From the IMG/VR virus record IMGVR_UViG_2778261162_000007: a DNA stretch of 47,425 bases, one strand, 5' to 3'. The notes under the pieces were generated by a model that was given only the letters and a program-made list of their open reading frames with translations, made no database searches and had not been told where the DNA came from. Below, one piece after another: positions 1-47,425 of this stretch. The DNA is from a virus. Taxonomy: Duplodnaviria > Heunggongvirae > Uroviricota > Caudoviricetes. Both the position numbers and the translations under genes were made by a program. Each line of letters starts with the position of its first letter. Positions within the stretch are counted from its first letter, which is position 1.

Positions 1-1236
1 CTACGATAACCGCGCATTCAACATGGCTATCTGTTCGTCGTTCATGTCATCAATCCACATACCGTAAATTTCATACACCATCTGCGCAGTTTCATGCCCC
101 ATTTGGCTGGCTATAAATGCCGGGTTCGCTCCTGCCGTCAACAGCCAGCAGGCAAAAGTATGCCGCGTATGGTACGGATTACGGCGGCGAATACCAGCAC
201 GTTTTACTGCTGCATTCCACCTTGCCCCCAAACTGCTTACCGAGTAATAAGGTTTCTGTTTTCCGTTACACACCCTTGGCATGAAAACAAAATGCAGTTT
301 TTGCTTTTCGGTTCTGCCGTACTCCCGATGATAAAAGGTGATTTCGCTTTTGCGATGATGCCCGGTCAGTTTGTATTGCTCCTTCAGTGCTTCAAGAGCA
401 GGCTGCAGTAATGTTACCGTCCGGATCCCGGCATTTGTTTTTGGGGGACCGAACATATCAAGTATCGTCAGGTTTCTTCTGACATTCACAATTCCCTTCT
501 CGAAATCCACATCCTCCCACGCCAGAGCTGCCAGTTCCCCGTGACGAAGCCCGGAGTAAACGGCAAATTTCCACAAGTTTTGGCTCTGTCCTTTTTCACT
601 TTCCATTAATGCATTGAATTCTGTTTTAGATAACGGGTCAGGCTTTATTCTGTTTCGCTGTAATTTTTTTACTCCTTCAAATGGTTTGGTTGATATAAAT
701 CCCGACTGATACGCAAAACGTAACAGCGAACAGAGCAGGGCGATATAGTTATCAACTGTGCGCACGGTTCTTCCTTTTTTGTTGGATCTTGGATTATCCA
801 GGTAAAGCGTTTCTCCATGCAGCAGTTCATTCCGGTAGTTTAAGATATCGCTATAACGAATATATGATATCGGGGTACTTTCACAAATTATTATTCTGAG
901 TGTTTTTAATTGTGATTTCGTTTTCTTCATTGTGTTTGTTGTTAACTCTGTCTCTTTAATTTTTGTCCAGATATCACAAAGCTCCCCGAACGTTTTTATG
1001 ACTCTCGTTGTCACCATTTTTGCCCCAGTGCTGGACTGGGGAAAACGTCTTAAATACTCAAATTCACCGGAGTTTATTTCATGAACTATCAGCGCTCTTA
1101 AATTTCCGGCCTTTTTAATATTACTGTTTGTAATCTCCCAGCCTTTTAATGTTTCCCGACATCGTTTTCCTCGAAACATGAACCAGATGCGAATGTTTCT
1201 ACCTCTAATCTCGACACCTGTTGGTAATTTAGACAT
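1..1236 (-). CDS. intR: Prophage integrase, tyrosine recombinase (Rac IntR-like)
   Basis: 411-aa minus-strand ORF; C-terminal region has tyrosine-recombinase-like R..H..R..Y context (HTRHTFACWLL...YEIYG); N-terminus MSKLPTGVEIRGRNIRIWF matches my recollection of Rac IntR; the window begins exactly at its stop codon. Confidence 0.88.
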   Translation of the reverse strand: MSKLPTGVEIRGRNIRIWFMFRGKRCRETLKGWEITNSNIKKAGNLRALIVHEINSGEFEYLRRFPQSSTGAKMVTTRVIKTFGELCDIWTKIKETELTTNTMKKTKSQLKTLRIIICESTPISYIRYSDILNYRNELLHGETLYLDNPRSNKKGRTVRTVDNYIALLCSLLRFAYQSGFISTKPFEGVKKLQRNRIKPDPLSKTEFNALMESEKGQSQNLWKFAVYSGLRHGELAALAWEDVDFEKGIVNVRRNLTILDMFGPPKTNAGIRTVTLLQPALEALKEQYKLTGHHRKSEITFYHREYGRTEKQKLHFVFMPRVCNGKQKPYYSVSSLGARWNAAVKRAGIRRRNPYHTRHTFACWLLTAGANPAFIASQMGHETAQMVYEIYGMWIDDMNDEQIAMLNARLS

Positions 1237-1237
1237 A

Positions 1238-1453
1238 TCATGAGTCTTTGATAAACTGATTTATCTTTGGATAGTTGTACCAGATAATCCCTCGTTTGCT
1301 GTCTGGCTTACCTAAAGGAGATACTCGTTTGAAGTGGAAGCCCTCCACCCAACAGTTCTGGCGATATGCTTCAATTTGTCTGGCCCCCAGACCAGTGCGA
1401 AGCATCAGGCCGTATTCAACCATCCACTCTTCATTAAAGATTACTTGTGCCAT
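1238..1453 (-). CDS. Excisionase-like protein (YdaQ/XisR-like)
   Basis: Small ORF immediately upstream of and co-oriented with integrase; internal start [11 protein letters not shown] chosen; position and size typical of Xis. Confidence 0.6.
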
Positions 1454-1552
1454 CGCATCACCTCTGGCAGGCGCCAATGTTAGACTGAAATTGACGCCTG
1501 ATGTTGATTATTTATAATCAGCTATGAAGTTTTAATTTGAATACAATGCAAT

Positions 1553-1741
1553 TCACGAGGACTGAAGTTTCTCGCAATTAAAATTTATCAGTTTTACTTT
1601 CTGCTCTCTGGAAACGCCTGCTTCTTTTTTACCTGAGAGCATTTTTTCGCATTCTGATTTCGTTAGTTTAGATTTTGAATATCTTGTCCAGTTAGTAGGA
1701 GTGCCACCTTCCTTTTCAATTGTAGCGGTAATTTTATACAT
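1553..1741 (-). CDS. YdaC-like small prophage protein
   Basis: Start MYKITATIEKEGG preceded by GGAGG Shine-Dalgarno; the ORF track offers a longer form to 1813. Confidence 0.45.
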   Translation of the reverse strand: MYKITATIEKEGGTPTNWTRYSKSKLTKSECEKMLSGKKEAGVSREQKVKLINFNCEKLQSS

Positions 1742-1940
1742 GAACGCCTCCATTAATATTTTCAGTGGTTCGTTTATTCCATCTTTCGAGCGCTTCTTTT
1801 TCACTTCCACCATAGCCAGTTCGGGATTCGCATCCGTTGCATTTTGCCCGGTAATATCCTGAAATGTCTTTCACCGTTACTGATGGACAACCACAAAACG
1901 GACATGGTTTAACATCGTCATATCTCAAAGTTTTTGTCAT
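1734..1940 (-). CDS. ralR: Lar/RalR-family restriction-alleviation protein (Cys-rich)
   Basis: MTKTLRYDDVKPCPFCGCPSVTVK...CNGCESRTG, a four-Cys zinc-ribbon-like motif; position between ydaC-like and recT as in Rac. Confidence 0.65.
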   Translation of the reverse strand: MTKTLRYDDVKPCPFCGCPSVTVKDISGYYRAKCNGCESRTGYGGSEKEALERWNKRTTENINGGVHV

Positions 1941-1984
1941 AAAAACTATCTCACGTTGGCGGTGCATTACACCGCCGGGCTGGA

Positions 1985-2818
1985 TTATTCTTCTGGATTA
2001 TCGATTACACTGTATTCCCCGGCTATAACCGATATGTCGTCTGGATTAATTGTTTCCACCTCTTTTCCATCCATCGATACTGCACGCTGGATTTCAATAG
2101 ATACCGGCAGATACTTGAACAGTTTTCGTATCACTGTCTTTTTGGCCATGTCTTCAAAGTGTTCATCCCAGATGGACGACGCCCCTTTTGACGCTGCGTT
2201 TTTTGCCGCCTTGCTGTGTGTGTCGCGAACTTTTTCTACCTGTTTGCGGGTCATGACTTCAAACTGCACTCCTCCGTCTTTCAGTTTTGCAACAGCATAG
2301 ACATGGGTTATAGGGGCATCTTCGTTTTCACCGGGACGATGAACCAGTTTTTCATCAAGGCCAAGTTCATAGCTGAATTCATCACATTCACGGACAACAC
2401 GAGCTGACAGACTGATGATTTGACCTGATCGACGGGCAAGGTCGATCATGCCGCGATAACCGATGATCAGCTGTACGTTCTTCTTACCGTTTTTTGCTTT
2501 TCCGTTGCCGAACGGTAGCAGATATGCATGACCGAGGGCGCTACCTGGCTCAAGTCCGAGCTGTGAACACTGTACGATGGCACCGATAAAACTCGTCGAG
2601 TCACAGTTTCTTAGTTCCGGTACTTTACGGATTTCTGTTGTAGCAATGCGGATCATGCGTTCCGCTGTCATGTGACGTGGCAGAGCTGCTGCCAGTTGCG
2701 CTTTCATTGCCGGGCTGTTAATCACGCACAGCACATCCTTATCGTTAACTGCTGCTGGTGCACGGTTTCCCTGAGTTTTTTGCAGATCGGCTTTTGCGAT
2801 AGGTGGTTGCTTAGTCAT
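1985..2818 (-). CDS. recT: RecT single-strand annealing recombinase
   Basis: [21 protein letters not shown]... recognised as RecT; start overlaps the recE stop region. Confidence 0.9.
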
Positions 2819-5462
2819 TTGCATACTCCTTAGCCCAGCGGGGCAGTGATAACGTCTTAATAGCTGGCCATTCATCGGTATTTAGGCAGTCAGCCAGGGT
2901 CCGCAGATTGCGGTGATATTCCTGCTGGCCTGCCAGTTTTGCTTCTTCGCCCATCATGAAAATCTCAACCGGATAACGTCCGCATTCAACAGTTGTGCTG
3001 GCAACCAGAAAAACGAAAGTTGGCTGCACACCAAACTGTGCTTCATAACCGTCACTGTAGAATGCATCCTGAACGTGATAGCGGTAGTCGTAATAAGCCG
3101 TTTTGAATCGTTGAATATCCGCTGTGGTTTTCACGTCCATGATCCAGTGAAATTCAGGAATAATTTTGTCCGGACGGCACCGACACAAAATTCCTGTTTC
3201 CGGATCTTCCCAGTAAATTGATGATTCAGCGTGTCCGGCGCTTTCAACAAGCCATTGCCCCAGCGGCAAAGCCATAACGCTTTGATACATGAGTTCAATT
3301 TTCCGGCCTTCTTCCGCAGTGATAACCGTTTTTCCTGTGCTTGCGCATTCCATCAGAAACGCTTTCTCTTCTTCTTTTCCGGCGTTTGTACGGCGGTTAA
3401 ATTCAGGTGCTACGATAAAGCGGTTACTGAATTCTTCCGGTTCAAGTACCCGGCAGTGGAAAGCGGTTCCTAAATCGAGCGTTTTTGTCTTTGTAGTGTC
3501 CACGGGGGCATTTTTACGCCACAAATACAGTGCCGGAGTATCAGCAATGTCATCGAGCTGAGACTTACTGACACCGGGACCCGCGTGGTAATTCTCATTC
3601 GAAATTCCGTAATAAATACCTGGCTCTATGTCTTCTACGATTACGGGATCTGCGACTTCGCCAGTTTCATCACTGCAATCGCGATGCGGATCGCTGCCAG
3701 CATTCTCATTGTGCGGATGTTCAGCGCCTTCCATTTCCTCCGGATCTTTTTCCTTAGCTTCAACCTGATTCTCTTCACCGAATGTTTCCTGGTATGTTGC
3801 GTCGCCCATCACCGCACCACAGTCAGGGCAGTTATCCCCGCCAGTCTGACCGCAGGCATTGCAGACTATTTCCGGTTCCTGTTGCACTACTGGCTCAGGT
3901 TGTTTCGCATCCGGGCTGATTTTTTCCGTTTCTGGCTGGTTCTGGTACACAGAATCGCGAGTCTGGATCCCCTTAACCCATTTCGGATCGTTCGGGTCGC
4001 TAATTCCGTCAACAAATTCACCACGTGATGCAGCAAGCAATTTATCGGCATCGACAGGATTTTTTGATGGAATGTTTTTCCGGGCTTCCTGGAGTTCTGC
4101 CCGCAGTTCCTGATATTTCGCATCAACAGAATTTACCTGTGACTGAGCATCCAGCGGCTGCGTGTTCTGATGATGTTCAGTTGCATTCGGTTCCACTGTT
4201 TCAGCCGTTGCCTGTTCATCTGCCATTGCGCCAGATGGTTGTGGTTTTTCTTCATCGTCCTGTTTTCCTTCTTCTGTTACTCGCTGCGGCATCGGGGCCG
4301 AGGAGCGACCGCAGGCAATATCCACGATTTCCGGATCAGGGTTGGCATGATCGGTTTCAGTCAGTACTTTGTTCAGATATTCAGTGACGTGTGCGGGGAT
4401 GACCTCGATCCCAATTGGTGCTTCTTTTACGGACGCAACCACGATGGCGCGGGAATAATCCAGCCCACCAGGCATGGTGATGAATTTGTCGCGGAAAACA
4501 GAAAAGGGTGGTTTATTTTCAGCGATAATTTCCTCGACACGTTTAGCGTGTGCCGGATGAAGGTTATAAATGTCCACGTCCATTGAACGAGCCAGTACGC
4601 CAGTGGCTACGTCGCGCGCCAGTGACGTCAGATCGTGAACGAAACCTTCGCCGCGATCGGTGAGGTTCCCGCCGCCAGCATTAGCGCCGGAAGCCGTGCG
4701 CGTGATGCGTGAAACACGATTTCCTTTTCGCCATTCTTTTGTCAGAAGACCGCGATCAATGTGTTCGGTATCCAGCCAGGCTGAAATGAAATTCTTAAAT
4801 TCATAGGGCTGATGTTTTTTCGTGATAGAGAACACTGCCTTAATTGCATCAGTCAGGCGGAGCAGGGCGGCATTATCCAGAGTTGTCGGTTCTGCCATGC
4901 TGCGTATGGCCAACAGCAGATTCTGGACATAGCTGTTTTCCTGATCCATCTCAAGAGCAGTAATGTGTTTGCGTTGTTCACGGGTGGCATGATGCAGGTA
5001 TTTCCGATCCCCGGCTGCATACGTAAAAATGTGCAGAAGACGCTGTGTGAACCGCAAAGTGGCTACAGAGACTTCGCAATCCTGGCAATCCTCGTGGGCG
5101 TCTGCCTGCGCGTTTTCTTCCTGGCCTCCCGCCAGTTCTTTGGTTTCTTGAGCATTATCCTGGTGGTGAACGTCGTCTGGCGCTGCTCCCGGTTTTAGTT
5201 CCCAGGTCATTGAGTCTTTGCTGAGTTGATAGCGTTCACTCCAGGTAAAATCGATCTCACCTTCAGGGGGAAGGTCATTAACGACAGGAAAATTCGTGGC
5301 AACAGGTTTAAAATAGCTGCTCAGTTTTTTACCTGACTTAACGAGCAGGTAGTCCAGAGTGGCACAGGTCGATTCAAAATCGTCGCTTGCCCACAGGACG
5401 ACGTCAGGTTCACCGGATGATTTTTTCGCTTTCCGTAACAGGAAGAGTGGTTTTGTGCTCAT
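2811..5462 (-). CDS. recE: RecE exonuclease VIII (YqaJ-like C-terminal nuclease)
   Basis: 883-aa ORF directly upstream of recT; long acidic linker and C-terminal exonuclease region typical of RecE. Confidence 0.88.
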
Positions 5463-5563
5463 TGTTTTTTAACCTCAACTCAGATTAAAATTCGTTTTGT
5501 TCAGTGAATGATCTTGCCGGATACACACTGTTCATAGCCTGCGTATGGCGCAGGCTATTTCTT

Positions 5564-5839
5564 TCAGATTTCACCGCCTAATTTCATTGCAATCAGAGTT
5601 GCCAGAAATCCGGCTTTTTTTTCTGCGGGCAGATTCTTTCCGATGTGAACCAGGCACATTTTTGTGACACCTTCATCAAGTGTTTTTACGTTGCCTGATG
5701 GACCGTCGATATCAACCACAGTGAATGGGGTTTCTTTATTTTCTGTTTTAATCACGTAGCCAATACGCTTTCCTTCCAGATTAACCTCGTGAACAATGTC
5801 ATCGGTAGTTACAACAGTGGCTTCATAATTGGTAATCAT
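5564..5839 (-). CDS. racC: RacC-like protein
   Basis: MITNYEATVVTTDDIVHEVNLEGKRIGYVIK...; AAGGAG RBS upstream of the internal start. Confidence 0.6.
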   Translation of the reverse strand: MITNYEATVVTTDDIVHEVNLEGKRIGYVIKTENKETPFTVVDIDGPSGNVKTLDEGVTKMCLVHIGKNLPAEKKAGFLATLIAMKLGGEI

Positions 5840-5913
5840 GTTTTTCTCCTTAATTAAGGTTGAGCGAATCCCTGCCATTGCTGGCATAAATTCAGTTTCG
5901 AATAGTCAGTTAA

Positions 5914-6084
5914 TTAAAGTTCGTGTGCCATCTGGTCTTTTTCGGCACAACTTTCACTACAATATTTTTTCATTTCCGTCGTTGGGATAACTCCACGCAT
6001 GAAATGAAGTGGTCTTTTAATACTTTTGCTTTCTTCAATTTCTTTATTGCAAAGGTGGTAAGCACATTTTATTTTCTTAGTCAT
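5914..6084 (-). CDS. ydaE: YdaE-like Cys-rich small protein
   Basis: Hand-translated minus-strand [21 protein letters not shown]...KYCSESCAEKDQMAHEL, about 56 aa and absent from the ORF track (below its size cutoff); paired Cys motifs. Confidence 0.5.
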   Translation of the reverse strand: MTKKIKCAYHLCNKEIEESKSIKRPLHFMRGVIPTTEMKKYCSESCAEKDQMAHEL

Positions 6085-6305
6085 CACCATGACTCCGCCT
6101 TTACAGGTAAACCATCACGACCGAGGAAGACTTTAATCATGCAGTCAGTAATGCATGTTTTTGTAGTCAGGTTACGAATATAAAGTTTTCGCTTTTTAAT
6201 ATTGTTTGCCGAGGCAATATATGTCCGGCCTTCATGAAGAATATAGTCACCAGGAGTCACACACTGACGTGGTATTTCATCAGTTCCGAAGTGATGTGCA
6301 ATCAT
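6084..6305 (-). CDS. kilR: Kil-family cell-division (FtsZ) inhibitor, KilR-like
   Basis: [46 protein letters not shown]...; GGAGA RBS; location upstream of recE as in Rac. Confidence 0.7.
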
Positions 6306-6725
6306 AATTATCTCCATTTTTACAAATGAACTTTGTTGATGCGGTGCCTAGTGCCTCCAGGTGACTGCAACCAGTTAACAATTACAGTCGGCTTTCCCAC
6401 CCAAACCAATAAGGACTAACATGACTTTTAACTGTGCCGCGTGCGCTTAGCCGCATTCACCGCATCACAAAATTCACTTTAAAAAGGGCGGACATCAGTC
6501 GAACTTCAAGAAAAAACTGATGCCGCCAAGACTACACACAGCAGTGTTGTTATCCACAACCGGAGGCGCACTCCCACCATTTAAATTTAACAGACAAGAC
6601 CGACTCTTTATGGATATCGGAAATGCGACTTCGTGTTGTGCCCGGTTTTATTTCACCACCTCCGGGCTTTGGTGGTTTCTGCTATACCCCTACAGCGAGA
6701 ATATTGAATTAATCCAAATAATGGA

Positions 6726-6878
6726 TTAGCAAGTATTTCTGGCAAGCCAGCGACGTGCGCCCGTTTCAGTTTTGAATGTCTTGCTTTTGGTATACGTCAT
6801 GGCGGTGAACGTTCCATCCTGGTTGGGGAACACGCCGCACACCAGGGATTCGTTATTGCCGAGGTCGATTTTTTGCAT
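6726..6878 (-). CDS. YdaF-like small protein
   Basis: Hand-translated ORF MQKIDLGNNESLVCGVFPNQDGTFTAMTYTK..., about 50 aa. Confidence 0.4.
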   Translation of the reverse strand: MQKIDLGNNESLVCGVFPNQDGTFTAMTYTKSKTFKTETGARRWLARNTC

Positions 6879-6888
6879 TTTTCGCACC

Positions 6889-7023
6889 TCACATTTTGTT
6901 GTTGCGGATAGAGGCTTCTGCCTGCCAGAGATCCCAGTCGTTGCTGCGTAGAGCCTGTACAGCCTGGCTGTAAGTGATATCGCAACAATCCATCAAATAC
7001 TGAACTACTTCGTAATGCACCAT
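6889..7023 (-). CDS. YdaG-like small protein
   Basis: Hand-translated ORF MVHYEVVQYLMDCCDITYSQAVQALRSNDWDLWQAEASIRNNKM, 44 aa. Confidence 0.4.
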   Translation of the reverse strand: MVHYEVVQYLMDCCDITYSQAVQALRSNDWDLWQAEASIRNNKM

Positions 7024-7215
7024 CTTATCTCTCCCCTTAACGCCGGGTGGCGGAACTAACTGCTGCACTGCAAAATTTGAATCCCGCCGTCATGTTCATA
7101 CGCCTCGGGCTGGCTACTTAACCCCTTACCACTGCCTGGTAACTCGAAGTATTGCCCGGCGTTCTGTGGGGCGGGGTGGGTGGTATGCTGGAACTATAGG
7201 TAATGCCTAATTGAT

Positions 7216-7237
7216 TGTCAATAGGCTATGCCTAATG
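7216..7237. promoter_or_regulatory. 22-bp sequence TGTCAATAGGCTATGCCTAATG, left copy of a perfect inverted repeat flanking racR
   Basis: Exact reverse-complement match to 7859..7880; lies downstream of the racR stop. Confidence 0.5.
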
Positions 7238-7330
7238 TTTTGGGTGTAACCTAATAGGTGATGGCGACAGGAGAAAGTGATGGGGGGTTAAATAACGGAA
7301 TCCAGGAGTTTTCCGTCAGACCATATAAGT

Positions 7331-7807
7331 TTAAGTTCCAGTTTTTGTGATGTTCTGGCTTTTCCGTTCAGATTCTAGAGCTTTCAGATACTTACCCACT
7401 TTCATTTCCATCGCTGCTATGTAGGCGCGAACATCGTGGTCAACCCAATCTGGTTCTGTAGCATTTCCAGATAACAGGAAAGCTACAATCGCTCTTATTT
7501 CATCAGAGGCTGCTTGATAAAGGTTGTTTATATCTAAAAGTTCACTTTTTGTATCTGAATTGGTGGGGGTTGGTATGGGGTATTCGTTAAGCCCCCAATG
7601 CTCTGGACCAACAACATCAGAAAAGAAACGCCATAATTCTGGAAGTTTATCTTTACTTATGGAGCCTTTCTTAATCCAGTCATAAATTGATGGTGGTTGG
7701 ATTTTGAAGTGGCGTGCGACCTCCGCCTTTGATTTGACGGATCCCGATGCGATTTTTTTGTTAATGGCCTGCTCTATCGCTCGGCCTAAGTCTTTACCAC
7801 TAAGCAT
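7331..7807 (-). CDS. racR: Prophage repressor RacR (HTH)
   Basis: 158-aa ORF MLSGKDLGRAIEQAINKKIASGSVKSKAEVARHFKIQPPSIYDWIKKG... with HTH; divergent from a cro-like gene. Confidence 0.85.
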   Translation of the reverse strand: MLSGKDLGRAIEQAINKKIASGSVKSKAEVARHFKIQPPSIYDWIKKGSISKDKLPELWRFFSDVVGPEHWGLNEYPIPTPTNSDTKSELLDINNLYQAASDEIRAIVAFLLSGNATEPDWVDHDVRAYIAAMEMKVGKYLKALESERKSQNITKTGT

Positions 7808-7930
7808 TGCTTAATATTCTCCTATGCTCATTGCATTAGGCAATCCCTACCTTTATCGCATTAGGCATAGCCTATTGACATTTATGTTAGGCGTCGCCTA
7901 ATATTTCTGTGTGTTTTTGGAGTTCATTCG
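7808..7930. promoter_or_regulatory. Divergent racR/ydaS promoter-operator region
   Basis: Contains the right copy of the 22-bp inverted repeat (7859..7880), a 15-bp palindrome TTAGGCGTCGCCTAA (7887..7901), repeated ATTAGGC half-sites, and TTGACA (7875..7880) followed about 18 bp later by TAATAT. Confidence 0.6.
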
Positions 7931-8227
7931 ATGAAAAAAGAGAACTATTCATTCAAGCAAGCTTGTGCTGTTGTCGGTGGGCAATCAGCAATGGCTAGGC
8001 TTTTAGGTGTATCACCTCCAAGCGTAAATCAATGGATCAAAGGGGTACGTCAATTGCCTGCCGAGAGATGTCCAGCAATTGAACGAGCAACAAGAGGTGA
8101 GGTTCTGTGCGAAGAGCTTCGTCCTGATATTGACTGGTCATATTTACGACGTTCGGCATGTTGTTCGCAGAATATGTCAGTGAAGCAACTAAATGACAGT
8201 AACAAATCCTCATTTGATCATACCTGA
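7931..8227 (+). CDS. ydaS: Cro-like HTH regulator YdaS
   Basis: MKKENYSFKQACAVVGGQSAMARLLGVSPPSVNQWIKG... HTH; divergent from the repressor. Confidence 0.85.
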   Translation: MKKENYSFKQACAVVGGQSAMARLLGVSPPSVNQWIKGVRQLPAERCPAIERATRGEVLCEELRPDIDWSYLRRSACCSQNMSVKQLNDSNKSSFDHT

Positions 8228-8249
8228 AACATCAAGAGGCAAATGATTC

Positions 8250-8672
8250 ATGAAAATCAAGCATGAGCACATCGAATCAGTGTTGTTTGCCCTGGCAGCC
8301 GAAAAAGGGCAGGCATGGGTAGCCAATGCAATTACTGAAGAATATCTGCGCCAGGGGGGCGGCGAATTGCCCCTGGTTCCAGGCAAGGACTGGAACAATC
8401 AGCAGAATATCTATCACCGTTGGTTGAAAGGTGAAACGAAAACGCAAAGAGAAAAAATTCAGAAGCTGATCCCAGCAATTCTGGCAATCCTTCCGCGCGA
8501 GTTGCGTCACCGACTCTGCATCTTCGATACCCTGGAACGCCGTGCATTACTGGCGGCGCAGGAAGCGTTAAGTACGGCAATTGATGCGCATGATGATGCA
8601 GTCCAGGCCGTTTACCGGAAAGCGCATTTCAGCGGCGGTGGTTCGTCCGGCGATTCTGTTGTTGTTCATTAA
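8250..8672 (+). CDS. ydaT: YdaT-like protein (putative toxin/CII-like partner of YdaS)
   Basis: 140-aa ORF MKIKHEHIESVLFALAAEKGQAWVANAITEEY... immediately downstream of ydaS. Confidence 0.8.
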   Translation: MKIKHEHIESVLFALAAEKGQAWVANAITEEYLRQGGGELPLVPGKDWNNQQNIYHRWLKGETKTQREKIQKLIPAILAILPRELRHRLCIFDTLERRALLAAQEALSTAIDAHDDAVQAVYRKAHFSGGGSSGDSVVVH

Positions 8673-8684
8673 GGTGATGTGGTG

Positions 8685-8981
8685 ATGGAAAAATATGAAC
8701 TGAAAAAATACCGACTTAAAACACTGGAAGGCGAAACATTGCTTCAGCGTATAGCCCGAAATGTTGCCTGGTATGCCATACGACTCTCTCTGCATCGCCA
8801 TCTTGTTAACGGGTATCCCTCGTCAACGCTGTTGTTCATCAATATCAAAGATAAAGAAAAAGCCGCAGAACACATTCGGTGGATGGAACTGGCGCAGGGA
8901 CAAGCTCTTGATATTGAGTATGGCGATGAGATCGACTACAGCAAAGCTCAACCGCTGCGCCACGTAATTTTTAGGGGGTGA
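8685..8981 (+). CDS. Hypothetical protein
   Basis: ORF downstream of ydaT; the ATG at 8685 follows GTG codons the ORF finder used as start. Confidence 0.4.
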   Translation: MEKYELKKYRLKTLEGETLLQRIARNVAWYAIRLSLHRHLVNGYPSSTLLFINIKDKEKAAEHIRWMELAQGQALDIEYGDEIDYSKAQPLRHVIFRG

Positions 8982-9233
8982 TTATGACATCTTTTCTTTT
9001 AGCTTTTGTAGGGCAACGATCAGTTCATCAATTTGGGTTGCATCCATTATCAACTCTAGTTTGTGATAAGCCCCGTAATTTAGCTCCTGTGTGTGGAATT
9101 CCTGGGCAAGTATTTTTACTCCTCCGCGATTGAGCATTCCTGAGGTGCTAAAAATTTTTGACTCGGTTCCAGTAATACTGTCCACCCAAAATTTTTGGGG
9201 GAATGGAGCAGACTTATCAAATGTAAAAGACAT
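8982..9233 (-). CDS. Hypothetical 83-aa protein, convergent AT-rich insert
   Basis: Minus-strand ORF with strong AGGAGG RBS; stop codon abuts the stop of the plus-strand 8685..8981 gene with zero spacing; visibly AT-rich. Confidence 0.5.
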   Translation of the reverse strand: MSFTFDKSAPFPQKFWVDSITGTESKIFSTSGMLNRGGVKILAQEFHTQELNYGAYHKLELIMDATQIDELIVALQKLKEKMS

Positions 9234-9312
9234 GTCGAACCTCCTTTGGTTCTGTTGATTGGGGAATCACAGATTATATCCGGAGGAAGGTTCGACACCA
9301 GATGAGGCAATT

Positions 9313-10437
9313 ATGGTTAAGGCTAAAAATATGCCAAATCCCATGCCAAAAACTAAGGCAAACAATGAGCCTTATCGCAAGGTAAAAATAACGATATGGG
9401 ATGATCCCAAATTTAGGGCGTTATCTCCTCTGCCTCCAAGTGGACAGAGTTTGTTTATTTATCTGCTGACCAGTCCATTTACCGGGATTATTCCTGGGTT
9501 GTTTAAAGCCGGGCGGGCAGCAATGGCTGAAGAGTTGGGGTGGGATATCGAAGCCTTTGACTTAGCCTTAGGCGAAGCCATGAATCTTGGCATGGTGAAA
9601 GCAGATATCAAAGCCAGAGTTTTTTGGCTCCCGAATGCTGCGAAACACAATCCGCCAAACTCGATAAATGTCATTAAATCCTGGGCAAAGGCATTCGCTT
9701 TAATTCCTGATTGTCCTCTCAAATGGGAGGCCAGGGAATCGCTGAGAGCCGCGTCCTATGGGGTTTCTGAGGCTTTGGGGATGGCATTCGATAAGGCAAT
9801 CCCTTTGCCTGAGGATAAGCCTAAGGATAAGGCTAACGCTTTGTCATGCGGTATCCAGATAACAGATAACAGATATATAAACCCCACACATAACGCGCGC
9901 GTGCGCGAGAGTGCTCCGGCCAGTGAGGCAAATGGCGTGCCGTTGCAGACAGCGGAACCTGATTACCTGGAAGGCCTGAACGAACCCATCGGGAAATTTC
10001 CGATGACTGATGGCTGGCATCCGTCGCTGGATTTTCGACGGCGGGCAGCTCTGTGGGGAGTGGCTCTGCCGGAGCCGGAATTTACACCAGCTGAACTTGC
10101 CGCCTTCCGGGACTACTGGGCAGCGGAGGGGAAAGTTTTCACGCAGGTTCAGTGGGAGCAGAAATTCGCCCGTCACGTAAATCACGTCAGGGCGCAGGTT
10201 AAACCAGTCAGCAAGGGGGTGAACCATGCAGCAGCACCAGGTGGCACCGCATCACGGGCAGTTCAGGAAATTCGGGCAGCACGTGAGCAGTGGGAACGTG
10301 AAAACGGATTTATCAGCGACGGAAACGGCCTGGAAGTTGTGGGAACTCATGGGGGAGGTTTATTCGAACCGCTGGACCCAGAAGAACGGGGCCGCACCTT
10401 CGAAGCTCTGGATTGCACAGATTGGTGCGATGACTGA
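9313..10437 (+). CDS. Putative replication-module protein (possibly YdaU-like)
   Basis: Start [34 protein letters not shown] chosen inside the longer ORF-track form; no Walker motif seen. Confidence 0.4.
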
Positions 10438-10891
10438 GCAGCAAATCCGACAGGTCTGCCGCCAGTGCATGGACCGCTGCCGGACGGGTGAAACATGGCC
10501 TCCGGACCTGGCTGAGTTTGTGGCGCTGATTTCGGAAAGCGGGGCCAATCCATTCGGTCTGACGGTGGATGCTGTGATGGAGGAGTACCGACGCTGGCGC
10601 AACAAGTCCTGGCGATACGACGGAAGCGATAAATACCCGTGGTCTCAGCCTGTGCTGTATCACATTTGCCTCGAGATGCGTTCAAAGGGGATTGAGCGCC
10701 AGATGACCGAAGGGGAGTTAAAACGACTTGCAGAACGGCAACTGGCGAAATGGGCAAAGCATGTTGGTGACGGCTTCAGCGTTCCGCCCGTACGGCGGCA
10801 ACTGGCAGCACCAGAACGCCCGTCGGGGCCAACACCAATTGAGTTGCTGAAACAGGAATATGAACGCCGGAAAGCGGCTGGTTTTGTTTGA
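10430..10891 (+). CDS. Hypothetical replication-module protein
   Basis: ATGACTGA start/stop overlap with the upstream gene (translational coupling); [30 protein letters not shown]... Confidence 0.4.
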
Positions 10892-10924
10892 GTTGATAAG
10901 TAATTTTACCGGGAGCAAATTTTA

Positions 10925-11686
10925 ATGGAGACTGTTTTTGACGCACTGAAAGCAATGGGAAAAGCCACGTCGGTAGAACTCGCTGCGCGACTTGATATCA
11001 GTCGTGAAGAGGTACTGAACGAGCTGTGGGAACTGAAAAAGGCTGGTTTCGTTGATAAAAGCGTATACACCTGGCGTGTGGCTGATAACAACGTTCAGCA
11101 GGAACAGCCAGAGCAGGCAGAACTGCCGGAAGAAACCACCACAGCAACAGTAGCGAAAATCTCAGAGTGCGATTTAACCGCGACGATTGAACAACGCGGA
11201 CCACAAACGGCTGATGAGCTGGCTACATTGTTTGGTACCACATCACGCAAAGTGGCTTCAACGCTGGCAATGGCAATCAGCAAAGGTCGTCTGATTCGCG
11301 TAAATCAGGGCGGTAAATTTCGTTACTGCATACCGGGCGATAATTTACCAGCAGAGCCGAAAGCAGCATCGGTAGCGGAAACTGATGGTAAGGCTTTTCC
11401 TCAGCCCGCAGGTGTTGCGTTACCAGTACAGGAGGCTGCAACACAGGAAGAAATTAAAACAGATACTGTAGCGGACATTGTGCAGTCGTTGCCATCGTTT
11501 ACCGAAACGCGGGCGGATGATTTGATTTTGCCATCGCTGCATCTGGCAAACCGCAAACTGCGTCGGGCGAAAAGCCATGTCCAGAAGTGGGAGCGTGTCT
11601 GCGCCGCGCTGCGGGAGTTGAACAAGCACCGGGATATTGTTCGCCAGATTACTGATTCTTCCCGCTGTGTTGTATCGGAAAAGTGA
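10925..11686 (+). CDS. Hypothetical protein with two winged-helix-like segments
   Basis: 253-aa [33 protein letters not shown] and [32 protein letters not shown] look HTH-like. Confidence 0.4.
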
Positions 11687-12124
11687 TTGCCGGAGGCGCT
11701 TATGGCAAAAGTATTTACACAAGAAGAGCGGGAAAAAATTAAGGGGCAGGTTGTTGAACTCGTGCGCCAGAATGGGCGCGAGACGTTACGACAACTTGAA
11801 GCTAAGACAGGTGCGACAAGATATTTAATGAGCGTTCTCGCCAGAGAGCTGGTTGCCAGTGGCGATGTATATAACTCCGGCTACGGGCTATTTCCCTCTG
11901 AACAGGCTCGTAAGGACTGGCAAAACGCCCGCAAAAAACTATCGAGGGCAAAGGTGAAGAAACCTGCTGTAGTTGATCCGGACCTTATCTGGTCATTACC
12001 AGACGGAGAAATACGCCGCTATGACAGGCGTCTGAATATAATCTGTCGCGAGTGCCGGAAGAGCGAAGTCATGCAGCGTGTACTGGCGTTCTATCAGGGT
12101 AATTTTCAGGATGTGCTGTTGTGA
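11687..12124 (+). CDS. Hypothetical protein
   Basis: 145-aa ORF adjacent to the previous gene's stop. Confidence 0.35.
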   Translation: MPEALMAKVFTQEEREKIKGQVVELVRQNGRETLRQLEAKTGATRYLMSVLARELVASGDVYNSGYGLFPSEQARKDWQNARKKLSRAKVKKPAVVDPDLIWSLPDGEIRRYDRRLNIICRECRKSEVMQRVLAFYQGNFQDVLL

Positions 12125-12284
12125 GCCAAATTAACAATCAGGGAACTGCGTGAACTGAAAGAGAAATCATAATCCAAATCTGAATAATTAAATTTAGCAC
12201 TGTAAATAAAATTTAATCCTTAACCGGAGGGGGGGCTGCACCCTCAAAATATTAGGAGGCGGCCCGAAAGGGCGGTAATGAAAA

Positions 12285-12788
12285 ATGACTGAATTAACCA
12301 AAAAGCAATTAATCGAAGAAGCTAAATTAAAAATAGCGATTGAGAAATGCCACCCCAATTCAGGGATGGCATGGGTAGAGGGCGAATTATTCAAAATTGC
12401 TCTGGCATCTCTGGAAGCAGAGCCAGTTGGTGATTTTTATGAATACAAACCGGATGACTGGTATCAGCGTTCGGCTGGAGATAAAGCGCCAAAAAGGACG
12501 CCATCCTATGCCGTTTTTCCAGCGCCCGTAGTGCCGGAAGAAATGGATTTGCTTACATGCCATCTCGATGGTGTAACTGAAACATATGCTGAGGGATGGA
12601 ACGCTTGCCGCGCTGCCCTGCTTCAGGGCAAAGGGGAGCCCGGGAAACAAGTTCGCGAATTGACAATGCTGGTTAAACAATTGGTTAGTCAACTTAAGAA
12701 AGCGAAACCGGGCTGCAAATTGCCGGATAAAGTGATGGACTACCTGGAGCGAAGCGGACTTATAAGCGTGGAGGATGTTTTACGATGA
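12285..12788 (+). CDS. Hypothetical protein
   Basis: 167-aa ORF preceded by a small GNRA-type hairpin and RBS. Confidence 0.4.
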   Translation: MTELTKKQLIEEAKLKIAIEKCHPNSGMAWVEGELFKIALASLEAEPVGDFYEYKPDDWYQRSAGDKAPKRTPSYAVFPAPVVPEEMDLLTCHLDGVTETYAEGWNACRAALLQGKGEPGKQVRELTMLVKQLVSQLKKAKPGCKLPDKVMDYLERSGLISVEDVLR

Positions 12789-12868
12789 CCTGGTCTGAAG
12801 CATTCACAACGGTAGGAATTGCGATGGCGGTGGCGCTGGTGGTGTATTCGATTTGCCGCTGGGGTTGA
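12785..12868 (+). CDS. Putative small hydrophobic peptide (27 aa)
   Basis: MTWSEAFTTVGIAMAVALVVYSICRWG; start overlaps the upstream stop (ATGA); a single TM-like segment. Confidence 0.25.
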   Translation: MTWSEAFTTVGIAMAVALVVYSICRWG

Positions 12869-12908
12869 TAATACTAAATAACCAGCCCTTATGGGGCTGG
12901 CTAATCAT

Positions 12909-13682
12909 TTAGAACTGTTCATTGCCATCGAGGTTAGGTAGCATAATTTTTTCAATCAAGGCGAGAGCCTTTTTGTCCCGGTCAGCGAAGTATTTCGGGG
13001 CATATTGCGGCAACCAAATATTGTTAAAATGTTCTTTGAAATCTGCTAAATATTCATTTGGGTACAGCCTTGCAGGGTATACGCGACCATCGGGATATTC
13101 ATGGTCATAGGTAGGGAATGTTTTGGGTTCTACGTTTCTATTATCTCTTAACCATTGTGAAAATACTCTTCCTTGTGAAATGTCAGGAACCATTTTTTCT
13201 GGGAGTGTGTACCCTGCTTGTTCAAGAGGTGCAACCAAGTTGAATGTCAGTTCATTAAGAATAGAAAAGTGCGTGTGAGGAATTCTACTACGATTAACCA
13301 TGTACCGTTTTAAATGTACAGGCATTTCTGCTGTAGTTCTTTCCCCTGACATCCATTCACGAACCCATCTTGAAACCTGGACTGCAAATTTGGGCGATAG
13401 CCACTGCGCTAGATTAATAGCGATGTCAGGATGCACCCATGTCCCTTGGTTTTCAGGTCTTCCACCTTTAAATGATTGAATTAACTCCGATATGGGAATT
13501 CCCATATCGCGTGATAATTCGTCAAAAAACTCTTGAGTAGTTTTGAGTCTAGTGTAATCAGAGAGCAGTTTGCCCGCAGTTCTACACATTGATGTGGCGT
13601 TTATGTAACCATCTTTGGCACGTAAATGTATTATTTCGCCGTCAATTTCACGAGAAATCAAAGATAATTGAAAGGATGTCAT
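12909..13682 (-). CDS. KilA-N domain protein
   Basis: N-terminal region ...IHLRAKDGYINATSMCRTAGKLL...GGRPENQGTWVHPDIAINLAQWLSPKFAVQVSRWV matches the KilA-N pattern. Confidence 0.7.
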   Translation of the reverse strand: MTSFQLSLISREIDGEIIHLRAKDGYINATSMCRTAGKLLSDYTRLKTTQEFFDELSRDMGIPISELIQSFKGGRPENQGTWVHPDIAINLAQWLSPKFAVQVSRWVREWMSGERTTAEMPVHLKRYMVNRSRIPHTHFSILNELTFNLVAPLEQAGYTLPEKMVPDISQGRVFSQWLRDNRNVEPKTFPTYDHEYPDGRVYPARLYPNEYLADFKEHFNNIWLPQYAPKYFADRDKKALALIEKIMLPNLDGNEQF

Positions 13683-14204
13683 TGAAAATTCCTCAAGTTG
13701 GAGAGTTCTGGAACATTAAGGCGAGGTGGCCGTAATGCACCATCTGTAATCTTTTGATACTGACGTAATCGGGCCTGATGTGCAACGCCTTGCAAGTATG
13801 TAACTCATTGAAAACGATCATTTTTATCTATTGACATCAAATGGCAAACTGTCATTGTGCGGCTATGGCAAGTGGCAAATGCTTATAAATCATATGGATA
13901 TAAATAGTACAGAAAGAGTTGTTTTCTCTAGGATATGAGTATACGCCCAATGCTGATTGGTTGAATTTTGTTCTTGTTTTAAAGGGTAAGAGTTTAAAGT
14001 GTTGGCAGTGATGTATTGGATAGTTAGAATTGCTGTGGGTGCTTGAGGCTATCTGCCTCGGGCATGATCACCAAAGGTAGATAGAGAAAAGCCCCAGTTA
14101 ACATTACGCGTCCTGCAAGACGTTTAACATTAATCTGAGGCCATATCTATGCGACACATAGAGATTAGCCTCTTACGGACCGAAAGGTCAAGGAGAAGCA
14201 GGCT

Positions 14205-14360
14205 ATGAAGCAGCAAAAGGCGATGTTAATCGCCCTGATCGTCATCTGTTTAACCGTCATAGTGACGGCACTGGTAACGAGGAAAGACCTCTGTGAGGTA
14301 CGAATCCGAACCGGGCAGACGGAGGTCGCTGTCTTCACAGCTTACGAACCTGAGGAGTAA
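14205..14360 (+). CDS. Hok/Gef-family type I toxin (51 aa)
   Basis: MKQQKAMLIALIVICLTVIVTALVTRKDLCEVRIRTGQTEVAVFTAYEPEE closely resembles Gef/Hok; AGGAGAAG RBS; sits in a 1.1-kb AT-rich non-coding island. Confidence 0.85.
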   Translation: MKQQKAMLIALIVICLTVIVTALVTRKDLCEVRIRTGQTEVAVFTAYEPEE

Positions 14361-14826
14361 GAGACCGGGCGAGGGAGAAATCCCTCGCCACCTCTGATGT
14401 ATTATGCATCCTCAACGCACCCACACTTAACCAGCTTTGGCGGGTTTATTTTATCTGTAAATATTTTTATAAAAATAATGCCCACGCACAGCATAAAACA
14501 AAAAGTATTACAGATAAAAAAGGAGCGTAATGTGCAGATTTGTTGTTTTCCATATTTACTCACCTTAATATGATTAATCCTGATAGGGTTGTTATTTCAG
14601 TGGTTTTCAAATGAGATATTATGGTGATCTGGTAGATTTGCATAACATTAAAATTTAATTTGTTTAACCGCTTTTAATAATAAGCGTTGTTTTTATCCCA
14701 GCAATCTGTTGTTTGGTTTTTATTCCATCAATGTGGGGGCTTTACACTGGAGCCAGTTTATTTATACTTCATTCGTCAGCCTGAACAACTGGCATCTGCT
14801 GCACTGCGCCATCGAGAGATTGAGAA

Positions 14827-15426
14827 ATGGCGCATATACAACTGGTCAAACAAACTTCTTCTGGTTTACTTCTCCCGGCGACGCCGGAGAGTTGCGATTT
14901 TCTGCATCAAATCAAAATAGGTGAGTGGATACACGCAGACTTTAAGCGTGTGCGTAACTACGCATTCCACAAGCGTTTTTTCAAACTCCTGCAACTGGGT
15001 TTCGATTACTGGACTCCGGTCGGTGGGGCGATCACGCCTCGCGAACGAAAACTGGTGTCCGGTTTCGTTGATTACCTGTGTGAATCAGTAGGCCGGGAAC
15101 ATACGCCAGCTCTGAGCGAAGCCGCAGAGCAATATCTGAATACAGTTGCGACACACAGAACCCGTGATACGGCATTGCTAAAGTCGTTTGAGGCTTTCCG
15201 CGAGTGGGTAACCATTCAGGCCGGATTTTACACCGAGCATATTTATCCGGACGGTAGTCGTGGGCGTCGGGCGAAATCCATCGCGTTTGCGAATATGGAC
15301 GAAACCGAGTTTCAGCAGGTTTATAAATCTGTACTGAATGTGCTGTGGAACTGGATTCTGTTCCGTAAATTTTCCTCTCCGGAACAAGTCGAAAATGTGG
15401 CCGCGCAGCTACTGGAGTTTGCGTAA
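14827..15426 (+). CDS. Nin-region conserved protein (possibly DUF1367/YbcN-like)
   Basis: 199-aa ORF located before the ybcO-like gene and Q; family assignment from memory only. Confidence 0.4.
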   Translation: MAHIQLVKQTSSGLLLPATPESCDFLHQIKIGEWIHADFKRVRNYAFHKRFFKLLQLGFDYWTPVGGAITPRERKLVSGFVDYLCESVGREHTPALSEAAEQYLNTVATHRTRDTALLKSFEAFREWVTIQAGFYTEHIYPDGSRGRRAKSIAFANMDETEFQQVYKSVLNVLWNWILFRKFSSPEQVENVAAQLLEFA

Positions 15427-15716
15427 TGGTGGATTTACGTAAAGCGGCGCGGGGCCAGATGTGCCAGGTCAGAATCCCTGGCTACTGCAATCACAATCCC
15501 GAAACTTCTGTGCTGGCGCATTACAGGTTGGCGGGAACGTGCGGAACGGCGATAAAGCCACACGATATGCAGGCAGCGATTGCCTGTAGCTCGTGCCACG
15601 ATTTAATCGACGGGCGGGTAAAAACAAGCGATTACACCAAAGAAGAATTACGCCTGATGCATGCAGAAGGTGTTTTTCGCACGCAAGAAATCTGGAGAAA
15701 GGAAGGTTATTTATGA
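15426..15716 (+). CDS. YbcO-like Cys-rich putative nuclease (DUF1364)
   Basis: MVDLRKAARGQMCQVRIPGYCNHNPETSVLAHYRLAGTCGT...ACSSCHD. Confidence 0.65.
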   Translation: MVDLRKAARGQMCQVRIPGYCNHNPETSVLAHYRLAGTCGTAIKPHDMQAAIACSSCHDLIDGRVKTSDYTKEELRLMHAEGVFRTQEIWRKEGYL

Positions 15717-16255
15717 TTTACCCAACAAATACAGGCAAAAGCGGGGAACACCTTCGTCTCACCACGCTGGAAAGTGTCTGGATTCAGGGAAAACTGCGCA
15801 TGTGGGGGCGCTGGTCGTATATTGGCGGCGGTAAGACGGGGAATATGTTCAACCAGTTGTTGGCCTCTAAAAAGCTGACAAAAACGGCAATTAACGAGGC
15901 GCTCCGGAGGATGAAAAAAGCAGGTCTGAACAAGTCTGAACTTGAGGCTTTTTTGCGGGATATGATTAACGGTAAGCAAAAGAGCTGGCTGGCGCATTGT
16001 ACTGATGCAGAGGCGTTATGTATTGATCGGGTCATAAGTGAGGTGCTGGCAGAGCATCCAGGATTGATTAGCGTCCTTCGTCAACGGTATGAGGGGCGGG
16101 GGATGACCAAACGCAAAATGGCTGAATTGCTAAATGATGCACACCCAGAGTGGTGTTTTAGCACATGCGAAAAGCGAATTGCTAATTGGTTGGCCGTTGC
16201 TGAGTATGCGCTATACATTCCTATGCGAGAATCATTCGCTCAAAAAACGGCTTGA
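15713..16255 (+). CDS. Late-gene antiterminator Q-like protein
   Basis: ATGA overlap with the upstream gene; L..WGRW motif (LRMWGRWS) as in Q-family antiterminators; followed by an intrinsic terminator. Confidence 0.55.
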   Translation: MIYPTNTGKSGEHLRLTTLESVWIQGKLRMWGRWSYIGGGKTGNMFNQLLASKKLTKTAINEALRRMKKAGLNKSELEAFLRDMINGKQKSWLAHCTDAEALCIDRVISEVLAEHPGLISVLRQRYEGRGMTKRKMAELLNDAHPEWCFSTCEKRIANWLAVAEYALYIPMRESFAQKTA

Positions 16256-16338
16256 TTTTTTACGCATAAACCGCTTCAATTTTGCTAAGCTTCGCAAAGC
16301 TGTATCGCGAGGTGAACCAAGCGCATGAACTTTGATAC

Positions 16339-16364
16339 AACCCGCCATTGAGCGGGTTTTTTAT
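16339..16364 (+). terminator. Intrinsic terminator (tR'-like) downstream of Q
   Basis: AACCCGC-cattga-GCGGGTT hairpin followed by a T-run. Confidence 0.55.
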
Positions 16365-16484
16365 GTCCGAAAAACGGCAGAGAACATAAAACGTGCTGGT
16401 GGTTGCGAATACTGGTCTTTCGGCTTGTATTTTTGTAAATCGATATATACTTATCTTGTGACCAGTAATGTCAGGGCAATTGAT

Positions 16485-17228
16485 ATGAATGAAGCCTGTT
16501 CTGTTGTTTTTGTTCATTCCCCGTTTGTTGTGCTCTTTGAAGGAAAAGAGCTCTCTCTTGAAAGTGGTAGTGCACTTCTTGTCAGGGGGGGAGCTGGATC
16601 GTTATTGCCCTTTTCGGAATGTTTTCGGCGAATAAGTCTCAGTGAATCGACAATTAGCCGTTACCTGTTGTGTGGAGACGAAAAACAGGATGTAGTTTTA
16701 GTCCGGCAAATACCACGATATCTTTGCGTGAGTTTTCCGAAGGCAGAATTGATGGGCATCCTGATTGATTATCTTTGTGAGGAAAAGATTCATACGGACA
16801 ATTTAGCGGAAATGCTTTCCTTTTCGTGTCTGGCGTTTTTCTCATCAGAGAAGATGTTTTCGTCGTTTCTGACCGCGTGTATTAGCAATATTAGTGACAG
16901 GCTTAGTGCATTGTTTCGTACGGACATTGCAGCAAACTGGACTCTGAGAGATGTGTCTTCGCGGTTATGTATCAGTGAAAGTTTGTTAAAAAAAAGACTG
17001 AAAGAAGAAGGCACCTGTTTCAGTGAGTTGTTGCTTACAGAGAGAATGAGAATGGCAGCAATGCTGTTGAATCAATCTCGTTGCGCCATCAACAGAATCG
17101 CTGCTCAGTGCGGCTATAATTTTACATCTTATTTTATCAGCGTATTCAGGAGTTATTTTGGTGTTACACCGGCAGGTTACAGGATGGCTGCATTCAATGA
17201 GATGAGTTTAAGTGTTACTCAAGAATAA
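16485..17228 (+). CDS. AraC/XylS-family transcriptional regulator (AppY/PatE-like moron)
   Basis: C-terminal double HTH ...WTLRDVSSRLCISESLLKKRLKEEGTCFSELLLTERMRMAAMLLNQSRCAINRIAAQCGYNFTSYFISVFRSYFGVTPAGY; visibly AT-rich; lies between two terminators. Confidence 0.8.
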   Translation: MNEACSVVFVHSPFVVLFEGKELSLESGSALLVRGGAGSLLPFSECFRRISLSESTISRYLLCGDEKQDVVLVRQIPRYLCVSFPKAELMGILIDYLCEEKIHTDNLAEMLSFSCLAFFSSEKMFSSFLTACISNISDRLSALFRTDIAANWTLRDVSSRLCISESLLKKRLKEEGTCFSELLLTERMRMAAMLLNQSRCAINRIAAQCGYNFTSYFISVFRSYFGVTPAGYRMAAFNEMSLSVTQE

Positions 17229-17362
17229 TTGAATTTTGCACTCATTGAAAACAGGCTCGCTGCGGCGGGCCTTTTTCATATCCGCGCCGCGCCCGGCGCA
17301 CATCACATCAGATAACACCACACAAAAGGCATCTGCGGGTGCCTTTGACAGGGTGTTTTTAC

Positions 17363-17386
17363 GGGCCGCTGGAGGCCCTTTTTTAT
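17363..17386 (+). terminator. Intrinsic terminator upstream of the lysis cassette
   Basis: GGGCC-gctgga-GGCCC hairpin followed by TTTTTTATTT. Confidence 0.5.
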
Positions 17387-17403
17387 TTGTGGGAGGAAAA
17401 AGC

Positions 17404-17796
17404 ATGTCTGAACCCTTATCCGGTTCCGGTACGGCTGTGGCGCTCGGTGGGGCGACGGTATTCGGGCTGTTTACCGGAACGGATTTCGGGATTGTGTTTG
17501 GTGCGTTCGCCGGGGCGTTATTTGTGGCAACGATGCCGCAGGCGCTTTCAGCCTGGCGTGTGGCGGCGCATTTTCTGGTGTCGTTCATTATCGGCGTGCT
17601 GGGCGCAGAGGTTCTGGCATCCTGGCTGGTAAAGCATACAGGGTTTGACGGTGCGCCTGTCGACGCACTGTGTGCAGTGCTGGTGTCAGTGGTGTCGGTG
17701 AAGATTCTCTCGTTCATCCACCAGCAGGATATTGCATCACTTGTGTCCGGCCTGTTCTCCCGTCTGCGGGGTGGAGGAGGCGGCAATGTTAAGTAA
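17404..17796 (+). CDS. Putative holin (multi-TM membrane protein)
   Basis: GGGAGGA RBS; several hydrophobic segments; first gene of the lysis cassette. Confidence 0.5.
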   Translation: MSEPLSGSGTAVALGGATVFGLFTGTDFGIVFGAFAGALFVATMPQALSAWRVAAHFLVSFIIGVLGAEVLASWLVKHTGFDGAPVDALCAVLVSVVSVKILSFIHQQDIASLVSGLFSRLRGGGGGNVK

Positions 17797-18061
17797 CCTT
17801 CCCGGATTGCTGAATGTAGCGTTATGCACGGTTATCGTGCTGACGCTCTTTTTTTATCGTCGCCGTGATTCCAGACATAAACCGCTGATGTCATGGCTGG
17901 CGTGGCTGCTGATGCTGCTGTATGCCTTTGCGCCCCTCAGCTATCTGTGTGGTCGCCCGTTAGCAACGGGCTGGCTGGAAGTGTTTTTTAACCTGCTGTT
18001 CTGCGTGCTGGTGATACGCGCACGCGGGAACGTCACAAAAATCTTTCCATTGTTGAGGTGA
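17786..18061 (+). CDS. Second small membrane protein (holin/antiholin-like)
   Basis: Start overlaps the previous stop; three predicted TM segments. Confidence 0.4.
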   Translation: MLSNLPGLLNVALCTVIVLTLFFYRRRDSRHKPLMSWLAWLLMLLYAFAPLSYLCGRPLATGWLEVFFNLLFCVLVIRARGNVTKIFPLLR

Positions 18062-18441
18062 ATATGTCGGGTAAATTCAGATTCAGCCGTCGCAGTGAAA
18101 AAAATCTGGAGGGCGTTAAACCACAGCTGGTTGCTGTCGTTCGCCGTGCGCTGGAGCTGACGGAGGTTGATTTCGGTATTACGGAAGGGCTGCGCACGAA
18201 AGAACGCCAGAAACAGCTGGTCGCGGAAGGGAAAAGCCAGACCATGAACAGCCGCCACCTGACCGGTGATGCGGTGGATGTTGTTGCCTGGGTTGGCAGC
18301 CAGGTGTCATGGGACTGGCCTCTGTACGAGAAAATCGCGCAGGCATTTAAGAAGGCTGCCGCAGAGCTGGGAACTGCCATCGAATGGGGCGGGGACTGGA
18401 AAACACTGAAAGACGGGCCTCACTTTCAGTTGAAACGCTGA
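18058..18441 (+). CDS. Endolysin, L-alanyl-D-glutamate peptidase (peptidase M15 family)
   Basis: ...NSRHLTGDAVDVVAW...GGDW...GPHFQL, an H..D...H-type metallopeptidase pattern typical of M15 endolysins. Confidence 0.75.
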   Translation: MNMSGKFRFSRRSEKNLEGVKPQLVAVVRRALELTEVDFGITEGLRTKERQKQLVAEGKSQTMNSRHLTGDAVDVVAWVGSQVSWDWPLYEKIAQAFKKAAAELGTAIEWGGDWKTLKDGPHFQLKR

Positions 18442-18455
18442 TAACCAGGTGTGTT

Positions 18456-18674
18456 ATGAGCAGAAAACACTGGACACACAGAATGCCGCGAACGGCGGCG
18501 AAATGGGCACTGGTAGCGATACTGGTGCCTTTTTTCCTGGTGGGATGCGTTAGCCTGGATAAGGCGCGCCAGCTTTTCGATACGGCTTCTCAGGTCTGCG
18601 AAATTGTTGACGGTGTTCGGCAGTGTCTGCAGAACTTATCGCCTGTAAGAGCAGAATATTTTGCTGAAAAATGA
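18456..18674 (+). CDS. Putative spanin-like lipoprotein
   Basis: Signal peptide with LVGC lipobox (WALVAILVPFFLVGCVS); location after the endolysin. Confidence 0.45.
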   Translation: MSRKHWTHRMPRTAAKWALVAILVPFFLVGCVSLDKARQLFDTASQVCEIVDGVRQCLQNLSPVRAEYFAEK

Positions 18675-18809
18675 AGGATGCGCCATCGTCTGGAAAGCAC
18701 GAAATTCTGTGTTTGTGGCTACTCAATAAAATAAATTCTTTCTTTCGCTGCGAATACTCAAATGTTGATCAGCGCCCGGTGCGGCGGCGGGCTTCGATAT
18801 CAGGAGACG

Positions 18810-19109
18810 ATGATGGAAAAAACAAAAAACAAACCGATTGTAATTGGTGCTGATGCTGCTCCGTTTAAGTTTGAGTTGTCTCAACTGGTGGAGATGCGCA
18901 TCAGTGATGAATGGGGGGAGGTTAAAGCCCGCGCGCAGTATGCGGATGGCGAAAACCAGTACTTGATCCACTACAAAGCAGCTGATGGTCGCGCCACGAC
19001 GGAGTGGTTTGGTGAGTCAATGCTGGAAGCAACAGAAGATGATTGTCATCCTGGTTGTCCGGTATTTGCCGGTATGAAATTACCGGAAGGCGCAGTTGTT
19101 ACTGAGTAA
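18810..19109 (+). CDS. Hypothetical protein
   Basis: ORF with CAGGAGA RBS; no recognisable motif. Confidence 0.35.
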   Translation: MMEKTKNKPIVIGADAAPFKFELSQLVEMRISDEWGEVKARAQYADGENQYLIHYKAADGRATTEWFGESMLEATEDDCHPGCPVFAGMKLPEGAVVTE

Positions 19110-19232
19110 CAGGCATTACAGCAGCCCTTCAGTGTGAGGGGCTGCGATAATGTCAAAGCTCGTTATCAGCACCCGCCGCGCACCCAGCGCACTGGCCGAT
19201 AGCGGGCTTTTTTATTCATAAAGCGAGGCTGT

Positions 19233-20021
19233 ATGAGCGAGAAATTGAAGATCGTCTATCGCCCGTTGCAAAAACTGTCTCCGTATGCGCACAACGCCAG
19301 GACACACAGCCCTGAGCAGGTGGCACAACTGGTAGAAAGCATTAAGCAATTCGGCTGGACCAATCCGGTGCTGATTGACGAAAAGGGCGAAATTATTGCT
19401 GGTCACGGTCGCGTGATGGCGGCTGAGGTGCTCAAAATGGATTCTGTTCCGGTCATTGTTCTGTCTGGCCTGACGGATGATCAGAAAAAGGCGTACCGCC
19501 TGGCAGATAATCGCCTGCCGCTCAACGCTGGCTGGGATGAAGAACTGTTACGGGTGGAACTGTCGGAGCTAATCAATGCTGATTTTGATATCTCCCTGAC
19601 AGGATTCAGCCCAACAGAAATTGATGAACTGTTGATGGAAGTTTTGCCAGGTACCGGAAATGAGGAGGAGCAGTATACGACGAAAATTGATACGCCTGTT
19701 TATGAGCCGTCGGGCGATAAACCGGATATCAGTGAACTGTACGACGATACGAAAACTCAGGAGCTGATCAGCCGGATACGTTCGGCGTCCCTTGAGCCTG
19801 ATATCGAAAAATTCCTCCTGTGCGCGGCAGAACGCCACACGGTGTTTAATTTCAGCAGAATTGCGGATTATTACGCTCACGCCCCCGCTGAAATTCAGCG
19901 CCTTTTTGAGGAGTCGGCGCTGGTGATCATTGATTATCAGCAGGCTATTGAAAATGGATTTGTCCGGATGACGCAGCACATGGTGGAGAGCATGCATGGC
20001 GGGGAGGAGGAATATGCGTGA
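19233..20021 (+). CDS. ParB-like nuclease domain protein
   Basis: N-terminal ...PNARTHSPEQVAQLVESIKQFGWTNPVLIDEKGEIIAGHGRVMAA..., a ParB N-terminal (ParB/Srx) pattern. Confidence 0.7.
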   Translation: MSEKLKIVYRPLQKLSPYAHNARTHSPEQVAQLVESIKQFGWTNPVLIDEKGEIIAGHGRVMAAEVLKMDSVPVIVLSGLTDDQKKAYRLADNRLPLNAGWDEELLRVELSELINADFDISLTGFSPTEIDELLMEVLPGTGNEEEQYTTKIDTPVYEPSGDKPDISELYDDTKTQELISRIRSASLEPDIEKFLLCAAERHTVFNFSRIADYYAHAPAEIQRLFEESALVIIDYQQAIENGFVRMTQHMVESMHGGEEEYA

Positions 20022-20946
20022 TGATTTTTGCGCCTTTATTCTGACTCACGGGCGACCGGACAAAGTTCTGACTTACCGGACGTTGCGTCGTGCTGGCTAT
20101 ACCGGGAAAATTTTTATCGTTGTTGATGATGAAGATAAGACACGGCATCAGTACATAGTTGAATTTGGTGAACAGGTGCTGGTGTTTTCCAAAGCCGATA
20201 TAGCCAGTCGTTTTGACGAAGCCGATAATTTCGGTGATCGCCGCTCAATTTTTTACGCCCGTAATGCCTGTTTCGACCTGGCAAAACTGGTCGGGTGTAA
20301 ATACTTCATTCAGCTCGATGATGATTATCACGAGTTCCAGTTTCGGGTGGATCGCAACTATGACCAGGCCTATTTCCCGATAAGAAAACTGGATGCGATC
20401 CTTTCTGAAATGCTGGCGTACTACGAATCAATACCTGCGCTTTCCATCGCTATGTCGCAGGGCGGGGATTTTCTTGGTGACAATGGCGGCCATGCTTCGT
20501 GGGTGAAACGCAAGGCAATGAACAGCTTTATCTGTTCGGTTGATCGACCGTTCTCATTCATGGGGCGCATTAACGAGGATGTGAATACGTACACGAATCT
20601 CGGTCGCTGTGGTGAATTGTTTATGACGATCGGTGCTGTCCAGTTAGGGCAGAAACAGACGCAGAAAAACAGCGGCGGAATGACCGAGCTGTATCTGGAT
20701 TCCGGAACCTACGTTAAAAGTTTTTACTCCGTCATGTATGCGCCCTCGTGCGTAAAAATCTCACTGATGGGGGCCAGCCATAAACGCATTCACCATCAGG
20801 TCACTTGGAACAACGCTGCAGTAAAAATCCTTCACGAAAAATACAGGAAGAAGACACCCTGCATATCAATGGGGGTGACAAATGATTCCGTATTCGAAAG
20901 TCGAGTCTCTGGCAGCGTGCCGGATGACTGCACAACAAATCGCTGA
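20014..20946 (+). CDS. Hypothetical GT-A-fold-like protein (putative nucleotide-sugar transferase)
   Basis: ATG overlaps the ParB-like stop; strong GGGGAGGAGG RBS; FILTHGRPD...IFIVVDDEDK and later QLDDDY resemble a GT2 N-terminal strand plus DxD motifs; no methyltransferase motifs and no TM segment. Confidence 0.4.
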   Translation: MRDDFCAFILTHGRPDKVLTYRTLRRAGYTGKIFIVVDDEDKTRHQYIVEFGEQVLVFSKADIASRFDEADNFGDRRSIFYARNACFDLAKLVGCKYFIQLDDDYHEFQFRVDRNYDQAYFPIRKLDAILSEMLAYYESIPALSIAMSQGGDFLGDNGGHASWVKRKAMNSFICSVDRPFSFMGRINEDVNTYTNLGRCGELFMTIGAVQLGQKQTQKNSGGMTELYLDSGTYVKSFYSVMYAPSCVKISLMGASHKRIHHQVTWNNAAVKILHEKYRKKTPCISMGVTNDSVFESRVSGSVPDDCTTNR

Positions 20947-21133
20947 CGTTCTGGATGTTGATCTGAACCGACTGAAAGAAAATCGGGAAGCAATGACAGA
21001 TTTTTACGCATCCATCCGTAAGGGCAGAGCGAAAGGTGAAGCCGAACTACGGGCGGCATTGTTTAAGCTTGCCAGAAAAGGGGATGCCTTTGCCCTGCGT
21101 GAACTACTCAGGGTGGATAAAAATCAGGACTAA
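20882..21133 (+). CDS. Hypothetical small protein upstream of terS
   Basis: 83-aa ORF overlapping the end of the upstream gene; the true start may be the internal MTAQQIADVL. Confidence 0.3.
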   Translation: MIPYSKVESLAACRMTAQQIADVLDVDLNRLKENREAMTDFYASIRKGRAKGEAELRAALFKLARKGDAFALRELLRVDKNQD

Positions 21134-21136
21134 CTA

Positions 21137-22228
21137 ATGAGCAGACCGGACTGGGGGGCGTTGCAGCAGGAATATATTGCTGAATACACCCGCTCCGGTG
21201 TATCTCCGGTGGCATGGTGTGAGGCAAGGGGACTGAATTACGCAACAGCCCGTCGTTACATCAAAAAACCTCCGAAAAATGCGCAGACAGAAATGCGCAA
21301 AACTGCGCAACAAAGTGCGCAGAAAAAATCTGCGCAGACTGCGCAAAAGCGGAACGGAAAATCTCAGAAAAAAAAGCCAGTATCCGATGCGTGCCTGAAT
21401 GAGGGCGACGCGGAGGAATTTTCGTTCTGCCCCGATGAATTCGGCATTTCTGACCAGCAGGCTAAGTTTGCGATGCTTGTTGCTCAGGGGAAAAAGCCGA
21501 CAGAGGCATACCGACTGGCTGGTTATGAGGGGCAAGGTGCGACAGCTAACAGCAACGCCAGCCGTATGCTTAGAAATGCCAGGGTTTATCGTGCTATCAG
21601 CTACTTCCGCAATCAGTATCAGAAACGCTATACCGCAGACCTGGATTTACTGGTGAGTCAGTTGATGGCTATTGTCCAGGCCGACCCCAATCAGTTGGCA
21701 CAATTTCGCCGTGTTAACTGCCGTTATTGCTGGGGCGAGAATCATCTCTACCAGTGGCGTGATATTGCAGAATTCGATAAGGCAGCGGCACAGGCCTCCA
21801 GAGATGGCAAACCCGAGCCGGAATATGGAGGCCTCGGCTTTGTTGATAACGCCATACCCAATCCGGATTGTCCGAAGTGCTGCGGTGAGGGAACGGGACA
21901 GCTTTATATGGCTGATACCACTCTGCTTGATGGGGATGTGCGACAATTATATGCAGGGGCAAAGCTCGGGAAATTTGGTGTTGAGATCCTGCTGGAGGAT
22001 AAGGCTGCCGCCCGGCGCGAACTTATCAAGCTGATAATGGCGACGAAAGGAAGTTCTGCTGGTGGTGCAACTGACAGTCGCAATGATCTGGAGCTTGAAG
22101 GACTGAGGCTTCGCAACGAAAAGCTGCGCACTGAGATTGAAAACCTCAAAAAAGGCGTGGGTGGTGAGAATAACGAAATAATTATCCACAACTCTCTGCC
22201 GATGCCGGGAGTGGATAATGTCGATTGA
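21137..22228 (+). CDS. Terminase small subunit
   Basis: Central ...QQAKFAMLVAQGKKPTEAYRLAGYEGQGATANSNASRMLRNARVYRAI matches the small-terminase HTH pattern; immediately upstream of the large terminase. Confidence 0.7.
   Translation: MSRPDWGALQQEYIAEYTRSGVSPVAWCEARGLNYATARRYIKKPPKNAQTEMRKTAQQSAQKKSAQTAQKRNGKSQKKKPVSDACLNEGDAEEFSFCPDEFGISDQQAKFAMLVAQGKKPTEAYRLAGYEGQGATANSNASRMLRNARVYRAISYFRNQYQKRYTADLDLLVSQLMAIVQADPNQLAQFRRVNCRYCWGENHLYQWRDIAEFDKAAAQASRDGKPEPEYGGLGFVDNAIPNPDCPKCCGEGTGQLYMADTTLLDGDVRQLYAGAKLGKFGVEILLEDKAAARRELIKLIMATKGSSAGGATDSRNDLELEGLRLRNEKLRTEIENLKKGVGGENNEIIIHNSLPMPGVDNVD
21280..21345. repeat. Cluster of six palindromic TGCGCA hexamers inside terS (candidate pac/TerS-binding site)
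   Basis: TGCGCA at about 21280, 21294, 21304, 21316, 21331 and 21340, spaced 9-15 bp. Confidence 0.5.
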
Positions 22229-23546
22229 AATCTACCTCCCAAAACCTCATGAGGGGCAAATAGCTGCATGGACGGCGGCAATAGAGGAACGCTTCCACGC
22301 GGTATGCTGTGGTCGTCGCTGGGGTAAAACGGTGATGCTGGTAAACATCGCTACCAGTTTCGCTACGCGGAAATTTGCCGTTCCTACCACCGGGCAACTT
22401 ATCGCGGGTAGGGTGGGGATTTTTACCGCACAATACCGCCAGTACCAGGAAATCTGGGATGAAATTAGCGCCGTTCTGCAACCGCTGATCCTCAGCCAGT
22501 CAAAAAATGAAAAGCGCATTATTCTCCGTAATGGGGGGCGCATCGACTTTTGGGTAACGGACAATAACAAACTGGCCGGGCGTGGGCGTAAATATCACGC
22601 TGTGCTGATTGATGAGGCAGCATTCACTAAATCGCCGGAAATGCTCGAGGAAATCTGGCCCCGAGCTATACGCCCGACGCTTGTCGATTACCGCGGCTGT
22701 GCGTGGGTATTTTCCACACCAAACGGTATCGACGAGAGCAATTTTTTCTACGCGATATGCCACGATGAATCCCTGGGATTTGTCATGCACCATGCGCCAA
22801 CTTCATCGAATCCGTATATTCCGAAAGAAGAACTGGAGGAAACGGAGAAGAAATCCGATCCGCGCGTCTGGCAGCAGGAATATCTTGCCGAGTTCGTGGA
22901 CTGGTCCAAAGACGCGTTACTCGATGTCGATAAGCTGCTGGTGGACGGTCAGCCGATTGAGATGCCGCCGTACTGCGACATGATTTTCGCAGTGATGGAT
23001 ACGGCGCTGAAAGGCGGGACCGAAAATGATGGTACTGGCGTGTTGTATTTCGCTTATGAGTCAACGTATTCGGAAGAGCCAAAACTGACGATTATTGACT
23101 GGGATGTTACGCAAATTAAAGCGTCATTGCTTCCTGAATATATCCCCGGCGTTTATGACAACCTTGAGCGCCTCGCGAAATTATGCCGTCCGCGTCTGGG
23201 CAGCCAGGGAATTTTTATGGAAGACGCCGCGATGGGGGCAATCCTCAACCAGAAGGCGGAAACCGAAGGCTGGGATATGACGCCGATTAAATCGGCACTA
23301 ACCAGCAAGGGCAAAGACGAACGGGCGGTGATGGCATCCAGCTACCACTATCAGGGGATGTGCAAAATCGTCCGGGAGGCTTACGACAAGACCGTTTCAT
23401 TCAAGCGCACCACCGCAAACCACCTCATAAAACAAATCGCCGGATTCCACCTGGCGGATAAAGACGCGCATAAACGTGCTGATGACCTTTTCGATTGTTA
23501 CACCTATGGATTGATCATCGCGCACGGTAATTACGCGGAGTTGTAA
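22218..23546 (+). CDS. Terminase large subunit
   Basis: Walker A-like CGRRWGKT near the N-terminus; 442 aa; position. Confidence 0.88.
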   Translation: MSIEIYLPKPHEGQIAAWTAAIEERFHAVCCGRRWGKTVMLVNIATSFATRKFAVPTTGQLIAGRVGIFTAQYRQYQEIWDEISAVLQPLILSQSKNEKRIILRNGGRIDFWVTDNNKLAGRGRKYHAVLIDEAAFTKSPEMLEEIWPRAIRPTLVDYRGCAWVFSTPNGIDESNFFYAICHDESLGFVMHHAPTSSNPYIPKEELEETEKKSDPRVWQQEYLAEFVDWSKDALLDVDKLLVDGQPIEMPPYCDMIFAVMDTALKGGTENDGTGVLYFAYESTYSEEPKLTIIDWDVTQIKASLLPEYIPGVYDNLERLAKLCRPRLGSQGIFMEDAAMGAILNQKAETEGWDMTPIKSALTSKGKDERAVMASSYHYQGMCKIVREAYDKTVSFKRTTANHLIKQIAGFHLADKDAHKRADDLFDCYTYGLIIAHGNYAEL

Positions 23547-23560
23547 AAATCAGGATATTT

Positions 23561-25000
23561 TTGATGGCAGAGATCGAGATTACTGGCGGCCTCGGTTCAG
23601 CACTGATGCATATTCTTGAGGCTGAAGAAATTCAGCCGGGAACCGACATTGGCTATGAATTGTGTAAGCAGCTGTGGCAATTCCATCCTCTGGGCGGAAA
23701 ACTTGTCGAAAAACCCATACTTATGGCGATGTGTAAGCCGCGTCAGTACAACGTGGAGACAGACCCTGACGAGCGGGTTGTGCGGCGTTTCCAGGAGGTA
23801 TGGGAACGTATGAAGGTTAACGAGAAGATTAAAAATCTGTTTTTTCTGTCTCGTTGCTACGGTGCCGCAGCGATCGGCGTGGGCACCGACAGTGTTCCAT
23901 GTCGTGAGCCGCTTCCGACATTCGGACTGACAGAAGATGATGTGTATATCAACGCGTGGGACCCGTTGAACGCTTCTGGTTCGATGGTGACTGACCAGAA
24001 CCCAAACAGCCCGTTTTTCCAGGAAGCCAATAAAAAGCTGAAGATTGGCGGAAAAGACTGGCATCCGTCACGCACACTGAAAATTTTCAATGGCACACCG
24101 ATTTATCTGGAGTTTCAGAGTTCATCGTTCGGATTCACCGGGCGAAGCGTGTTTCAGCGCGTTCTTTATTCCCTGAAATCCTATATCAATACGATGGAGG
24201 CGAATGATCTCGTCAGCCAGAAGGCAGGCGTGCTGGTGGCTAAAGTTGTGCAGTATGGTTCGAAACTTGACGGGATCATGGCTGCCGCCACGGGACGAAA
24301 AAGGGAAAATGTCAAAGAGGCAAAAAATAAAGGTGTGCTTAGTATCGGGAAGGATGAGGACGTTACCTCGCTGAATTTACAAAACATCGATGGCGCGCTA
24401 AATGCCGCCCGCGACAACATTATTTCCGATATTGCATCAGGTAGCGATGTTCCCGCGATTCTCATCAAGGAGGAGGCTTTCTCGAATGGTTTCGGTGAAG
24501 GAACCGAGGACTCGAAAGCCATCAGCCAGTATATCGATGGTGTACGCCAGCAGATTGAACCTGTGATGGATTATTTCGAACGCCTGGTGCAGTACATCGC
24601 CTGGAACGAGGAATTTTATCAGTCGCTGAAAAATGATTACCCGGACATCATAACCGAGGACTATAAAACCACGTTTTACCAGTGGCGGCGCGAGTTTACC
24701 GCGACGTGGCAGGAGCTGGTGGAGGAGTCGCCGGACAAACGCCGGGAAAGCGACAGTAAAGTGATTCAACAGGCGATAGCACTTTTCTCTGCCGTGTCGC
24801 TACAGGTTGATCCTGAAAACCGTGCCGCCGTCACTGAATGGCTGGCAAGCCTTGTTAATGCCACGCAGACCTATGGCGAAGCTCCACTCATCATTGATGT
24901 GGACGCCCTGGCGAATTATGAACCACCGAAGCAGGAGACGCCTGATGGCAATTTCCAGCCGGGCGGGGAGGAAGAAGAAACGGATCAGGACGCTGTATGA
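23561..25000 (+). CDS. Portal protein
   Basis: 479-aa ORF directly after the large terminase; acidic C-terminus. Confidence 0.75.
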   Translation: MMAEIEITGGLGSALMHILEAEEIQPGTDIGYELCKQLWQFHPLGGKLVEKPILMAMCKPRQYNVETDPDERVVRRFQEVWERMKVNEKIKNLFFLSRCYGAAAIGVGTDSVPCREPLPTFGLTEDDVYINAWDPLNASGSMVTDQNPNSPFFQEANKKLKIGGKDWHPSRTLKIFNGTPIYLEFQSSSFGFTGRSVFQRVLYSLKSYINTMEANDLVSQKAGVLVAKVVQYGSKLDGIMAAATGRKRENVKEAKNKGVLSIGKDEDVTSLNLQNIDGALNAARDNIISDIASGSDVPAILIKEEAFSNGFGEGTEDSKAISQYIDGVRQQIEPVMDYFERLVQYIAWNEEFYQSLKNDYPDIITEDYKTTFYQWRREFTATWQELVEESPDKRRESDSKVIQQAIALFSAVSLQVDPENRAAVTEWLASLVNATQTYGEAPLIIDVDALANYEPPKQETPDGNFQPGGEEEETDQDAV

Positions 25001-25778
25001 GGTTCTGACGGATGCCGTTAACTACTACGTAAATCACGGGTGGGATAGCGAAAAATCATTGCTCGAATGGTGCCGGAAACTCCGTGTAGCCGCTCAGCGA
25101 GAAACCCCTGATGATACCGTAGCCAGAAAACATCTCACCGCTATCTACAGCCGTCTTGTCATCGACGGCGGGGCATTACGGGATCAGCCTCCTGACGGCC
25201 CTAAAAAAATCACTGTTGAAAAACTGAAACCTGAGTTTCGCAAGGAACTCGACAGGCGAATTTTCGCCAGTGCCAACCTGATAAAACTCAACCGCGAACA
25301 GGCTATCGAGAAAACCATACAGCGTTTTCAGGGATGGGTTACGTCCATTCCGCCTGACGGGGTGAGCGAAATTGATCGCCGGGAAGTGAAGTCCGGTTTT
25401 CAGAAGTCCGTGAAGGATATGGATTTTATCAGTCGCCGGGTGGCAATTGACCAGGGACATAAGCTGGCGAGCAACGTTAAGTATCTGCTGGCTGTTCAGA
25501 GTGGTGCGATTGCTCTGCGCTGGCATTCTAACTGGCGGCGTCCGGGCTACAAATACCGACAGGACCACAAAGAGCGCGACGAGAAAATTTATCTCCTCCG
25601 CGATTCGTGGGCGCTGGAGCAGGGGCTTATTAAGCCCGTATATGGTTTTTATGACGAAATCACTGCTGCCGGGGAGGAGGTTTATTGCAGTTGCGATGCT
25701 CTGCCGATCTACGCCCCTCAGAAACTACCCGACGAATTTTTAACGGAGAAGGGCAAACGTGAGTTTAACCGAGCTTGA
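24945..25778 (+). CDS. Putative head morphogenesis / minor head protein
   Basis: Follows the portal; AGGAGA RBS before the ATG at 24945, which overlaps the portal 3' end. Confidence 0.45.
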   Translation: MAISSRAGRKKKRIRTLYEVLTDAVNYYVNHGWDSEKSLLEWCRKLRVAAQRETPDDTVARKHLTAIYSRLVIDGGALRDQPPDGPKKITVEKLKPEFRKELDRRIFASANLIKLNREQAIEKTIQRFQGWVTSIPPDGVSEIDRREVKSGFQKSVKDMDFISRRVAIDQGHKLASNVKYLLAVQSGAIALRWHSNWRRPGYKYRQDHKERDEKIYLLRDSWALEQGLIKPVYGFYDEITAAGEEVYCSCDALPIYAPQKLPDEFLTEKGKREFNRA

Positions 25779-27081
25779 AGTGGCAGAACGCATCAGGGAC
25801 GGAACCGTACCGTCTCCGGTGAAATTCTCCAACATGTGGTTGGTGAATTTGCGCATAACCGGAACCGGGCTTGCCTATCGCGCCGGGCTGAAAGAGCACG
25901 TCTGGCGTGATCCAAAGCTCTATCTGAACGAGGAGTTTTTAAGGCGATGCAATGGCCTTCCGGTTATCACAAACCATCCTGACGACGCAGTTCTGACGGA
26001 GGAGGATTTTAAATCGCGGATCGTCGGTAGCGTCATGCTGCCGTATATCCGGGGTGATGAGGTATGGGCGGTGTGCCGCGTTTACCTCCAGAGCATTGTT
26101 GAAGAAATCACTGAGGGGGATGTTTCGACAAGTCCGTCGGTGGTGTTCAACAGCACATCAGGAAATGTGGAAGTACAGGAAGGTGACACCAATTTTTTAA
26201 TCGAGGGCGTTCCTTTCCTGGTTGATCATATCGCCCTGGTGACGAAAGCCCACGGCTCGCTGGGTGTGTGGGATAAAGACCGGATCCCCGCAGGGGTTGA
26301 AGTGACAAACACAGGTGAAATCGAGATGGAAAAAGAAGAACTCCAGGCCCTGTTACAGGGGGTTGTGAGCGATGCCCTGCAAGGCATTAATCAGAAAATC
26401 GATGGTGTCGTTACGCGCATGGACTCACTGGAGCAGCGGGACAAAGCGCGGGCGGATGCCGAAGAACAGGCGAAAAAAGAGGCCGAAGAAAAGGCCAAAG
26501 CCGATGAAGCCGCAGAGGAACAACGTAAAGCTGATGAAGCTGCGGCAAAGGAGGCGGAAGAAAAAGCCAAAGCTGACGAGGCGGCAGCTAAAGACGCTGA
26601 GGAGAAAGCAAAGGCTGATTCCGAAGCGGAAGAACAGCGTAAGGCTGCCGAGGAGGCAGAAAAAGAACGCAATGACTCAGCCCTGGCAGAAGCACAGGCA
26701 AAAGCCGACTCCGCATTCAGTGCCTGCGGTAAAAACGCGCCAGCACCGTTTTCTGGTGAAAATGCGCTGGACTACCGCAAGCGTGCGCTAATCGCTATGC
26801 AGAAACACTCTCCGGCACATAAGGACGTCAATATTCGCGCGATTGCGGATTCTGCAACGCTGGCTGTGCTTGAGGACGCAATTTTCAGTGCCGCCCGTCA
26901 GTCCATCGAAAAAGAAATGATGAGTACGCAGGGGCAACTTCATAAACGTATCCGCAACGATGAAGCCGGACGTCGCATTACTGAATATCAGGGCGATCCG
27001 AACGTCTGGCTGAGTGCTTTCAAAATTCCGGGGCGTCGTCTGGCAAAAATTAACACTCAAGGGAGCCTGAACAATGGCTGA
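25759..27081 (+). CDS. Putative scaffolding protein
   Basis: Central Ala/Glu/Lys-rich coiled-coil repeats (KADEAAAKEAEEKAKADEAAAKDAEEKAKAD...); position between portal/morphogenesis and capsid genes. Confidence 0.5.
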   Translation: MSLTELEVAERIRDGTVPSPVKFSNMWLVNLRITGTGLAYRAGLKEHVWRDPKLYLNEEFLRRCNGLPVITNHPDDAVLTEEDFKSRIVGSVMLPYIRGDEVWAVCRVYLQSIVEEITEGDVSTSPSVVFNSTSGNVEVQEGDTNFLIEGVPFLVDHIALVTKAHGSLGVWDKDRIPAGVEVTNTGEIEMEKEELQALLQGVVSDALQGINQKIDGVVTRMDSLEQRDKARADAEEQAKKEAEEKAKADEAAEEQRKADEAAAKEAEEKAKADEAAAKDAEEKAKADSEAEEQRKAAEEAEKERNDSALAEAQAKADSAFSACGKNAPAPFSGENALDYRKRALIAMQKHSPAHKDVNIRAIADSATLAVLEDAIFSAARQSIEKEMMSTQGQLHKRIRNDEAGRRITEYQGDPNVWLSAFKIPGRRLAKINTQGSLNNG

Positions 27082-27691
27082 TATTAACTTTCATCCGTTT
27101 AAAAACCGTGGAGCATTTGGTGGCCTTTTTAACGTCGAATCCCGTGGGCTGATGCAGGGGGATGCGCAGGATGATCCGGCAATTCGTCTGCAACTTTGCT
27201 CCGGTCGACTGGACAGCAAAATCACTGAACCGGTATGGGGTGGCGTTGGAGTTATGGAGTGCATTGCTCCCGCGAAAGACAGCGTTAACGGCGCGGTAAT
27301 TAAACAAGCCACGAAGGACGCCTGTAACGCCTTTACTGTCTTTAATCAGGCATTTCATGGCATTACCACGCCGGATAATCCGGTGCCGTTATATCTCGCG
27401 GGTGGCTTTGTTCACTATTACCGCGTTGGCTCAGGTTCCCGCATTCCTCTCCCTGTCAGTGCAGAAGTTGTTGCGCTGGCTGATGGAAATAACACCGTTG
27501 CTGCCAGTGGTTTTGTGTGGGATCTGACGAAAAACATGGTTGATGTTTATTCGGGATCACCCGGCGCTAATCCGAAAGTGGATATTAAGCTGCTGATGGT
27601 TTCAGTTGACGGAAACCTGACGGTGAAAAAAGAGGATGGCGGTAACGTTGTCTGGGAAATCGGCAAACCGTGCGGCCTGTTTTTAATTTAA
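27074..27691 (+). CDS. Hypothetical head protein
   Basis: ORF between the scaffold and major capsid genes. Confidence 0.35.
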   Translation: MADINFHPFKNRGAFGGLFNVESRGLMQGDAQDDPAIRLQLCSGRLDSKITEPVWGGVGVMECIAPAKDSVNGAVIKQATKDACNAFTVFNQAFHGITTPDNPVPLYLAGGFVHYYRVGSGSRIPLPVSAEVVALADGNNTVAASGFVWDLTKNMVDVYSGSPGANPKVDIKLLMVSVDGNLTVKKEDGGNVVWEIGKPCGLFLI

Positions 27692-27705
27692 GGGGATATT
27701 AATTA

Positions 27706-28734
27706 ATGAGCGCATTTACTCCTGCGACTACTATTGTGTCGCCGTCAATGGTGCTGCCGGAAATGATCGTGCAACAGAGCATGGCTTCCGGGGCGTTTGA
27801 AGTCCTGGCTGGTGGTGCTCCAGCGGTAAAAATCAGTTCCAGTGATTTGATGGTCTATCAGAAATATCTGCGCATGACCTCGCAGGCGCAGGTCAGCCAG
27901 TCTCTGCCGGGTCAGTTACCGTCTTCCAGTATCTCTGGCGGCTATGACGGAATGATGACTTACCGAATTTCTTCCCGCTCGCAATACAGCTATCTCGATA
28001 CTGATGCAGCAGATCGCTGGGGCTATTCTCTGATTGAAGGCCTGCGCCTGGCTAACCGTCAGGGACACGCTCAAATGTTGCGTAATATGCTGCTGTATGG
28101 CGTGAATGCAGCTAATAACGAGGGGATCACCAACTCCCCGAACGCAGTGACGCTGAATCTGGGCAACGACAGCAAAGGGAATGATTCATATACCACCTGG
28201 GATTCCGGTGAGATGGCTAAATTTATGCTTGGCCTGATTGCTGACCAGAAAACCCGCATGTTGCTGCTGGGGCAGCCATTAACGACTGTTATTCTGAGCC
28301 CACAGCGATTCATGAAGGCGCTGGAGTGGACAGGAATTGTTGAGCTGACCAGTTACCAGCGTCCTGGTGGTGGTACCGGAACGGTGGGAACGATGGTTAA
28401 AGACGTCGCCGATAAGGCGACAGGCGACGACATCATTTTCTGCCAGGATGACACGCTGATCGGTAAAGGCGCTGGTGGTAATGACCTGATCATCGTTACG
28501 AACCCGACGATTGAGGTTCCGGAAGCGCGTCACACCATTAACACCAATATTTTCTCCACGCTGGTACCTAACCAGCAGGCCGTCAACGTGATGTTCTGTG
28601 ATATGGCAGCGCCGACGGAAATTCCGTCCCCTATGCCGGATGGCGGCCTGACCACGTTGTATACGATGCGCGCGACGCCGGGCTGGAACTTCCGCCCTGA
28701 GGGGATCACCCTATTGTCTGCCAAATACGCATAA
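27706..28734 (+). CDS. Putative major capsid protein
   Basis: 342-aa ORF followed by a strong intrinsic terminator, the usual arrangement after a major capsid gene. Confidence 0.55.
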   Translation: MSAFTPATTIVSPSMVLPEMIVQQSMASGAFEVLAGGAPAVKISSSDLMVYQKYLRMTSQAQVSQSLPGQLPSSSISGGYDGMMTYRISSRSQYSYLDTDAADRWGYSLIEGLRLANRQGHAQMLRNMLLYGVNAANNEGITNSPNAVTLNLGNDSKGNDSYTTWDSGEMAKFMLGLIADQKTRMLLLGQPLTTVILSPQRFMKALEWTGIVELTSYQRPGGGTGTVGTMVKDVADKATGDDIIFCQDDTLIGKGAGGNDLIIVTNPTIEVPEARHTINTNIFSTLVPNQQAVNVMFCDMAAPTEIPSPMPDGGLTTLYTMRATPGWNFRPEGITLLSAKYA

Positions 28735-28753
28735 ACGTTCAATCTGATAATGC

Positions 28754-28779
28754 GGGGAGCTAAATGCTCCCCTTTTTTG
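28754..28779 (+). terminator. Intrinsic terminator after the capsid gene
   Basis: GGGGAGC-taaat-GCTCCCC hairpin followed by TTTTTTG. Confidence 0.55.
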
Positions 28780-28791
28780 TGGGAAAAATTT

Positions 28792-29262
28792 ATGAAGCTC
28801 TACATCGCTAACTGCTCACGTCAGCCGCACACGTTCAACTACAAACTCCCCGAAAAAACGCAGTCGTTCGGTGTGACAATTCCGTCCGGACGTCAGCATA
28901 TGATCGAAAATCAGTCCGATATTATCGACCACATCATCCGACAGCATGAGCCTTACGGATTCCAGCGTTGTGACAAGGTGGACAAGAATTTTTCCGGTAT
29001 CTGCTATTCCATCGATAAACCTGTGAGCGTCGGTCGCATTGAGGATTGCGCGGAGCAGAAAACGGAAAATCTGGAATCCCTGTCAGAAGAAATTCTCGCA
29101 GCCAGCGCCGTATCGCTGAATAACGCAGTGGATCAGGCAGTGATTCAGAGTGGCGAAAAACCTCAACCGGGTGGTATTGAAATGGAAATCACCGGGGAAG
29201 CGATTAACACTGAACAGGAAAATCCGCCCAGCACAAAGCGAAATATTAAGGTTAAAAAATAA
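28792..29262 (+). CDS. Hypothetical structural protein
   Basis: Start MKLYIANCSRQ chosen downstream of the terminator. Confidence 0.35.
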   Translation: MKLYIANCSRQPHTFNYKLPEKTQSFGVTIPSGRQHMIENQSDIIDHIIRQHEPYGFQRCDKVDKNFSGICYSIDKPVSVGRIEDCAEQKTENLESLSEEILAASAVSLNNAVDQAVIQSGEKPQPGGIEMEITGEAINTEQENPPSTKRNIKVKK

Positions 29263-29702
29263 TGACCTTGCGTCCGTCACTGGAGGGATTTATTCGCTTT
29301 GTTCGTGACGACATGAAAGTACCGGTTCATGCTATTGCTGACGATGATCCGACGCTGGAATGTTGCTTTCAGTCTGCGATGGAGCTAATCCCTCATGATC
29401 AGGGGCTGGAGCGTTTACCCATCATCTATGTGCGAACGGTTTATAACGCTGCCGCCTCATTTCTCCTGAATTTCGCTCCCGGCTCGTGGTTTGCCGACCT
29501 GAGAAAAAAACTCAACCTTGGGAAACTGGCTACCGGGCTTGTCAGCGCGGCAGCAGACCAGGGGACATCTGGTTCGATCACCATCAGCGACGCGCTGAGT
29601 AATCTGTCTTTGCTGGATTTGCAGATGTTACAGGATCCGTATGGACGACAGGTTGTTGCGGTGCTGATGCAGATGGGCACGGTATGGGGTTACACGCCAT
29701 GA
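29262..29702 (+). CDS. Hypothetical head-tail joining protein
   Basis: Position only. Confidence 0.3.
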   Translation: MTLRPSLEGFIRFVRDDMKVPVHAIADDDPTLECCFQSAMELIPHDQGLERLPIIYVRTVYNAAASFLLNFAPGSWFADLRKKLNLGKLATGLVSAAADQGTSGSITISDALSNLSLLDLQMLQDPYGRQVVAVLMQMGTVWGYTP

Positions 29703-30139
29703 AACTTTGTTTTGGGGTTATCGACCAGCCGTATGACTACGGCGACGAACTGGGAAAAACCACGTTTGACGTGGCCTGTGACCTCGAGGAGCGATACGAA
29801 ATTTTTACGCACTTCTGGGAATTGCATAAGGACGAGATTATCCAGGAGGCAGGTACTGAACTGGCGTACCAGTTGGTCAATCACTTCAAGTATAAGGCTC
29901 CGCTACCTGGCGAGCATTTTCTGGAAGGGACCGGGAAGATTTTCCATATATTTCTTGAAACCGAAGAAATGGCCGGAATGACGATCAACGGAAATCAGGT
30001 CCCAACCCAGGCTGCGTTACAGGGTGTTAACTCAAGGCTTAAGGACAAATATACCGGGGAGCGGCGCCCGTCATTCATAGATGGCGGCCTGTTTAAGGGC
30101 AGCTTTATAGCGTGGATAGATAACAATGCCGAGTCTTGA
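29699..30139 (+). CDS. Hypothetical structural protein
   Basis: ATGA overlap with the upstream stop. Confidence 0.3.
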   Translation: MKLCFGVIDQPYDYGDELGKTTFDVACDLEERYEIFTHFWELHKDEIIQEAGTELAYQLVNHFKYKAPLPGEHFLEGTGKIFHIFLETEEMAGMTINGNQVPTQAALQGVNSRLKDKYTGERRPSFIDGGLFKGSFIAWIDNNAES

Positions 30140-31070
30140 AGAATTAGCCGAACAGCACAGTTCGCAGCTCTCGTCCGTTCTTAAATCAGCAGTTGAAACC
30201 ATCTCGTCAGACCAGGAAATCACGTTCAGGCTCTATGTCCGGCAGGTTCTGCCGCTGGATGGCTTTGTCTATTGGGTTAATGCGGAAATCATCAGTTGCG
30301 ATGAACTGTGTCGTCTGAATATTGAGTCACCAACTCGTCTGAAAATCAAAGGCAGCCTGCATCGTCAGGTTATTGCGATTCAGGACGAGTCTGTCTCGAA
30401 GGATGTGAACAACATTATTTTCACGCCTGTTCAGCAGGTTGATGATTTTAATGTGGAAAATCCCGATGCGATCTATCTCGGTGAGTACGGCGGCGTCCAG
30501 TTCGCTTTTTCTCGAATGGAGAGCCGCTATCAGCAGTCGGGTATTTTTCATTATCGCGGCATGGCGATTTTGCCAACCATGCGTTCCCAGATTATCGACT
30601 GCGAGGAGGATATCAGCGACGAGCAGATCATATCCAACAGCATCCCGATCTGGCTGCAAATGAAAGATGCCGCGACCGTGTATCCGTCTTACTTGGTACC
30701 GCAGAACCTTCGCCCTCCGTATATCGCGGTGGATGTTCGCAACAGTATTCCGTTGCAGGTGGCTCCCGTTGTTTTCGGTGGTGAGCGATTCCAGCTCGTC
30801 CAGGATTCGGTTCGCCTGACGCTTTACGGATTCAGCAATAAAATGGCGCTGGATCTTGTCGACTCGGTGGTGAACAGGGCGCTGGAGGAGGAAAAGTTTG
30901 GTGTAACCAATATTCCGGTGGTTCAGGACGCAAAGTCGGGACAGGTTGAAATCAACGCTCTGGCGAAGAAAAAGATTGTCGATTTTGACGTGAATTACTA
31001 CCAGAGCACCGCCCGGGAAATATCCCGGCAGTTGATTGAAAAAGTCATTTGTAAATATGAGGTTAAATAA
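30126..31070 (+). CDS. Hypothetical structural protein
   Basis: Position only. Confidence 0.3.
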   Translation: MPSLEELAEQHSSQLSSVLKSAVETISSDQEITFRLYVRQVLPLDGFVYWVNAEIISCDELCRLNIESPTRLKIKGSLHRQVIAIQDESVSKDVNNIIFTPVQQVDDFNVENPDAIYLGEYGGVQFAFSRMESRYQQSGIFHYRGMAILPTMRSQIIDCEEDISDEQIISNSIPIWLQMKDAATVYPSYLVPQNLRPPYIAVDVRNSIPLQVAPVVFGGERFQLVQDSVRLTLYGFSNKMALDLVDSVVNRALEEEKFGVTNIPVVQDAKSGQVEINALAKKKIVDFDVNYYQSTAREISRQLIEKVICKYEVK

Positions 31071-32407
31071 TGGGGTTTAATATCGTCACGGTGAATGTGT
31101 CCCAGACCATCGGGGCCATTCCCTCGAATTCGCAGCAGATGTCCGCTGTTCTCTCGTTTGGCTCCACGACTCATGAGCCGGGAAAGCCTGTATTACTCAC
31201 CCGTAATCAGGATATTAACGATCTGGTAAGAAATCCGATTGCTGCGTTGTCGGCGGCTGCTGCAGGAAAATCTGCGGCAAACGTCACCGTTACGATGACG
31301 CTTCCGGAAGGGAGCAACATCCGACGCGAAAACAGTTCTGAGGTGAAAATTGTTGTTTCCGGGTGTTCGCCCGACGCGTGGAATGGCGAATATACTGCTA
31401 CCGTCACGGATGAAAAAACACTGACTTGGACGATTGCTGATTCTCAGCTTTCCGGTTCGCCAGTGACACTGGGGCAGTTTTCCATTGTTGGCAGTGAAAA
31501 TCTGGTGACGGCAGTAAACACGTTTTTTGCCCAGGGAAATTCAGTTGGGATTTACCTGCTGGAGCTGGGAGTACAGAAAGGTGGAGTCAGTAAGGAAATC
31601 GCTGCACTGAAAGCTTATATGGAAGATCCGCTCCTGCGTTTTTATGCGTATCTGGTGCCGCAGCCGTGGGATGGTGACGCAGAGTTTATCAGTCTGGCAA
31701 AACTCCACACCGCCAACGAAGCGATGCAGTATTTCTTCGTGCTGACGAAAACGCCGGACGACACGAATTACGTTTCGCCTTATGCCGGTATTAAGTCGGT
31801 TATTGCAACGGCGGATGATACGTACCCGGCGACAAACGCGGCAGCAGCCGTAATGTGGAACTATGTTTCCGCATCACCTTCAGAAATCAACAAGGTGCCG
31901 CCGATGGCATTTCGCTATCTACAGGCGGTAAACGCCCACACGGGCAAAAATTCAATTCTGGTCACGATGACGAAGCAGAATATTAACTACGTCGACACGG
32001 GGGCTGAGGGGGGAATTTCCAACACGATTCTGGTGAAAGGCGTTACCAGTGACGGTAACGATATGACGTACTGGTATTCCGTGGACTGGGTGCAGATTAA
32101 TGTCGATATGCAGCTCGCCAACACGGTGATCAACGGCAGCAATAACTCAATTAACCCGCTTTACTACAACCAGGACGGGATCGACCGTCTACAGCAGGTC
32201 GCACAGGCGGTGTTCAATACGGGCGTATCTTACGGCCTGGTCAACGGTCAGCCTGTCGTCGATGCAGTGCCTTTCCGCCAGTATATCAACACTAATCCCA
32301 ATGATTACGGTATCGGGCGTTATGCAGGCCTTTCGGCCTCCTATACGCCGATGCGCGGATTTGTCGAAATCATTTTTAACATCAATGTGACAATGCAGCT
32401 TTCGTGA
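31070..32407 (+). CDS. Putative tail sheath protein
   Basis: 445-aa ORF followed by a tube-sized gene, a frameshifted chaperone and a tape measure, the myovirus-like order. Confidence 0.5.
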   Translation: MGFNIVTVNVSQTIGAIPSNSQQMSAVLSFGSTTHEPGKPVLLTRNQDINDLVRNPIAALSAAAAGKSAANVTVTMTLPEGSNIRRENSSEVKIVVSGCSPDAWNGEYTATVTDEKTLTWTIADSQLSGSPVTLGQFSIVGSENLVTAVNTFFAQGNSVGIYLLELGVQKGGVSKEIAALKAYMEDPLLRFYAYLVPQPWDGDAEFISLAKLHTANEAMQYFFVLTKTPDDTNYVSPYAGIKSVIATADDTYPATNAAAAVMWNYVSASPSEINKVPPMAFRYLQAVNAHTGKNSILVTMTKQNINYVDTGAEGGISNTILVKGVTSDGNDMTYWYSVDWVQINVDMQLANTVINGSNNSINPLYYNQDGIDRLQQVAQAVFNTGVSYGLVNGQPVVDAVPFRQYINTNPNDYGIGRYAGLSASYTPMRGFVEIIFNINVTMQLS

Positions 32408-32418
32408 GGGACTGAACC

Positions 32419-32862
32419 GTGCCTAATCCAATGATCCCCGTTGGCACCCTTAACCGGGTTCGCGCCAGCGTTAAATTCACCTCCCATTCTGAACTGAATG
32501 TGTCCGCCTCATTTCTGGCAAAAGAAGGCGTCGAATTGTCCTTTCAGGGCAATATCACGGAGTTTTTACCCGCTATGACGGGAGCCGTGCAGTCGCCGCA
32601 GCCATACATGATTTTACAGGCGCGTGTTCATCTGCTGCGTAGCCAGGCGCTGGGAAAACAATTCAAGGCGCAATGGGAAAAGAATGCCACGATCGGCGAC
32701 GCAAAAGTGTATAGCGACAGCACGGTGTTCGGTGACTTCGATATCTATAACACGGCGATCACCAACGTGCAGGATATGACCTTCGCCGGGGGCGAGCCGG
32801 GTGTGGCCATCACCATTACTGGTACGTATTACATCAACTCTGAAATGTGGGATCTGGTATGA
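32419..32862 (+). CDS. Putative tail tube protein
   Basis: 147-aa ORF after the sheath. Confidence 0.45.
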   Translation: MPNPMIPVGTLNRVRASVKFTSHSELNVSASFLAKEGVELSFQGNITEFLPAMTGAVQSPQPYMILQARVHLLRSQALGKQFKAQWEKNATIGDAKVYSDSTVFGDFDIYNTAITNVQDMTFAGGEPGVAITITGTYYINSEMWDLV

Positions 32863-33476
32863 AAATCGCGCGAAATTTAAACCTGATTATTCCTGTCCGG
32901 ACAGAAAAGGGTAATGGCTGGATCCATGCCACGCCGATCAGCAAAGAGGTGTTTAAAGAGCATTTCTTCATTCTGAGTAAAACTTTTTCTGCCATTTTTT
33001 CAGAAGGTCTTGGCGTCGTTGCGGGTCCGCGTATCGCTTTTTTGATGCTGGAGCGGATCTCGCGTGATTCTAATATCTGGGAAGGTGATAAAGGGGTCCG
33101 TAATACACTTGTTAATGAGGTCATTCGCCTGGCAAACCTTGTTTACTCAGTGGAGGGTAAAGGCTACGACACAATCCCTCTCGATATGGCGCTGGAGCGT
33201 GAAATCATTGATTTGGATGAAGTGGCGGGTGAGCTCATTTTTTTTACATGCGTCTCGTCGATAAATTCACCGGAGCAGGCGAAGGGGACTATGGATGTGG
33301 TCAATGGAGTATGGAGCACTCAATGCTCGTTATTGAATCTTACGGAATGGATCGCTTCATTGCCGACATTGAAATCAGCCGCCAGTTCTGGCGCGACGGC
33401 GAACACGTCATCAGCGACATCCTCGACTACTCAGCCGGAGCCGGATTCAGAGACATCTGTGCAGATTCCGGCCTAA
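32859..33476 (+). CDS. Tail assembly chaperone (G-like, 0-frame product)
   Basis: Start overlaps the tube stop (ATGA); contains a T-run slippery site near 33238..33245; acidic/Ser-Thr-rich tail. Confidence 0.45.
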   Translation: MKIARNLNLIIPVRTEKGNGWIHATPISKEVFKEHFFILSKTFSAIFSEGLGVVAGPRIAFLMLERISRDSNIWEGDKGVRNTLVNEVIRLANLVYSVEGKGYDTIPLDMALEREIIDLDEVAGELIFFTCVSSINSPEQAKGTMDVVNGVWSTQCSLLNLTEWIASLPTLKSAASSGATANTSSATSSTTQPEPDSETSVQIPA

Positions 33477-33541
33477 ATGTAAAAACAGCAGCTCAGTTTC
33501 GTGAGCTGCTCAAATTCAAAAATCCCGCAGGAGTATTGTGA
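33248..33541 (+). CDS. Tail assembly chaperone -1 frameshift extension (GT-like)
   Basis: ORF in the -1 frame, overlapping the chaperone and ending at the tape-measure start; entered via a T_TTT_TTT-type slip. Confidence 0.4.
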   Translation: MRLVDKFTGAGEGDYGCGQWSMEHSMLVIESYGMDRFIADIEISRQFWRDGEHVISDILDYSAGAGFRDICADSGLNVKTAAQFRELLKFKNPAGVL

Positions 33542-35616
33542 TGGCTGGTAACCAGATGCCAGTTCTGACGCTGGATGTTAATGAAGAACACCTCAGGCGG
33601 CTTGAGGCGATATTTGAAAAGTATCGCAACGGACTGATGATTGGCCCTGCCGGTACGCCGCTTAAAATACCTTCAAATACCGGTCCGGGAGGTGGCTCTT
33701 GGCAGACAACCACAGGCGGAGAAGCCAATCAGGCTCCCAGGAAACCATCTTCACCCGCGCCAGTTCTGGCTGCTTCCACTGATGGACGTTTAAGGGATGA
33801 AAAATGGCGCTTTGTTGGCAGCGGGAAAACACCTGATTCGCTGGTGAGCAACTATAAAGGTCGCGGCGAAACGATGTTTGATAAGTACCTCAGCGGGCTG
33901 GGGAAAAACGCCAAACAGACGCTGAAAACTTACAAGCAGATCAATTCTACGCTACGGACGACCACTTCGAGATTAAACAACCTGTTTAAAACCACCGTAT
34001 CGTGGGGGACAAAACTTGCGGTTATGGGCGTTACCGGGCCGTTTGGCTTTGGCATGATGGCTCGTAATGTTGTAGAGAAACAGAAAAATGCTGATGAATT
34101 GCAGGCAACTCCAGGAGAGTTAAAGGCGGCAGAAAGCACTTATTCGCCTTATTTTTCCGGTGTTGGTAATTTGCTCAATACACTGGCAGCCGCGCAAAAT
34201 GACACTCAGCATCCTGCTTACAACGGGCTAATTGGATTAGGGATAAATCCTAAAAAAGGGGCAGCAGAAAATCTTCCTGTATTGTTAGAAAGAGTTGCTG
34301 CTCTTGCAAAGGAGTATGAGGGAACCGGACTTACTCAGAGCATGCTCAGAGGTCGTGGCCTTGGATGGGTAAATTTTGGTATTGCTAACCAGTTAGTCAA
34401 ATATCAGGACAAAATACCTGAACTCAACAAAGAGTTTTTATCGCGAGCTTCTCAGAATGACTCGTTGCTCACCTCTGGACATACAAGCCAGTATCAGAAT
34501 CTTACCAGTAACTTAGAAAATAACTGGGATCAACTTACCAGCGGATTTCAGGGGGCAATGTCGGGTAACTCTGTACAGCTAATTAGAATATCTAATGGTG
34601 TAAAGAATGCTGGTCTAAATTTCCTTAACGGTGAGAACTTTAAAAGAATTTTGACTGATGTTGAAACAGGTCTGGATAAACTTGGTAAGTATGTAAATGG
34701 CCCGGATTTTAATAACGACCTGAATAATTTTGCCGAAAATGTTGCAAAGGTTGTTAAGGCACTTAGCGGGTTTGTTGGTTTTGCGGTTGAACATCCCTGG
34801 CTTTTTGGGGCCGCAGTACTTGCTGGACCATCGAGAGTTGGTGCTGTGGCAGCCACAACGACCGGAGTTGCCGCCCGTGTTGTTGGTGGAAGTCTTCTTG
34901 GGGCTACAGCCGGAACAGTAGCTGGATTGGCTATTCCTACAAATGACACACCAACCACCAGTGAGGAAATGAAAGGGCTGGAGGGGCGTTTCAACTTTGA
35001 TTATTTTAACGAAGTGCAGGAGTGGCAAAAAAACAATCCGGGTAAGGTCTGGCCTGGAGGATTGCAGGGATTTTCAAATCAAGTAAACAGATCTGCATAT
35101 TTATCCAGAGGGATCAGGAATAACAATCCCGGAAATCTTAATTTCGCAGGACAAAAAGGGGCTACCTTGGAATCGGGGCCAAATGCCCGTTTTGCCAGCT
35201 TCCCGACGATGCTGGAAGGCATTGCTGCCTTAGATCGGCAGGTAATGCTATACCTGAAACGCGGCAAAAATACGATTGATCAGATTATTGATATTTATGC
35301 CCCTTCATCTGATGGAAATAACACATCGTCCTATAAAAGCTATCTCTCTCAGTACACCGGATTAGGTGTTAAGGAGAAAATCGATGGTTCTAATTTTGAG
35401 ATAATGAGAAAGCTAATTCAGGGCATTATTAACCATGAAAATGGGGACGCCGCTCGTGCAGTAAGTGGCGATGATGTGATGCGGGCGCTGGCAATGAACC
35501 GGGGAAACGTATATTCACCAAATAATACTTCTCAGGTAATCAGGCTCGACGTTCAACAAAAACCAGGTTCCGACATACTGGCACAACTCGCCGGAATGCA
35601 ACAAATACCGGGGTAA
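33541..35616 (+). CDS. Tail tape measure protein
   Basis: 692 aa; Gly/Ala-rich hydrophobic segment (LFGAAVLAGPSRVGAVAATTTGVAARVVGGSLLGATAGTVAGLA); position after the chaperone pair. Confidence 0.6.
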   Translation: MAGNQMPVLTLDVNEEHLRRLEAIFEKYRNGLMIGPAGTPLKIPSNTGPGGGSWQTTTGGEANQAPRKPSSPAPVLAASTDGRLRDEKWRFVGSGKTPDSLVSNYKGRGETMFDKYLSGLGKNAKQTLKTYKQINSTLRTTTSRLNNLFKTTVSWGTKLAVMGVTGPFGFGMMARNVVEKQKNADELQATPGELKAAESTYSPYFSGVGNLLNTLAAAQNDTQHPAYNGLIGLGINPKKGAAENLPVLLERVAALAKEYEGTGLTQSMLRGRGLGWVNFGIANQLVKYQDKIPELNKEFLSRASQNDSLLTSGHTSQYQNLTSNLENNWDQLTSGFQGAMSGNSVQLIRISNGVKNAGLNFLNGENFKRILTDVETGLDKLGKYVNGPDFNNDLNNFAENVAKVVKALSGFVGFAVEHPWLFGAAVLAGPSRVGAVAATTTGVAARVVGGSLLGATAGTVAGLAIPTNDTPTTSEEMKGLEGRFNFDYFNEVQEWQKNNPGKVWPGGLQGFSNQVNRSAYLSRGIRNNNPGNLNFAGQKGATLESGPNARFASFPTMLEGIAALDRQVMLYLKRGKNTIDQIIDIYAPSSDGNNTSSYKSYLSQYTGLGVKEKIDGSNFEIMRKLIQGIINHENGDAARAVSGDDVMRALAMNRGNVYSPNNTSQVIRLDVQQKPGSDILAQLAGMQQIPG

Positions 35617-35619
35617 ACC

Positions 35620-36288
35620 ATGTCACTTAATTACTTTGGACAAGCTTTCAAACTGGCGTTTGAAGTATCGCCCATTCTTTTAGTTGATGGCATAGCGTCG
35701 AAAATTCCCGGCGGGGTGATGCCGATTGCTGTTTTGACCGAAGGCCTAAGCATTGTGAACGGTCTGCTGCATGGCGAGATTCGTACACGCTCGATGGCGG
35801 CATTTACCCCGATGGCGGGGACAACGTTGGTTCAGCAGGATATTTGCAACCTGAATTTCTATAACCAGGTAACGGCAGCGAATGCGACCGTCAAGAAGCC
35901 TAACCGGGTAGTCATGCAGATGATCCGTCCGGCATCAACGGAGGACGGTGGCTACATCACTAAGGGGATGACATTCACGGCGCTGAAAATGGCGCTCGAT
36001 ATGCATAACCAGTATGGCGGTTGTTACACCGTAATGACGCCATCTTTCATCTACACGCGCTGTCTGATGCGGTCGTTTATCGATACATCCGGTTTCTCTG
36101 AGCAGAACAAGCAGGTTCAGCACACCTGGCAGATTGAGTTTGAGCAACCATTGTCGTCTGTCGAACAAACGGTAAAAACGCTGGCGAGCGTTCTGGATAA
36201 ATTTGATAAAGGGATGCCGTCAGACGGGGCGCTATCGTGGTCAGGTATTAAGAACCAGGTCGTGCAGGAGTTTGGTTTTGGCTTATGA
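35620..36288 (+). CDS. Hypothetical tail protein
   Basis: Position only. Confidence 0.3.
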   Translation: MSLNYFGQAFKLAFEVSPILLVDGIASKIPGGVMPIAVLTEGLSIVNGLLHGEIRTRSMAAFTPMAGTTLVQQDICNLNFYNQVTAANATVKKPNRVVMQMIRPASTEDGGYITKGMTFTALKMALDMHNQYGGCYTVMTPSFIYTRCLMRSFIDTSGFSEQNKQVQHTWQIEFEQPLSSVEQTVKTLASVLDKFDKGMPSDGALSWSGIKNQVVQEFGFGL

Positions 36289-36551
36289 CAACGTTAATTC
36301 CTTTCAAACCTGACGGGCGAGGACCATTTCAGTTCACTGCCAGAATCGGAGAATATGAAACATTCGCCCGCGTTCCGTTTAATCTGTATGCAAATCGTTA
36401 CTACCTGGAACTGAAAGACAGTTCAGGCGACGTGATTGTATACATGCCTTTGATCGCGTCACCTGACAGTTACGACATCAATCTGGCGCTGCCTTGCTCT
36501 CCGGGGAAACTTGTTTTTCGCGAAAGTACGAATCAGTTTGAGGTTTCGTAA
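36285..36551 (+). CDS. Hypothetical tail protein
   Basis: Position; overlapping start. Confidence 0.3.
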   Translation: MTTLIPFKPDGRGPFQFTARIGEYETFARVPFNLYANRYYLELKDSSGDVIVYMPLIASPDSYDINLALPCSPGKLVFRESTNQFEVS

Positions 36552-37558
36552 TGCGTTATTACCGACTGGAAATTATTAATCCTAAAACAGGCAAGCCGCC
36601 AGTGGATAGCAATGGAAAACCCATTGGACCTTTTGATACCAATGAAACACCAGGATGTGGGTTGCATGTTGAATTTGACTTTGAAGTAACCGGCCTGGAT
36701 GTAGTCTGTTCGGGTACGATGCTGACGATCTATGGATTACCAATTGACATGCTGAAGCAAAGCGTAAGTTTGCAGGGTTGTCTGGTACGTATGAAAGCAG
36801 GCTTTGTTCAGGGGTTACCACTGGCAAATAAGGATCAACAGGGGGAGGTAATCTATGGTGAAATTTATCTGGCCTATGCCAACTGGATCGGCACGAACCA
36901 GACTTTAAACCTGGTAATAAATCCAAGCATACGCAAAACCGATGACGGTAAACCTTTTTCAATTGAGGGGCAGGGGGAAGCAGGGGAAAGGGTGGGCGAT
37001 GTTTTAGTCCGCGCTTTGCAAAAAGCATATCCCAATAAACTTATTGATTGCACAGTCAGCGACAACCTGGTTTTGCCAGAGCCGTGGACGGGCAAATATA
37101 CGGAGATTGGTTCGCTGGCTATGGTCGTAAAAAACGCCTCTATTGCGATGATGCGTAATGAAAGGTATAGCGGAATCGCCATCAGTATTCTTTCCGACAG
37201 AATACGAATCTACGATAACGCATCGGCAAAGTGGGGTGAGCCAAAAACAATTCATGCCCATGAACTGGTCGGGCAGCCGACATGGATAGCGCCGTTTACC
37301 GTCAGTTTCAAATGCCCTATGAGAGGCGATATCAGATGTGGTGATGTGGTTAAACTGCCGGAGGGGCTATATTCTGGCGCTGCGTCGATTGTGATGGCTA
37401 ATACAACGGTACCCAGCGTTATCGCAAAAAATTCGACCACGTTCACCGGGAAATTTCTTGTGAAATCAGTCAGACACATTGGTTCGTATCTGACAGCCGA
37501 TGGCGATGCCTGGGTGACGGTATTTGAGGCATATGCTGAGAACTGGGCGAGGGTGTAA
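36551..37558 (+). CDS. Putative baseplate hub / tail protein
   Basis: Position between the tape measure and the spike-like gene. Confidence 0.35.
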   Translation: MRYYRLEIINPKTGKPPVDSNGKPIGPFDTNETPGCGLHVEFDFEVTGLDVVCSGTMLTIYGLPIDMLKQSVSLQGCLVRMKAGFVQGLPLANKDQQGEVIYGEIYLAYANWIGTNQTLNLVINPSIRKTDDGKPFSIEGQGEAGERVGDVLVRALQKAYPNKLIDCTVSDNLVLPEPWTGKYTEIGSLAMVVKNASIAMMRNERYSGIAISILSDRIRIYDNASAKWGEPKTIHAHELVGQPTWIAPFTVSFKCPMRGDIRCGDVVKLPEGLYSGAASIVMANTTVPSVIAKNSTTFTGKFLVKSVRHIGSYLTADGDAWVTVFEAYAENWARV

Positions 37559-38271
37559 TGTCAAACGCTCAAAAATTACCGTTTCTCCGAACACTGTCGG
37601 AGATGATGACCAGTTCTGGTAACCAGCAAGCCGAGCTTAAAGGCCGCGAATTGCCCTGCCATGTTGTCGATATCTGCGGGCAAATAGTGACAGTTCAGTT
37701 TGATATGCTGCCGGAGGGGATCAACTTCCCGCAGATAACAATCCCTGTCGCCACATTCCCGTATATCCGTTACCCGATACAGCCGGGCGATCGAGGAGTA
37801 ACAATTGCCGCTGATGTATCACTGCGCGGTGTGTCCGGATTGGGAACCGGTATGGCAACGCTTTCTTACTCGATGTCGCTCACTCCCCTGTTTTTCGTGC
37901 CATTGGCAAACAAGGAGTGGTCCGACGAAGATCCGCAAAAAATCGTTTTGTACGGTCCGGATGGCGCGATCCTCAAAACAGAGGACGGCAGTAGCTCGGT
38001 AATGGTGGCTCTGGAAGAAATCAGGCAAAAGTCGAAAGCTGTTTACCTCGAGGCCGAAGATATTTTCCTGAACGGGAAAATTCACCTCAATGGACCGATC
38101 GTCCAGGACAAAGCCCAGATGAAGGATACAACCGCTTCGCTGATTGGTCCTCTTAATGTCGAGATGGATGCAGTTATCAACGGCGTGAGCGTCAGCGGCC
38201 ACAGCCACGATGTGACTGGTGTTCAAAGCGGCAGCAGCACGATTACGTCGAAGAAACCAAATCCTGGTTAA
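37558..38271 (+). CDS. Baseplate spike protein (gpV/gp45-like)
   Basis: C-terminal ...VINGVSVSGHSHDVTGVQSGSSTITSKKP resembles gpV-type spike C-termini; position. Confidence 0.5.
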   Translation: MSNAQKLPFLRTLSEMMTSSGNQQAELKGRELPCHVVDICGQIVTVQFDMLPEGINFPQITIPVATFPYIRYPIQPGDRGVTIAADVSLRGVSGLGTGMATLSYSMSLTPLFFVPLANKEWSDEDPQKIVLYGPDGAILKTEDGSSSVMVALEEIRQKSKAVYLEAEDIFLNGKIHLNGPIVQDKAQMKDTTASLIGPLNVEMDAVINGVSVSGHSHDVTGVQSGSSTITSKKPNPG

Positions 38272-38313
38272 TACCGGTTCATTTCACTTTAAATTCTGAC
38301 CATAAAACGAAAA

Positions 38314-38343
38314 CCCCGACTGTTGGCCCAGTCGGGGTTTTCT
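38314..38343 (+). terminator. Strong intrinsic terminator
   Basis: CCCCGACTG-ttggcc-CAGTCGGGG hairpin flanked by an A-run and a T-run. Confidence 0.6.
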
Positions 38344-38353
38344 GTTTCTCACC

Positions 38354-38557
38354 TTGAATACGCAAGGGATGATTACGTATGTTTGGAGGTCTTCCGTGAT
38401 TAATTTTAGCGGAGGAGACTGGATTGTGAAAGCCTTAAAATTAGTGGCAAAAAGCAATACCTTACGACGCATGTATTACACCGCTGCACTCGTAGCTTTA
38501 GCATTTGCCTTTTCACCAGTACTGACAGAGTTAGTTAAAGTGATGGGGGCACGATGA
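38354..38557 (+). CDS. Hypothetical small membrane protein
   Basis: Hydrophobic segment YYTAALVALAFAFSPVLTELV; stop overlaps the next start (ATGA); true start uncertain. Confidence 0.25.
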   Translation: MNTQGMITYVWRSSVINFSGGDWIVKALKLVAKSNTLRRMYYTAALVALAFAFSPVLTELVKVMGAR

Positions 38558-38901
38558 GAACATGGGGCCGCGTCACCGACGCGAACGGCAACAAAAAATG
38601 GGTTGCAGTAGAATCTGACGCCAACGGTGATTTCTCCTACGGCTGGCTGACGACGCTCATTCAGACGTTAAAGCTGGGATTGGGGGAGTCGCCGTTTTAC
38701 GCGAATTACGGTATTCCTGCACAGCAGTGCATCGTGCAGCAGATTTACCCAGACTACTATGTGAACATGGTTCAGCAACAGTTTGCTGGGTATTTTGCAT
38801 CACTGGCAATTTCAAAGGTAGATGGAGCAGATAACCCCACCTATAACATCGATGTTGTGTTTTTTAATGGGACCAGTTACCGGACGCAGGTGCCGGTATG
38901 A
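38554..38901 (+). CDS. Baseplate wedge protein (gp25/GPW-like)
   Basis: 115 aa; LGLGESPFYANYGIP resembles the G-S/E-x-P-F...G motif of the gp25 family. Confidence 0.45.
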   Translation: MRTWGRVTDANGNKKWVAVESDANGDFSYGWLTTLIQTLKLGLGESPFYANYGIPAQQCIVQQIYPDYYVNMVQQQFAGYFASLAISKVDGADNPTYNIDVVFFNGTSYRTQVPV

Positions 38902-39050
38902 ATCACAGTTTTATGATAAAACTTTTACCTTGGTTTGGAGTGCTGTAGAGAGATATTTTAGGGGGGCGAGTAATTTTCTAAGCTGGAGCATATTGACATA
39001 TATTATTTCGGATTTGCAAAATACATATTGTTACCATGGAGGAGACAAGC

Positions 39051-47425: not shown

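Follow-up and report, generated by a model that had tools for sequence, protein, structure and literature searches.

The repressor gene racR of the Rac prophage appears, from the arrangement of its flanks, to lie between two outward-facing early promoters, the site downstream of racR and the ydaS promoter forming a pair that corresponds to OL/PL and OR/PR of phage lambda. We put the probability that the left-hand site is part of a RacR-repressed PL promoter at about 0.88. A PL/OL element is apparently new for Rac, and its kind is that of the textbook lambdoid prophage; this layout went unrecognised in an earlier sequence-only reading of the same DNA.

The stretch analysed (the window, 47,425 nucleotides) is a Rac-type prophage of E. 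coli, and the context genes were derived from its own open reading frames. The repressor gene racR (7331–7807, minus strand, 158 aa) is divergent from the Cro-like gene ydaS (7931–8227, plus strand; Pfam YdaS_toxin and P22_Cro), which is followed by the open reading frame ydaT (8250–8672, plus strand). On the other side lies a leftward early operon with recombination, kil, xis and int functions (1–7023, minus strand; ydaG-like, ydaF-like, kilR, ydaE, racC-like, recE, recT, ralR, xis-like and int), every gene from 7023 down to 1 being on the minus strand. Over positions 6850–8250 identity is 100% with strain EC11 and about 97% with K-12-like genomes. Away from this fully identical stretch around racR, the window is mosaic relative to EC11 (L337; 1–666, 1922–3642 and 12135–14181), differing at the int end, in part of recT/recE and in a 2-kb cargo segment, and it is collinear with the EC11 record only at about 5.2–12.1 kb and 14.2–46.4 kb. 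Because of these mosaic differences it represents a related prophage and not the one of EC11, the counterpart of which encodes an ATP-dependent nuclease, a cytosine methyltransferase and a gene of the anti-CBASS Acb1 family. When the whole window was searched against Rfam at gathering thresholds, only RalA and sok were found, both away from the repeat: the RalA sRNA (218 bits) lies opposite ralR and the sok RNA (101 bits) directly upstream of a 51-aa Hok-like ORF (14205–14360), marking two type I toxin-antitoxin systems at 1557–1735 and 14037–14360, respectively.

Inverted repeat and operators around racR

Positions 7216–7237 (TGTCAATAGGCTATGCCTAATG) are the 100% reverse complement of 7859–7880 (22/22 nt). 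The arms are separated by 621 nt, racR is the only gene between them, and in the whole 47-kb window they form the sole perfect inverted repeat of at least 16 nt within 3 kb, confirming the earlier observation that a perfect 22-bp inverted repeat brackets racR. The right arm (7859–7880) is made up of three flanking bases, an operator (OR2) and the -35 box of the ydaS promoter PydaS (PR; 7875–7904, plus strand, TTGACA-18-TAATAT), in agreement with the overlap with a TTGACA -35 element noted before; primer extension and mutagenesis of the -10 box have shown that TTGACA/TAATAT is the single ydaS promoter (PMC9638921). The left arm (7216–7237) too carries TTGACA, which had been missed, on the minus strand and with TATAGT 17 bp beyond. 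It consists of this -35 box, an operator (OL2) and three flanking bases. The predicted promoter, PL (7193–7221, minus strand; -35 TTGACA at 7221–7216, 17-nt spacer, -10 TATAGT at 7198–7193), matches the sigma-70 consensus at 11 of 12 positions. At the sequence level, each operator cluster is therefore overlapped by an outward sigma-70 promoter, of which PL is predicted and PR confirmed (PMC9638921), and the arms read as mirror images of one block of operator plus -35 box, belonging to two promoters that would fire outward from racR.

DNase I footprinting has defined the RacR half-site ATTAGGC and operators of the form (T/A)TAGGC-N3-GCCTA(T/A) (PMC9638921). A search for TAGGC-N3-GCCTA with at most one mismatch returned five matches in the window, all of them in the two racR flanks (starting at 7197 and 7222 on the left and at 7837, 7862 and 7888 on the right), compared with an expectation of 0.73; none of 100 shuffled sequences reached five. 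At two mismatches the motif is at background level in the window (12 observed, 13.3 expected), with the exception of the match at 7801–7813 over the racR ATG, which is a published operator. The additional half-sites that the sequence-only reading had seen beside the arms are present, yet they are full 13-bp palindromes TAGGC-N3-GCCTA and not half-sites.

On the left, OL2 (7222–7234, TAGGCTATGCCTA) is a perfect operator core that abuts the PL -35 box, and OL1 (7197–7209, TAGGTAATGCCTA; one mismatch) is a RacR-type core inside the PL spacer that shares 2 nt with the -10 box; no third left operator was found at up to two mismatches. On the right, OR1 (7888–7900, TAGGCGTCGCCTA) is perfect and lies in the PydaS spacer, OR2 (7862–7874, TAGGCATAGCCTA) is perfect and abuts the PydaS -35 box, OR3 (7837–7849, TAGGCAATCCCTA) has one mismatch and corresponds to the operator adjoining the -35 box in other genera, and OR4 (our name for the published O3; 7801–7813, TAAGCATTGCTTA) is a weak operator over the racR ATG (PMC9638921). 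Paired operators are spaced 25–26 bp apart, and the centres of OL and OR are about 640 bp from each other. A repressor gene with clusters of the same palindromic operator on both sides was found in Rac and also in distant relatives. A further palindrome, ACCTA-A-TAGGT (7249–7259), in which RacR-like half-sites occur in reversed order, lies between OL2 and the racR stop codon; it is kept in E. coli-type loci and was not seen in other genera.

Binding of RacR to the racR–ydaS intergenic region has been demonstrated by EMSA and ChIP-qPCR (PMC5700373), and in DNase I footprinting PydaS is protected first, at the lowest RacR concentrations (PMC9638921). Since the footprint covers PydaS, the right arm lies in an experimentally bound region, and the left arm carries an identical copy of its operator. 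We infer from this layout that RacR occupies OL, that PL is an active promoter and that its transcripts start near 7186.

The exact match of the arms is incidental and not the conserved feature. In K-12-like Rac prophages the arms are 21/22 identical, the one difference being at the centre of the operator, which is not contacted; in 80 close Rac loci taken from viral contigs, arm identity ranges from 19 to 22 of 22, being perfect in 27. In other genera the arms agree at 15–19 of 22 positions, in essence those of the half-sites plus the -35 box, and the positions of promoter and operators are fixed. The OR of E. coli has four operators, at -6, -42, -67 and -93 from the racR ATG, versus three, at -6, -41 and -66, in other genera (including the upstream regions of L007, L008, L010 and L019). 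The E. coli lineage carries an extra 26-bp unit of operator plus TTGACA that now supplies the -35 region of ydaS, and the ancestral -35-proximal operator (7837–7849, now at -42) no longer has its TTGAC. What makes the arms nearly identical is that this extra unit, presumably the product of duplication or conversion, shares its consensus operator with OL2.

Leftward operon and predicted control by RacR

Under the arrangement proposed here, transcription from PL would run leftward into ydaG-ydaF-kilR-ydaE-racC-recE-recT-ralR-xis-int. Each arm would act as a RacR operator (TAGGC-N3-GCCTA, with the extended half-site ATTAGGC) fused to a TTGACA -35 box, and on the left OL2 abuts the -35 box and OL1 fills the spacer up to TATAGT. 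In a lysogen, cooperative binding of RacR dimers to OL1 and OL2 would exclude RNA polymerase and keep the leftward operon silent; loss of RacR would release PL and PR together. We infer repression of PL by RacR from the identity of the left operator with the footprinted OR2 and from the leftward derepression that follows RacR depletion (PMC6765115; bioRxiv 10.64898/2026.09.06.749655). When RacR is lowered, ydaG, ydaF, kilR, ydaE and racC are up about 40- to 70-fold or derepressed, and further leftward genes likewise rise (PMC6765115; PMC11014345; bioRxiv 10.64898/2026.09.06.749655). Zygotic induction of the rac recombination genes has also been described (PMC5917428). The one mismatch in OL1 counts against a RacR-repressed PL, as do a few loci (Klebsiella sp. 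R390, phage VW-6S and some Pseudomonas contigs) whose available DNA showed no left-hand module. The leftward derepression could in principle also be an indirect consequence of RacR loss, either through read-through from racR, which is normally stopped by Rho inside the gene (PMC4150792), or as a secondary effect of YdaS/YdaT.

In the stretch from the racR stop codon to OL2, no terminator passed the terminator scan and only a weak hairpin is present (ACGGAA-N10-TTCCGT followed by TATTTAA; 7290–7320, minus strand); in phage KpF5 the corresponding position is occupied by a strong intrinsic terminator. The absence of a terminator passing the scan 3' of racR is consistent with the reported dependence on Rho for termination inside racR (PMC4150792). 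The scan did flag 7222–7234 and 7884–7904 (plus strand) as terminator-like hairpins followed by T-rich tracts, as would be expected if the palindromes acted as RNA or DNA structures, namely by ending transcription of racR or convergent transcription, or by pairing the two arms in a long-range RNA stem. We regard this reading as highly improbable: the stems are only the 5-bp operator palindromes, the flagged hairpins lie on the other strand from racR and PL and are about as many as shuffled sequence gives (2 versus 1.5), no known transcript spans both arms, and in Klebsiella phage KpF5 a distinct, proper intrinsic terminator stands directly ahead of OL.

The E. coli RacR has no S24 domain as judged by Pfam, suggesting that it is not induced by RecA-mediated cleavage. 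In Achromobacter and Pigmentiphaga, a RacR-type N-terminal DNA-binding domain (52–74% identical) is joined to a Peptidase_S24 domain of the LexA/CI-like autocleavage type (Pfam; L011:2501-3598, L012:2501-3406 and L020:3001-3852), and the same ATTAGGC operators are used. Repressors of Pseudomonas phages (about 283 aa, annotated as CI repressor) have the same RacR-type N-terminal domain together with ATTAGGC operators. Co-variation of operator sequence between OL and OR was considered and rejected, as Pseudomonas-type domains still use ATTAGGC half-sites, which amounts to conservation with the domain.

Conservation and boundary of the left-hand module

Loci with a RacR-type DNA-binding domain were gathered from reference genomes, sequenced phages and viral contigs; scanning viral contigs by alignment recovered close Rac copies only, and distant repressors were used as queries on these contigs. 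Of 92 non-redundant loci, 84 have a distal module of the form operator–TT(G/T)ACA–operator downstream of the repressor and on its strand; none of the 92 has it on the opposite strand, on the cro side or in control DNA. Its range includes Escherichia, Mixta, Morganella, Proteus, Klebsiella phage KpF5, Pseudomonas phages, Achromobacter and Pigmentiphaga. In Mixta, Morganella, Proteus, Achromobacter, Pigmentiphaga and KpF5 the same palindromes occur downstream of the repressor, paired 25 bp apart, and, read outward from the repressor, the layout operator–TTGACA–N6–operator–(T/A)ATAnT is shared by loci ranging from Escherichia to Achromobacter, Pigmentiphaga and KpF5; the Pseudomonas phages D14H and SC_8 have the same left module with TTTACA. 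When seven divergent distal regions were aligned, the only invariant columns were the operator half-sites, the TTGAC of the -35 box and one T of the -10 box, and the flanks were unalignable. A motif-free comparison of intergenic with downstream DNA identified an exact inverted repeat of at least 13 nt in 48 of the 92 loci, and in 0 of 92 when an equal length of cro-side DNA was used as control.

The left module is also kept where the C-terminal half of the repressor is a Peptidase_S24 domain (Achromobacter and Pigmentiphaga), where at least one gene intervenes between the repressor and the left site (1.2–3 kb), and in KpF5, in which a clear intrinsic terminator lies just before OL. No recognisable left module was found in the 1.8–4.5 kb available for L009 (Klebsiella sp. 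R390), L021 (phage VW-6S), L186, L187, L214 and L216, where it may be further off, diverged or lost. Absence of the distal copy from otherwise identical prophages had been named beforehand as a sign against a regulatory role. Such prophages were looked for and not found: racR occurs in 1086 of 5426 complete E. coli genomes, the same 1086 cover at least 80% of a 1.4-kb query spanning both flanks, with the left flank present in all of them, and the distal operators are present in 80/80 close Rac loci from viral contigs.

These data bear on the idea that the left copy is a non-functional leftover of an OR duplication or gene conversion, or a chance match, which we consider very unlikely. The extra 26-bp unit of operator plus TTGACA at the E. 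coli OR does show that copying between or within the clusters occurs, but across Enterobacterales, Pseudomonas and Burkholderiales the left module keeps its functional positions unchanged between flanks that have diverged, was never lost in the 1086 racR-bearing E. coli genomes, and belongs to a motif cluster for which the chance expectation is far below the number observed. Promoter geometry and this deep conservation strongly support two suggestions made in the sequence-only reading, that of an extra promoter downstream of racR and that of identical operator-like sites on both sides of the gene.

To the left of the predicted PL, the sequence is shared far more widely. Thousands of E. coli genomes match only positions 7032–7187 of the window, to the right of which they carry unrelated repressors, for example an HTH protein, a repressor of the PaaR2 toxin-antitoxin type or a LexA-like protein, each with its own operator sequence on both sides. 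Homology breaks at about 7187, which is 29 bp outside the left arm and at the predicted PL start. As similarity ends at this point, the operators mark the edge of an exchangeable immunity module, and the break is an ordinary lambdoid mosaic junction. The term cassette boundary, proposed earlier for the repeat, holds loosely in this sense but not in the sense of mobile-element ends.

Terminal inverted repeats of a mobile or invertible racR cassette would account for a perfect 22-nt inverted repeat around a single gene and for the point, about 30 bp beyond the left arm, at which resemblance to prophages carrying other repressors is lost. We give this possibility very little weight. No transposase or invertase lies between or beside the arms, the flanking bases (TGAT and TTTA) form no target-site duplication, and the arms are wholly accounted for by operator and -35 box. 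In other genera arm identity falls to 15–19/22 with promoter and operator positions fixed, spacing and enclosed genes differ between loci, and an inverted or excised form was found in none of the 80 + 1086 loci. Moreover, ydaS, which is part of the same immunity module, lies outside the right arm, and the mosaic break is the usual lambdoid module junction.

The PL leader (7024–7186, minus strand), with a C-rich 5' end, is common to prophages of other immunity types and is about 85–95% conserved in thousands of E. coli genomes beside unrelated repressors. In its second half it contains a small ORF (MNMTAGFKFCSAAVSSATRR, followed by a stop codon) with a GAGG ribosome-binding site, which in L002 and L016 runs in frame into a DUF1391 (YdaF/YdfA) protein of 76–78 aa in total. 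Since the leader ORF is in frame in these two loci, the annotated start codons of DUF1391 proteins may be too far downstream, and in Rac the ORF is a truncated remnant upstream of ydaG. Much of the conservation of the leader is explained by this small ORF, which is an N-terminal extension of the DUF1391 protein in relatives. A put- or nut-like RNA in the leader was considered and rejected (MFE z-score -1.9, no covariation in five homologues), and a search of 6850–7350 against Rfam gave no match even at E ≤ 1.

Looping and comparison with known systems

RacR elutes as an octamer in size-exclusion chromatography (PMC11014345). Tentatively, and with somewhat less than even odds, such an octamer might bridge OL and OR in a loop of about 640 bp that encloses racR, tightening repression and tuning racR autoregulation as CI does in lambda; this would add to a PL/OL pairing and not replace it. 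Looping and autoregulation had been suggested in the sequence-only reading as well, plausibly in view of the octamer. Besides the octamer itself, it is favoured by the presence of only two operators at OL, where an octamer would leave half of its DNA-binding domains free, by operator pairs 25–26 bp apart, as in lambda, and by the precedents of lambda and CP-933P (PMC8630535). On the other hand, the distance between OL and OR varies, from 616–654 bp in enterobacterial loci to about 1.2–3 kb where genes intervene, a third OL operator was not found, and the authors of the octamer study ascribe the octamer to the four OR operators alone (PMC11014345). A more elaborate version appears rather unlikely as a whole: here a preformed octamer would bridge OL and the strongest OR operators in an unusually tight loop of about 640 bp round racR, coupling the silencing of the lethal kilR and ydaST operons to racR autoregulation, OL-bound RacR would block read-through from racR into kilR beside the Rho terminator, and the near-perfect 22–24-nt arm identity in E. 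coli would mark a lineage-specific duplication that added the fourth OR operator in keeping with this geometry.

E. coli K-12 has few essential transcription factors, and RacR, which is being actively studied, is among them; the target considered for it in published work is the racR–ydaS intergenic region alone. Control by RacR of a second, conserved promoter would directly explain the derepression of kilR, recET, ydaFG and xis/int, the zygotic induction of rac and the RacR octamer, and reporter or binding studies without the left site may overlook part of the circuit. Outside Rac there is nothing new in principle, as the layout is the textbook lambdoid one. The published RacR operators O1–O3(4) are intergenic and share their recognition sequence with the left site, and the right arm is within the footprinted region (PMC9638921, PMC5700373). 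These studies cover the intergenic region only, and in the accessible RacR papers that were searched we found no mention of a site downstream of racR, of a left operator or of looping.

The closest general likeness is to lambda, where OL/PL and OR/PR/PRM surround cI: as in Rac, the repressor gene lies between clusters of palindromic operators of about 17 bp with one recognition sequence, and the clusters overlap outward sigma-70 early promoters. The likeness extends to a cro-like gene on the right, to recombination, kil, xis and int genes on the left, to operator centres about 24–26 bp apart and to the repressor octamer reported for RacR. Rac differs from lambda in that its OL has two recognisable operators instead of three and its OR four in E. 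coli, in that no N/nutL system was identified, and in that no rex-type genes lie between OL and OR. Because none intervene, OL and OR are only about 640 bp apart in Rac, as opposed to about 2.3 kb in lambda. Unlike lambda CI, RacR lacks an S24 autocleavage domain, and the two repressors are folded differently in their C-terminal part (PMC11014345).

CP-933P of E. coli O157:H7 (PaaR2), a cryptic lambdoid prophage that is a sister of Rac, likewise has a right arm of the ydaS/ydaT type. Its left promoter, PL933P, has -35 and -10 boxes identical to those of PR933P and matching operators, and is repressed by the repressor and by YdaS (PMC8630535). CP-933P (L017) has the PL leader in common with Rac, and we found that it has its own 12-nt mirrored block of operator plus TTGAC; its repressor and operator sequence are unrelated to those of Rac, and a toxin-antitoxin pair lies between repressor and OL. 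The left promoter of CP-933P has been tested with reporters (PMC8630535); PL of Rac is a prediction from sequence. The cryptic prophage Qin offers a further parallel: like Rac it has a short repressor without S24 (dicA) and operator sets on both sides (bioRxiv 10.1101/2023.04.14.536235). Repressor family and operators differ between Qin and Rac; in Qin, dicCp is PR-like and dicBp PL-like, and this left promoter drives a cell-division inhibitor operon (bioRxiv 10.1101/2023.04.14.536235).

Follow-up and report, generated by a model that had tools for sequence, protein, structure and literature searches.

The racR-ydaS-ydaT region as the probable immunity switch of a full-length Rac-type prophage

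The racR-ydaS-ydaT region is very probably what decides between lysis and lysogeny in a Rac-type lambdoid prophage, an immunity switch that works like the cI/cro/cII region of lambda. It lies in a window of 47,425 nucleotides, that is the whole stretch of viral DNA analysed, and the prophage is a full-length one integrated at ttcA. In fact the module itself is already known: at least eight papers have dissected its K-12 alleles, and full-length Rac-like prophages that are active have been described before, so the annotation is correct but ordinary and not a discovery. Beyond this annotation the finding matters little, since the genes and control sites are essentially K-12 alleles. Its value lies in the corrections, namely that the proteins are regulators and not toxins, that mitomycin C is unsuitable and that the late region differs from that of K-12 Rac; besides, it yields two incidental predictions of cis elements that could be tested at little cost, a left operator/promoter set and a YdaT site preceding xis-int.

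In the circuit we propose, RacR binds TAGGC-N3-GCCTA operators overlapping the strong rightward promoter PydaST and very probably also a pair of operators in mirror-image arrangement that covers a leftward PL-like promoter. Both early operons would in this way be silenced, the rightward one with ydaS-ydaT-replication and the leftward one with ydaG-ydaF-kilR-recET-ralR-xis-int. YdaS serves as a Cro-like counter-regulator, and the CII-like YdaT tetramer, sitting on the YdaT-box at its own start codon, activates a reverse PRE-like promoter inside ydaS and thereby boosts racR.

The three genes and their control sites

Identity and integrity of the genes and sites (Table 1) are read here from the sequence, and their biochemical roles are taken from the literature. 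The NCBIfam equivalog NF049929 for RacR, with a curated cut-off of 200 bits, matches residues 1-144 of the 158 of RacR at 245 bits; in the PDB RacR is without a sequence relative. For YdaS the Pfam models YdaS_toxin PF15943 (GA 30) and P22_Cro PF14549 (GA 30.2) give 107.7 and 36.8 bits, and HTH_3 gives 25.3 bits, also above GA; as expected of its family, ydaS opens the rightward operon and is divergent from the repressor gene. YdaT, a CII-like tetramer of POU type, reaches 43.7 bits with Pfam YdaT_toxin PF06254 (GA 21) and matches the PDB entries 3c4r (2.8e-8) and 8bt1, the CP-933P YdaT (1.8e-7), over the full length; compared with the residues in PMC11879457, its translation keeps the DNA-reading H56, R57 and W58 as well as L107 and A110 of the helix. 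The intergenic region between racR and the divergent ydaS and ydaT measures 123 bp. Ungapped identity to K-12 MG1655 is 157/158 (99.4%) for RacR, 98/98 (100%) for YdaS and 138/140 (98.6%) for YdaT, no frameshift or premature stop occurs in the three reading frames, and RefSeq has the same genes annotated in other E. coli genomes with DNA 99-100% identical. The preliminary description, which took the module as intact and the repressor gene as transcribed away from a Cro-like HTH gene and its partner, is borne out by these stop-free, nearly K-12-identical frames, by the gene layout and by the Pfam scores of YdaS.

Table 1. Coordinates of the genes and of the observed and predicted control sites in the window
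Feature	Position	Strand	Basis
racR, CI-like prophage repressor, 158 aa	7331..7807	-	ORF, NCBIfam, K-12 match
ydaS, Cro-like HTH regulator, 98 aa	7931..8227	+	ORF, Pfam, K-12 match
ydaT, CII-like tetrameric transcription factor, 140 aa	8250..8672	+	ORF, Pfam, PDB, K-12 match
Right-hand RacR operators, TAGGC-N3-GCCTA palindromes	7837-7849, 7862-7874, 7888-7900		motif scan, <=1 mismatch
Operator O3 TAAGCATTGCTTA, overlapping racR start codon	7801..7813		2-mismatch match; identical to K-12 sequence in PMC9638921
PydaST (PR analogue), TTGACA-18-TAATAT	7875..7904	+	promoter scan, 10/12
YdaT-box ATGATTCATGAAAATCAA, spanning ydaT start codon; PRE-like activation site	8243..8260		exact match to footprinted K-12 site (PMC11879457)
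PracR4 (PRE analogue) -35 hexamer TTGACG, inside ydaS	8048..8053	-	hexamer as published
Second YdaT-box-like repeat TTGATT-N6-AATCAG, candidate P_I analogue	1504..1521		motif scan, <=1 mismatch
OL/PL-like element (predicted)	7193..7256	-	promoter scan, operator scan
Leftward promoter TTGACA-17-TATAGT	7221->7193	-	promoter scan, 11/12
Left RacR-type operators	7197-7209, 7222-7234; weak third near 7244-7256
Leftward early operon, first genes	6087..7023	-	full-length matches to A17 annotation
ydaG-like	6892-7023	-	A17 full-length match
ydaF	6729-6878	-	A17 full-length match
kilR	6087-6305	-	A17 full-length match
xisR	1241-1453	-	71-aa full-length match, 100%
intR	1-1236	-	411-aa full-length match, 99.3%

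At up to one mismatch the RacR operator motif occurs at five sites in the 47 kb, all of them flanking racR, where the mean by chance is 0.73 and five sites were reached in 0 of 100 shuffles; at two mismatches the motif is uninformative (12 observed against 13.3 expected), and significance is claimed only for the set with at most one. Three sites of that set, together with O3, stand between racR and ydaS, which is where the cognate operators of the RacR family belong. The consensus (T/A)TAGGC-N3-GCCTA(T/A) and its footprints have been published for K-12 (PMC9638921), and in comparison with K-12 the half-sites of the right-hand operators are conserved and the substitutions are confined to the spacers. 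The hexamers of PydaST are also those of the K-12 promoter mapped by experiment (PMC11879457), and for identical sequences of K-12 footprints, reporter assays and RNA-seq exist (PMC9638921, PMC11014345, PMC11879457, PMC6765115). As for YdaT, its cognate inverted repeat is present as an exact 18-nt match, of which none is expected by chance.

The left flank of racR presents a second set of sites. A perfect inverted copy, 22 nt long, of the right operator plus the -35 hexamer is found there (7216-7237 against 7859-7880), and the whole left operator/promoter set is identical in K-12 and A17. The mirror-image sets at 7193-7256 and 7837-7904 thus form OR-like and OL-like clusters over outward early promoters, as is the case for lambda-type immunity. 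Prophages with other immunity types carry their own matched repeats on both flanks of the repressor, and the homology to them stops at about 7186 and restarts at 8243/8244, which defines a swappable imm cassette from the left operators through ydaS. We infer from the sequence that RacR controls this predicted OL/PL set. In K-12 the ydaG-ydaF-kilR genes are derepressed 40-70 fold upon a decrease of RacR (PMC6765115). Moreover, the second YdaT-box lies about 50 bp upstream of xisR-intR and is the sole other site in the window with at most one mismatch; its half-sites are invariant and its spacer variable among K-12, A17, 666R9 and pPE4, and it may be a P_I analogue. A fuller lambda-like circuit, with a previously unreported OL/PL for direct repression of kilR-recET-xis-int by RacR, an equally unreported P_I site for YdaT, mosaic joints of the immunity types exactly at the two YdaT boxes and the PL start, a still active myovirus and its induction by a non-SOS cue, is conceivable, and taken as a whole we put it forward with some reserve.

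Completeness of the prophage and its relatives

It had also been claimed that the structural genes are intact, and indeed the genes from terminase through baseplate are full length and stop-free against the two references A17 and pPE4; unlike K-12 Rac, the surrounding prophage is full length. The same two references give full-length, stop-free counterparts for int, xis, replication, Q and holins/endolysin as well as for terminase, portal, capsid, sheath, tube, tape measure and baseplate. Of the A17 protein-coding genes 60 have a counterpart in the window, and every one of these is complete and uninterrupted by stops; comparison with the phage record pPE4 gives 23 colinear genes, beginning with terL and ending with the first of the tail-fibre assembly genes, all of full length and stop-free. 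PHROGs confirm terL, terS, portal, head morphogenesis, sheath, baseplate wedge subunit, fibre and Q; the baseplate wedge subunit of PHROGs is the gene labelled baseplate J/gp47 in RefSeq. The gene set of an intact temperate phage is present with two exceptions: compared with pPE4, a deletion has left only a remnant of the second tail-fibre/assembly locus (44210-45024), and an i-spanin/o-spanin pair was not recognised in the window, where only a 63-aa lipobox protein follows the endolysin. The window starts at the stop codon of intR and ends about 86 bp short of the attR core; a search for the att cores in the window found neither, and both are present at the related A17 locus. Close to the right end of the window GGGGCAA repeats occur, and as candidate Int arm sites they belong to a motif that is not enriched window-wide.

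With this gene content the prophage retains every module of the lytic cycle, and loss of RacR should start phage development. An alternative that we consider unlikely is that the prophage is defective despite its intact frames, being domesticated for its cargo and regulators and at most able to excise. One degraded tail-fibre locus would suit such an element, but loss of the side tail fibres is tolerated, as in lambda PaPa. The unrecognised spanin pair, the absence of an SOS link from the window and the cargo and defence genes (a BstA-like protein, a restriction-endonuclease-like moron, a YadA-like adhesin, and the RalR and Hok toxins) can also be counted for it, and decay is frequent among Rac-family elements (PMC5700373). 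However, neither frameshift nor stop is found in the essential-looking genes against two references, and prophages 99.5-99.9% identical over most of the length reside in unrelated strains, from otter and from cow dung. Moreover a deposited phage genome has the same structural module, with a gene order that is circularly permuted (tail fibres, then int), as expected of excised DNA, and KingRac is an active precedent. A prophage still capable of activity, that is of particle production, is plausible on these comparisons.

The late region also decides how this prophage is related to K-12 Rac. The two have in common the ttcA site, a left arm int-xis-ralR-recET-kilR-ydaF at 93-97% nucleotide identity, and in the module (racR b1356, ydaS b1357, ydaT b1358) the operators, PydaST, the YdaT-box and the left operator/promoter set. 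In K-12 Rac, however, nearly everything right of ydaT is lost or replaced: it has the replication genes ydaU/ydaV where the window has a DnaT-like/P-like pair, its late remnants are of siphovirus type (ynaA, lomR, stfR) where the window has a complete myovirus-type (contractile-tail) module, and it carries sieB and trkG, which the window does not. Since the late region is unrelated to the remnants in K-12, the prophage is related to K-12 Rac as a mosaic and is not its undecayed form. Other full-size Rac-like prophages, namely KingRac, Rac-SA53 and Sp10/CP-933R, are also located at ttcA. Rac-SA53 has both arms in common with the window at 93-94% identity and covers 51-73% of it. KingRac, likened here by its published description, forms tailed particles and was transferred in the mouse gut to K-12, which it lysogenised (PMC6731689); an active Rac-like phage is on record in KingRac (PMC6731689, PMC12251178), and Sp10/CP-933R (PMC4632033) is a further precedent.

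As in lambda, a repressor gene and a divergent cro-like gene share a multipartite operator, a second operator set (here predicted) covers a leftward early promoter, a cII-like activator gene right after cro drives a reverse promoter for the repressor (PMC11879457), and a possible activator site precedes int. On the other hand, RacR has no sequence similarity to CI, the YdaT-box is situated about 190 bp from PracR4 instead of straddling its -35, and an N or cIII homologue was not identified in the window. Moreover, whereas lambda Cro represses cI, reporter assays showed no repression of racR by the YdaS of K-12 (PMC9638921), which makes the lambda analogy imperfect. The PaaR2/YdaS/YdaT region of CP-933P in E. 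coli O157:H7 has the same architecture, with a YdaT (structure 8bt1) that recognises TTGATT-N6-AATCAA and a repressor without autocleavage motif that is unresponsive to mitomycin C (PMC8630535, PMC9986795). Its proteins are only about 26-31% identical to those of Rac, a paaA2-parE2 TA pair lies downstream of its repressor, and its YdaT, which is non-toxic, does not bind the intergenic region.

Induction

RacR does not carry the C-terminal S24 autocleavage domain of a lambda-type repressor, no Pfam match to Peptidase_S24 being found at E<=0.01. A single-sequence AlphaFold model, of low confidence (pLDDT 53.6), predicts it as all-helical; the Pfam scan, together with the small size and helical character of the protein, is the main ground for taking a cleavage domain to be absent. 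In the 47-kb window the LexA box CTGT-N8-ACAG has 0 matches, and neither CTG-N10-CAG with an AT-rich spacer nor 20-mers within six mismatches of the LexA consensus gave a convincing site. An SOS/anti-repressor route was rejected as these scans came up empty; likewise the KilA-N protein at 12909-13682 was rejected as an anti-repressor, being a BstA-type abortive-infection protein (PHROG 6287, 2.7e-89; PADLOC BstA, 3.2e-21). Without an S24 autopeptidase domain RacR has no direct RecA/SOS input, and since a LexA box is missing as well, a strong induction by mitomycin C is not to be expected. The statement that this prophage may still be inducible has thus to be divided: activity is plausible by the precedent of KingRac, and a strong response to mitomycin C is not expected. 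In fact excision of K-12 Rac and Sp10 is not inducible by mitomycin C (PMC4632033) and KingRac is only weakly induced (PMC6731689), and the drug is a poor inducer for testing this prophage. No induction signal is readable from the window sequence; with RacR apparently devoid of RecA-stimulated self-cleavage, unlike lambda CI, the natural trigger would probably be something other than the SOS response. The vB_EcoS-...R phage records were rejected as evidence of inducibility, for they are in-silico prophages from clinical isolates (bioRxiv 10.1101/2022.06.29.498070), and they have another immunity type and a siphovirus late region.

Regulators or toxins

That RacR represses a toxic ydaS-ydaT pair, as was stated beforehand, is upheld for RacR as the repressor; the toxin part is the view of 2017, since challenged (PMC5917428) and revised. 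YdaS is now regarded as a Cro analogue that triggers excision, and YdaT as an analogue of CII, activating a PRE-like promoter and, when over-expressed, exerting toxicity via rcsA (PMC11014345, PMC11879457, PMC8630535). Pfam and RefSeq mislead with the label "toxin", since YdaS and YdaT are Cro/CII-type regulators. Over-expressed YdaT would be toxic incidentally, by acting as a transcription factor on host rcsA, and not by a toxin-antitoxin function, and in a full-length prophage the loss of RacR would be lethal mainly via lytic development.

It is highly improbable that the three genes are instead a toxin-repressor (atypical toxin-antitoxin) addiction module that kills or arrests cells losing RacR, even though both proteins were called RacR-repressed toxins in the 2017 K-12 studies and in a 2026 preprint (PMC5700373, PMC5700377, 10.64898/2026.09.06.749655), Pfam names them YdaS_toxin and YdaT_toxin, and YdaT over-expression also kills a delta-rac strain (PMC11014345): YdaS exceeds the P22_Cro and HTH_3 thresholds and is non-toxic alone (PMC11014345), the CP-933P homologue of YdaT is non-toxic (PMC8630535), and YdaT is a DNA-binding tetramer, with the structure of a homologue solved, that activates specific promoters (PMC9986795, PMC11879457). 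Moreover the gene position and cis elements fit cro and cII, and ydaT is common to prophages with unrelated repressor/cro pairs, which is unexpected for a cognate toxin-repressor pair. As cited in PMC5917428, Christensen-Dalsgaard 2010 gives no evidence of toxin-antitoxin behaviour for YdaS/YdaT, nor does PMC8630535, and the action of YdaT is that of a transcription factor (PMC11879457). As true type I TA pairs the prophage element has RalR/RalA and hok/sok.

Genes and DNA sites of the racR/ydaS/ydaT switch

The preliminary description placed an intact racR/ydaS/ydaT module at 7331-8672, with the repressor gene divergent from the Cro-like gene and its partner, and our analysis confirmed both points by the open reading frames, the family scans and the near-identity to the K-12 proteins. 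The CI-like repressor RacR reaches 245 bits with the NCBIfam RacR equivalog (cut-off 200), the Cro-like HTH regulator YdaS 107.7 bits with Pfam YdaS_toxin while also passing the P22_Cro and HTH_3 thresholds, and the CII-like YdaT 43.7 bits with Pfam YdaT_toxin (GA 21); compared with E. coli K-12 MG1655, the identical residues number 157/158, 98/98 and 138/140, respectively, without gaps. YdaT moreover matches over its full length the CP-933P YdaT structure 8bt1 as well as 3c4r, and keeps H56, R57, W58, L107 and A110. Such modules are very common. Among 5426 genomes, 3400 match the 1.8-kb region at least in part and 551 cover at least 80% of it; in other complete E. coli genomes, the entire 1.8-kb query finds DNA of 98.5-100% identity in which RefSeq annotates racR/ydaS/ydaT.

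The 123-bp gap between racR and ydaS-ydaT holds the RacR operators, whose consensus, footprints and names (O1-O3) have been published earlier for K-12 (PMC9638921). Allowing at most one mismatch, the operator palindrome occurs at five sites in the 47-kb window, every one within 350 bp of racR, against a chance expectation of 0.73, and none of 100 shuffles reaches five. Intergenic substitutions relative to K-12 are confined to the operator spacers or the stretches between operators and leave the half-sites unaltered, therefore both the proteins and the DNA sites of the switch are intact.

Coordinates of the switch genes, their DNA sites and the type I toxin-antitoxin (TA) loci
Feature	Position	Strand	Details
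racR	7331-7807	-	158-aa ORF
ydaS	7931-8227	+	98-aa ORF
ydaT	8250-8672	+	140-aa ORF
RacR operators	7837-7849, 7862-7874, 7888-7900		TAGGC-N3-GCCTA palindromes, racR-ydaS intergenic region
Degenerate operator copy	7801-7813		overlaps racR ATG
PydaST (PR analogue)	7875-7904		strong promoter TTGACA-18-TAATAT; the mapped K-12 promoter (PMC11879457)
YdaT-box (YdaT binding site)	8243-8260		ATGATTCATGAAAATCAA; spans ydaT start codon; footprinted site, unchanged
PracR4 (reverse PRE-like promoter), -35	8048	-	TTGACG
Predicted OL/PL-like element	7193-7256		downstream of racR; promoter and RacR-type operators
Second YdaT-box-like inverted repeat	1504-1521		TTGATT-N6-AATCAG; ~50 bp upstream of xisR-intR (minus strand)
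ralR with RalA sRNA opposite	1557-1735	+	type I TA; Rfam 218 bits
hokD with sok	14037-14357	+	type I TA; sok 101 bits

A predicted OL/PL-like element and the immunity cassette

Directly downstream of racR, a leftward promoter TTGACA-17-TATAGT running from 7221 to 7193 agrees with the consensus at 11 of 12 positions, and it is accompanied by two RacR-type operators, one over its spacer and -10 (7197-7209) and the other abutting its -35 (7222-7234), which is the same geometry as that of O1/O2 at PydaST. Moreover, the 22 nt at 7216-7237 are a perfect inverted copy of 7859-7880, which holds a right-hand operator and -35, and the left segment is identical in K-12 and in the related prophage of E. 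coli strain A17. Judged by its sequence, this arrangement is the predicted signature of an OL/PL inside an imm cassette. The assignment is supported by two records with other immunity types, the in-silico prophage vB_EcoS-666R9 (666R9) and the phage vB_Apl-pPE4 (pPE4): their cassettes carry their own repeat on both flanks of the repressor (ATGTACTTT in 666R9, TCACATATCGTGA in pPE4), and their homology to the window ends at about 7186, about where transcription from a PL would begin, and picks up again at 8243/8244, namely the YdaT-box. These limits bound a swappable imm cassette of about 1.06 kb, which comprises the left operators, racR, the right operators and ydaS and leaves ydaT outside. 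An OL/PL here would account for the 40-70-fold derepression of ydaG, ydaF, kilR, ydaE and racC when RacR falls (PMC6765115; 2026 preprint 10.64898/2026.09.06.749655). No description of it was found in the Rac-switch literature searched, and it may be reported elsewhere.

The position of ydaT bears on a further statement of the preliminary description, namely that K-12 racR owes its essentiality to repression of a toxic ydaS-ydaT pair. Two papers from 2017 came to this conclusion (PMC5700373, PMC5700377), but it has since been challenged and revised, and the mechanistic reading of the preliminary description is outdated. From the genetic context, Jobling regarded YdaS as the Cro equivalent and YdaT as the CII equivalent. 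YdaS by itself is non-toxic but sets off Rac excision, and the source of toxicity is YdaT, which alters the expression of regulons normally under host RcsA (PMC11014345). YdaT is a DNA-binding tetramer that activates PracR4 via the YdaT-box, as CII does PRE, and also activates host rcsA (PMC11879457); in the CP-933P switch the YdaT homologue is non-toxic, and a TA role was explicitly rejected by the authors (PMC8630535). The structural matches and kept residues of YdaT agree with the Cro/CII-type view. Furthermore, ydaT and its box share ~92% nucleotide identity with prophages having unrelated repressor/cro pairs, which is how a cII-type gene that is no part of the immunity cassette behaves, rather than a cognate toxin. 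RalR/RalA and hok/sok are the genuine TA pairs of the prophage.

The repeat upstream of xisR-intR is the sole other site in the window within one mismatch of the YdaT-box, two sites being reached in 8 of 100 shuffles. K-12, A17, 666R9 and pPE4 all keep it, the half-sites being invariant and the spacer variable. By analogy with CII and P_I, this candidate site could link YdaT to the expression of int. The pPE4 homology starts exactly at this repeat.

Completeness of the prophage and relationship to K-12 Rac

The A17 prophage lies between ttcA and uspF with the Rac att core on its flanks, and judged from it, the window extends from the intR stop codon to a point ~86 bp before the attR core. The two are 99.5% identical over 5166-46798, while the recET segment (1985-5462, minus strand) carries a different allele. 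All 60 A17 protein-coding genes having a counterpart in the window have it full-length and stop-free; the RecT allele of A17 lacks one, since the recT of the window is of K-12 type and gave no tblastn match to A17 or pPE4 RecT. The 883-aa recE ORF of the window is intact, unlike the A17 copy with its internal stop. A second and more independent reference is pPE4 (PP818812), whose late region is ~95% identical, and 23 genes, terL through the first tail-fibre assembly gene, run colinear with it and are full length and stop-free. The PHROGs roles cover packaging and head (terminase small and large subunits, portal, head morphogenesis), tail (sheath, tape measure/transglycosylase, baseplate wedge subunit annotated by RefSeq as baseplate J/gp47, tail fibre) and a Q-like antiterminator. 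Compared with pPE4, the second fibre/assembly locus (44210-45024) is a deletion remnant, consisting of a 33-aa N-terminal stub, short fragments matching residues 233-287 of the 667-aa pPE4 fibre, and a DUF4376 ORF that is the surviving C-terminal two-thirds of the fibre assembly protein.

By sequence comparison, the prophage has the site, left arm and immunity in common with K-12 Rac, the cryptic prophage at ttcA, which matches the window at 1-8673, 10898-11374 and 19183-19486 only. The late remnants of K-12 Rac (ynaA, lomR, stfR) are part of a siphovirus-type module resembling the one in 666R9, whereas the late region here is a contractile-tail module, and the replication genes are DnaT-like and lambda-P-like instead of ydaU/ydaV; it is therefore a mosaic cousin of K-12 Rac rather than an undecayed form of it. 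Of 5426 complete genomes, 76 contain the myovirus-type late module at a coverage of at least 80%.

Inducibility and other loci

The racR/ydaS/ydaT annotation is correct, and the suggestion that the prophage may be inducible is reasonable but already has a published precedent, since a full-length Rac-like prophage has been shown to be active. KingRac, at ttcA, replaced the defective K-12 Rac in the mouse gut, made tailed particles and was only weakly induced by mitomycin C (PMC6731689), and has since been implicated in transduction (PMC12251178); Liu et al. reported that excision of K-12 Rac and Sp10 was not induced by mitomycin C (PMC4632033). For the present prophage, particle production is plausible and somewhat favoured. 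A Pfam scan found no Peptidase_S24 domain in RacR, and no LexA box able to control an anti-repressor was found in the window, both of which would account for a weak SOS response. The CP-933P repressor likewise has no cleavage motif and is unresponsive to mitomycin C (PMC8630535). RacR is predicted to be all-helical in a low-confidence model, and no relative was found in PDB. Since the repressor has no SOS input, a mitomycin C assay is poorly matched and is likely to be weak or negative whether or not the prophage is functional; the appropriate trigger is racR silencing or YdaS over-expression.

The sole KilA-N protein (12909-13682, minus strand) was rejected as an anti-repressor, being by a strong match a BstA-type abortive-infection protein (PHROG 6287, 2.7e-89; PADLOC BstA, 3.2e-21), so that the prophage carries an anti-phage defence gene in its early-right region. 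The M15 endolysin is followed by a 63-aa lipobox protein (18483-18674, plus strand; signal …FFLVGC), which could be an o-spanin-like lysis lipoprotein; neither a spanin pair nor an i-spanin partner for it was recognised, which is the second exception to completeness beside the fibre remnant. The gene at 23564-25000 (plus strand), named 'anti-CBASS protein Acb1 family protein' by RefSeq/PGAP, is the portal according to PHROGs (phrog_146, 1.2e-74) and its position after terL, so the Acb1 name looks like a misleading automated one. Among the baseplate genes, a RefSeq 'type I restriction endonuclease' (39036-40211, plus strand; 386-391 aa) without PADLOC match is inserted where pPE4 has an anti-repressor and another gene on the opposite strand, so that this spot is a moron hot-spot within the tail module. 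A cluster of three (A)ATGGGGCAA-like repeats occupies 47359-47404, immediately within the right end, and the motif shows no window-wide enrichment; they may be integrase arm-type sites, and in K-12 a comparable GGGGCAA pair adjoins attL. The right end also carries a YadA-like adhesin cargo gene (45695-47179, plus strand) in which a 78-bp (26-aa) unit is repeated in tandem about five times at 46421-46876; the copy number differs from that in A17 (480-aa alignment against its 454-aa protein).

Follow-up and report, generated by a model that had tools for sequence, protein, structure and literature searches.

A convergent two-gene cassette headed by a conserved 73-bp element in the early operon of a Rac-type lambdoid prophage

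INTRODUCTION

Why should a small gene be read backwards in the middle of an otherwise rightward early operon? The question is raised by a 47,425-nucleotide stretch of viral DNA (Caudoviricetes; IMG/VR record IMGVR_UViG_2778261162_000007), hereafter the window, in which orf98, on the plus strand, and orf83, on the minus strand, lie tail to tail between ydaT and the replication genes. An initial annotation of the locus read orf83 as an AT-rich, independently transcribed accessory gene of the exclusion, anti-defence or toxin-antitoxin kind, whose transcript would overlap that of its neighbour. The immunity switch of CP-933P-type prophages is under experimental dissection, and the gene adjoining ydaT has been skipped in those studies. 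Here, we ask what the backward gene belongs to, how it might be expressed and which role the pair could play.

RESULTS

The pair forms an accessory cassette in a Rac-type prophage

The surroundings of the pair are as first described: a racR-like repressor, ydaS and ydaT precede it, and the DnaT-domain replication gene follows, itself followed by a lambda-P-like gene (Table 1). The ydaT product matches PHROG 163, a CII-like activator, with an E value of 2.4e-37, and the replication protein matches PHROG 1408 (E 1e-90), the match beginning at residue 20. The YdaT-box shows one mismatch to TTGATTN6AATCAA and has the same sequence as the footprinted YdaT-box of Rac given in PMC11879457.

Table 1 Features of the cassette and its surroundings
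Feature	Position	Strand	Basis
racR-like repressor	7331-7807	-	ORF list, profile searches
ydaS	7931-8227		ORF list, profile searches
YdaT-box ATGATTCATGAAAATCAA, overlapping the ydaT start; marks the Rac-type immunity region	8243-8260	.	Motif match
ydaT, cII analogue, last conserved early gene before the cassette	8250-8672	+	Pfam YdaT_toxin E 3.9e-11; PHROG 163
orf98, cassette gene in early (pR-type) operon sense	8685-8981	+	PGAP WP_000417086.1
orf83, 83 aa, reverse-oriented cargo gene	8982-9233	-	ORF list; dN/dS
Conserved 73-bp element ("socket")	9231-9303	.	Pattern scan; covariance model R1
Shine-Dalgarno AGGAGG of orf83, 6 nt before ATG	9240-9245	-	Read from sequence
Candidate -10 hexamer TATAAT inside the element	9273-9278	-	Read from sequence
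Candidate weak -35-like CTGGTG, 17 nt upstream of the -10	9296-9301	-	Minus-strand alignment
Alternative promoter candidate (TTGGCA-16-CATAAT) that overlaps the start of the replication gene	9310-9337	-	Promoter scan, 10/12 matches
Replication initiation gene (DnaT domain), bordering the cassette on the right	9313-10437	+	Pfam DnaT E 1.8e-17

In K-12 Rac, positions 8685-9312 are absent, and ydaT and ydaU are separated by about 60 nt that do not hold the element. As 9312 is the last base before the ATG of the replication gene, this interval is the whole inserted cassette relative to K-12 Rac. Homology with a ydaU-type prophage ends at about 9316, and orf98 starts 12 nt past the ydaT stop, where the K-12 annotation begins ydaU. 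The full 801-bp query spanning the pair (8600-9400) was found in 19 of 5426 E. coli genomes, while its flanks match in 836; E. coli C7, C3 and 14EC029 are among the lysogens that have the cassette. In other genomes the slot holds alternative cargos, one version is cargo-less, and the cargo differs completely between phages that share the same ydaT. We also found the same cassette beside two different replication modules and, in locus L008, between cro and cII. As proposed in the initial annotation, orf83 is an accessory gene: prophages that are otherwise nearly identical may have it or lack it. Positions 8685-9312 make up an accessory cassette that a Rac-type lambdoid E. coli prophage carries as an insertion between its ydaT and replication genes.

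Both genes are under purifying selection and meet stop against stop

The TGA stop of orf98 (8979-8981) directly abuts TTA at 8982-8984, which is the minus-strand TAA stop of orf83; both the sequence and the ORF list bear out the earlier observation that the stops lie on adjacent nucleotides. At its other end, orf98 starts at ATG 8685 in PGAP, and the ORF list offers GTG 8679 as an alternative start giving 100 aa. The same abutment (TAA/TCA in L011) is present in the diverged homologous pairs of L004, L008, L011, L114 and L116, and the homologous pair of L024 has a junction with a 3-nt offset. Overall, the spacing is 0 in 21 of the 23 scored pairs and a 3-nt gap in the other two, and abutting stops are retained across lineages down to 36-57% protein identity. 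Because the junction recurs in independently diverged homologous pairs, the tail-to-tail arrangement is more than chance. Across the junction runs a plus-strand ORF (8978-9133, 51 aa, with a GTG overlapping the orf98 stop) that is not conserved and is reduced to 13 codons in L011.

Both orf83 and orf98 are genuine coding genes under purifying selection. For orf83, dN/dS is 0.10-0.43 in 15 pairwise comparisons, the remaining ones being saturated at synonymous sites. Against Citrobacter homologues the two genes give 0.25 and 0.13 (orf98 being the latter), and orf98 gives 0.13 against L004. Homologues of orf83 keep a length of 77-86 aa and their motifs down to 35% identity, and orf83 points opposite to the early operon in every relative. 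Truncated copies of orf83 occur in several lineages (L012, L073 and L090), so the gene is dispensable.

The description of orf83 as AT-rich is correct but needs qualification. Its GC content (39.7%, GC3 39.3%) is the lowest of seven features measured and is below that of the window (47.4%), orf98 (45.5%), ydaT (51.3%) and the replication gene (52.0%), but the difference is modest, and low values are also seen for the repressor (42.1%) and ydaS (43.8%).

A remote-homology search on both proteins, as suggested with the initial annotation, returned no family or fold match. Neither protein has a match in Pfam (E ≤ 0.1), PHROGs or NCBIfam, PDB sequence/profile searches and fold searches were negative, a BFVD fold search gave no match at E ≤ 0.001, and tblastn found no match in 50,697 phage genomes. 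A scan of genome contigs gave only three species representatives (Xenorhabdus, Izhakiella and one MAG). PADLOC 2.0 gave no match for orf83, and the other cargos and partners were likewise negative; orf98 shows a 14.6-bit partial match to HEC-05, covering 45 of 583 positions. The proposed exclusion, anti-defence or toxin-antitoxin function is therefore not borne out by these searches, and nothing in the PADLOC and fold results ties orf83 or orf98 to defence. The predicted model of orf83 is a beta-meander with an amphipathic helix, and no hydrophobic stretch was seen by eye in its sequence.

orf98-family genes accompany orf83-like cargos

The orf98 family comprises about 20 clusters, all from Enterobacterales, with a conserved motif ETLIQRIARNVAWYALR and the C-terminus VIFRG. 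All 31 family matches (one or two per locus) fall in loci with an 83-, 75- or 72-aa cargo and none in the roughly 66 loci with other cargos, a count made over phylogenetically non-independent loci. Three further pairs were found via the orf98 family: two abut orf83 homologues and one adjoins a 75-aa cargo. Our results show that orf98-family genes accompany only orf83-like small cargos, although the association is imperfect: L009 has an orf83 homologue without an orf98 partner, and the orf98-family gene of L115 is found downstream of the element, adjoining a 75-aa cargo. The backward gene is not the lone interrupter that it had been taken for, since orf98 belongs to the same mobile unit.

A shared 73-bp element heads at least eight unrelated gene families

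The key feature of the locus, absent from the earlier reading, is a head element that orf83 shares with many unrelated genes. Its 21-nt block was found in 91 IMG/VR contigs by pattern scan, and the element is present in 635 of 5426 E. coli genomes (about 12%). This block, which includes the Shine-Dalgarno sequence, is preceded by C, giving a minus-strand ATG, in 102 of 104 cases. The ORFs beginning at this ATG form 8 blastp families, and the element heads at least eight unrelated families of reverse-oriented genes, with proteins of 72-156 aa. One cargo is a Pfam BssS-family member; another is the PGAP "ECs1072 family" (152-156 aa), distinct from a 151-aa MSLMAVCQ family. As the element is a socket for at least eight unrelated families, the slot is hypervariable and moron-like, and orf83 is one of its alleles. 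The idea that the small cargos (83, 75, 72 and 88 aa, and BssS) form one superfamily finds no support: the best cross-match had an E value of 0.2 in a 41-sequence database, and hhalign was negative.

Covariance model R1 scores 86.1 bits at the element and finds a single copy in 107 of the 108 loci; L009 has two, flanking a cargo. Several known elements were considered and set aside. The element has no Rfam family, with chance-level matches only, elsewhere in 8900-9450, and ARAGORN finds no tRNA in the window. An antitermination site of the nut or put type does not fit one copy per locus with no leftward twin, and a flanking-repeat (attC-like) cassette model finds two copies in L009 only. A link to phi80 M3 RNA or RNase P substrates is unsupported, the element being detectable in only two phage records. 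An analogue of pRE was discarded, the establishment promoter and the YdaT-box being at the ydaS/ydaT junction (PMC9986795, PMC11879457), and the svsR sRNA (PMC12803456), located at the 3' end of cI, is unrelated. Helix P3 of the element reads TTGATT-GGGG-AATCA, with a spacing of 4 instead of the 6 of a YdaT operator (TTGATT/ATGATT-N6-AATCAA); the true box is at 8243-8260.

The minus strand carries a ribosome-binding site and candidate promoter signals

On the minus strand, the element reads as a -35-like sequence, TATAAT, a short leader, AAGGAGG and ATG. The ribosome-binding site agrees with the earlier description: a perfect AGGAGG (9245-9240) stands 6 nt before the ATG (9233-9231). In a minus-strand alignment judged by eye, most variants have TAnnnT at the corresponding position, 15-19 nt after (T)TGGTG. 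The candidate -35 is TTGGTG in most relatives and matches TTGACA at two to three of six positions; because of this weak partner, the consensus promoter scan missed the internal TATAAT. Judging from these motifs, the element probably supplies orf83 with its own sigma-70 promoter (TATAAT at 9278-9273, CTGGTG 17 nt upstream). The alternative candidate at 9310-9337 would place the whole element in a 70-nt leader. Its -35 sits in a gene that differs between relatives, and the scan that found it yields no more than shuffled sequence (4 found versus 4.6 expected).

No terminator-like site was found between or downstream of orf98 and orf83, nor on the minus strand below 8982, and no hairpin is present at their junction. 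As no terminator separates or follows the genes, convergent overlapping transcripts, which had been predicted from the stop-to-stop arrangement, are unavoidable if both the leftward and the rightward promoter fire. Transcripts of a different cargo family (ECs1072) have been detected in an uninduced O157 lysogen (PMC2241611).

The plus strand of the element has a predicted hairpin with conserved pairing

Read on the plus strand, the element folds as a long three-helix hairpin followed by ACCA, with a fold energy of -34.5 kcal/mol (z -4.4), and this strand has the lower MFE in 35 of 35 variants. Pairing is kept in 97.2% of cells, a level reached by none of 500 shuffles, versus 33-57% in slid controls; 20 cells have double changes. 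Wobble pairs make up 77 of 424 cells; read from the other strand, they would be mismatched. In the outer helices, every change exchanges U-A with U.G or G-C with G.U on the plus strand, and the inner helix covaries (13 and 5 double changes). The variation of the element thus keeps pairing on the plus strand only. The hairpin always ends 10-25 nt before the ribosome-binding site of the next gene. The tail after the 9-bp stem is N-CCA, where N varies (A, U or G), which resembles a tRNA acceptor end and the minihelix substrates of RNase P. The same bases appear constrained on both strands, by expression signals on one and by RNA pairing on the other: on the plus strand the Shine-Dalgarno sequence of orf83 reads as the CCUCCU part of helices P1 and P2, and the candidate -35 as the C-ACCA tail after helix P1.

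Because the structure signal favours the strand opposite orf83, the element may exist primarily for the rightward transcript. It would then be a structured RNA, for instance a site of processing by RNase P or RNase III, or a 5'/3' stabiliser through which expression of the replication gene is uncoupled from ydaT, and the backward genes would be opportunists, exploiting the complement of the CCUCC arm as a ready-made Shine-Dalgarno sequence and ATG. The strand preference, the wobble exchanges and covariation, the fixed place before the next ribosome-binding site and the acceptor-like tail all argue for this explanation. We nevertheless regard it as rather unlikely. In the cargo-less prophage L108 both outer arms have decayed (39.9 versus 86 bits), and in K-12 Rac they are missing, so the hairpin is not needed by the operon itself. 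Moreover, the ATG is kept in nearly all copies and open reading frames begin exactly there, whereas TAnnnT lies in an unpaired internal loop and is best explained as a -10 box of the other strand. The lack of an Rfam family or tRNA call also speaks against it, as does the single copy per locus, which is not nut- or put-like.

A proposed mode of action, and its competitors

From the sequence of both strands, we infer promoter activity, expression in the lysogen and roles for the two proteins and the hairpin as follows. The cassette consists of three parts: orf98, read with the early rightward operon, orf83, read backwards, and the element heading orf83, to which it gives AAGGAGG-N6-ATG, a short hairpin leader and probably its own promoter. 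In the lysogen, where the early promoter is repressed, orf83 would be the sole cassette product, made from its own promoter. Upon induction or infection, early transcription would make orf98 and run antisense across orf83, so that collision and the formation of RNA duplexes would silence it. The orf98 protein would be the cognate partner of orf83 and, most plausibly, would neutralise it or provide self-immunity. Within the rightward transcript, the element would fold into its long hairpin just 5' of the ribosome-binding site of the replication gene. We hold this proposal of cassette, lysogen expression and partnership as a whole with moderate confidence, slightly on the side of its being correct.

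An oop-like antisense control, in which a leftward RNA from beside the replication gene lowers the cII analogue and the protein is secondary, would fit the position and orientation of lambda pO/oop. As no terminator follows orf83, a leftward transcript must run antisense into orf98 and ydaT, and other cassettes show overlaps of 167-392 nt between their two ORFs, among them pairs of O157:H7 with 236-273 nt. However, purifying selection clearly acts on the proteins of orf83 and its relatives, and the ribosome-binding site is perfect. With wholly different cargos beside the same ydaT, a sequence-specific antisense target would be the cassette partner and not ydaT; in addition, K-12 Rac works without a leftward unit (PMC11879457). 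This explanation is, in our view, improbable.

We give still less credit to a toxin-antitoxin-type addiction pair that would stabilise the prophage, with convergent transcripts coupling the regulation of orf98 and orf83. The two small genes are indeed tightly co-inherited across 36-57% protein identity, both are fast-evolving members of narrow families, and related prophages are rich in nearby toxin-antitoxin modules (RelE/ParE, HigB in L106 and L108). However, no toxin-antitoxin family was matched in Pfam, NCBIfam or PADLOC, the genes are convergent and not co-transcribed as in type II systems, and orf83 lacks, by eye, the hydrophobic stretch of type I toxins with 3'-overlapping antisense RNAs. 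A repressed lysogen would make orf83 only, which as a toxin would kill the host and as an antitoxin would have nothing to oppose, and in L012 a truncated orf83 survives beside an intact orf98.

That orf83 is a chance ORF or an annotation artefact antisense to a non-coding spacer, as its want of a family assignment and of any match in the 50,697 phage genomes might suggest, is already refuted by its dN/dS values and is scarcely credible given its conserved length and motifs, its perfect ribosome-binding site and the non-conserved competing plus-strand ORF.

DISCUSSION

The proposed cassette can be extended to a joint reading of both strands, which we put forward tentatively and think doubtful in its entirety. 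One strand would be a compact head of promoter, leader, ribosome-binding site and ATG, and the other a selected hairpin of the early transcript. The element would then define, among the lambdoid prophages of enterobacteria, a class of interchangeable cassettes of two convergent genes that has not been described before. For the backward gene this reading proposes a function in the lysogen, such as defence or modulation of the host, while the forward gene and antisense read-through, turned on at induction, would serve the phage as its own antidote. In position the slot would correspond to lambda oop, and it would evolve as an arms-race locus.

Protein families without known mechanism, at least eight in number and one of them BssS-like, share a hypervariable slot that a single short sequence marks. 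Through this sequence, prophage accessory genes with probable expression in lysogens can be mined at little cost. About one in eight E. coli genomes carries the element, including O157:H7 prophages of the CP-933P type. The cassettes also provide defined candidate gene pairs for testing defence with self-immunity. For annotation, the reverse ORFs are real, and current pipelines are inconsistent about which strand they call.

Several known systems resemble the cassette in part. Integron attC sites are imperfect inverted repeats with ends RYYYAAC...GTTRRRY that bound interchangeable cassettes of one orientation. The element is likewise an inverted repeat, imperfect and some 70 bp long, whose ends (GTCGAAC...GTTCGRC) resemble these; it bounds interchangeable cassettes of the same orientation, and in L009 two copies flank the cargo. 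Unlike attC, it lies at the 5' end of the cargo and holds the ribosome-binding site and ATG, its core matches at 6 of 7 positions, nearly all loci have a single copy, and the gene tables of the examined loci list no integron integrase.

The pair differs from type II toxin-antitoxin systems in being convergent and in having no toxin or antitoxin domain matches, and from type I systems in that orf83 has a modelled beta-meander and amphipathic helix instead of a hydrophobic stretch. As for BssS (Pfam PF13991), a family member occupies the same socket elsewhere, with 83-84 aa and a similar secondary-structure pattern by eye, but orf83 has no PF13991 match (Pfam, E ≤ 0.1), and a profile-profile comparison by hhalign gives a probability of 0.2%.

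In the BstA system, aba is reportedly a DNA element inside bstA. The likeness is conceptual only: a lysogen-active prophage gene beside the immunity region is linked to a determinant that spares the phage in its own lytic growth (bioRxiv 10.1101/2020.07.13.199331). There is no homology, and the candidate antidote here would be a separate early protein plus antisense transcription.

Lambda oop, which is fixed in lambda, is a non-coding RNA of 77 nt that ends at an intrinsic terminator. Like pO/oop, the leftward unit starts immediately upstream of the replication gene (9231-9337 versus 9313), converges on a cII-type gene in the early right operon and has a 3' end that overlaps or abuts a rightward gene. 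In contrast, orf83-type units encode conserved proteins of 72-156 aa, have no terminator and lie in a hypervariable slot. No sequence similarity between the leftward unit and oop is known.

Morons of lambdoid phages, in the concept of Hendrix and Juhala, are extra transcription units inserted between conserved genes. The cassette is similarly present or absent between homologous neighbours, as in K-12 Rac, which lacks it. The GC content of orf83 is modestly below the 51-52% of ydaT and the replication gene, and orf83 is oriented independently of the operon, with its own translation signals, a candidate promoter and presumed expression in the prophage. For a promoter of its own there are two candidates, the internal CTGGTG-17-TATAAT and TTGGCA-16-CATAAT (9337-9310). 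The cassette departs from a moron in that no terminator of its own was found for the orf83 unit and in that it consists of two convergent genes, one of them part of the host operon. The combination of many unrelated cargos with one 73-bp head element and one insertion slot lies outside the classical description.

The gene pair lies in a Rac-type early region

The window is an E. coli lambdoid prophage of the Rac type. Over an 801-bp core (8600-9400) it matches strains C7, C3 and others with 100% identity. The early region carries ATGATTCATGAAAATCAA, an exact copy of the footprinted YdaT-box of K-12 Rac (PMC11879457), and therefore the immunity switch is of the Rac type and probably functional.

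PGAP calls orf98 and orf83, the 98-aa and 83-aa genes of the pair, both hypothetical proteins. It begins the replication gene at a position corresponding to 9523 (305 aa). Three features favour ATG 9313 (374 aa) instead: the ORF, a PHROG 1408 match that begins at residue 20, and the point where homology to ydaU-type prophages breaks off. The initial annotation described two genes ending stop against stop, which is borne out by the adjacent TGA of orf98 (8979-8981) and TTA of orf83 (8982-8984). The ribosome-binding site it gave orf83 is an AGGAGG 6 nt ahead of the ATG, and the gene is indeed AT-rich (GC 39.7%, the lowest among seven features measured; window 47.4%).

Features of the early region and of the cassette
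Feature	Position	Strand	Remarks
racR-like repressor gene	7331-7807	-	
ydaS/cro	7931-8227		
YdaT-box	8243-8260		Overlaps ydaT start codon
ydaT	8250-8672		cII analogue; Pfam YdaT_toxin, PHROG 163
Cassette	8685-9312		
orf98	8685-8981	+	
Competing ORF	8978-9133	+	
orf83	8982-9233	-	
73-bp element	9231-9303		
P3 helix	9257-9269		TTGATT-GGGG-AATCA
TATAAT	9278-9273	-	17-nt spacer to CTGGTG
CTGGTG	9301-9296	-	
TTGGCA-16-CATAAT	9337-9310		Overlaps replication gene start
Replication gene	from ATG 9313		DnaT domain
lambda-P-like gene			After replication gene

The cassette is an insertion upstream of the replication gene

Comparison of related prophages for presence or absence of the cassette indicates that it is an insertion. 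In K-12 Rac it is absent, ydaT being followed by about 60 nt and the ydaU start; all that is kept there is the ~20 nt directly ahead of the ATG of this ydaU-type start, GGGGCAATTATGG. In other genomes the same flanks enclose a different insert or none. The cassette neighbours two replication modules, DnaT-type or ydaU-type, and homology breaks at about 9316, at the replication gene start codon. Compared with the start used in strain 14EC029, annotation places the K-12 ydaU start about 57 nt further upstream, at an ATG 12 nt beyond ydaT.

Type II toxin-antitoxin modules sit just past the repressor gene in two related prophages (L106 145-623; L108 556-1220) and are of the RelE/ParE-RelB (= paaR2-paaA2-parE2) and HigB-HTH kinds. 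The immunity region therefore gathers several kinds of accessory modules.

A conserved element heads unrelated reverse genes

The orf83 ribosome-binding site and ATG form the first block of the 73-bp element, which reads on the plus strand CATGTCGAACCTCCTTNGGTTC, a variable stretch of about 30-40 nt, and GGAAGGTTCGRCACCA. Scanning for the exact pattern gave 91 IMG/VR contigs; by BLAST, 635 of the 5426 complete genomes of E. coli have it, with up to 4 copies per genome. Just 2 of 50,697 phage records contain it. Carriers among species representatives include Xenorhabdus and Izhakiella. A C precedes the first block in 102/104 copies, so that the minus strand reads ATG there. Locus retrieval was skewed to copies with an exact first block; in copies from other routes (L009b, EKP1, L106, L114) the element diverges and the architecture is kept.

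ORFs starting at this ATG (cargos) fall into eight families (blastp, 1e-3): 97-99 aa (28 loci; phrog_4753, unknown function), 151-155 aa (MSLMAVCQ..., 27 loci; gp13 of phage pPE4), orf83 (26 loci), 78-156 aa (8 loci; includes the PGAP "ECs1072 family" in O157:H7), BssS (3 loci; PF13991, E 1e-15), and 75, 72 and 88 aa (2, 1 and 1 loci). At least the 99-aa cargo family is also under purifying selection (pN/pS 0.28 at 81% identity). Each locus has one element except L009, with tandem copies (1254-1322 and 1626-1698): the one directly after ydaT is cargo-less, with TAT replacing CAT, and the other is diverged and heads an 86-aa orf83 homologue.

This enterobacterial element also lies in ydaT-type early regions of PP818812.1 ("Actinobacillus phage vB_Apl-pPE4", 100% identity) and OM284015.1 ("Elizabethkingia phage EKP1", 77%). 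In EKP1 it heads a reverse ORF that is missing from the annotation and belongs to the 97-99-aa family. The hosts given for both records look doubtful.

The two strands of the element carry different signals

On the minus strand, (T)TGGTG is followed by a 15-19-nt spacer, a TAnnnT hexamer (a perfect TATAAT in the window), a leader of about 30 nt with a small hairpin, AAGGAGG, 6 nt and ATG. By its motifs, this strand is predicted to be a complete expression head, poor in its -35. A consensus promoter scan did not call CTGGTG-17-TATAAT, and matched instead the candidate TTGGCA-16-CATAAT. In the window, P3 consists of the two half-sites found in the YdaT operator (TTGATT/ATGATT-N6-AATCAA), here separated by 4 nt and not 6; P3 of other variants is unrelated to them.

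The plus strand of every variant folds into a single long hairpin, with P1 (9 bp, GUCGAACCU paired with AGGUUCGRC), P2 (7-8 bp), a variable P3 and a 3' tail N-CCA. Pairing holds in 97.2% of cells over 25 non-identical sequences, a value reached by 0/500 shuffles (slid controls, 33-57%), and 20 cells, chiefly in P3, show double-sided changes. G.U wobbles occupy 77/424 cells and become A.C mismatches on the other strand, so minus-strand pairing is at most about 82%. MFE was lower on the plus strand in 35/35 variants, by 3-17 kcal/mol. Opposite U, the base alternates between A and G, while G is constant opposite C; this pattern marks the rightward transcript as the one that pairs.

According to the main rival explanation, the hairpin serves that transcript by signalling its processing or stability, and the cargos merely borrow the complement of the hairpin. 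A look at L108 2485-2557 and L110 1608-1680 showed that both outer arms are degenerate (39.9 bits) in the cargo-less prophage, L108, which ties hairpin conservation to the presence of a reverse gene.

orf98 and orf83 form a conserved unit

Homologous pairs share the tail-to-tail junction in L004 (Citrobacter freundii), L008, L011, L114 (C. braakii) and L116 (Enterobacter bugandensis), with a 3-nt offset in L024. Spacing was 0 in 21/23 pairs scored and 3 nt in the other 2. The L008 pair, whose partner is 36% identical (E 1e-14), lies between cro and cII, not after the cII analogue. Each of the 31 orf98-family matches falls in a locus with an 83-, 75- or 72-aa type reverse gene, and none was found in the roughly 66 loci that carry another kind of reverse gene. 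These comparisons indicate that the pair is a unit with conserved abutting stops. The exceptions are L009, whose orf83 homologue lacks an orf98-family partner, L115, where an orf98-family gene downstream of the element adjoins a 75-aa cargo, and truncated orf83 copies (L012, L073, L090).

In L012 4351-4527, L073 600-849, L090 1522-1771 and L107 2253-2570, the cargo (orf83 homologues and one BssS-family gene) is truncated or frameshifted, with element and partner intact. The cargo is dispensable and subject to decay.

Beside other cargos, just left of the element (L002, L104, L082, L018, L083, L036, L022, L050, L081, L010), the reverse gene and a plus-strand ORF overlap tail-to-tail by 167-392 nt: a 137-aa ORF and the 151-aa cargo by 236 nt (25 loci), a 110-117-aa ORF and the 97-aa cargo by 273 nt (26 loci). 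A separate plus-strand partner family goes with each cargo family, and annotation picks one strand or the other. These overlaps may be genuine antiparallel dual coding.

Coding status and possible functions

Relatives of orf83 are scarce, with 11 clusters among the 5.8 billion proteins searched. The 8 matches of orf83 among 1.84 billion representatives include two repeat proteins, rejected as chance matches; P0018-P0022 are full-length relatives (36-57% identity) and P0010 a near-identical truncated copy. The orf98 family (about 20 clusters, exclusively Enterobacterales) is invariant in its core, ETLIQRIARNVAWYALR, and has VIFRG at the C-terminus.

Neither homology nor fold assigns a function to either protein: the helical orf98 model (pLDDT 69.6) had no match in the fold search, and PDB profile searches were negative. 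By eye orf83 looks like BssS, but this likeness did not pass a profile test. The exclusion, anti-defence or toxin-antitoxin role initially proposed for the reverse gene thus gained no support, PADLOC also matching none of the cargo families, and a toxin-antitoxin pair is a less likely reading.

In codon-aligned comparisons with the Citrobacter pair, dN/dS is 0.25 for orf83 and 0.13 for orf98 (elsewhere 0.10-0.43), and the competing plus-strand ORF is not conserved, being just 13 codons long in L011. Both orf98 and orf83 are genes by these measures; that orf83 is spurious is less plausible.

Transcription and comparison with known systems

We found no terminator between orf98 and orf83 or following either. 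Early rightward transcription must therefore cross orf83 antisense, and any leftward transcript must run antisense into orf98 and ydaT. The leftward unit matches lambda pO/oop in position and orientation; an oop-like RNA role of its transcript is less probable than our favoured reading, a moron-type two-gene cassette. We infer that in a lysogen the shared head element would drive expression of orf83 alone, and that on induction convergent early transcription would silence this gene. Its cognate partner may be the early gene orf98, which would neutralise or regulate it.

In these phages the ydaS/ydaT junction is the site of both the establishment promoter and the YdaT-box (PMC9986795, PMC8630535, PMC11879457), so we rejected the element as a pRE analogue. 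The sole expression hint concerns a different cargo, ECs1072, with a 2.13-fold change as an uninduced culture of Sakai entered stationary phase (PMC2241611).

Morons and prophage accessory-gene hotspots are already known as a kind. The 73-bp head is absent from Rfam and from the searchable literature, and gave no tRNA call. What is new is that one conserved head is common to many unrelated backward genes, that it is apparently constrained on both strands, and that these genes face convergent, often overlapping partners.

Follow-up and report, generated by a model that had tools for sequence, protein, structure and literature searches.

Gene content of the early block

The segment under study spans positions 9313 to 12788 of a 47,425-nt viral sequence (IMG/VR record IMGVR_UViG_2778261162_000007), the whole of which is referred to here as the window. 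It contains five intact plus-strand open reading frames, at 9313-10437, 10430 (or 10226)-10891, 10925-11686, 11702-12124 and 12285-12788, just as an initial annotation made by eye had placed them. The features of the locus are as follows.

8685-8981, plus strand: family-less ORF between ydaT and the initiator gene (ORF calling)
8982-9233, minus strand: family-less ORF between ydaT and the initiator gene (ORF calling)
9313-10437, plus strand: replication initiator (replisome organizer), 374 aa (PHROG matches, identical NCBI protein)
9313-9789, plus strand: conserved N-terminal domain of the initiator, aa 1-159, "type A" (alignment of 25 homologues)
9790-9907, no strand: candidate replication origin in the linker DNA (repeats and AT-rich stretch)
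9985-10197, plus strand: DnaT-like three-helix ssDNA-binding domain, initiator aa 225-295 (PF17948)
10226-10437, plus strand: 212-nt out-of-frame overlap of the initiator C-terminal tail and the N-terminal 70 codons of the loader (frame analysis)
10226-10891, plus strand: lambda-P-type helicase loader, 221 aa (PF06992, phrog_109)
10925-11686, plus strand: DUF1627 protein (YdaW-like), 253 aa (PF07789)
11702-12124, plus strand: DUF977 / LygF Ren-like protein, 140 aa (PF06163, phrog_142)
12285-12788, plus strand: phrog_660 protein, 167 aa (phrog_660, 6e-51)

The block was initially described as following ydaT, and this gene does lie upstream at 8250-8672 (PF06254 match), with the two family-less ORFs between it and the block. 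The description of two ATGA-coupled genes was not borne out: a single overlapping junction is present, the 8-nt ATGACTGA at 10430-10437, the other junctions in the block being gaps of 33, 15 and 160 nt, and the 10430 start behind this overlap is probably not the real start of the second gene. A regex scan confirmed that none of the five proteins contains a Walker A or Walker B motif; elsewhere in the window the Walker A pattern occurs just twice, well away from the block, at 21134-22225 and 38997-40208. In addition, none of the five matches a DnaC/IstB-like AAA+ profile (IstB_IS21, Bac_DnaA), in a search for which YdaV of the Rac variant MN652886 served as the positive control (IstB_IS21, 2e-19). 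The block is therefore free of a DnaC-like YdaV, as initially noted, and the element itself supplies neither a helicase nor an AAA+ loader.

In 4631 of 5426 complete E. coli genomes some part of the block has a match, and the replication module is the same as that of the complete phage genome Rac-SA53. A literature search on ydaU, ydaV, DUF1627, DUF977 and Rac-SA53 returned nothing functional for the replication module.

Genes 3-5 are accessory genes sited where lambda carries its ren/nin genes. The DUF1627 protein is strongly supported as such (PF07789 at 4e-98, 326 bits against a cutoff of 28.1; phrog_630 at 1e-130; 2530 homologues) and is presumably an accessory DNA-binding protein. Two winged-helix-like segments had been proposed for it; these segments are tentative, drawn from many sub-threshold wHTH matches in Pfam over aa 4-46 and a FeoC-like match over aa 84-130, a low-confidence AF2 model with three helices at 4-39, three helices and a beta-hairpin at 82-134 and a long C-terminal helix, and weak Foldseek matches of MarR type only. 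The DUF977 gene begins at the ATG at 11702, with GGAGG 5 nt upstream, and its product matches PF06163 (4e-31, 108 bits against 22.1) and phrog_142, "Ren-like exclusion protein" (5.5e-48). It shares a C-terminal motif with lambda Ren at 55% identity (E 2e-6), and its gene lies downstream of the P-like gene, the position of ren in lambda. By profile and motif the protein is Ren-like, with a putative exclusion function. The last gene, set off from the block by the 160-nt spacer and named "hypothetical protein" in RefSeq, has no Pfam, NCBIfam or PADLOC match and is probably not a replication gene. PADLOC yielded no defence-system match for genes 3-5 or the two family-less ORFs.

The loader and initiator proteins

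In the early rightward operon the second gene comes directly after that for the initiator, and profile searches place its product in the lambda P family. It scores 60 bits against Pfam PF06992 (Phage_lambda_P; gathering score 26), matches phrog_109, "P-like helicase loader", at 4e-62 over aa 19-220, and carries the RefSeq name "replication protein P". With phmmer, residues 70-194 align to lambda P 81-203 in the structure 8v9t (E 4e-4), and a 114-aa lambda P fragment, 8v9s, is matched at E 2e-3. Lambda P 81-203 runs from within domain II through the whole of domain III into the beginning of domain IV, and the alignment shows homology to the DnaB-contacting domains III/IV of the solved structure (domain limits from PMC12661323). 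The match was missed by eye because pairwise identity to lambda P is only 23% over 109 aa (BLASTP E 3e-7). When nine P-like sequences were compared with lambda P using hhalign, only residues 89-195 were aligned, with lambda P 96-203, and the first ~88 aa gave no alignment; for this segment, putative homology to lambda P domains I/II derives from the coverage of phrog_109. Taken at the sequence level, gene 2 is a distant lambda P homologue and a predicted P-type loader, and the helicase that it recruits would be the host DnaB.

The first gene starts at the ATG at 9313, with GAGG 5 nt upstream, and encodes a protein that matches phrog_1408, "replication initiation protein", at 1e-90 and phrog_3992, "primosomal protein", at 4e-55. 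A 374-aa NCBI protein named "replication protein" is 100% identical to it, and its homologues in NCBI carry the name "phage replisome organizer". In strain A17, PGAP starts the gene at 9523 (304 aa), losing conserved residues from K13 onward, and this RefSeq-style start appears to be a truncation. The protein shows no similarity to lambda O in BLASTP (E > 1), and a Pfam scan at E <= 1 returned no match except the DnaT domain, with no Phage_rep_O. Of the earlier statement that nothing in the block matches lambda O or P, the part on lambda O stands and the part on lambda P does not. Judged by its sequence, the protein is a modular replisome organizer distinct from lambda O. The suggestion of a less-studied initiator family is apt for gene 1 to the extent that it is not lambda O and has an N-terminal domain outside Pfam, though the family is widely annotated; a literature search on DnaT-like phage initiators found nothing. 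The 482-position profile phrog_15931 matches the initiator C-terminus and the loader alike; it was considered as a sign of a fusion protein here and rejected, the profile being taken to derive from ORF calls that were joined across the overlap.

The C-terminal half of the initiator contains a DnaT-like domain, with 63 bits against a cutoff of 25 for PF17948. PDB entries 6aep and 4ou6 match this domain at 1e-20 with about 58-60% identity, and Foldseek gives TM scores of 0.89-0.93 at an rmsd of about 1 A. Against the full-length DnaT equivalog NF002770 the protein stays below the cutoff (96.5 bits, cutoff 201), with only profile positions 81-166 matched. We infer that the C-terminal module, comprising this domain and an acidic tail, contacts the loader. 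The link between DnaT domain and loader is not obligatory: in one homologue with the same N-terminus the DnaT domain is missing, although its gene is followed by a P-like gene that overlaps it in the same way. The idea of the DnaT domain as the loader-docking element is weakened accordingly, and the shared tail is the better candidate for docking.

The initial annotation had concluded that the block has no recognisable helicase loader, that its replication strategy is unclear and that a less-studied initiator family may be involved, a reading under which the element would use a strategy unlike that of lambda. This would fit the absence of Walker motifs and of a DnaC-like protein from the block, and a gene 1 product that is not similar to lambda O and whose N-terminal domain is not in Pfam. 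However, lambda P has no ATPase fold, and because it is not an ATPase the lack of Walker motifs is expected and uninformative. The profile searches that had been named as the test of that reading assign the proteins to initiator and loader families: gene 2 exceeds the Pfam threshold for lambda P and can be aligned with lambda P in its solved structure, and gene 1 falls into PHROG initiator families and has a Pfam DnaT domain. A strategy that dispenses with a recognisable loader is, on this evidence, extremely improbable. Genes 1 and 2 are instead very likely a lambda-style two-protein replication module, initiator plus P-type loader, oriented rightward from the racR/ydaS/ydaT immunity region.

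Start of the loader gene and its overlap with the initiator

Both PGAP and the initial annotation start the loader at 10430 (153 aa), and NCBI holds 221-aa as well as 153-aa forms. Most likely the gene starts at the ATG at 10226, which has the Shine-Dalgarno sequence AAGGGGG 6 nt upstream. This ATG and its Shine-Dalgarno sequence are kept in all 11 loci compared, from several genera, while no good Shine-Dalgarno sequence precedes 10430, and the N-terminal 69 aa of the loader are conserved at the protein level. Within the overlap both frames are open in all loci, with the third frame carrying 2-6 stops. All 74 E. coli prophage loci from IMG/VR have an overlap of 212 nt; across at least six genera its length is 212-215 nt, and loci that have diverged further show 215 and 191 nt.

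It could be argued that the loader is the short protein from 10430, and that the upstream open frame is a by-product of coding for the initiator, with no real long overlap. The 153-aa form is annotated by RefSeq on many contigs, and gene callers choose short forms elsewhere too; the 10430 ATG is itself conserved (methionine in all loci), its overlap with the stop codon of the initiator gene is of the kind that goes with translational coupling, and both forms could be made. The pattern of substitution argues otherwise. Variability in 10325-10434 tracks the loader (P) frame, at 0.376 for the P third position compared to 0.080 for the initiator (O) third position (permutation p = 1e-4), and is indistinguishable from that of the region coding for P only. 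Between genera the initiator-frame residues vary, but in the P frame residues 47-56, among others, do not change. The strong Shine-Dalgarno sequence at 10226 is present in every one of the 11 loci, and the arrangement recurs in divergent loci. In addition, a protein of 153 aa would correspond to lambda P from about residue 80 on, with all of domain I and the greater part of domain II missing; removal of residues 9-85 from lambda P has been reported to disrupt its complex with DnaB (PMC12661323). We regard the short loader as quite unlikely and take the 221-aa form as the loader in what follows.

Candidate origin, modular exchange and comparison with known systems

Initiator residues 13-160 are nearly invariant across the 25 homologues and form what is presumed to be an origin-binding winged-helix domain. 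A Pfam scan of the 25 full-length homologues at E <= 1 found nothing over this domain; it is matched by phrog_6251 at 4e-4, and phrog_1701, "DnaD-like helicase loader", matches at 5e-13 over aa 39-151 of a 392-aa ORF. The AF2 model has a helix-helix-helix-beta-beta topology at 42-105 with low confidence (N-terminal pLDDT about 35-65), its confident parts being limited to a helical segment at 110-165 and the DnaT domain, and Foldseek of the N-terminal part returned wHTH matches of the GntR, MarR and DtxR types that are not significant (E 0.2-0.8). These matches hint at a winged helix, which stays a tentative assignment. In all loci one common C-terminal module and loader are joined to at least four to five unrelated N-terminal types, sister initiators having DUF1376 or HTH_36 at the N-terminus in front of this module, and the mosaic breakpoint falls at about 9875-9880.

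The linker between these parts contains a candidate origin. Iterons or an AT-rich origin had been suggested as features to look for within 9313-10437, and candidates for both are present at 9790-9893. GATAAGSC repeats lie at 9790, 9814 and 9826, and CAGATAA occurs three times at 9856-9876. The AT-rich stretch at 9854-9893 is the AT-richest interior segment of the initiator gene; the conserved junction AACCCCACACATAAC lies from 9880 and a GC-rich palindromic sequence, CGCGCGCGTGCGCG, at 9894-9907. There are 9 copies of GATAAGSC in the window where 2.5 would be expected, and 3 of them fall inside 44 nt. For DnaA boxes, a single site with 1 mismatch was found at 9810, with no enrichment, and a DnaA-dependent origin is accordingly unsupported.

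In type A the repeats are short and small in number (3 x 8-9 nt), lie on repeated D-K-A/P-K-D-K codons and coincide with a peptide linker rich in Lys, Asp and Ala, and several 40-nt windows upstream are equally or more AT-rich. The repeats could then be low-complexity coding sequence or recombination scars, with the true origin elsewhere, either in the AT-rich 8690-9260 upstream or downstream of the loader. Against this, GATAAGSC-type repeats are kept in type-A loci of other genera, where the DNA motif persists while repeat order and encoded peptide change. Each of the four unrelated other N-terminal types has its own, clearer repeat array at the same place (for example, 4 x 19 nt at 30-nt spacing, or GTCACGAC four times at 10-nt spacing), followed by an AT-rich stretch and then by the common junction, and across mosaic breakpoints the arrays stay together with the N-terminal domain. 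The layout resembles that of ori-lambda, in which the iterons occupy the equivalent part of gene O. An origin outside the linker is possible but doubtful, and we infer that the linker is the origin bound by the initiator.

The proposed mechanism is as follows. The initiator would bind the repeats at about 9790-9850, within its own coding sequence, via its type-specific N-terminal winged-helix-like domain, and the adjacent AT-rich segment at about 9854-9893 would melt. The shared C-terminal module, made up of the DnaT-like ssDNA-binding domain and the acidic tail, may then engage both the exposed DNA and the loader, and the P-type loader (10226-10891, 221 aa) would bring the host DnaB helicase without ATP. 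This strategy would be the textbook lambdoid scheme, in which an initiator and a P-type loader hijack host DnaB.

Rac-type prophages are often cryptic, and the module might be an inert remnant of a defective Rac-like prophage that no longer drives replication in its host. The 99.8%-identical locus of strain A17 resides in a prophage with a recE pseudogene and another frameshifted gene nearby, and because of the recE pseudogene in this near-identical prophage the present copy may never replicate autonomously. Loss of function is nevertheless unlikely, as all five ORFs are intact, both replication genes are under purifying selection across genera and the same module is found in a complete phage genome. 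The question concerns activity and not identity, and either answer is compatible with an initiator plus P-type loader.

On balance, we favour a further reading for this widespread family of initiators and P-type loaders, in which a conserved dual-coding segment of about 190-215 nt, lying in the part of the initiator gene for the C-terminal tail, encodes out of frame the conserved N-terminal ~70 residues of the loader. The overlap would lock the loader-facing end of the initiator and the loader together against recombination, while the N-terminal domain and its own iterons swap freely at the conserved junction TTAAACCCCACACATAAC; through the DnaT-like domain such initiators would act as primosome-like adaptors with origin specificity. 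If dual coding is true, standard pipelines miss the segment and annotate loaders truncated to 116-154 aa. Apparently truncated annotations such as 9523 for 9313 and 10430 for 10226 would mislead protein expression or complex prediction. The division into N-terminal domain plus repeats and C-terminal module plus loader provides testable origin candidates, and replication modules of such prophages are found in most E. coli genomes.

The scheme is already known in kind, and public databases already carry names for the proteins. With the lambda O-P module the window shares the order of initiator then loader downstream of cro/cII-like genes and then a Ren-like gene, and in neither system are the two proteins ATPases. 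Also lambda-like are the presumed N-terminal specificity domain, the linker with its candidate origin repeats and AT-rich stretch, and the C-terminal module inherited with the loader. In contrast to lambda, the initiator has no sequence relationship to lambda O and carries a DnaT-like ssDNA-binding domain in its C-terminal half, the gene overlap is 212 nt out of frame rather than the 4 nt of O-P, and the first ~88 aa of the loader cannot be aligned with lambda P.

The Rac YdaU-YdaV module of MN652886 shares with the window its immunity context, made up of a repressor, a cro-like gene and ydaT, as well as the DUF1627 (ydaW) and DUF977 (lygF) genes downstream, but uses an IstB/DnaC-type AAA+ loader and an initiator without a DnaT domain, whereas the window has a P-type loader. 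Phage Rac-SA53 has the P-type module of the window, its P-like gene being merely labelled "ydaV". E. coli DnaT (primosomal protein I of PriA-PriB-DnaT replication restart) shares with the initiator the three-helix C-terminal ssDNA-binding domain, at a TM of about 0.9 to 4ou6/6aeq, and only this domain; the initiator has a phage-type N-terminal domain, falls below the NF002770 cutoff and is encoded in a prophage early operon beside a P-type loader. Finally, phage replisome organizers, of which SPP1 G38P is an example, include an annotation class with DnaD-like or DUF1376 N-termini, to which the PHROG matches to DnaD-like loader and replisome-organizer families over the initiator's N-terminal domain in the window point, while its own N-terminal type differs in having no Pfam model and a low-confidence fold.

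Loader family and make-up of the block

Gene 2 of the block is a P-like helicase loader. With Pfam Phage_lambda_P it reaches 60 bits (gathering score 26), it matches phrog_109 ("P-like helicase loader") at 4e-62, and it aligns with two solved chains of lambda P, 8v9t and 8v9s, over a span equivalent to lambda P residues 81-203; its RefSeq name is "replication protein P". The initial annotation had reported no match to lambda P, a likeness that is invisible by eye because pairwise identity is too low (23% over 109 aa, E 3e-7). Its statement that all five genes lack Walker A/B motifs was confirmed by a regex scan. Lambda P is a loader without ATPase activity that grips DnaB via four domains (PMC12661323). 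A P-type module can do without encoding a helicase or an AAA+ protein, which accounts for the absence of ATPase motifs. Profile searches, the check proposed at that stage, placed gene 2 among the P-like loaders and gene 1 in initiation families, and these standard assignments refute the reading that the replication strategy is unclear and a loader missing.

The gene order in the ORF listing agrees with the RefSeq annotation of the 99.8%-identical E. coli A17 prophage locus. Two of the genes had been described as ATGA-coupled; one junction does overlap (ATGACTGA at 10430-10437), and the others are gaps.

Genes of the block and its left flank (racR, ydaS and ydaT from the ORF listing and the A17 RefSeq annotation; genes 1-5 from the ORF listing, with family assignments for genes 3 and 4 and a PHROG match for gene 5)
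7331-7807, minus, racR
7931-8227, plus, ydaS
8250-8672, plus, ydaT
8685-8981, plus, family-less ORF between ydaT and the initiator
8982-9233, minus, family-less ORF in the same interval, within the early operon (rightward)
9313-10437, plus, gene 1, initiator
stop at 10891, plus, gene 2, P-like loader
10925-11686, plus, gene 3, DUF1627, YdaW-like
11702-12124, plus, gene 4, DUF977 / LygF
12285-12788, plus, gene 5, phrog_660

Gene 4 also matches the PHROG "Ren-like" family and has a C-terminal motif in common with lambda Ren. The two ORFs upstream of the initiator have no match in Pfam, PHROGs, NCBIfam or PADLOC. The minus-strand ORF, whose start is flanked by a sigma-70-like promoter (minus strand, 9337-9310) and by a perfect 10-nt inverted repeat (9233-9242 / 9288-9297), looks like a moron-type insertion.

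Facing the block from the right is a 257-aa KilA-N protein (12909-13682, minus), which matches phrog_6287 over its full length (3e-89), Pfam KilA-N (4e-27) and PADLOC BstA (3e-21). By these matches it belongs with the BstA abortive-infection family and is likely a prophage-encoded anti-phage defence gene. Positions 12903-12879 form a strong terminator-like hairpin. Downstream of the block there is also a 51-aa Hok/Gef-type toxin ORF (14205-14360, plus), for which the near-identical A17 locus has the annotation hokD. In that locus (L001 1-581, approximately window 5259-5839), recE contains an internal stop and its neighbour is frameshifted, which suggests that the A17 prophage is defective; the recE lesion was read in the A17 locus.

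Loader start and overlap with the initiator

The loader gene probably starts further upstream than its annotation has it, at ATG 10226, as indicated by protein conservation, a conserved start, the substitution pattern, prevalence, domain content and database forms. The frame is open from this ATG, 6 nt downstream of a Shine-Dalgarno sequence (AAGGGGG), and a gene starting here would encode 221 aa and share 212 nt, read in the +1 frame, with the last 70 codons of the initiator. In tblastn, ten loci (Escherichia albertii, Citrobacter, Enterobacter, Pluralibacter, Salmonella and Scandinavium) conserve the full 221 aa at 66-91%. Both frames are open in 11/11 sequences, the third frame containing 2-6 stops, and all 11 keep the ATG with GGAGG/GGGGG and an overlap of 212-215 nt. 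Within 10325-10434, variability at the loader third codon position is 0.376 versus 0.080 at the initiator third position (permutation p = 1e-4), which is also how the loader-only region varies; a mixed pattern is seen in the first half of the overlap.

The overlap measures 212 nt in 74/74 IMG/VR prophage loci. Two loci that diverge further have overlaps of 215 and 191 nt, and the products that gene callers report there are 154 and 116 aa long. The 153-aa form starting at 10430, called by RefSeq/PGAP, would begin at about lambda P residue 80 and so lack domain I along with the greater part of domain II. NCBI deposits include both the long and the short form, and gene callers of other collections give loaders of 116-180 aa for the same family. 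For the initiator, PGAP chose 9523 (304 aa); residues upstream of this position, from K13 onward, are nearly invariant among homologues, and the start appears too late. Conservation indicates that both RefSeq/PGAP proteins are truncated at the N-terminus. In addition, phrog_15931 (482 positions) matches both 9874-10434 (C-terminal half of the initiator) and 10235-10888 (the whole loader) at profile coordinates that overlap; it was apparently made from ORF calls that run together across the dual-coding segment.

A mosaic initiator and a candidate origin

Gene 1 matches phrog_1408 ("replication initiation protein") at 1e-90 and phrog_3992 ("primosomal protein") at 4e-55, and an identical 374-aa NCBI protein is named "replication protein", with homologues named "phage replisome organizer". 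Residues 225-295 form a DnaT ssDNA-binding domain (PF17948, 63 bits versus 25; PDB 6aep/4ou6 at 1e-20; Foldseek TM ~0.9). The protein is not a DnaT orthologue, since it falls below the NCBIfam equivalog cutoff, and, as first stated, it is not lambda O.

Among loci picked by the loader alone, the C-terminal module of the initiator (DnaT-like domain plus tail) is common to all from the motif NP(T/S) on, and the N-terminal domains are unrelated: the window's own (type A), HTH_36-like, DUF1376 and at least two further types. Of the 74 prophage loci, 69 were typable, in clusters of 32, 19, 15 and 3; clustering included the window sequence, and the 15 of type A are 14 loci plus the window. Likeness to PPompW/Stx2a phages begins at ~9875. 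Some initiators (L096 3001-4546, a related locus, and homologues P0107, P0109, P0113, P0115 and P0116) retain the window's N-terminal domain and C-terminal tail with the DnaT-like domain replaced by an unrelated middle segment, and an overlapping P-like gene still follows. An initiator can be paired with a P-type loader without having the DnaT domain, and the docking element is more likely the tail common to these initiators, which is the segment that lies in the overlap.

Between the variable and shared halves lies a junction, TTAAACCCC[A/T]C[A/T]C[A/T]TA (9878-9893), conserved in all types and present in related loci L002-L012 and L016-L095. It may mark a site of mosaic recombination, or be a functional element of the origin. 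Each N-terminal type has its own repeat array immediately to its left, followed by an AT-rich stretch with (A)CAGATA / AAAGAT.

Linker repeats by N-terminal type
Type A (window): GGATAAGGC x3
HTH_36-like: ACCCAAAAACGG x4-5, or a 19-mer x4 spaced by 30 nt
Third type (type C): GTCACGAC x4, 10-nt spacing
DUF1376: TGTTCAAAC x3, 33-nt spacing

In lambda, four iterons and an AT-rich region lie in the gene O linker (ori-lambda). Because the type-specific arrays and AT-rich stretch mirror this arrangement, we infer a candidate replication origin at ~9790-9907. Of the four arrays, that of the window is the weakest, and its repeats fall where the linker peptide is itself repetitive. Of the 25 copies of the hexamer TAAGGC in the whole 47-kb window, six fall within 516 nt (9318-9833), three of them at the extreme 5' end of the initiator gene (at 9318, at 9354 and, on the minus strand, at 9369). 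They may serve as additional sites for initiator binding or for autoregulation, or be merely Lys-Ala codons.

Proposed mechanism and relation to known systems

In the proposed scheme, the initiator N-terminal domain would bind the repeats in the linker and the AT-rich stretch would open; the C-terminal module, with its DnaT-like domain and acidic tail, would then hold ssDNA and touch the N-terminal part of the loader, which would deliver host DnaB.

The block is an ordinary lambdoid replication module, annotated already. What was first observed is correct in part. Of the initial interpretation, the suggestion of a less-studied initiator family stands, as the initiator is of a non-O, little-studied family, and the rest is largely refuted. 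The long conserved overlap, the truncations in database annotation and the candidate origins refine the picture usefully and do not amount to a new kind of system. The DnaC-like YdaV expected in Rac is indeed absent, but it belongs to another Rac variant, MN652886, in which YdaV matches IstB_IS21 and YdaU lacks the DnaT domain, whereas the window has a P-type loader instead. The P-type module of the window recurs in the complete phage genome Rac-SA53, where the P-like gene is simply labelled "ydaV".

Follow-up and report, generated by a model that had tools for sequence, protein, structure and literature searches.

A probable complete hok/sok cassette of the hokD/hokW lineage, with a 19-codon mok frame, in a lambdoid prophage of Escherichia coli

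Described relatives of the locus

[quoted passage not shown] 2022, PMC9841398), which is plasmid-borne and mediates post-segregational killing. In R1, mok translation is required only up to the hok Shine-Dalgarno (SD) sequence and start, that is, over the first 19 codons; mok stops placed clearly before the hok start abolish function, and those placed clearly after it have no effect (PMC9841398). The terminal hairpin of the R1 mRNA protects the trimmed form of the message (PMC9841398). A relative carried by a prophage is hokW-sokW of Sakai prophage 5 (Sp5) in E. coli O157:H7. HokW of Sp5 is toxic, and sokW RNA neutralises it in a manner that depends partly on RNase III and Hfq (Takada et al. 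2021, PMC8621323). The same work found that, after mitomycin C, lysis is faster and phage release twice as high with hokW (PMC8621323). The gene is absent from the early region and left arm of Sp5; it was found at the right end, where the only annotation is “MokC.” A third relative, hokD (relF) of E. coli K-12, lies in the cryptic prophage Qin.

The locus described here lies in the window, the whole stretch of 47,425 nucleotides that was analysed. Its sequence suggests, with a probability of roughly 0.8, that 14002..14456 holds a complete type I toxin-antitoxin cassette that belongs to the hok/sok family and, within it, to the hokD/hokW lineage. The host element is a Rac-like lambdoid prophage of E. 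coli that carries the cassette as a moron. The neighbours named in the earlier note were found again, with a KilA-N gene (E 4e-27) on one side and DUF1367 followed by YbcO on the other. Counterparts of all of the elements of the R1 system, with Sok as a predicted one, can be placed in the window in the same order, and in both systems the hok start comes after the first 19 codons of mok. The two differ in the toxin (23 of 51 residues identical), in the length of mok (70 codons, overlapping hok, in R1 and 19 in the window) and in the predicted Sok hairpin, which is 19 nt longer in the window. Unlike the R1 system, the window copy is prophage-borne.

The Sp5 locus, also prophage-borne, aligns with the window from end to end, from the promoter -10 to fbi, with 90.7% nucleotide identity over tac..fbi and 47 of 51 Hok residues identical. 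The tac, ucb and fbi elements, the 3' hairpin and the position of the sok promoter, predicted in the window, are common to both. The Hok C-terminus reads VDYESEK in Sp5 and TAYEPEE in the window, and the sok promoter is TTGCCT-17-TAACCT in the former compared to TTGACC-18-TAATCT in the latter. The mok spacing in Sp5 is 57 nt, which keeps mok in frame with hok and gives the annotated 70-aa “MokC,” whereas the window has 56 nt, 19 codons and an ATGA overlap. The Sp5 locus sits at the right end of its prophage and the window locus between KilA-N and the Q-proximal genes; Sp5 is also without the terminator hairpin that comes after fbi in the window.

In the case of K-12 hokD, the 51-aa toxin is identical. 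The homology starts only at the hok SD and continues at 95.7% identity through the 3' hairpin, fbi and the terminator. The K-12 gene is fused downstream of relBE as the third gene of relBEF and is without tac, ucb, the mok start, the Sok target and the sok promoter, whereas in the window the leader is complete and relBE is missing. The gene after hokD in K-12 is rem; in the window there is an AT-rich spacer and then DUF1367. The window shows the form of the complete ancestor of the truncated K-12 locus.

The 51-aa Hok/Gef toxin that had been recognised by eye at 14205..14360 (plus strand) is borne out by Pfam HOK_GEF (PF01848; 82.9 bits against a cut-off of 22, E 1.2e-23) and by PHROG 251 (2.8e-33). 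A protein-cluster match shows it to be the exact HOKD_ECOLI sequence, that is, HokD (RelF) of K-12, and the identical protein is reported to be toxic on expression (bioRxiv 10.1101/2025.08.07.668861). PGAP gives the label hokD to WP_000813254.1 in strains A17 and G3/10, and hokD is the gene name at the A17 locus, which is 99.9% identical to this one. The toxin gene is already named and widespread, and the locus is a close homologue of a system already characterised. The strong ribosome-binding site reported for hok is AAGGAG at 14190..14195 (plus strand), 9 nt upstream of the ATG. TadA recoding has been reported for hokB and also for hokC/D/E (bioRxiv 10.1101/2025.08.07.668861), and a candidate TadA A-to-I site (Tyr to Cys) can be placed from the sequence at 14343..14346 on the plus strand, in the context UAC(Tyr47)-G.

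RNA elements and proposed working of the cassette

The hok transcript can be laid out from its promoter to its terminator, all on the plus strand. A promoter-like site, TTGGCA-17-TAGAAT, matches at 10 of 12 positions (14002..14030), and its -10 aligns with the hok -10 of R1. The predicted full-length mRNA of ~420 nt spans 14037..14455, its 5' end being taken from the R1 alignment and from the point where the Rfam model starts (position 1). The tac (translational activator) box, GGGUGCUUGAG at 14037..14047, comes from the predicted folds, and the ucb or anti-SD sequence GCCCC (14091..14095) comes from pair mapping of these folds and agrees with the published model (PMC9841398). A dcb-like box, GCCUC at 14168..14172, forms the Sok-target hairpin and, when the RNA takes its trimmed, active fold, is paired with the mok SD. 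Downstream of hok, the fbi (fold-back inhibition) box, CCUCAACGCACCC at 14410..14422, pairs with tac over 12 bp and one bulge. The tac, ucb and fbi elements, both SDs and the predicted sok promoter keep the family consensus.

The GC-rich hairpin that had been noted 3' of the toxin gene proved to be a perfect 9-bp stem (14368-14376 / 14381-14389) closed by a GAAA loop, GGCGAGGGA-GAAA-UCCCUCGCC, at 14368..14389. Relatives carry the compensatory variants GGCGGGGGA/UCCCCCGCC; by analogy with R1, this stem-loop would shield the trimmed mRNA as its terminal hairpin. Covariation is also seen between tac and fbi in a sample of Escherichia, Photorhabdus, Pantoea and R1, with the pairs GGGUGCU/AGCACCC, GGGCGCUUGAG/CUCAAGCGCCC and GGCGCUU/AAGCGCC. 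The minimum free energy fold of the full-length RNA (14037-14456) has -162.6 kcal/mol and z = -6.9, with tac/fbi closed and ucb lying on the mok SD. In the fold of the 3'-trimmed RNA (14037-14396; z = -6.5) the pairs switch to tac/ucb and mok-SD/dcb. This predicted switch is the one in the published R1 model (PMC9841398). The transcript would end at a weakened intrinsic terminator, ACCAGC-TTTG-GCGGGT + TTATTTTAT (14430..14454), which reads ACCCGC-TTCG-GCGGGT + TTTTT in relatives.

The Sok antisense RNA had been judged not annotatable by eye, but a putative promoter and terminator hairpin for it can be placed on the minus strand through alignment with the R1-type and Sp5 loci. Such an alignment to characterised loci had been proposed as a check in the earlier note. 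The predicted promoter (minus strand, 14162..14191) has a -35 of TTGACC (rc 14186..14191), an 18-nt spacer and a -10 of TAATCT (rc 14162..14167). Only 3 of the 6 positions of the -10 agree with the consensus, and a strict promoter scan missed the site; it was placed by homology instead, its position being homologous to TTGCGC-17-TATCCT of R1 and TTGCCT-17-TAACCT of Sp5. The predicted Sok RNA of ~70 nt (minus strand, 14086..14155, ends within about 3 nt either way), placed by alignment and folding, consists of an unpaired 5' tail followed by a long terminator hairpin and then a GCUUUUCUCU tail, and the mok SD and AUG lie within the region to which it is complementary. Its fold has -26 kcal/mol and z = -4.2.

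The Rfam “sok” model (RF01794) matches the cassette with 101 bits (gathering score 59; E 4e-23); all of the model (1-157) is covered, at 14037..14207. This match was considered as the antitoxin gene and rejected, since its strand is that of hok and its end is the hok ATG, in the window as in the R1-type and Sp5 loci. The model actually marks the strand of the hok leader, and Sok is the complement of the match. Public “Mok” labels are also inconsistent, and mok, Sok and the RNA elements are unannotated in all of the records examined.

The working of the locus can be proposed from the folds and from what is described for R1 and Sp5. The sigma-70 promoter would give the ~420-nt mRNA from 14037. 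In the predicted full-length fold, tac and fbi pair and the GCCCC of ucb sequesters the mok SD, so this form would be neither translated nor bound by Sok. If R1 and Sp5 are a guide, the RNA would then be trimmed slowly from its 3' end as far as the stable hairpin at 14368-14389, with the loss of fbi. The trimmed RNA is predicted to refold, with tac pairing to ucb and the mok SD to dcb within the target hairpin. Pairing of the ~70-nt Sok over the mok SD and AUG, predicted in silico and on the R1/Sp5 pattern, would block mok translation and lead to decay by RNase III. Once the unstable Sok was exhausted, ribosomes would, on the pattern of the relatives, read the 19 codons of mok and so pass over the hok SD. 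Termination at the UGA within AUGA would let hok start at the same place, a form of termination-reinitiation coupling modelled on the R1/Sp5 systems. By the same comparison, HokD would insert into the inner membrane, where it may kill the cell or aid lysis. By analogy, the most likely biological role is killing tied to loss or induction of the prophage.

The 19-codon mok frame and the question of decay

The mok leader frame, MRHIEISLLRTERSRRSRL, occupies 14149..14208 on the plus strand and is preceded by a mok SD of GAGG (14137..14140), the same motif that is used by R1. It has 19 codons and a TGA at 14206..14208, which overlaps the hok start as ATGA and defines the 56-nt spacing allele. The earlier note was right that the frame ends after 19 codons; its view of a truncated coupling frame does not hold, because R1 needs only those 19 codons. 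In nature mok occurs with spacings of 56, 57 and 58 nt, which place its stop on the hok start, in frame or out of frame, respectively. These natural spacings support the view from mutagenesis that mok need be translated only as far as the hok start.

One could consider the locus a decaying or silent remnant, in which a 2-nt deletion that shortens mok has uncoupled hok and the cassette persists only by hitch-hiking with the prophage. The length of mok fits with this, being 19 codons here vs 68-72 in most relatives, as does the degraded stem and T-run of the terminator. K-12 hokD is itself 5'-truncated, and among the first listed genomes that share the exact 5' flank, most have a DUF1971 gene in place of the hok 3' end, which leaves a 41-aa remnant. 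Chromosomal hok loci have also been reported inactive for post-segregational killing: a preprint cites earlier work in which native chromosomal hokA/B/C gave none (bioRxiv 10.1101/2025.08.07.668861). However, the mok stop lies past the hok SD and on the hok start, and R1 requires no mok translation beyond that point (PMC9841398). The allele is also frequent: of 5,426 complete E. coli genomes, 778 (~14%) have it at ≥99% identity, and it occurs in at least 12 prophage contexts.

Further evidence against a remnant comes from an unbiased sample of 84 distinct loci, which were retrieved with the DNA of the 56-nt allele itself. The full 51-aa hok is kept in 79 of them (94%), no worse than in the control, the common in-frame allele (77/90, 86%), and 78 of the 84 have an identical sok promoter sequence. 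The family consensus kept at tac, ucb and fbi, at both SDs and at the predicted sok promoter speaks against decay as well. In addition, the 56-nt spacing arose independently, with hok intact, in E. ruysiae, E. whittamii and Erwinia loci. Decay is thus an unlikely explanation. Judged by sequence comparison, the 19-codon mok is a common natural allele and not damage. Given the 19-codon requirement in R1, the frequency and contexts of the allele and the intact hok in 94% of the loci, the locus appears ordinary and is probably functional. The 56-nt allele may be read as a “minimal mok” made by nature, with hok coupled to it through termination-reinitiation at AUGA, and it offers a ready-made variant for coupling tests. 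The YUNR U-turn motif of the Sok-target loop is absent from this allele and also from several 57-nt relatives.

The AT-rich flanks and orf28

The hok/sok locus had been described as part of a single AT-rich island of 1.1 kb. In fact, 13683..14826 is made up of three unrelated modules: the upstream region of the KilA-N gene (13683..14001), the hok/sok cassette of ~455 bp (14002..14456) and an AT-rich spacer (14457..14826). The AT-richness holds for the 5' and 3' flanks (37.9% and 33.8% GC) but not for the cassette, which has 49.0% GC. The parts also differ widely in their distribution among genomes. The 5' flank is found in 118 genomes and the 3' flank in 1,373, compared to 4,811 with matches to the complete 1,144-nt query, a count that we read as driven by the hok cassette. 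Horizontal acquisition of the whole stretch as one unit, in which the repeats and AT-rich DNA serve the toxin locus, might be suggested by its overall GC (41.0% vs 47.4% across the window) and by hokD being the sole annotated feature within it. However, such an origin is very improbable, since the parts occur independently (with ~4,800 genomes for hok cassettes), the GC of the cassette is not low, and conservation of the cassette in phage relatives stops at ~14025 and ~14451. The 3' flank is seen without hok as well, behind a DUF1971 gene, and before differing downstream genes. Both flanks are separate modules that lie outside the hok/sok system.

The 5' flank is the upstream region of the minus-strand KilA-N gene, which adjoins it in the loci examined (the window, L001 and L004). 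Of the three ATGGCAA repeats that had been reported there, two are exact (13841 and 13865) and the third reads GTGGCAA (13872). Across the window, ATGGCAA has 202 matches vs 199 expected, which is chance level, and it was dropped as a significant motif. The TGGCAA cluster (13842, 13866 and 13873) is locally unusual, with ~0.004 clusters of three in 38 nt expected by a post-hoc estimate. The flank also has an 11-nt direct repeat, CAAATGGCAAA/CAAGTGGCAAA (13838-48 and 13869-79), and a promoter-like site, TTGCCA-16-AAAAAT, on the minus strand (13847..13820). Conservation of the repeats is uninformative because the flank is ~99.7% identical in nearly all of the 118 genomes.

The stretch had also been called non-coding, with a single recognisable ORF. 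The hok gene is indeed there, but so are mok and a conserved ORF of 28 codons on the minus strand, here termed orf28 (MENNKSAHYAPFLSVILFVLCCAWALFL, 14467..14553). This unannotated ORF belongs to the 3' module. It has an SD of AAGGTGAG (minus strand, rc 14559..14566), 5 nt upstream of its ATG, and its hydrophobic 28-aa product is conserved and under purifying selection. No Pfam, PHROG or NCBIfam family was found for it, and a weak match to Lp6.6 (14.6 bits vs a cut-off of 35) was rejected. A collection of 15 billion proteins does not contain it, none of the annotations checked has it, the hokD-rem spacer of K-12 Qin lacks it, and its peptide strings had no match in the literature searched. It is tentatively proposed, at a little less than even odds, that orf28 is a genuine, never-annotated gene that encodes a membrane peptide with a single helix; roughly one E. 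coli genome in four has it, and it may have its own promoter and an antisense transcript. As a possible new small membrane protein of E. coli prophages, it is a candidate that can be tested cheaply.

A toxin or antisense role for orf28 is much less likely than orf28 simply being a real gene, and a second, new type I-toxin-like module lying back to back with hok/sok is decidedly doubtful. The possible antisense transcript would cross the orf28 5' UTR, but the alifold signals there are weak (z = -2.8 and -1.9, with one or two compensatory pairs), and an antisense-RNA/toxin architecture around orf28 stays speculation. Two other candidates in the spacer were set aside. A 20-nt inverted repeat (14449-68 / 14500-19) is absent from the diverged class. 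A plus-strand ORF of 58 aa (14397..14573) and other flank ORFs vary in length between variants and have no Pfam match, and they were rejected as coding sequences.

The rest of the spacer has promoter-like sites on both strands. With low confidence, an AT-rich conserved block can be marked on the minus strand at 14637..14703. A site in a conserved position on the same strand, TTGCTG (rc 14698..14703)-16-TATTAT (rc 14676..14681), lies ~122 nt upstream of orf28 and is placed with similarly low confidence. On the plus strand, upstream of the DUF1367 gene, TTTACA-16-TATACT (14741..14768) has invariant hexamers and a spacer that varies, and this site is flanked by a 7-bp inverted repeat, GCCAGTT / AACTGGC (14752-58 / 14787-93).

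The hok/sok cassette and its setting

The 51-aa ORF at 14205..14360 (+) is the Hok/Gef toxin gene that the earlier note had recognised. Pfam HOK_GEF recognises it with 82.9 bits (cut-off 22, E 1.2e-23), as does PHROG 251 "MokW-like host killing" (2.8e-33), its protein is the exact sequence of UniRef HOKD_ECOLI, present on at least 1,000 contigs, and the reported ribosome-binding site is an SD sequence, AAGGAG, 9 nt 5' of the ATG. The hairpin described after the gene is also present, with a perfect 9-bp stem (14368-76/14381-89), and the UAC-G at hok codon 47 is kept (14343-46). The locus is real but ordinary: judged by sequence, it is a known, widespread hok/sok (hokD/hokW-type) cassette that is probably functional, and possible novelty is limited to a neighbouring minus-strand ORF, orf28.

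The island (13683..14826) is bordered by a minus-strand KilA-N gene (12909..13682, Pfam 4.3e-27) and, on the other side, by DUF1367, YbcO and DUF1133 genes. In E. coli strain A17, a 99.9%-identical locus lies inside a Rac-like prophage in the order racR, ydaS, ydaT, replication genes, KilA-N, hokD, DUF1367, DUF1364, DUF1133 and then lysis genes. Elsewhere in the window, 1557..1735 (+) matches Rfam RalA, the RalR antitoxin sRNA of Rac (218 bits; gathering score 170), so the same Rac-like prophage has a second type I toxin-antitoxin system.

On sequence comparison, the island is three modules: a 5' flank, the hok cassette and a 3' flank. Its description as AT-rich holds for the two flanks (38% and 34% GC) and not for the cassette (49%). 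What is common to the phage relatives is window 14025..14451 alone. The 5' flank (13683..14024) is found in 118 of 5,426 complete E. coli genomes, with KilA-N adjoining it in the loci examined, and the 3' flank (14452..14826) in 1,373 of the 5,426, with or without hok and ahead of differing downstream genes. The whole 1,144-nt query has matches in 4,811 genomes, at a median of two places per genome, a count attributed to hok cassettes of the window's kind.

The predicted antisense RNA and folding switch

Sok, the antisense RNA, had been thought not annotatable by eye. Alignment to characterised hok/sok loci, the check then proposed, was run against the R1-type IncFII hok/sok, phage Rac, mEp460 and the hokW-sokW locus of Sakai prophage 5 (Sp5), and it placed a candidate sok promoter and all of the fold-back elements. 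On the plus strand, the predicted hok promoter (14002..14030; -35 TTGGCA, -10 TAGAAT) is followed by the mRNA start, by alignment at 14037, the tac box (14037-47), ucb GCCCC (14091-95), the mok SD GAGG (14137-40), dcb GCCUC (14168-72), fbi CCUCAACGCACCC (14410-22) and a weakened terminator (14430-54). The candidate sok promoter is on the minus strand, with -35 TTGACC at 14191..14186, an 18-nt spacer and -10 TAATCT at 14167..14162. The predicted Sok RNA (about 14155 to 14086; -26 kcal/mol, z = -4.2) spans the mok SD and AUG; it starts with an unpaired 5' tail, continues into a long hairpin and ends in a U-rich stretch. The Rfam model named "sok", RF01794, scores 101 bits (gathering score 59) along its whole length at 14037..14207 (+). 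In the window, the R1-type plasmid and Sp5 alike, the hit has the orientation of hok and stops at the hok ATG, which rules it out as Sok itself: what the model recognises is the leader of the hok mRNA, to which Sok is complementary.

In the full-length RNA (14037-14456; MFE -162.6 kcal/mol, z = -6.9), nt 1-11 are predicted to pair with fbi and GCCCC with the mok SD. In the 3'-trimmed RNA (14037-14396; z = -6.5), tac is predicted to pair with AAGCCCC and the mok SD with GCCUC. In R1, the full-length form has tac/fbi and ucb/mok SD pairing and the truncated form tac/ucb and mok SD/dcb (PMC9841398), so the two predicted folds are exactly the published scheme. The fbi box is invariant in the hokD group (89 distinct cassettes compared). 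In distant members, the tac/fbi partners co-vary, as GGGCGCUUGAG/CUCAAGCGCCC in Photorhabdus, GGGCGCUU/AAGCGCCC in Pantoea, GGCGCUU/AAGCGCC in R1 and GGGUGCU/AGCACCC in other enterobacterial loci.

We estimate a probability of about 80% that the cassette is an intact, Sok-regulated toxin cassette. That it is a silent hok remnant seems unlikely. Doubts come from a sok -10 that is weak by consensus and from a degraded hok terminator. Native chromosomal hok loci also failed post-segregational killing tests, as cited in bioRxiv 10.1101/2025.08.07.668861, and among the genomes listed first for this 5' flank, most have a DUF1971 gene in place of the hok 3' end.

A short mok allele and its relatives

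The earlier note had called mok, the leader ORF, truncated. The frame does have 19 codons from the ATG at 14149, and it stops at a TGA that shares bases with the hok ATG in the sequence ATGA. Two small indels produce three natural spacings between the mok and hok ATGs. The majority form, 57 nt, is in frame with hok and gives a 68-72-aa product (Sp5 and the R1-type plasmid examined have it); at 58 nt, as in phage Rac MN652886, the frame is out of register and has 68-69 codons; and at 56 nt, the window's allele, 19 codons end on the hok start. Compared with the 58-nt form, the window is without one dinucleotide directly after the mok ATG.

In saturating mutagenesis of R1, five substitutions that created stops within the 19 mok codons before the hok start all abolished toxicity, while stops past the hok start left it, and the authors concluded that mok translation is needed at least to the hok SD and not further (PMC9841398). 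The window's whole mok is precisely the segment whose translation R1 requires. The R1 stops fell clearly before or clearly beyond the hok start (PMC9841398); in the window, hok may be coupled by termination-reinitiation at AUGA. A 63-nt probe (14128..14190) is matched at 99% identity or more in 778 of the 5,426 genomes, and the sequences around the allele represent at least 12 unrelated contexts. Of 84 distinct IMG/VR loci drawn by the allele's own DNA, independent of the toxin, 79 (94%) encode a complete 51-aa Hok and 78 carry the identical sok promoter sequence; with a common 57-nt allele, 77 of 90 (86%) encode full-length Hok. Separate origins of the 56-nt spacing are also seen in loci of E. 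ruysiae, E. whittamii and Erwinia. Given the R1 mutagenesis, the abundance of the allele and the intactness of hok, the short mok is read as a functional allele, not a defect.

Within a cassette that is otherwise >90% conserved, variation is greatest in the bases right after the mok ATG (14152..14160). These form the Sok-target hairpin loop, match the Sok 5' tail and hold the frame-shifting indel; such variability would be consistent with Sok specificities diverging among the several hok copies that one genome carries. Separately, in most of the first-listed genomes that have the 5' flank and short-mok leader in common with the window (hits H2-H15; E. coli 7/2, NZ_CP023820, 2023..2572 of the locus compared), the hok 3' end, fbi and terminator are exchanged for the minus-strand DUF1971 gene, leaving a 41-aa hok remnant annotated "Hok/Gef family protein".

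The closest characterised relative is hokW-sokW of Sp5 (90.7% identity from tac to fbi; Hok 47/51 identical). HokW is toxic and is neutralised by sokW RNA, partly via RNase III and Hfq; mitomycin C treatment leads to sokW depletion and RecA-dependent HokW induction, and the locus doubles phage release (PMC8621323). R1 hok/sok has the window's architecture, with a toxin identity of 23/51. K-12 hokD (relF) encodes an identical toxin, but its leader was lost to a relBE fusion and homology begins only at the hok SD; the window keeps the leader and is thus the complete form of the K-12 locus. Public annotation of these loci is inconsistent. At hokW, Sakai RefSeq has as its sole annotation a 70-aa "regulatory protein MokC for HokC", an in-frame N-extended Hok (4420..4632 of the locus compared); in mEp460, the hok ORF itself is named "MokW protein" (1682..1837); in the IncFII plasmid, the annotated Hok CDS begins at an internal start codon (558..659); and Sok is annotated in none of the three records.

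The flanks and orf28

Of three ATGGCAA repeats described in the 5' flank, two are exact (13841 and 13865) and the third is GTGGCAA (13872). TGGCAA occurs three times within 38 nt (window 13838..13879), including an 11-nt direct repeat, CAAATGGCAAA/CAAGTGGCAAA. The copies may form an operator or promoter cluster, because their minus-strand sequence is TTGCCA and overlaps a -35-like hexamer that lies upstream of KilA-N. The 5' flank is about 99.7% identical in nearly all 118 genomes, and its conservation is therefore uninformative on the cluster.

Hok had been seen as the island's single recognisable ORF, but the 3' flank, which carries no annotation in 25 genomes sampled, has a second among its three conserved blocks. 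Block 1 is orf28 (14553..14467, minus strand; 87 nt), which encodes MENNKSAHYAPFLSVILFVLCCAWALFL, a hydrophobic peptide of 28 codons, with an SD, AAGGTGAG (14559..14566), 5 nt before its ATG. In loci gathered with an anchor outside the ORF, the 28-codon frame is kept in 137/137 occurrences (70 distinct regions) with 13 peptide variants. Codon positions 1, 2 and 3 have 5, 9 and 13 variable sites, respectively; measured against the window, pN/pS is 0.19-0.45, and orf28 is the sole flank ORF both universal and constant in length. It matches no family in Pfam, PHROGs or NCBIfam, and the peptide was not found in a 15-billion-protein collection or in the literature text searched. Of the whole island, orf28 alone may be new.

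Block 2 (14637-14703) holds a minus-strand promoter-like TTGCTG-16-TATTAT about 122 nt upstream of orf28, its position kept in 58 of 66 variants. Facing it is a plus-strand promoter-like TTTCCA-16-TATGAT (14547-74), and a terminator-like plus-strand hairpin (14669-86) keeps its pairing between sequence classes (CGC/GCG and CGT/ATG). The sites in 14547..14696 could make an RNA antisense to the orf28 5' UTR; the alifold structural signal for it is weak, so it stays a lead. Block 3 (14739..14802) has a plus-strand TTTACA-16-TATACT (14741-68) upstream of DUF1367, with both hexamers invariant, a variable spacer and a 7-bp inverted repeat, GCCAGTT/AACTGGC. Many other prophages carry a 42-nt piece of it (14761-14802) about 110 nt past hok, before different genes.

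Follow-up and report, generated by a model that had tools for sequence, protein, structure and literature searches.

The prophage-borne regulators AppY, PatE, PsrA and PsrB are the clearest cases of phages rewiring core stress and virulence regulons of E. coli, and PsrA and PsrB are ~90% identical to each other. PsrA (Z1789/ECs_1087) is encoded by prophage CP-933N/Sp4 of E. coli O157:H7 and PsrB is Z2104, whereas PatE (Z0321/ECs_0287) belongs to CP-933H/Sp1, with copies in phages ev099 and mEp332, and AppY to prophage DLP12 of E. coli K-12. According to the literature, PatE and PsrB activate gadE and hdeA (shown experimentally for PatE), PsrA and PsrB repress type III secretion via GadE, and EHEC psrA and patE deletion mutants have phenotypes, with no prophage induction reported (PMC10877973). 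AppY is a moron with a pleiotropic host regulon and has gadE as a direct target (PMC10057817).

These genes do not share one location. PatE lies after tail-fiber genes beside an IS3 remnant and AppY after tail-fiber remnants, neither of them after a Q antiterminator. In Sakai Sp4, psrA follows the antiterminator gene ECs_1084, with two other genes between them, and is itself followed by three tRNA genes (ileZ-argN-argO); in phage phiSTEC1575-Stx2k an 89% identical PsrA ortholog lies between Q and the tRNAs plus stx2k. The stx operon, too, is cargo inserted between Q-pR'-tR' and the lysis cassette. Here we describe a further regulator gene in such a slot, located in a 47,425-nt stretch of phage DNA (IMG/VR record IMGVR_UViG_2778261162_000007, hereafter the window). 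Because PsrA occupies the same post-Q slot, the arrangement has a direct precedent in E. coli O157 prophages and embodies no new principle.

The Regulator and Its Relatives

An open reading frame at 16485..17228 (plus strand, ATG start) encodes a 247-aa regulator of the GadW/YdeO/PatE/Psr type, hereafter the AraC protein. The original prediction had called an AraC/XylS-type regulator at this position from the sequence alone, and Pfam, PDB-sequence and model matches all agree with that call. Both HTH_18 (1.9e-13, residues 158-233, 50.9 bits, cutoff 33.6) and HTH_AraC (2.9e-13, 50 bits, cutoff 26.6) were matched, so that the protein has the ~100-aa C-terminal DNA-binding domain with two helix-turn-helix motifs by which the AraC/XylS family is recognized; it also matched PHROG 1450 (1e-56) and, among sequences of known structure, the DNA-binding domain of GadX (3mkl, 1.7e-22). 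An AF2 model built from a 9-sequence alignment (mean pLDDT 67) is confident for the DNA-binding domain only, with pLDDT of 74-96 at residues 141-230 and below 50 at residues 60-134, and the former domain superposes on 3mkl with a TM of 0.90, an rmsd of 1.0 A and 42-44% identity. Rns, CsvR and ToxT, AraC-family virulence regulators whose full-length structures have been solved, also matched by sequence (E ~1e-17) at ~20% identity, the alignments covering residues 67/88-231 and hence part of the N-terminal domain, and Foldseek aligned the model with these proteins over ~250 columns (E 1e-12) with an overall rmsd of ~17 A, the N-terminal domain of the model having a pLDDT of 38-48.

Compared along the full length, the AraC protein shares 35-41% identity with PatE, PsrA, YdeO and GadW. 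BLASTP alignments span residues 1-232 (PatE 39%, YdeO 37%, GadW 36%), and PatE, prophage-borne like the AraC gene, is the closest characterized relative by BLAST score at 39% full-length identity. An N-terminal M-x-x-x-C-S-V is common to the AraC protein and its PatE, PsrA, YdeO and GadW relatives, and PsrA and PsrB resemble it further in subgroup and in length (~237-247 aa, with the same 'M..CSV' start). Conservation is unevenly distributed along the protein, with 41-54% identity to the relatives in the DNA-binding domain, where the first recognition helix (SESLLKK.LK) is almost identical, and 21-33% in the N-terminal domain. The chromosomal acid-fitness regulators YdeO and GadW are 35-37% identical over the full length and 41-47% in the DNA-binding domain; they are core-chromosomal, whereas the AraC gene is phage-borne and lacks the EvgAS/safA context. 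AppY, which is likewise a prophage AraC/XylS regulator and falls in the same broad clade, is 28-30% identical.

A neighbor-joining tree placed the AraC protein in a separate clade within the GadW/YdeO/PatE/Psr/AppY subgroup, apart from GadX, EnvY and YbcM, and the homology is colinear and full-length, including the N-terminal domain, as is characteristic of that subgroup. Both the BLASTP alignments and the tree thus bear out the suggested relatedness to PatE, AppY, YdeO and the Psr proteins; in a phylogeny of the kind that had been proposed as a check, here against AppY, GadX/W, PatE, PsrA and YdeO, the protein falls inside the GAD-type subgroup as a clade of its own and away from GadX. The best NCBIfam profile was that of YdeO (2.9e-43, residues 2-230 of 247), although the equivalog cutoffs were missed by far (YdeO NF007407, 148.3 bits against 348; GadX NF007432, 98.5 against 500), and by these sequence measures the AraC protein is an ortholog of neither YdeO nor GadX. 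It is 36-38% identical to ECs_1087 and the ortholog in the Stx2k phage, and therefore is not an ortholog of PsrA or PsrB. Taken together, these results make the regulator an uncharacterized fourth lineage of prophage-borne regulators in the AppY/PatE/Psr group; a search of the literature by RefSeq protein accession found no paper. Since overall identity is 35-41%, identity in the N-terminal domain is 21-33% and the equivalog cutoffs lie so far away, transfer of a regulon from the relatives is weak. Control of GadE and type III secretion belongs to the Psr proteins (PMC10877973) and is putative, by analogy, for the AraC protein.

The gene had been described as visibly AT-rich, which holds relative to its neighbors, with a GC of 0.419 and a GC3 of 0.40 against 0.48-0.58 and 0.51-0.63 in the adjoining genes, but is less marked on the scale of the whole window, where its GC lies at the 15th percentile of 744-nt segments and is no extreme outlier. 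A Shine-Dalgarno-like AGGG (16473..16476, plus strand) lies 8 nt 5' of the ATG, and the GTCAGG surrounding it is largely retained across lineages, with one change in lineage L016.

Placement in the Late Operon

Upstream of the AraC gene is a Q-like late-gene antiterminator (15713..16255, plus strand), which matched Pfam DUF1133 at 1.2e-107, Phage_antitermQ at 27.1 bits (barely over the cutoff of 26) and, over its full length, PHROG 753 'anti-termination protein Q-like' at 9.8e-80, and which is preceded by DUF1367 and YbcO nin-type genes. In a PDB sequence search with this protein the best match, Q21 (6P18), had an E-value of 0.27, and a single-sequence AF2 model was unusable (pLDDT 43.7). Downstream is a lysis cassette (17404..18441, plus strand) composed of a holin (17404..17796), a second, 3-TM holin (17786..18061) and an M15 endolysin (18064..18441), with Pfam matches to Phage_holin_8, Phage_holin_3_7 and Peptidase_M15_4 and to PHROGs 198, 217 and 465 of the category 'lysis'. 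The regulator gene therefore does lie between Q and the lysis genes, and the comparison with the slot of stx in Stx phages, drawn in the original prediction, proved apt in view of the PsrA ortholog between Q and the tRNAs plus stx2k in phiSTEC1575-Stx2k and of psrA after the Sp4 antiterminator. Among 51 related loci, a co-oriented Q was found 5' of the AraC gene in 48, those Q genes belonging to three unrelated families, and a holin was found 3' of it in 44.

A weak candidate for a pR'-like late promoter, TTGATT-17 nt-TTCAAT, overlaps the end of the Q-like gene (16252..16280, plus strand); a consensus promoter scan did not detect it. A diverged Q allele (L020/L021) keeps the hexamers and their spacing as TTGCAA-17-TTCAAT with a different spacer sequence, and loci L012 and L014 have a lambda-type pR' (-35; -10 TAAATT/TAAGAT; N6; AACGATGGG), checked against NC_001416, ~45 nt before the first hairpin described below. 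With this putative late promoter, the placement is that of stx, on the same strand, after late promoter and first terminator and before the lysis genes, with the difference that the cargo is a transcription factor and not a toxin. The slot 3' of a co-oriented late antiterminator and 5' of the tRNA/stx/lysis region is likewise that of psrA; unlike psrA in Sp4, the AraC gene is the sole cargo and has the tR'-like hairpin and the holins as its immediate neighbors. In phage Lambda_2G7a, a PatE-like gene lies immediately 5' of a holin.

Terminator-Like Hairpins

Terminator-like sites are enriched around the gene, with 9 in the interval 15600-18200 compared to 3.0 +/- 1.8 in shuffled sequences. Two terminators had been said to flank the regulator gene, and both exist; there are, however, three hairpins in all, the overlooked one being the closest to the gene. 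Hairpin 1 (16339..16364 with its T-run, stem 16339-16358, plus strand; dG -11.2, z -3.0) is the first, tR'-like terminator after Q. It marks the boundary of the AraC cassette on the left and is also part of the module of Q and late promoter, and it is present upstream of the AraC gene in every lineage, with compensatory changes in the stem (CCCGCC/GGCGGG in the window, CCTGTC/GACAGG in L016 and TCCGC/GCGG in L019).

The strongest of the three is the gene-proximal hairpin 2a (17253..17277 with T5, stem 17253-17272, plus strand; dG -20, z -4.9), which begins 25 nt past the stop codon. Sakai Sp4 has near-copies of hairpins 1 and 2a, that of 2a lying after argO (L011 14683-14700). In L002, window positions 17254-17279 align to both of the BLAST segments that flank a ~780-bp tRNA-Arg insert, and an exact-match search for this 26-mer in L002 found none; at the position of hairpin 2a in the 76-87% identical orthologs (L012, L014 and L016), no significant hairpin was found. 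Hairpin 2b (17363..17384 with T6, stem 17363-17378, plus strand; dG -11.6, z -2.1) lies just 5' of the holin ribosome-binding site and is part of the holin module, genomes that lack the AraC gene becoming similar to the window again between 17254 and 17404. An Rfam search over 16256-17403 yielded no RNA family, a match to rsmX at 17196-17275 being far under threshold. In the wider interval 13500-19500, sok at 14037-14207 was the sole significant Rfam match.

The Upstream Block and Its Candidate Promoter

The stretch 16256-16360 accompanies the DUF1133 Q regardless of the cargo downstream, and 16360 is where the resemblance to Q modules lacking the AraC gene stops. Beyond this point lies a Chi site, GCTGGTGG (16395..16402, plus strand), which is present in 49 of the 51 loci and recurs at the equivalent position 5' of psrA in both Sakai Sp4 and the Stx2k phage. 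It is followed by a candidate promoter of the gene's own, TTGTAT-15 nt-TATACT (16425..16451, plus strand), the top PWM match in 16256-16500. Its score of 9.1 is one expected by chance ~0.8 times per kb in the window, its 15-nt spacer is suboptimal, and a stricter consensus scan over 15600-18200 called no promoter. The element is nonetheless part of a near-invariant block at -65..-25 of the AraC gene, and TTG[CT]AT-N15-TATACT is present in all 51 loci, including the lineages of 76-87% identity; between distant pairs, divergence over -90..-1 is 0.14-0.18 compared to a synonymous pS of 0.21-0.41. The left end of psrA has the same order of hairpin with T-run, Chi, promoter-like site and ATG, the promoter-like site between its hairpin and the ATG being ATGATA-16-TATAAT, and a TATACT -10-like element is found at a comparable distance from the ATG in PatE and in the Lambda_2G7a homolog.

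An open reading frame on the opposite strand (16260..16517, minus) runs uninterrupted over 60 aa or more in every lineage, with substitutions leaning to the third codon position. A small antisense protein was nevertheless rejected as the main explanation of the conserved block, given the lack of any Pfam or PHROG match, the poor Shine-Dalgarno spacing and the unconserved C-terminus.

These observations bear on whether the gene is transcribed in the lysogen at all. It might instead belong to the late operon only, with no working promoter of its own, being made upon Q antitermination in cells already bound for lysis and serving lytic growth instead of the lysogen, for example through a change in host transcription that increases burst size. 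The co-orientation with and position downstream of Q in 48 of 51 loci, the terminator directly 5' of the gene in every lineage, the empty strict promoter scan and the poor spacer of the candidate promoter are all consistent with such a gene. The near-invariant block with its TTGYAT-15-TATACT in all lineages and the promoter-like elements before PatE, the Lambda_2G7a homolog and psrA argue the other way, as do the phenotypes of the EHEC psrA and patE deletions, for which no induction is reported (PMC10877973). Furthermore, terminators placed before the holins fit best if the AraC gene is transcribed while the lysis genes are off. We therefore regard a late-only gene as rather unlikely.

A Probable Host Regulator Carried by the Prophage

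The gene is probably, in our assessment, a moron of a lambdoid E. coli prophage that encodes a host regulator of the acid-resistance type and is served both by a weak promoter of its own and by Q read-through. The prophage is integrated at the Rac (ttcA) site, and the cassette directly follows the short Q leader and first terminator and directly precedes the lysis genes. In lysogenic cells, transcripts begun at the late promoter would stop at hairpin 1, and the regulator would be expressed from the candidate promoter at 16425-16451, at a low level or one dependent on stress or stationary phase; hairpins 2a and 2b would end its transcript before the holins, so that no lysis ensues. Upon induction, Q-modified RNA polymerase would pass all three hairpins and the AraC gene would share a transcript with the lysis genes, in the manner of stx. 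The protein is expected to use its two helix-turn-helix motifs to bind host promoters rich in AT. By analogy with its relatives, it may activate the GAD/acid-fitness regulon (gadE, hdeA) or a set of genes that overlaps with it, which would presumably alter the stress resistance or colonization of the lysogen in a way from which the host could benefit. If acid resistance is indeed activated, or colonization factors are repressed or activated, lysogeny by this phage of the Rac site and by related phages would alter gastric survival and host range in strains that are otherwise unremarkable.

Exchange, Selection and Distribution

The call of the gene as a moron holds on two grounds, its presence or absence between homologous flanking genes and a composition that deviates from that of its neighbors. 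B19695 encodes exactly this DUF1133 Q protein (WP_000640136.1) and has tRNA-Thr/Gly and another lysis cassette behind it, whereas in strain ESC818 an ADP-ribosyltransferase and a subtilase-family B subunit (an AB5-type toxin) lie between a homologous DUF1133 Q and the same lysis cassette of two holins and M15 endolysin; an identical Q module may also have no cargo after it. The AraC gene occupies a slot that elsewhere carries Shiga toxin and AB5-type toxins. Additionally, AraC genes of 99-100% identity are combined with three unrelated Q families, two holin types and variable TerB/IraM/tRNA cargo.

This exchangeability bears on a further reading, in which the AraC protein controls promoters of the phage itself (lysis timing, late genes or superinfection exclusion) and not host genes. 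The gene does adjoin the lysis cassette and the late promoter; however, a regulator bound into a phage circuit would be expected to be less exchangeable than one found with three Q families, two holin types and varied cargo, and other prophages manage with the same Q and lysis modules but no AraC gene. Moreover, the characterized relatives all target host regulons (PMC10877973, PMC10057817), and we consider a regulator of the phage's own promoters highly improbable.

Across lineages of 76-96% identity, dN/dS is 0.22-0.40 and the reading frames are intact down to 76%, indicative of purifying selection. Frameshifted or truncated copies also exist, namely that in L002 (strain C41) and those of cluster P0006 (158 aa), which has 61 members compared to 241 in the intact cluster, and therefore the gene is dispensable in some lineages. 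These copies would suit a decaying passenger, a functionless remnant that is silenced, for instance by H-NS, and is becoming a pseudogene; the gene is relatively AT-rich and so a plausible H-NS target, and just 65 of 5426 complete genomes carry it, while none of the GTDB species representatives does. Such a remnant would not be expected to keep its frames intact under the dN/dS observed, to conserve its 5' region and ribosome-binding site, or to be recruited repeatedly into different phage backbones, which makes decay quite improbable as an explanation and leaves the host-regulator moron as our preferred one.

The locus further offers a clear illustration of the organization and exchange of the post-Q cargo slot, with one cassette found with three Q families and a punctuation by terminator and Chi that is common with psrA. 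A more elaborate proposal, which we put forward as doubtful, is that hairpin, Chi, weak promoter and AraC regulator form a self-contained, slot-specific cassette that moves among the late regions of the three Q families by homologous recombination at the shared terminators, stimulated by Chi, and that its regulator answers to a different signal or controls a different regulon than the GAD regulators do.

The 65 complete genomes with the AraC gene amount to ~1% of complete E. coli genomes, and an ortholog was found in none of the GTDB species representatives. Unlike PsrA and PsrB of O157:H7, the gene is hosted mostly by non-O157 animal and environmental isolates, the listed carriers being largely of bovine, wildlife and environmental origin, with some from humans.

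Gene order and precedents for the slot

E. coli chromosomes such as that of strain A17 contain the region at 100% identity; there it lies within a lambdoid prophage integrated beside ttcA, with Rac-type early genes (intR, xisR, ralR, recT/recE, kilR, racR and ydaS/T) and a complete set of late genes. The 247-aa open reading frame at 16485..17228 (+), with an ATG start and AGGG 8 nt upstream of it, matched Pfam HTH_18 and HTH_AraC, both over threshold, confirming the predicted AraC/XylS-type regulator. The proposed position between Q and the lysis genes was likewise borne out. The upstream gene (15713..16255, +) matched Pfam DUF1133, with Phage_antitermQ barely over threshold, and its product matched PHROG 753 ("anti-termination protein Q-like") over its full length (9.8e-80); the nin-type genes DUF1367 and YbcO precede it, and two holins and an M15 endolysin (Pfam, PHROG) follow the regulator. 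The gene had also been called AT-rich, and its GC content of 0.419 (GC3 0.40) is clearly below the 0.48-0.58 of its neighbors, yet only at the 15th percentile within the window. The feature is real and the gene belongs to an uncharacterised lineage; we conclude that it forms a late-operon cargo cassette, and the original prediction was essentially correct in both description and reading. Between a KilA-N gene and the nin region we also observed a hok/sok-type toxin-antitoxin locus (14037-14360), comprising sok at 14037-14207 (Rfam, 101 bits, E 1e-22) and a HokD-like ORF at 14205-14360.

PsrA/PsrB are earlier examples both of this type of element and of where it sits; with them, the slot between Q and lysis genes was already known to hold a regulator from this AraC group. 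In prophage Sp4 of O157 Sakai, psrA (ECs_1087) lies downstream of antiterminator ECs_1084 with two other cargo genes between them, and is followed by ileZ-argN-argO; in phiSTEC1575-Stx2k, an 89% PsrA orthologue is flanked by the antiterminator on one side and by tRNAs plus stx2k on the other; and Lambda_2G7a carries a PatE-like gene directly upstream of holin. PatE, its ev099 and mEp332 copies, and AppY occupy a different moron hot spot, downstream of tail-fibre genes. Other cargo was seen in the same slot. In ESC818 (locus L017, 2431-3649), a homologous DUF1133 Q and the same holin/holin/M15 cassette flank a toxin pair at the place that Stx occupies, made up of a scabin-related ADP-ribosyltransferase and a subtilase-family AB5 B (binding) subunit. 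An iraM-like anti-adaptor gene (RpoS stabiliser) occurs between Q and lysis genes (L020, 5555-5890; phiSTEC1575 locus L006, 6012-6335) in prophages with the AraC gene or a psr orthologue.

Protein family and selection

Compared with reference regulators from the K-12 and O157 Sakai records, the protein was 39% identical to PatE (ECs_0287), 37% to YdeO and 36% to GadW, all over full length, 38% to PsrA as measured against its truncated annotated ORF, and 30% to AppY; the 40% identity to GadX and EnvY covered the DNA-binding domain only. The best NCBIfam profile was YdeO (2.9e-43, residues 2-230), at 148 bits versus an equivalog cutoff of 348, while matches to GadX, HilD and others were confined to the C-terminal half. 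Phylogeny had been proposed as a check, and in the neighbor-joining tree the protein and database proteins of 76-99% identity made up a separate clade, nested in the group holding Psr, PatE, YdeO, GadW and AppY. Relative to that group its DNA-binding domain is 41-54% identical and its N-terminal domain 21-33%. The AF2 model was confident for the DNA-binding domain only, which aligned with the GadX domain 3mkl at TM 0.90 and rmsd 1.0 Å; Rns, CsvR and ToxT could be aligned over the full length to a model whose domain arrangement is unreliable.

By analogy with its relatives, the protein's most likely targets are host GAD/acid-fitness-type promoters. PMC10877973 and PMC8565820 document that PsrA/PsrB affect GadE, acid resistance and type III secretion, and regulatory effects are likewise documented for AppY (PMC10057817); that the protein instead regulates the phage itself is highly improbable. 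Across five lineages (76-96% identical) dN/dS was 0.22-0.40, indicating purifying selection. The copy in strain C41 is frameshifted, and a cluster of 158-aa proteins has 61 members versus 241 in the intact cluster, but we find it quite improbable that the gene is a decaying passenger.

Terminators

Two flanking terminators had been predicted, and both are present: hairpin 1 after Q (16339-16358 plus a T-run; dG -11.2, z -3.0) and hairpin 2b before the lysis cassette (17363-17378 plus a T-run; dG -11.6, z -2.1). Overlooked was a third, hairpin 2a (17253-17272 plus T5), which lies 25 nt downstream of the regulator's stop codon and is stronger than the other two (dG -20, z -4.9). A consensus scan of 15600-18200 returned nine terminator-like sites versus 3.0 ± 1.8 in shuffles. 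The fold of hairpin 1 is kept by compensatory changes (CCCGCC/GGCGGG, CCTGTC/GACAGG, TCCGC/GCGG); at the position of hairpin 2a, the 76-87% orthologues showed no significant hairpin. Between 2a and 2b we observed a perfect GC-only hairpin without a T-run (GCGCCG-CGCC-CGGCGC, 17284-17299), so that the 175-nt pre-holin spacer holds at least three consecutive stem-loops.

Terminator hairpins recur as "punctuation" common to cargo units. Near-copies of hairpins 1 and 2a were found in Sp4 (locus L011, 13198-13213 and 14683-14700), one downstream of a CAAX-protease gene and one downstream of argO. In C41 (locus L002), the two BLAST segments on either side of a ~780-bp tRNA-Arg insert both align with window positions 17254-17279, corresponding to hairpin 2a (L002 about 5000-5022 and 5803-5828); an exact-match search of this locus with the same 26-mer returned nothing.

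Upstream block and expression

In the lineage alignment, conservation extends from hairpin 1 as far as the AraC ATG. Window positions 16256-16360 always accompany the DUF1133 Q, and a TTGATT-17-TTCAAT pair at 16252-16280, also kept in a diverged Q allele, is a candidate late promoter on sequence grounds. Where the Q is of the lambda kind (L012, L014), a late promoter like that of lambda (a -35 element, TAAATT or TAAGAT, 6 nt and AACGATGGG, verified against the lambda record) lies ~45 nt before hairpin 1, which is thus the first terminator after pR'. Closer to the regulator, TTG(T/C)AT-15-TATACT (16425-16451) lies in a nearly invariant block in all 51 AraC-carrying loci, drawn from IMG/VR and other sources; its PWM score is the best in the intergenic region, equally good scores occurring ~0.8 times per kb. 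Divergence over -90..-1 was 0.14-0.18 where synonymous pS was 0.21-0.41, and in the closest pair it was no lower than pS. At psrA the elements follow one another in this order too: a hairpin with its T-run, Chi, a promoter-like site and the ATG.

In a lysogen, the late leader would stop at hairpin 1 and the regulator would probably be made from its own weak promoter, possibly in a stationary-phase-dependent manner, with hairpins 2a and 2b keeping its transcription out of the holin genes; upon induction, Q-modified polymerase would pass all three hairpins. Expression of the regulator from late transcription only appears unlikely.

An 85-aa antisense ORF (16260-16517, -) covers the AraC start and the upstream block. 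Each of the five lineages keeps it open for 60 aa or more, and its codon positions 1, 2 and 3 take 8, 16 and 25 of the substitutions over -90..-1, in comparisons that are not independent. Neither Pfam nor PHROG returned a match for it, and its Shine-Dalgarno spacing is poor; in two genomes, RefSeq has additional "hypothetical proteins" at this stretch.

Chi sites and exchange between backbones

A Chi site (GCTGGTGG, 16395-16402, +) lies between hairpin 1 and the promoter-like region in 49 of the 51 loci. Both psrA (L011, 13568-13575) and the psr gene of the Stx2k phage (L006, upstream of gp36) have Chi in the corresponding upstream position, a placement common to the AraC and psr genes although the proteins are just ~37% identical. 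This Chi may mark a recombination hot spot where the cassette ends, or its placement may be coincidental. Chi is enriched and strongly strand-biased in the window, with eight sites on the + strand (12835, 16395, 22058, 22937, 24232, 24715, 27808 and 28471) and one on the - strand (17718) in 47 kb versus ~0.7 per strand expected from length.

The 1145-bp region was found by megablast at ≥80% coverage in 65 of 5426 complete E. coli genomes, and GTDB species representatives yielded no AraC orthologue. The Q module is far commoner than the AraC gene; in genomes without the latter, Q-module similarity stops at 16360, the end of hairpin 1, and holin-side similarity resumes somewhere in 17254-17404. 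Strain B19695 encodes an identical Q protein followed by tRNA-Thr/Gly and a different lysis cassette, and in other genomes TerB, DUF3927 or IraM is added downstream of the AraC gene. Conversely, the AraC gene also appears in other backbones: co-oriented Q genes precede it in 48 of the 51 loci (DUF1133, n = 25; Q21/QuuD, n = 18; lambda type, PF03589, n = 5), and holin follows it in 44. In L060, from the 87% lineage, two genes on the minus strand (1335-2723) separate the AraC gene from a QuuD-type Q; they encode a 313-aa protein and a 147-aa membrane protein, function unassigned, and may be a defence pair.

Follow-up and report, generated by a model that had tools for sequence, protein, structure and literature searches.

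A ParB-domain protein and a TAGT-family glycosyltransferase encoded by overlapping genes in an Escherichia coli prophage: a candidate two-protein DNA glycosyltransferase

Two overlapping genes in the late operon of a Rac-like, lambdoid E. coli prophage encode a protein with a ParB N-terminal domain and a glycosyltransferase of the TAGT (TET-associated glycosyltransferase) family. The conserved partner of the glycosyltransferase is not the ParB domain but the C-terminal domain (CTD) of the upstream protein. We tentatively favor the view that the two genes specify a single glycosyltransferase, obligately composed of two proteins, that is produced late in lytic growth and acts on DNA.

To our knowledge, TAGT-family enzymes have been described in phages only as the last step of DNA hypermodification, acting after a hydroxymethyl group has been installed. 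Stand-alone TAGT or GT-A genes nonetheless make up a large share of the phage set, being found in 288 of 753 phages in one recent paper and on ~65% of contigs in another. The present analysis gives this orphan class a signature, namely an obligate, translationally coupled and hitherto unannotated partner domain represented by at least 7000 protein clusters, frequently fused to the ParB NTP-binding fold and found in viruses of hosts ranging from E. coli to haloarchaea. Should the pair act on DNA, it would represent a new route of DNA glycosylation, of interest for restriction evasion, phage therapy and sequencing artefacts; should the enzyme modify the partner protein instead, the two would be a new phage protein-glycosylation system. 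Either target would provide a context for the E. coli gene ynaK, and would extend the newly recognized role of ParB-like proteins alongside nucleic-acid-modifying enzymes.

The gene pair and its junction

The window, meaning the whole 47,425-nt stretch of prophage DNA that was analyzed, contains both of the ORFs described in the initial annotation, at the positions and with the ATG/TGA overlap that it gave (Table 1). Homologous clusters number more than 8000 for the glycosyltransferase and more than 7000 for the partner domain; hence, judged by conservation, both ORFs are genuine genes rather than chance reading frames. The ATG of the glycosyltransferase gene lies 8 nt within the upstream gene, forming the overlap ATGCGTGA (ATGcgTGA). 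Its ribosome-binding site is GGAGGAGG, and the start codon is preceded by GGGGAGGAGGAA at 20001-20012. An alternative in-frame ATG at 19996 would lengthen the protein to 316 aa. This start was ruled out in favor of ATG 20014 because homologues all begin with M-R-D-D-F. The C-terminal ~22 residues are a lineage-specific extension, most homologues being 283-292 aa long. No promoter-like site was found 5' of the gene pair.

The pair was initially placed directly upstream of the terminase. The genes for the small and large subunits do come next (21137-23546), but an 83-aa ORF resembling a piece of a terminase small subunit intervenes, covering the last 65 nt of the glycosyltransferase gene.

Table 1. 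Features of the gene pair and its surroundings
Feature	Coordinates	Strand	Basis
YnaK-like partner protein, 262 aa	19233..20021	+	Pfam ParB_N 28.7 bits; phrog_620 "ParB-like partition protein" E 8e-88; PGAP name "ynaK: ParB/Srx family N-terminal domain-containing protein"
Layout of partner protein: ParB N-terminal (NTP-binding fold) domain, helical linker, CTD	19233..20021	+	
ParB_N and "WDxELL...LTGF" helical linker, residues 1-140	19233..19652	+	phmmer alignment to Spo0J structures 1VZ0, 6SDK
Linear motif at start of CTD, Y148-[T/S]-x-K-I-x-x-P155-x-Y157-E-P	19674..19709	+	Conserved in alignments
CTD helical bundle (~residues 165-250) and acidic tail	19725..20018	+	
Coupling junction: GGGGAGGAGGAA RBS, ATG 20014-20016, TGA 20019-20021	20001..20021	+	Read directly from sequence
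TAGT-family (PF20691) GT-A-like glycosyltransferase, 310 aa, PGAP "GREB1-related protein"	20014..20946	+	Pfam TAGT E 2e-34; phrog_842 E 2e-102
DxD motif D102-D103-D104	20317..20325	+	Invariant in homologue alignment
83-aa ORF, terminase small subunit-like piece	20882..21133	+	phrog_309 E 1.7e-22
Terminase small subunit gene	21137-22228	+	Pfam Terminase_2 / Terminase_6N and phrog_51 / phrog_2 for both terminase genes
Terminase large subunit gene	22218-23546	+	Pfam Terminase_2 / Terminase_6N and phrog_51 / phrog_2 for both terminase genes

A TAGT-family enzyme and its conserved partner domain

By family membership and predicted fold, the 310-aa protein is a soluble, GT-A-type glycosyltransferase of the TAGT family with a DxD motif, which bears out the initial suggestion of a soluble putative glycosyltransferase. 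Residues 8-222 match positions 4-205 of the 205-position TAGT profile PF20691 with 119.6 bits, against a cut-off of 27.5. The motifs that had been singled out are all present (FILTHGRPD at residues 8-16, IFIVVDDEDK at 33-42 and QLDDDY at 100-105). The protein has, as had been stated, no TM-like segment (the maximum 19-aa Kyte-Doolittle mean is 1.08) and no match to a methyltransferase family. It also has no match in NCBIfam or PADLOC and no sequence relatives in the PDB. An AlphaFold2 model is mostly above pLDDT 85 for residues 1-150 and of low confidence in the C-terminal third. The initial annotation had proposed a check of the fold, and the confident N-terminal half matches GT-A enzymes only: every Foldseek match in the PDB at E <= 1e-3 is a GT-A enzyme, with TM-scores of 0.26-0.41 that are low because the C-terminal third is poorly modeled. 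These neighbors include glycogenin, SunS/ThuS, ColGalT1, and AvpGT with Ara-A.

The DxD motif of GT-A enzymes binds the metal and the nucleotide sugar. In the prophage protein, D102-D103-D104 is invariant across 18 homologues of 57-83% identity, and the DD is kept both by the Aeh1 enzyme, from a T4-like Aeromonas phage, and by a homologue from a Porphyromonas phage. The Aeh1 enzyme, at 25% identity, has in common with the prophage TAGT R14, DD(D), GRxNED, TQ..GG.TE.Y and R.HH. Homologues form 1502 representative clusters at 50% identity. Elsewhere, TAGT is fused to kinase-like, methyltransferase, sulfotransferase-like and second glycosyltransferase domains, as in DNA hypermodification clusters, and Methyltransf_23-type domains are fused to it or adjoin it in some loci. 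To call the pair a novel module, as was first suggested, overstates the case: the family is named in Pfam, a PGAP name exists, and both solitary TAGT genes and the adjacency of glycosyltransferase and ParB genes are on record (PMC13216743; bioRxiv 10.1101/2023.12.21.572611).

The protein encoded upstream corresponds to YnaK of E. coli K-12, here in its full-length form. The ParB N-terminal domain attributed to it is present, the PF02195 (ParB_N) match exceeding the cut-off of 26.3 bits, and 34 of the 46 partner proteins taken from other taxa also carry PF02195. When aligned with Spo0J, R23, G57-H-G-R60 and N93 fall at the QPR, GERR and N (box III) positions, with His in place of the Glu of GERR. 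The partner thus appears to retain the residues that bind nucleotide phosphates, namely the Arg of QPR, the Arg of the GxxR P-motif and the Asn of box III. No support was found for the label "ParB-like nuclease", which stems from annotation alone: there is no match to a nuclease family, and among experimentally studied proteins the closest parallel is a ParB-like one that activates a DNA-modifying enzyme (PMC13229309). A canonical partition ParB (ParABS) was considered and rejected: there is no HTH or ParB_C Pfam match, and TIGR00180 scores 36.7, far under its cut-off of 58.45. The window contains no ParA-like ORF. No recognizable DNA-binding domain was found in the partner, which is strongly acidic, with a net charge of about -23 (-15 for the CTD alone).

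Residues 3-146 of the partner match the N-terminus of phage ParB-DNA-methyltransferase fusions (phrog_498, 2e-51; PADLOC MTase_II, 5e-38); this is the type of ParB_N that is fused to DNA methyltransferases (PMC12704722). Because of this close relationship, it was reasonable to propose that a glycosyltransferase here occupies the usual place of a methyltransferase. That proposal stands as far as the kinship of the ParB_N domain goes, but the two sister prophages inspected did not show positional replacement by a methyltransferase: the equivalent slot has an HNH endonuclease and a P27-type terminase, and neither module.

The CTD is an acidic, helical domain of ~110 aa for which no Pfam family and no structural relative were found. 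R201-H202, D212, Y214, E226, S228 and D234 are conserved in its bundle. In the motif at its start, an alignment of 46 partner proteins shows no variation at Y148, P155 or Y157, and one of 68 CTD proteins none at Y148 or Y157. On its own, this segment is predicted to be disordered (pLDDT <50 in a model of the CTD alone). The Y148...P155-x-Y157-E-P motif is a candidate docking element for the glycosyltransferase or, alternatively, a candidate acceptor site.

A survey of homologous neighborhoods, as had been recommended, revealed a stable upstream partner, but that partner is the CTD and not the ParB domain. The CTD gene is directly 5' of TAGT in 53 of 55 species-level genomes, the two exceptions being truncated loci; the 55 loci span Proteobacteria, Bacteroidota, Firmicutes, Acidobacteriota, Saccharibacteria and one archaeon. 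The same arrangement occurs in Lactobacillus phage phi jlb1, haloarchaeal virus HHTV-2, Vibrio phage pv27 and a Porphyromonas phage whose TAGT is only 27% identical. The CTD is also very abundant as a stand-alone protein (~131 aa) without ParB_N, always adjoining TAGT. Stop and start codons overlap in 53 of 59 non-redundant loci, by exactly 8 or 11 nt in 45 of those. No natural CTD-TAGT fusion protein was found among the 150 best representatives. Across phyla, TAGT is 43-65% and the CTD 39-58% identical, while ParB_N diverges further; the strong conservation of TAGT and CTD points to a universal rather than a host-specific substrate.

The genomic contexts of the pair include DNA packaging, replication and DNA methylase genes. 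The CTD carries a fused ParB_N in E. coli and in most prophages, and in that form the pair is directly 5' of terminase genes. Genes for large terminase subunits, from at least four unrelated Pfam families, occur at most three ORFs downstream, with at least 34 matches among ~50 loci. In many phages, however, the genes around CTD and TAGT are early or replication genes, and none within 10 kb encodes ParB_N, so neither ParB nor the terminase position would be essential to the core function.

The acceptor and competing explanations

What does the pair glycosylate? We know of no acceptor for DNA-acting TAGT members other than 5-hydroxymethyl-pyrimidine, and canonical DNA has no hydroxyl acceptor of that sort. 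Pfam scans of all sizeable ORFs in the 47-kb prophage found no TET/JBP, thymidylate-synthase-like hydroxymethylase or DNA methyltransferase. A census of 119 upstream and 146 downstream ORFs, up to three on each side of ~50 other loci, likewise placed no TET/JBP, hydroxymethylase or DNA methyltransferase among the top 25 recurrent neighbor families of either count, and five further 20-kb contexts held no TET/JBP dioxygenase or other source of 5-hydroxymethyl-pyrimidine. The prophage locus therefore lacks the nearby TET/JBP or hydroxymethyl-pyrimidine source by which TAGT systems are recognized. Characterized TAGT-family acceptors are all O-nucleophiles: hmC, hmU, a sugar on DNA, or Ser/Thr in the case of GREB1 (PMC13216743, PMC7968844). 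With no enzyme to make a hydroxymethyl group, the acceptor should be either a feature of canonical DNA, which would be unprecedented for TAGT, or something other than DNA.

For the two-protein DNA glycosyltransferase that we tentatively favor, the following steps can be envisaged. The CTD would bind the glycosyltransferase via its helical bundle and the Y-T-x-K-I-x-x-P-x-Y-E-P segment, and would be required for activity or targeting. The nucleotide-bound ParB domain may help to hold or time the enzyme on newly replicated phage dsDNA before packaging, a role that would parallel the activation by ParB176 of the thymine dioxygenase 5mYOX176 on dsDNA. A hexose would be moved from a UDP-sugar onto the phage DNA, and packaged genomes would thereby be marked or protected in the next host. 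Support for DNA as the target comes from the family and fold of the enzyme, its invariant catalytic-type residues, the obligate CTD partner and the coupling, and also from the methyltransferase-type ParB_N, the position beside the terminase and the hypermodification-like TAGT fusions. Counting against it are the missing hydroxymethyl source, the acidic partner without a DNA-binding domain, the ParB_N-less CTD and TAGT loci among early or replication genes, and the low-confidence C-terminal third of the enzyme model. It is unlikely, though conceivable, that CTD and TAGT are self-sufficient in glycosylating DNA, placing the sugar straight onto a feature of canonical dsDNA without prior hydroxymethylation. 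The CTD would then replace the role of the hydroxymethyl group, for example by presenting the base or by forming part of a composite active site. If true, bacterial and archaeal tailed viruses would possess a chemically new class of DNA modification, latent in about one-sixth of E. coli genomes.

There is also evidence for targets other than DNA. The pair could be an enzyme and its own protein substrate, with the partner O-glycosylated at Tyr148, Thr-Ser149 or Tyr157 to yield, for example, a decoy, a DNA mimic or a packaging regulator. We consider this improbable, but it has several points in its favor: the invariant hydroxyl residues lie within a predicted disordered segment, the CTD is the sole universally co-occurring gene and is absent beside the Aeh1 enzyme, whose acceptor is on DNA, and the strong acidity would fit a DNA-mimic-like product. 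Within the family, GREB1 acts as a protein O-GlcNAc transferase (PMC7968844), and the structural neighbors glycogenin, SunS/ThuS and ColGalT1 are peptide- or self-glycosylating GT-A enzymes, although their TM-scores are low. Overlapping-codon translational coupling, however, suggests equimolar subunits rather than a catalyst and its substrate; a simple acceptor peptide would leave bundle residues R201, H202, D212, Y214, E226 and D234 unexplained; and the fusion to a methyltransferase-type ParB_N, like the kinase and methyltransferase fusions of TAGT, resembles DNA-modification clusters. Less probable still is a universal acceptor such as RNA (a 2'-OH or a modified tRNA base) or a free nucleotide or nucleoside, for example an NTP or an immune signaling nucleotide, with ParB_N binding the nucleotide. 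High conservation in bacterial and archaeal viruses does demand a universal substrate, canonical DNA offers no hydroxyl acceptor, AvpGT with Ara-A, among the structural neighbors, is a nucleoside glycosyltransferase, and ParB folds, which are nucleotide binders (CTP, ATP or GTP), are joined in some lineages to RNA-related domains (PMC12704722). On the other hand, ParB_N is often missing from the core pair, no characterized TAGT-family enzyme uses RNA or free nucleotides as acceptor, and the genomic contexts of packaging, replication and methylation concern DNA.

Glycosylation of the envelope or virion is very unlikely. Here the target would be LPS or teichoic acid (seroconversion, as by TarP or Gtr), or capsid or packaging proteins as in mycobacteriophages, and the ParB-like gene would merely be adjacent. 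Prophage GT-A/GT2-like enzymes commonly remodel the cell surface, structural and packaging genes adjoin the glycosyltransferase gene, and TarP is the top PDB neighbor of other phage GT-A enzymes (bioRxiv 10.1101/2023.12.21.572611). Against this, there is no TM segment and there are no Gtr-type partners; the pair is found in viruses of Gram-negative, Gram-positive, CPR and haloarchaeal hosts, which have no envelope polymer in common; the adjacent terminases come from unrelated families, so there would be no conserved structural-protein substrate; and the strict coupling to the CTD is left unexplained. Most unlikely of all is a decaying remnant of a TET/JBP-ParB-glycosyltransferase hypermodification cluster whose function has been lost. 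ParB-dependent dioxygenase clusters do often hold glycosyltransferases and terminases (PMC13229309), and ~680 E. coli genomes, including K-12 and BL21(DE3), carry fragments only. Nevertheless, intact copies of the pair occur in 889 of 5426 complete E. coli genomes, its coupling is conserved, catalytic-type residues are all invariant at 43-65% identity across phyla, and it is present in isolated infectious phages with no dioxygenase nearby.

Related systems and strains carrying the pair

The closest relatives of the enzyme by family are the T2/T6 beta-glucosyl-HMC-alpha-glucosyltransferase and the TET-associated phage glycosyltransferases, which share PF20691, a predicted GT-A-type fold, solubility and phage origin. 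T4-like members are only 22-26% identical to the prophage TAGT, however, and the prophage has no hmC synthesis, alpha- or beta-GT, or TET/JBP. Whereas the prophage clade has an obligate upstream CTD, no CTD lies beside the Aeh1 gene. The name "T-even beta-glucosyl-HMC-alpha-glucosyltransferase" that PHROGs and RefSeq transfer to this clade is unjustified: the acceptor of the T-even enzyme is alpha-glucosyl-hmC DNA, so a dCMP hydroxymethylase and an alpha-GT would be needed in the same phage, and the prophage has neither. The clade corresponds to the "solitary TAGT" genes, the function of which is stated to be open (PMC13216743). More distant are GREB1, an animal protein O-GlcNAc transferase with a TAGT-like domain, and the trypanosome base-J glucosyltransferase, whose catalytic domains are homologous by Pfam and PGAP naming (PMC7968844); these eukaryotic proteins differ in architecture, and their acceptors are Ser/Thr of ER-alpha and hmU in DNA, respectively.

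For the partner, the nearest precedent is a ParB-like phage protein without a DNA-binding domain, on which a DNA dioxygenase depends for activity on dsDNA (O'Toole et al., PNAS 2026, PMC13229309). As in this 5mYOX176/ParB176 system, a gene for a DNA-modification-type enzyme is found beside a ParB-like gene, such clusters are often near terminase genes, and the phosphate-binding residues of the ParB fold are kept. By its description, ParB176 shares the architecture of the YnaK-like partner: an N-terminal nucleotide-binding domain, a helical region, a flexible linker and a CTD, with no DNA-binding domain. The prophage pair thus has the adjacent genes, and the nucleotide-binding domain and CTD without a DNA-binding domain, that define the 5mYOX/ParB type. 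The enzyme is a dioxygenase in that system and a glycosyltransferase in the prophage, though, and the prophage type of CTD also exists without ParB_N. PMC8256090 credits Iyer et al. 2013, who also defined TAGT, with proposing that ParB guides DNA-modification enzymes during packaging. Fusions of ParB_N to DNA methyltransferases (phrog_498; PADLOC MTase_II; PF02195 with PF01555 or PF13489) have a close ParB_N and linker module and a site in the prophage late region. In those proteins, the ParB module is fused to the catalytic domain, whereas in the prophage pair ParB is fused to the CTD and the glycosyltransferase is a separate, non-covalent partner.

A literature search on ynaK, GREB1-related, TAGT with ParB, and HHTV-2 found no functional study of the pair. 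Tractable strains are available: E. coli W, APEC O1 and 042 carry the pair intact, and K-12 has only a ynaK stump, a remnant of 254 nt.

Gene order around the coupled pair

The window consists of an E. coli prophage, lambdoid and Rac-like (see table). The initial annotation had picked out two overlapping genes upstream of the terminase, one for a ParB-like protein and one for a DxD-containing, GT-A-like protein. Both are confirmed at their positions, with an 8-nt overlap (ATGCGTGA, read from the DNA), and every motif quoted for them is found in the sequence. Read from the DNA, GGGGAGGAGGAA lies directly 5' of the start codon of the second protein. No promoter-like site was found upstream of the pair, which is therefore transcribed as part of the late transcript and expressed along with the late genes. 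Judged by comparison with two sister prophages, the pair is optional cargo: they share the lysis cassette, lack the pair and have an HNH endonuclease and a P27-type terminase in its place.

Features of the prophage, in order along the window
Feature	Coordinates	Strand	Remarks
Integrase	1-1236	minus	First recognised gene
RalA sRNA	1557-1735	+	Antitoxin of the Rac prophage RalR toxin; Rfam, 218 bits, above gathering score
RecT and RecE			After integrase
YdaS/YdaT, then DnaT-like and P-like replication genes			
KilA-N ORF	12909-13682	-	C-terminal part matches PADLOC BstA model (E 3e-21)
sok-type antisense RNA	14037-14207	+	Rfam, 101 bits, above gathering score
Q-like antiterminator	15593-16255		
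AraC-family regulator	16332-17228	+	Between antiterminator and holins, a typical moron position
Two holins			Upstream of pair
M15 endolysin	18058-18441		After holins
ParB-like partner gene	19233-20021		262 aa
Glycosyltransferase gene	20014-20946		310 aa
Overlap with next ORF	20882-20946		65 nt; next ORF is a TerS-like 83-aa protein
TGCGCA array	21280-21345		Six palindromes in 66 bp, spacings 9-15 bp; 5' part of TerS gene
Terminase small and large subunits, portal, tail genes			Downstream of pair
HSDR_N ORF	39036-40211	+	391 aa; E 6e-14; within tail/baseplate block
YadA-like trimeric autotransporter adhesin	45695-47179	+	Head repeats and membrane anchor; directly 3' of tail-fibre assembly gene, at prophage end

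A TAGT-family enzyme and its ParB-like partner

The 310-aa protein is a TET-associated glycosyltransferase (TAGT) family enzyme with intact catalytic-type motifs. It scores 119.6 bits against Pfam PF20691 (cut-off 27.5) and matches PHROG 842 at E 2e-102; RefSeq calls it "GREB1-related protein". In an alignment of 18 homologues (57-83% identity), the invariant residues include R14, D38, D41, E69, D71, D102-D103-D104, N187-E188-D189, R258, H260, H261 and W265. The T4-like Aeromonas phage Aeh1 enzyme is just 25% identical and has in common with it the motifs R, DD, GRxNED, TQ..GG.TE.Y and R.HH. The GT-A fold suspected from sequence was checked by AlphaFold2 and Foldseek: the model is confident in its N-terminal half and poor in the last third, and its only PDB matches, with modest TM-scores, are GT-A enzymes (SpsA, chondroitin polymerase, glycogenin, SunS/ThuS and others). 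No sequence relatives were found among solved structures. The label beta-glucosyl-HMC-alpha-glucosyltransferase, used by PHROGs and RefSeq for homologues, should not be applied to this enzyme. The E. coli glycosyltransferase carries a C-terminal extension of ~22 residues (20882-20946), missing in other lineages.

The 262-aa partner (RefSeq name ynaK) contains a domain of the ParB-CTPase fold, yet it is no partition ParB. Its Pfam match to the ParB N-terminal domain (ParB_N) is barely over threshold, and its PHROG 620 match is strong. Its first part, residues 3-146, is similar to the module at the N-terminus of phage ParB-DNA-methyltransferase fusions (phrog_498, 2e-51; PADLOC MTase_II, 5e-38). 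Aligned with Spo0J, it keeps R23 and N93 and has GERR as G57-H-G-R60. Profile searches found no HTH domain, ParB C-terminal domain or ParA partner. Of 5426 complete E. coli genomes, 889 carry both genes whole, and another ~680 have them in fragments. K-12 ynaK is a stump, the first 254 nt of the gene, adjoining pseudogene ydaY; BL21(DE3) retains 231 nt. Strains W, APEC O1 and 042 have both genes complete, as has a record labelled DH5alpha (NZ_CP026085.1).

The remainder of the partner, its C-terminal domain (CTD, residues ~146-262), starts with a conserved segment, Y148-[T/S]-x-K-I-x-x-P155-x-Y157-E-P, followed by a predicted five-helix bundle (conserved residues R201, H202, D212, Y214, E226, S228 and D234) and an acidic tail. 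The CTD is strongly acidic (net charge -15 in the window; median pI ~4.5-5 among homologues), whereas the glycosyltransferase is neutral to basic. A profile search with the CTD reached at least 7257 protein clusters; most of those with the highest scores are stand-alone proteins ~131-136 aa long, and the 120 matches listed are all free of Pfam domains.

The CTD and the glycosyltransferase as a unit

Across genomes, the conserved unit, judged by sequence, is the CTD plus the glycosyltransferase. In a survey of one genome per species (55 loci, 43-99% identity), the CTD is encoded directly upstream of the enzyme in 53 loci, and the other two end at that point. Sources are Enterobacterales, Bacteroidota, Firmicutes, Veillonella, Acidobacteriota, Desulfobacterota and Saccharibacteria, with one Virgibacillus plasmid and one archaeal MAG. 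The translational coupling suggested for the window pair extends well beyond it: CTD stop and enzyme start overlap in 53 of 59 non-redundant loci, by exactly 8 or 11 nt in 45. The CTD is an obligate, translationally coupled partner domain of the TAGT enzyme, and many CTDs are fused with a ParB NTP-binding fold like that attached to DNA methyltransferases. ParB_N diverges more than the CTD; Pfam recognises it in 34 of the 46 partner proteins. At five loci the CTD stands alone (131-153 aa). Wherever the context of a stand-alone CTD protein was looked up, TAGT is the next gene, once with a Methyltransf_23-like gene between, and no ParB_N annotation was found within 7-10 kb.

Isolated viruses with the pair include Lactobacillus phage phi jlb1, haloarchaeal virus HHTV-2 (genes 21/22), a Porphyromonas phage with just 27% identity in the enzyme, and 191-kb Vibrio phages, where a stand-alone CTD lies among replication genes. 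The enzyme gene, searched by itself with tblastn, also matched L. delbrueckii phages and Nocardia phage NTR1. No CTD was found near the Aeh1 enzyme gene. Where ParB_N is present, the pair directly precedes packaging genes irrespective of terminase type (within three ORFs downstream: Terminase_6N, 19 proteins; Terminase_3, 12; GpA, 2; TerL_ATPase, 1); upstream genes vary (SSB, VRR-NUC, HNH, DNA methylases, replication genes).

Some TAGT homologues are fused to a P-loop kinase-like, Methyltransf_23-type, sulfotransferase-like or second glycosyltransferase domain (proteins P0144, P0173, P0176, P0126, P0134, P0148, P0163, P0141 and P0150), and homologous locus L155 (7001-9074) has the order CTD, Methyltransf_23-like gene, TAGT. 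These arrangements suggest that the transferred sugar or the acceptor is tailored further. Two TAGT paralogues follow one ParB-CTD gene in a Sphingomicrobium MAG and a Hyphomonadaceae MAG; they are side by side in locus L001 (1357-3938) and ~0.8 kb apart in L132 (2614-6137).

Possible functions and other prophage features

What might the pair do? Characterised TAGT members glycosylate hmC, hmU or glucosyl-hmC in DNA (PMC13216743; bioRxiv 10.1101/2023.12.21.572611), and a phage ParB-like protein with no DNA-binding domain is needed by a thymine dioxygenase for action on dsDNA (PMC13229309). In its architecture and in the order of its genes, the pair resembles such ParB-dependent dioxygenases. 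Iyer et al. 2013, as cited in PMC8256090, proposed a role for ParB in directing modification enzymes at the time of packaging. We tentatively favor, at a little short of an even chance, a mechanism in which the CTD-bearing protein would bind the enzyme and activate or target it, and the complex would glycosylate phage DNA ahead of packaging. This reading leaves a gap at the acceptor: the enzyme is a Pfam TAGT member, yet it lacks the association with a dioxygenase that is the family's contextual hallmark, and no TET/JBP or thymidylate-synthase-like enzyme that could supply a hydroxymethyl group occurs in the window or recurs among the pair's neighbors. The partner is too acidic to be a conventional DNA-binding subunit. 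If DNA were glycosylated without prior hydroxymethylation, the significance of the pair would rise sharply.

The main alternative, which we consider unlikely, places the acceptor in the CTD itself, at its invariant Tyr/Thr motif. The segment is predicted to be disordered when the CTD is modelled alone, and GREB1, of the same family, glycosylates Ser/Thr of a protein (PMC7968844). Glycosylation of RNA or nucleotides is more doubtful still, and glycosylation of the envelope or virion is improbable. That the pair is a decaying remnant, as the K-12 stump might suggest, seems the least probable of all given the intact motifs. Solitary TAGT genes of unassigned role and ParB-like genes near phage glycosyltransferases have already been published (PMC13216743; bioRxiv 10.1101/2023.12.21.572611). 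In the literature that was available for the search, we found no description of the CTD as a universal partner, its stand-alone form or the conserved gene overlap.

The TGCGCA array, ~330 nt beyond the 3' end of the glycosyltransferase gene, holds six of the window's 19 copies, a total equal to chance expectation; it could be a pac site or TerS-binding array. The RalA and sok-type matches indicate two type I toxin-antitoxin loci in the prophage. BstA, matched by the KilA-N ORF, is a prophage abortive-infection protein. HSDR_N is a nuclease-like N-terminal domain of type I restriction R subunits, and the ORF that carries it may be a defence moron.
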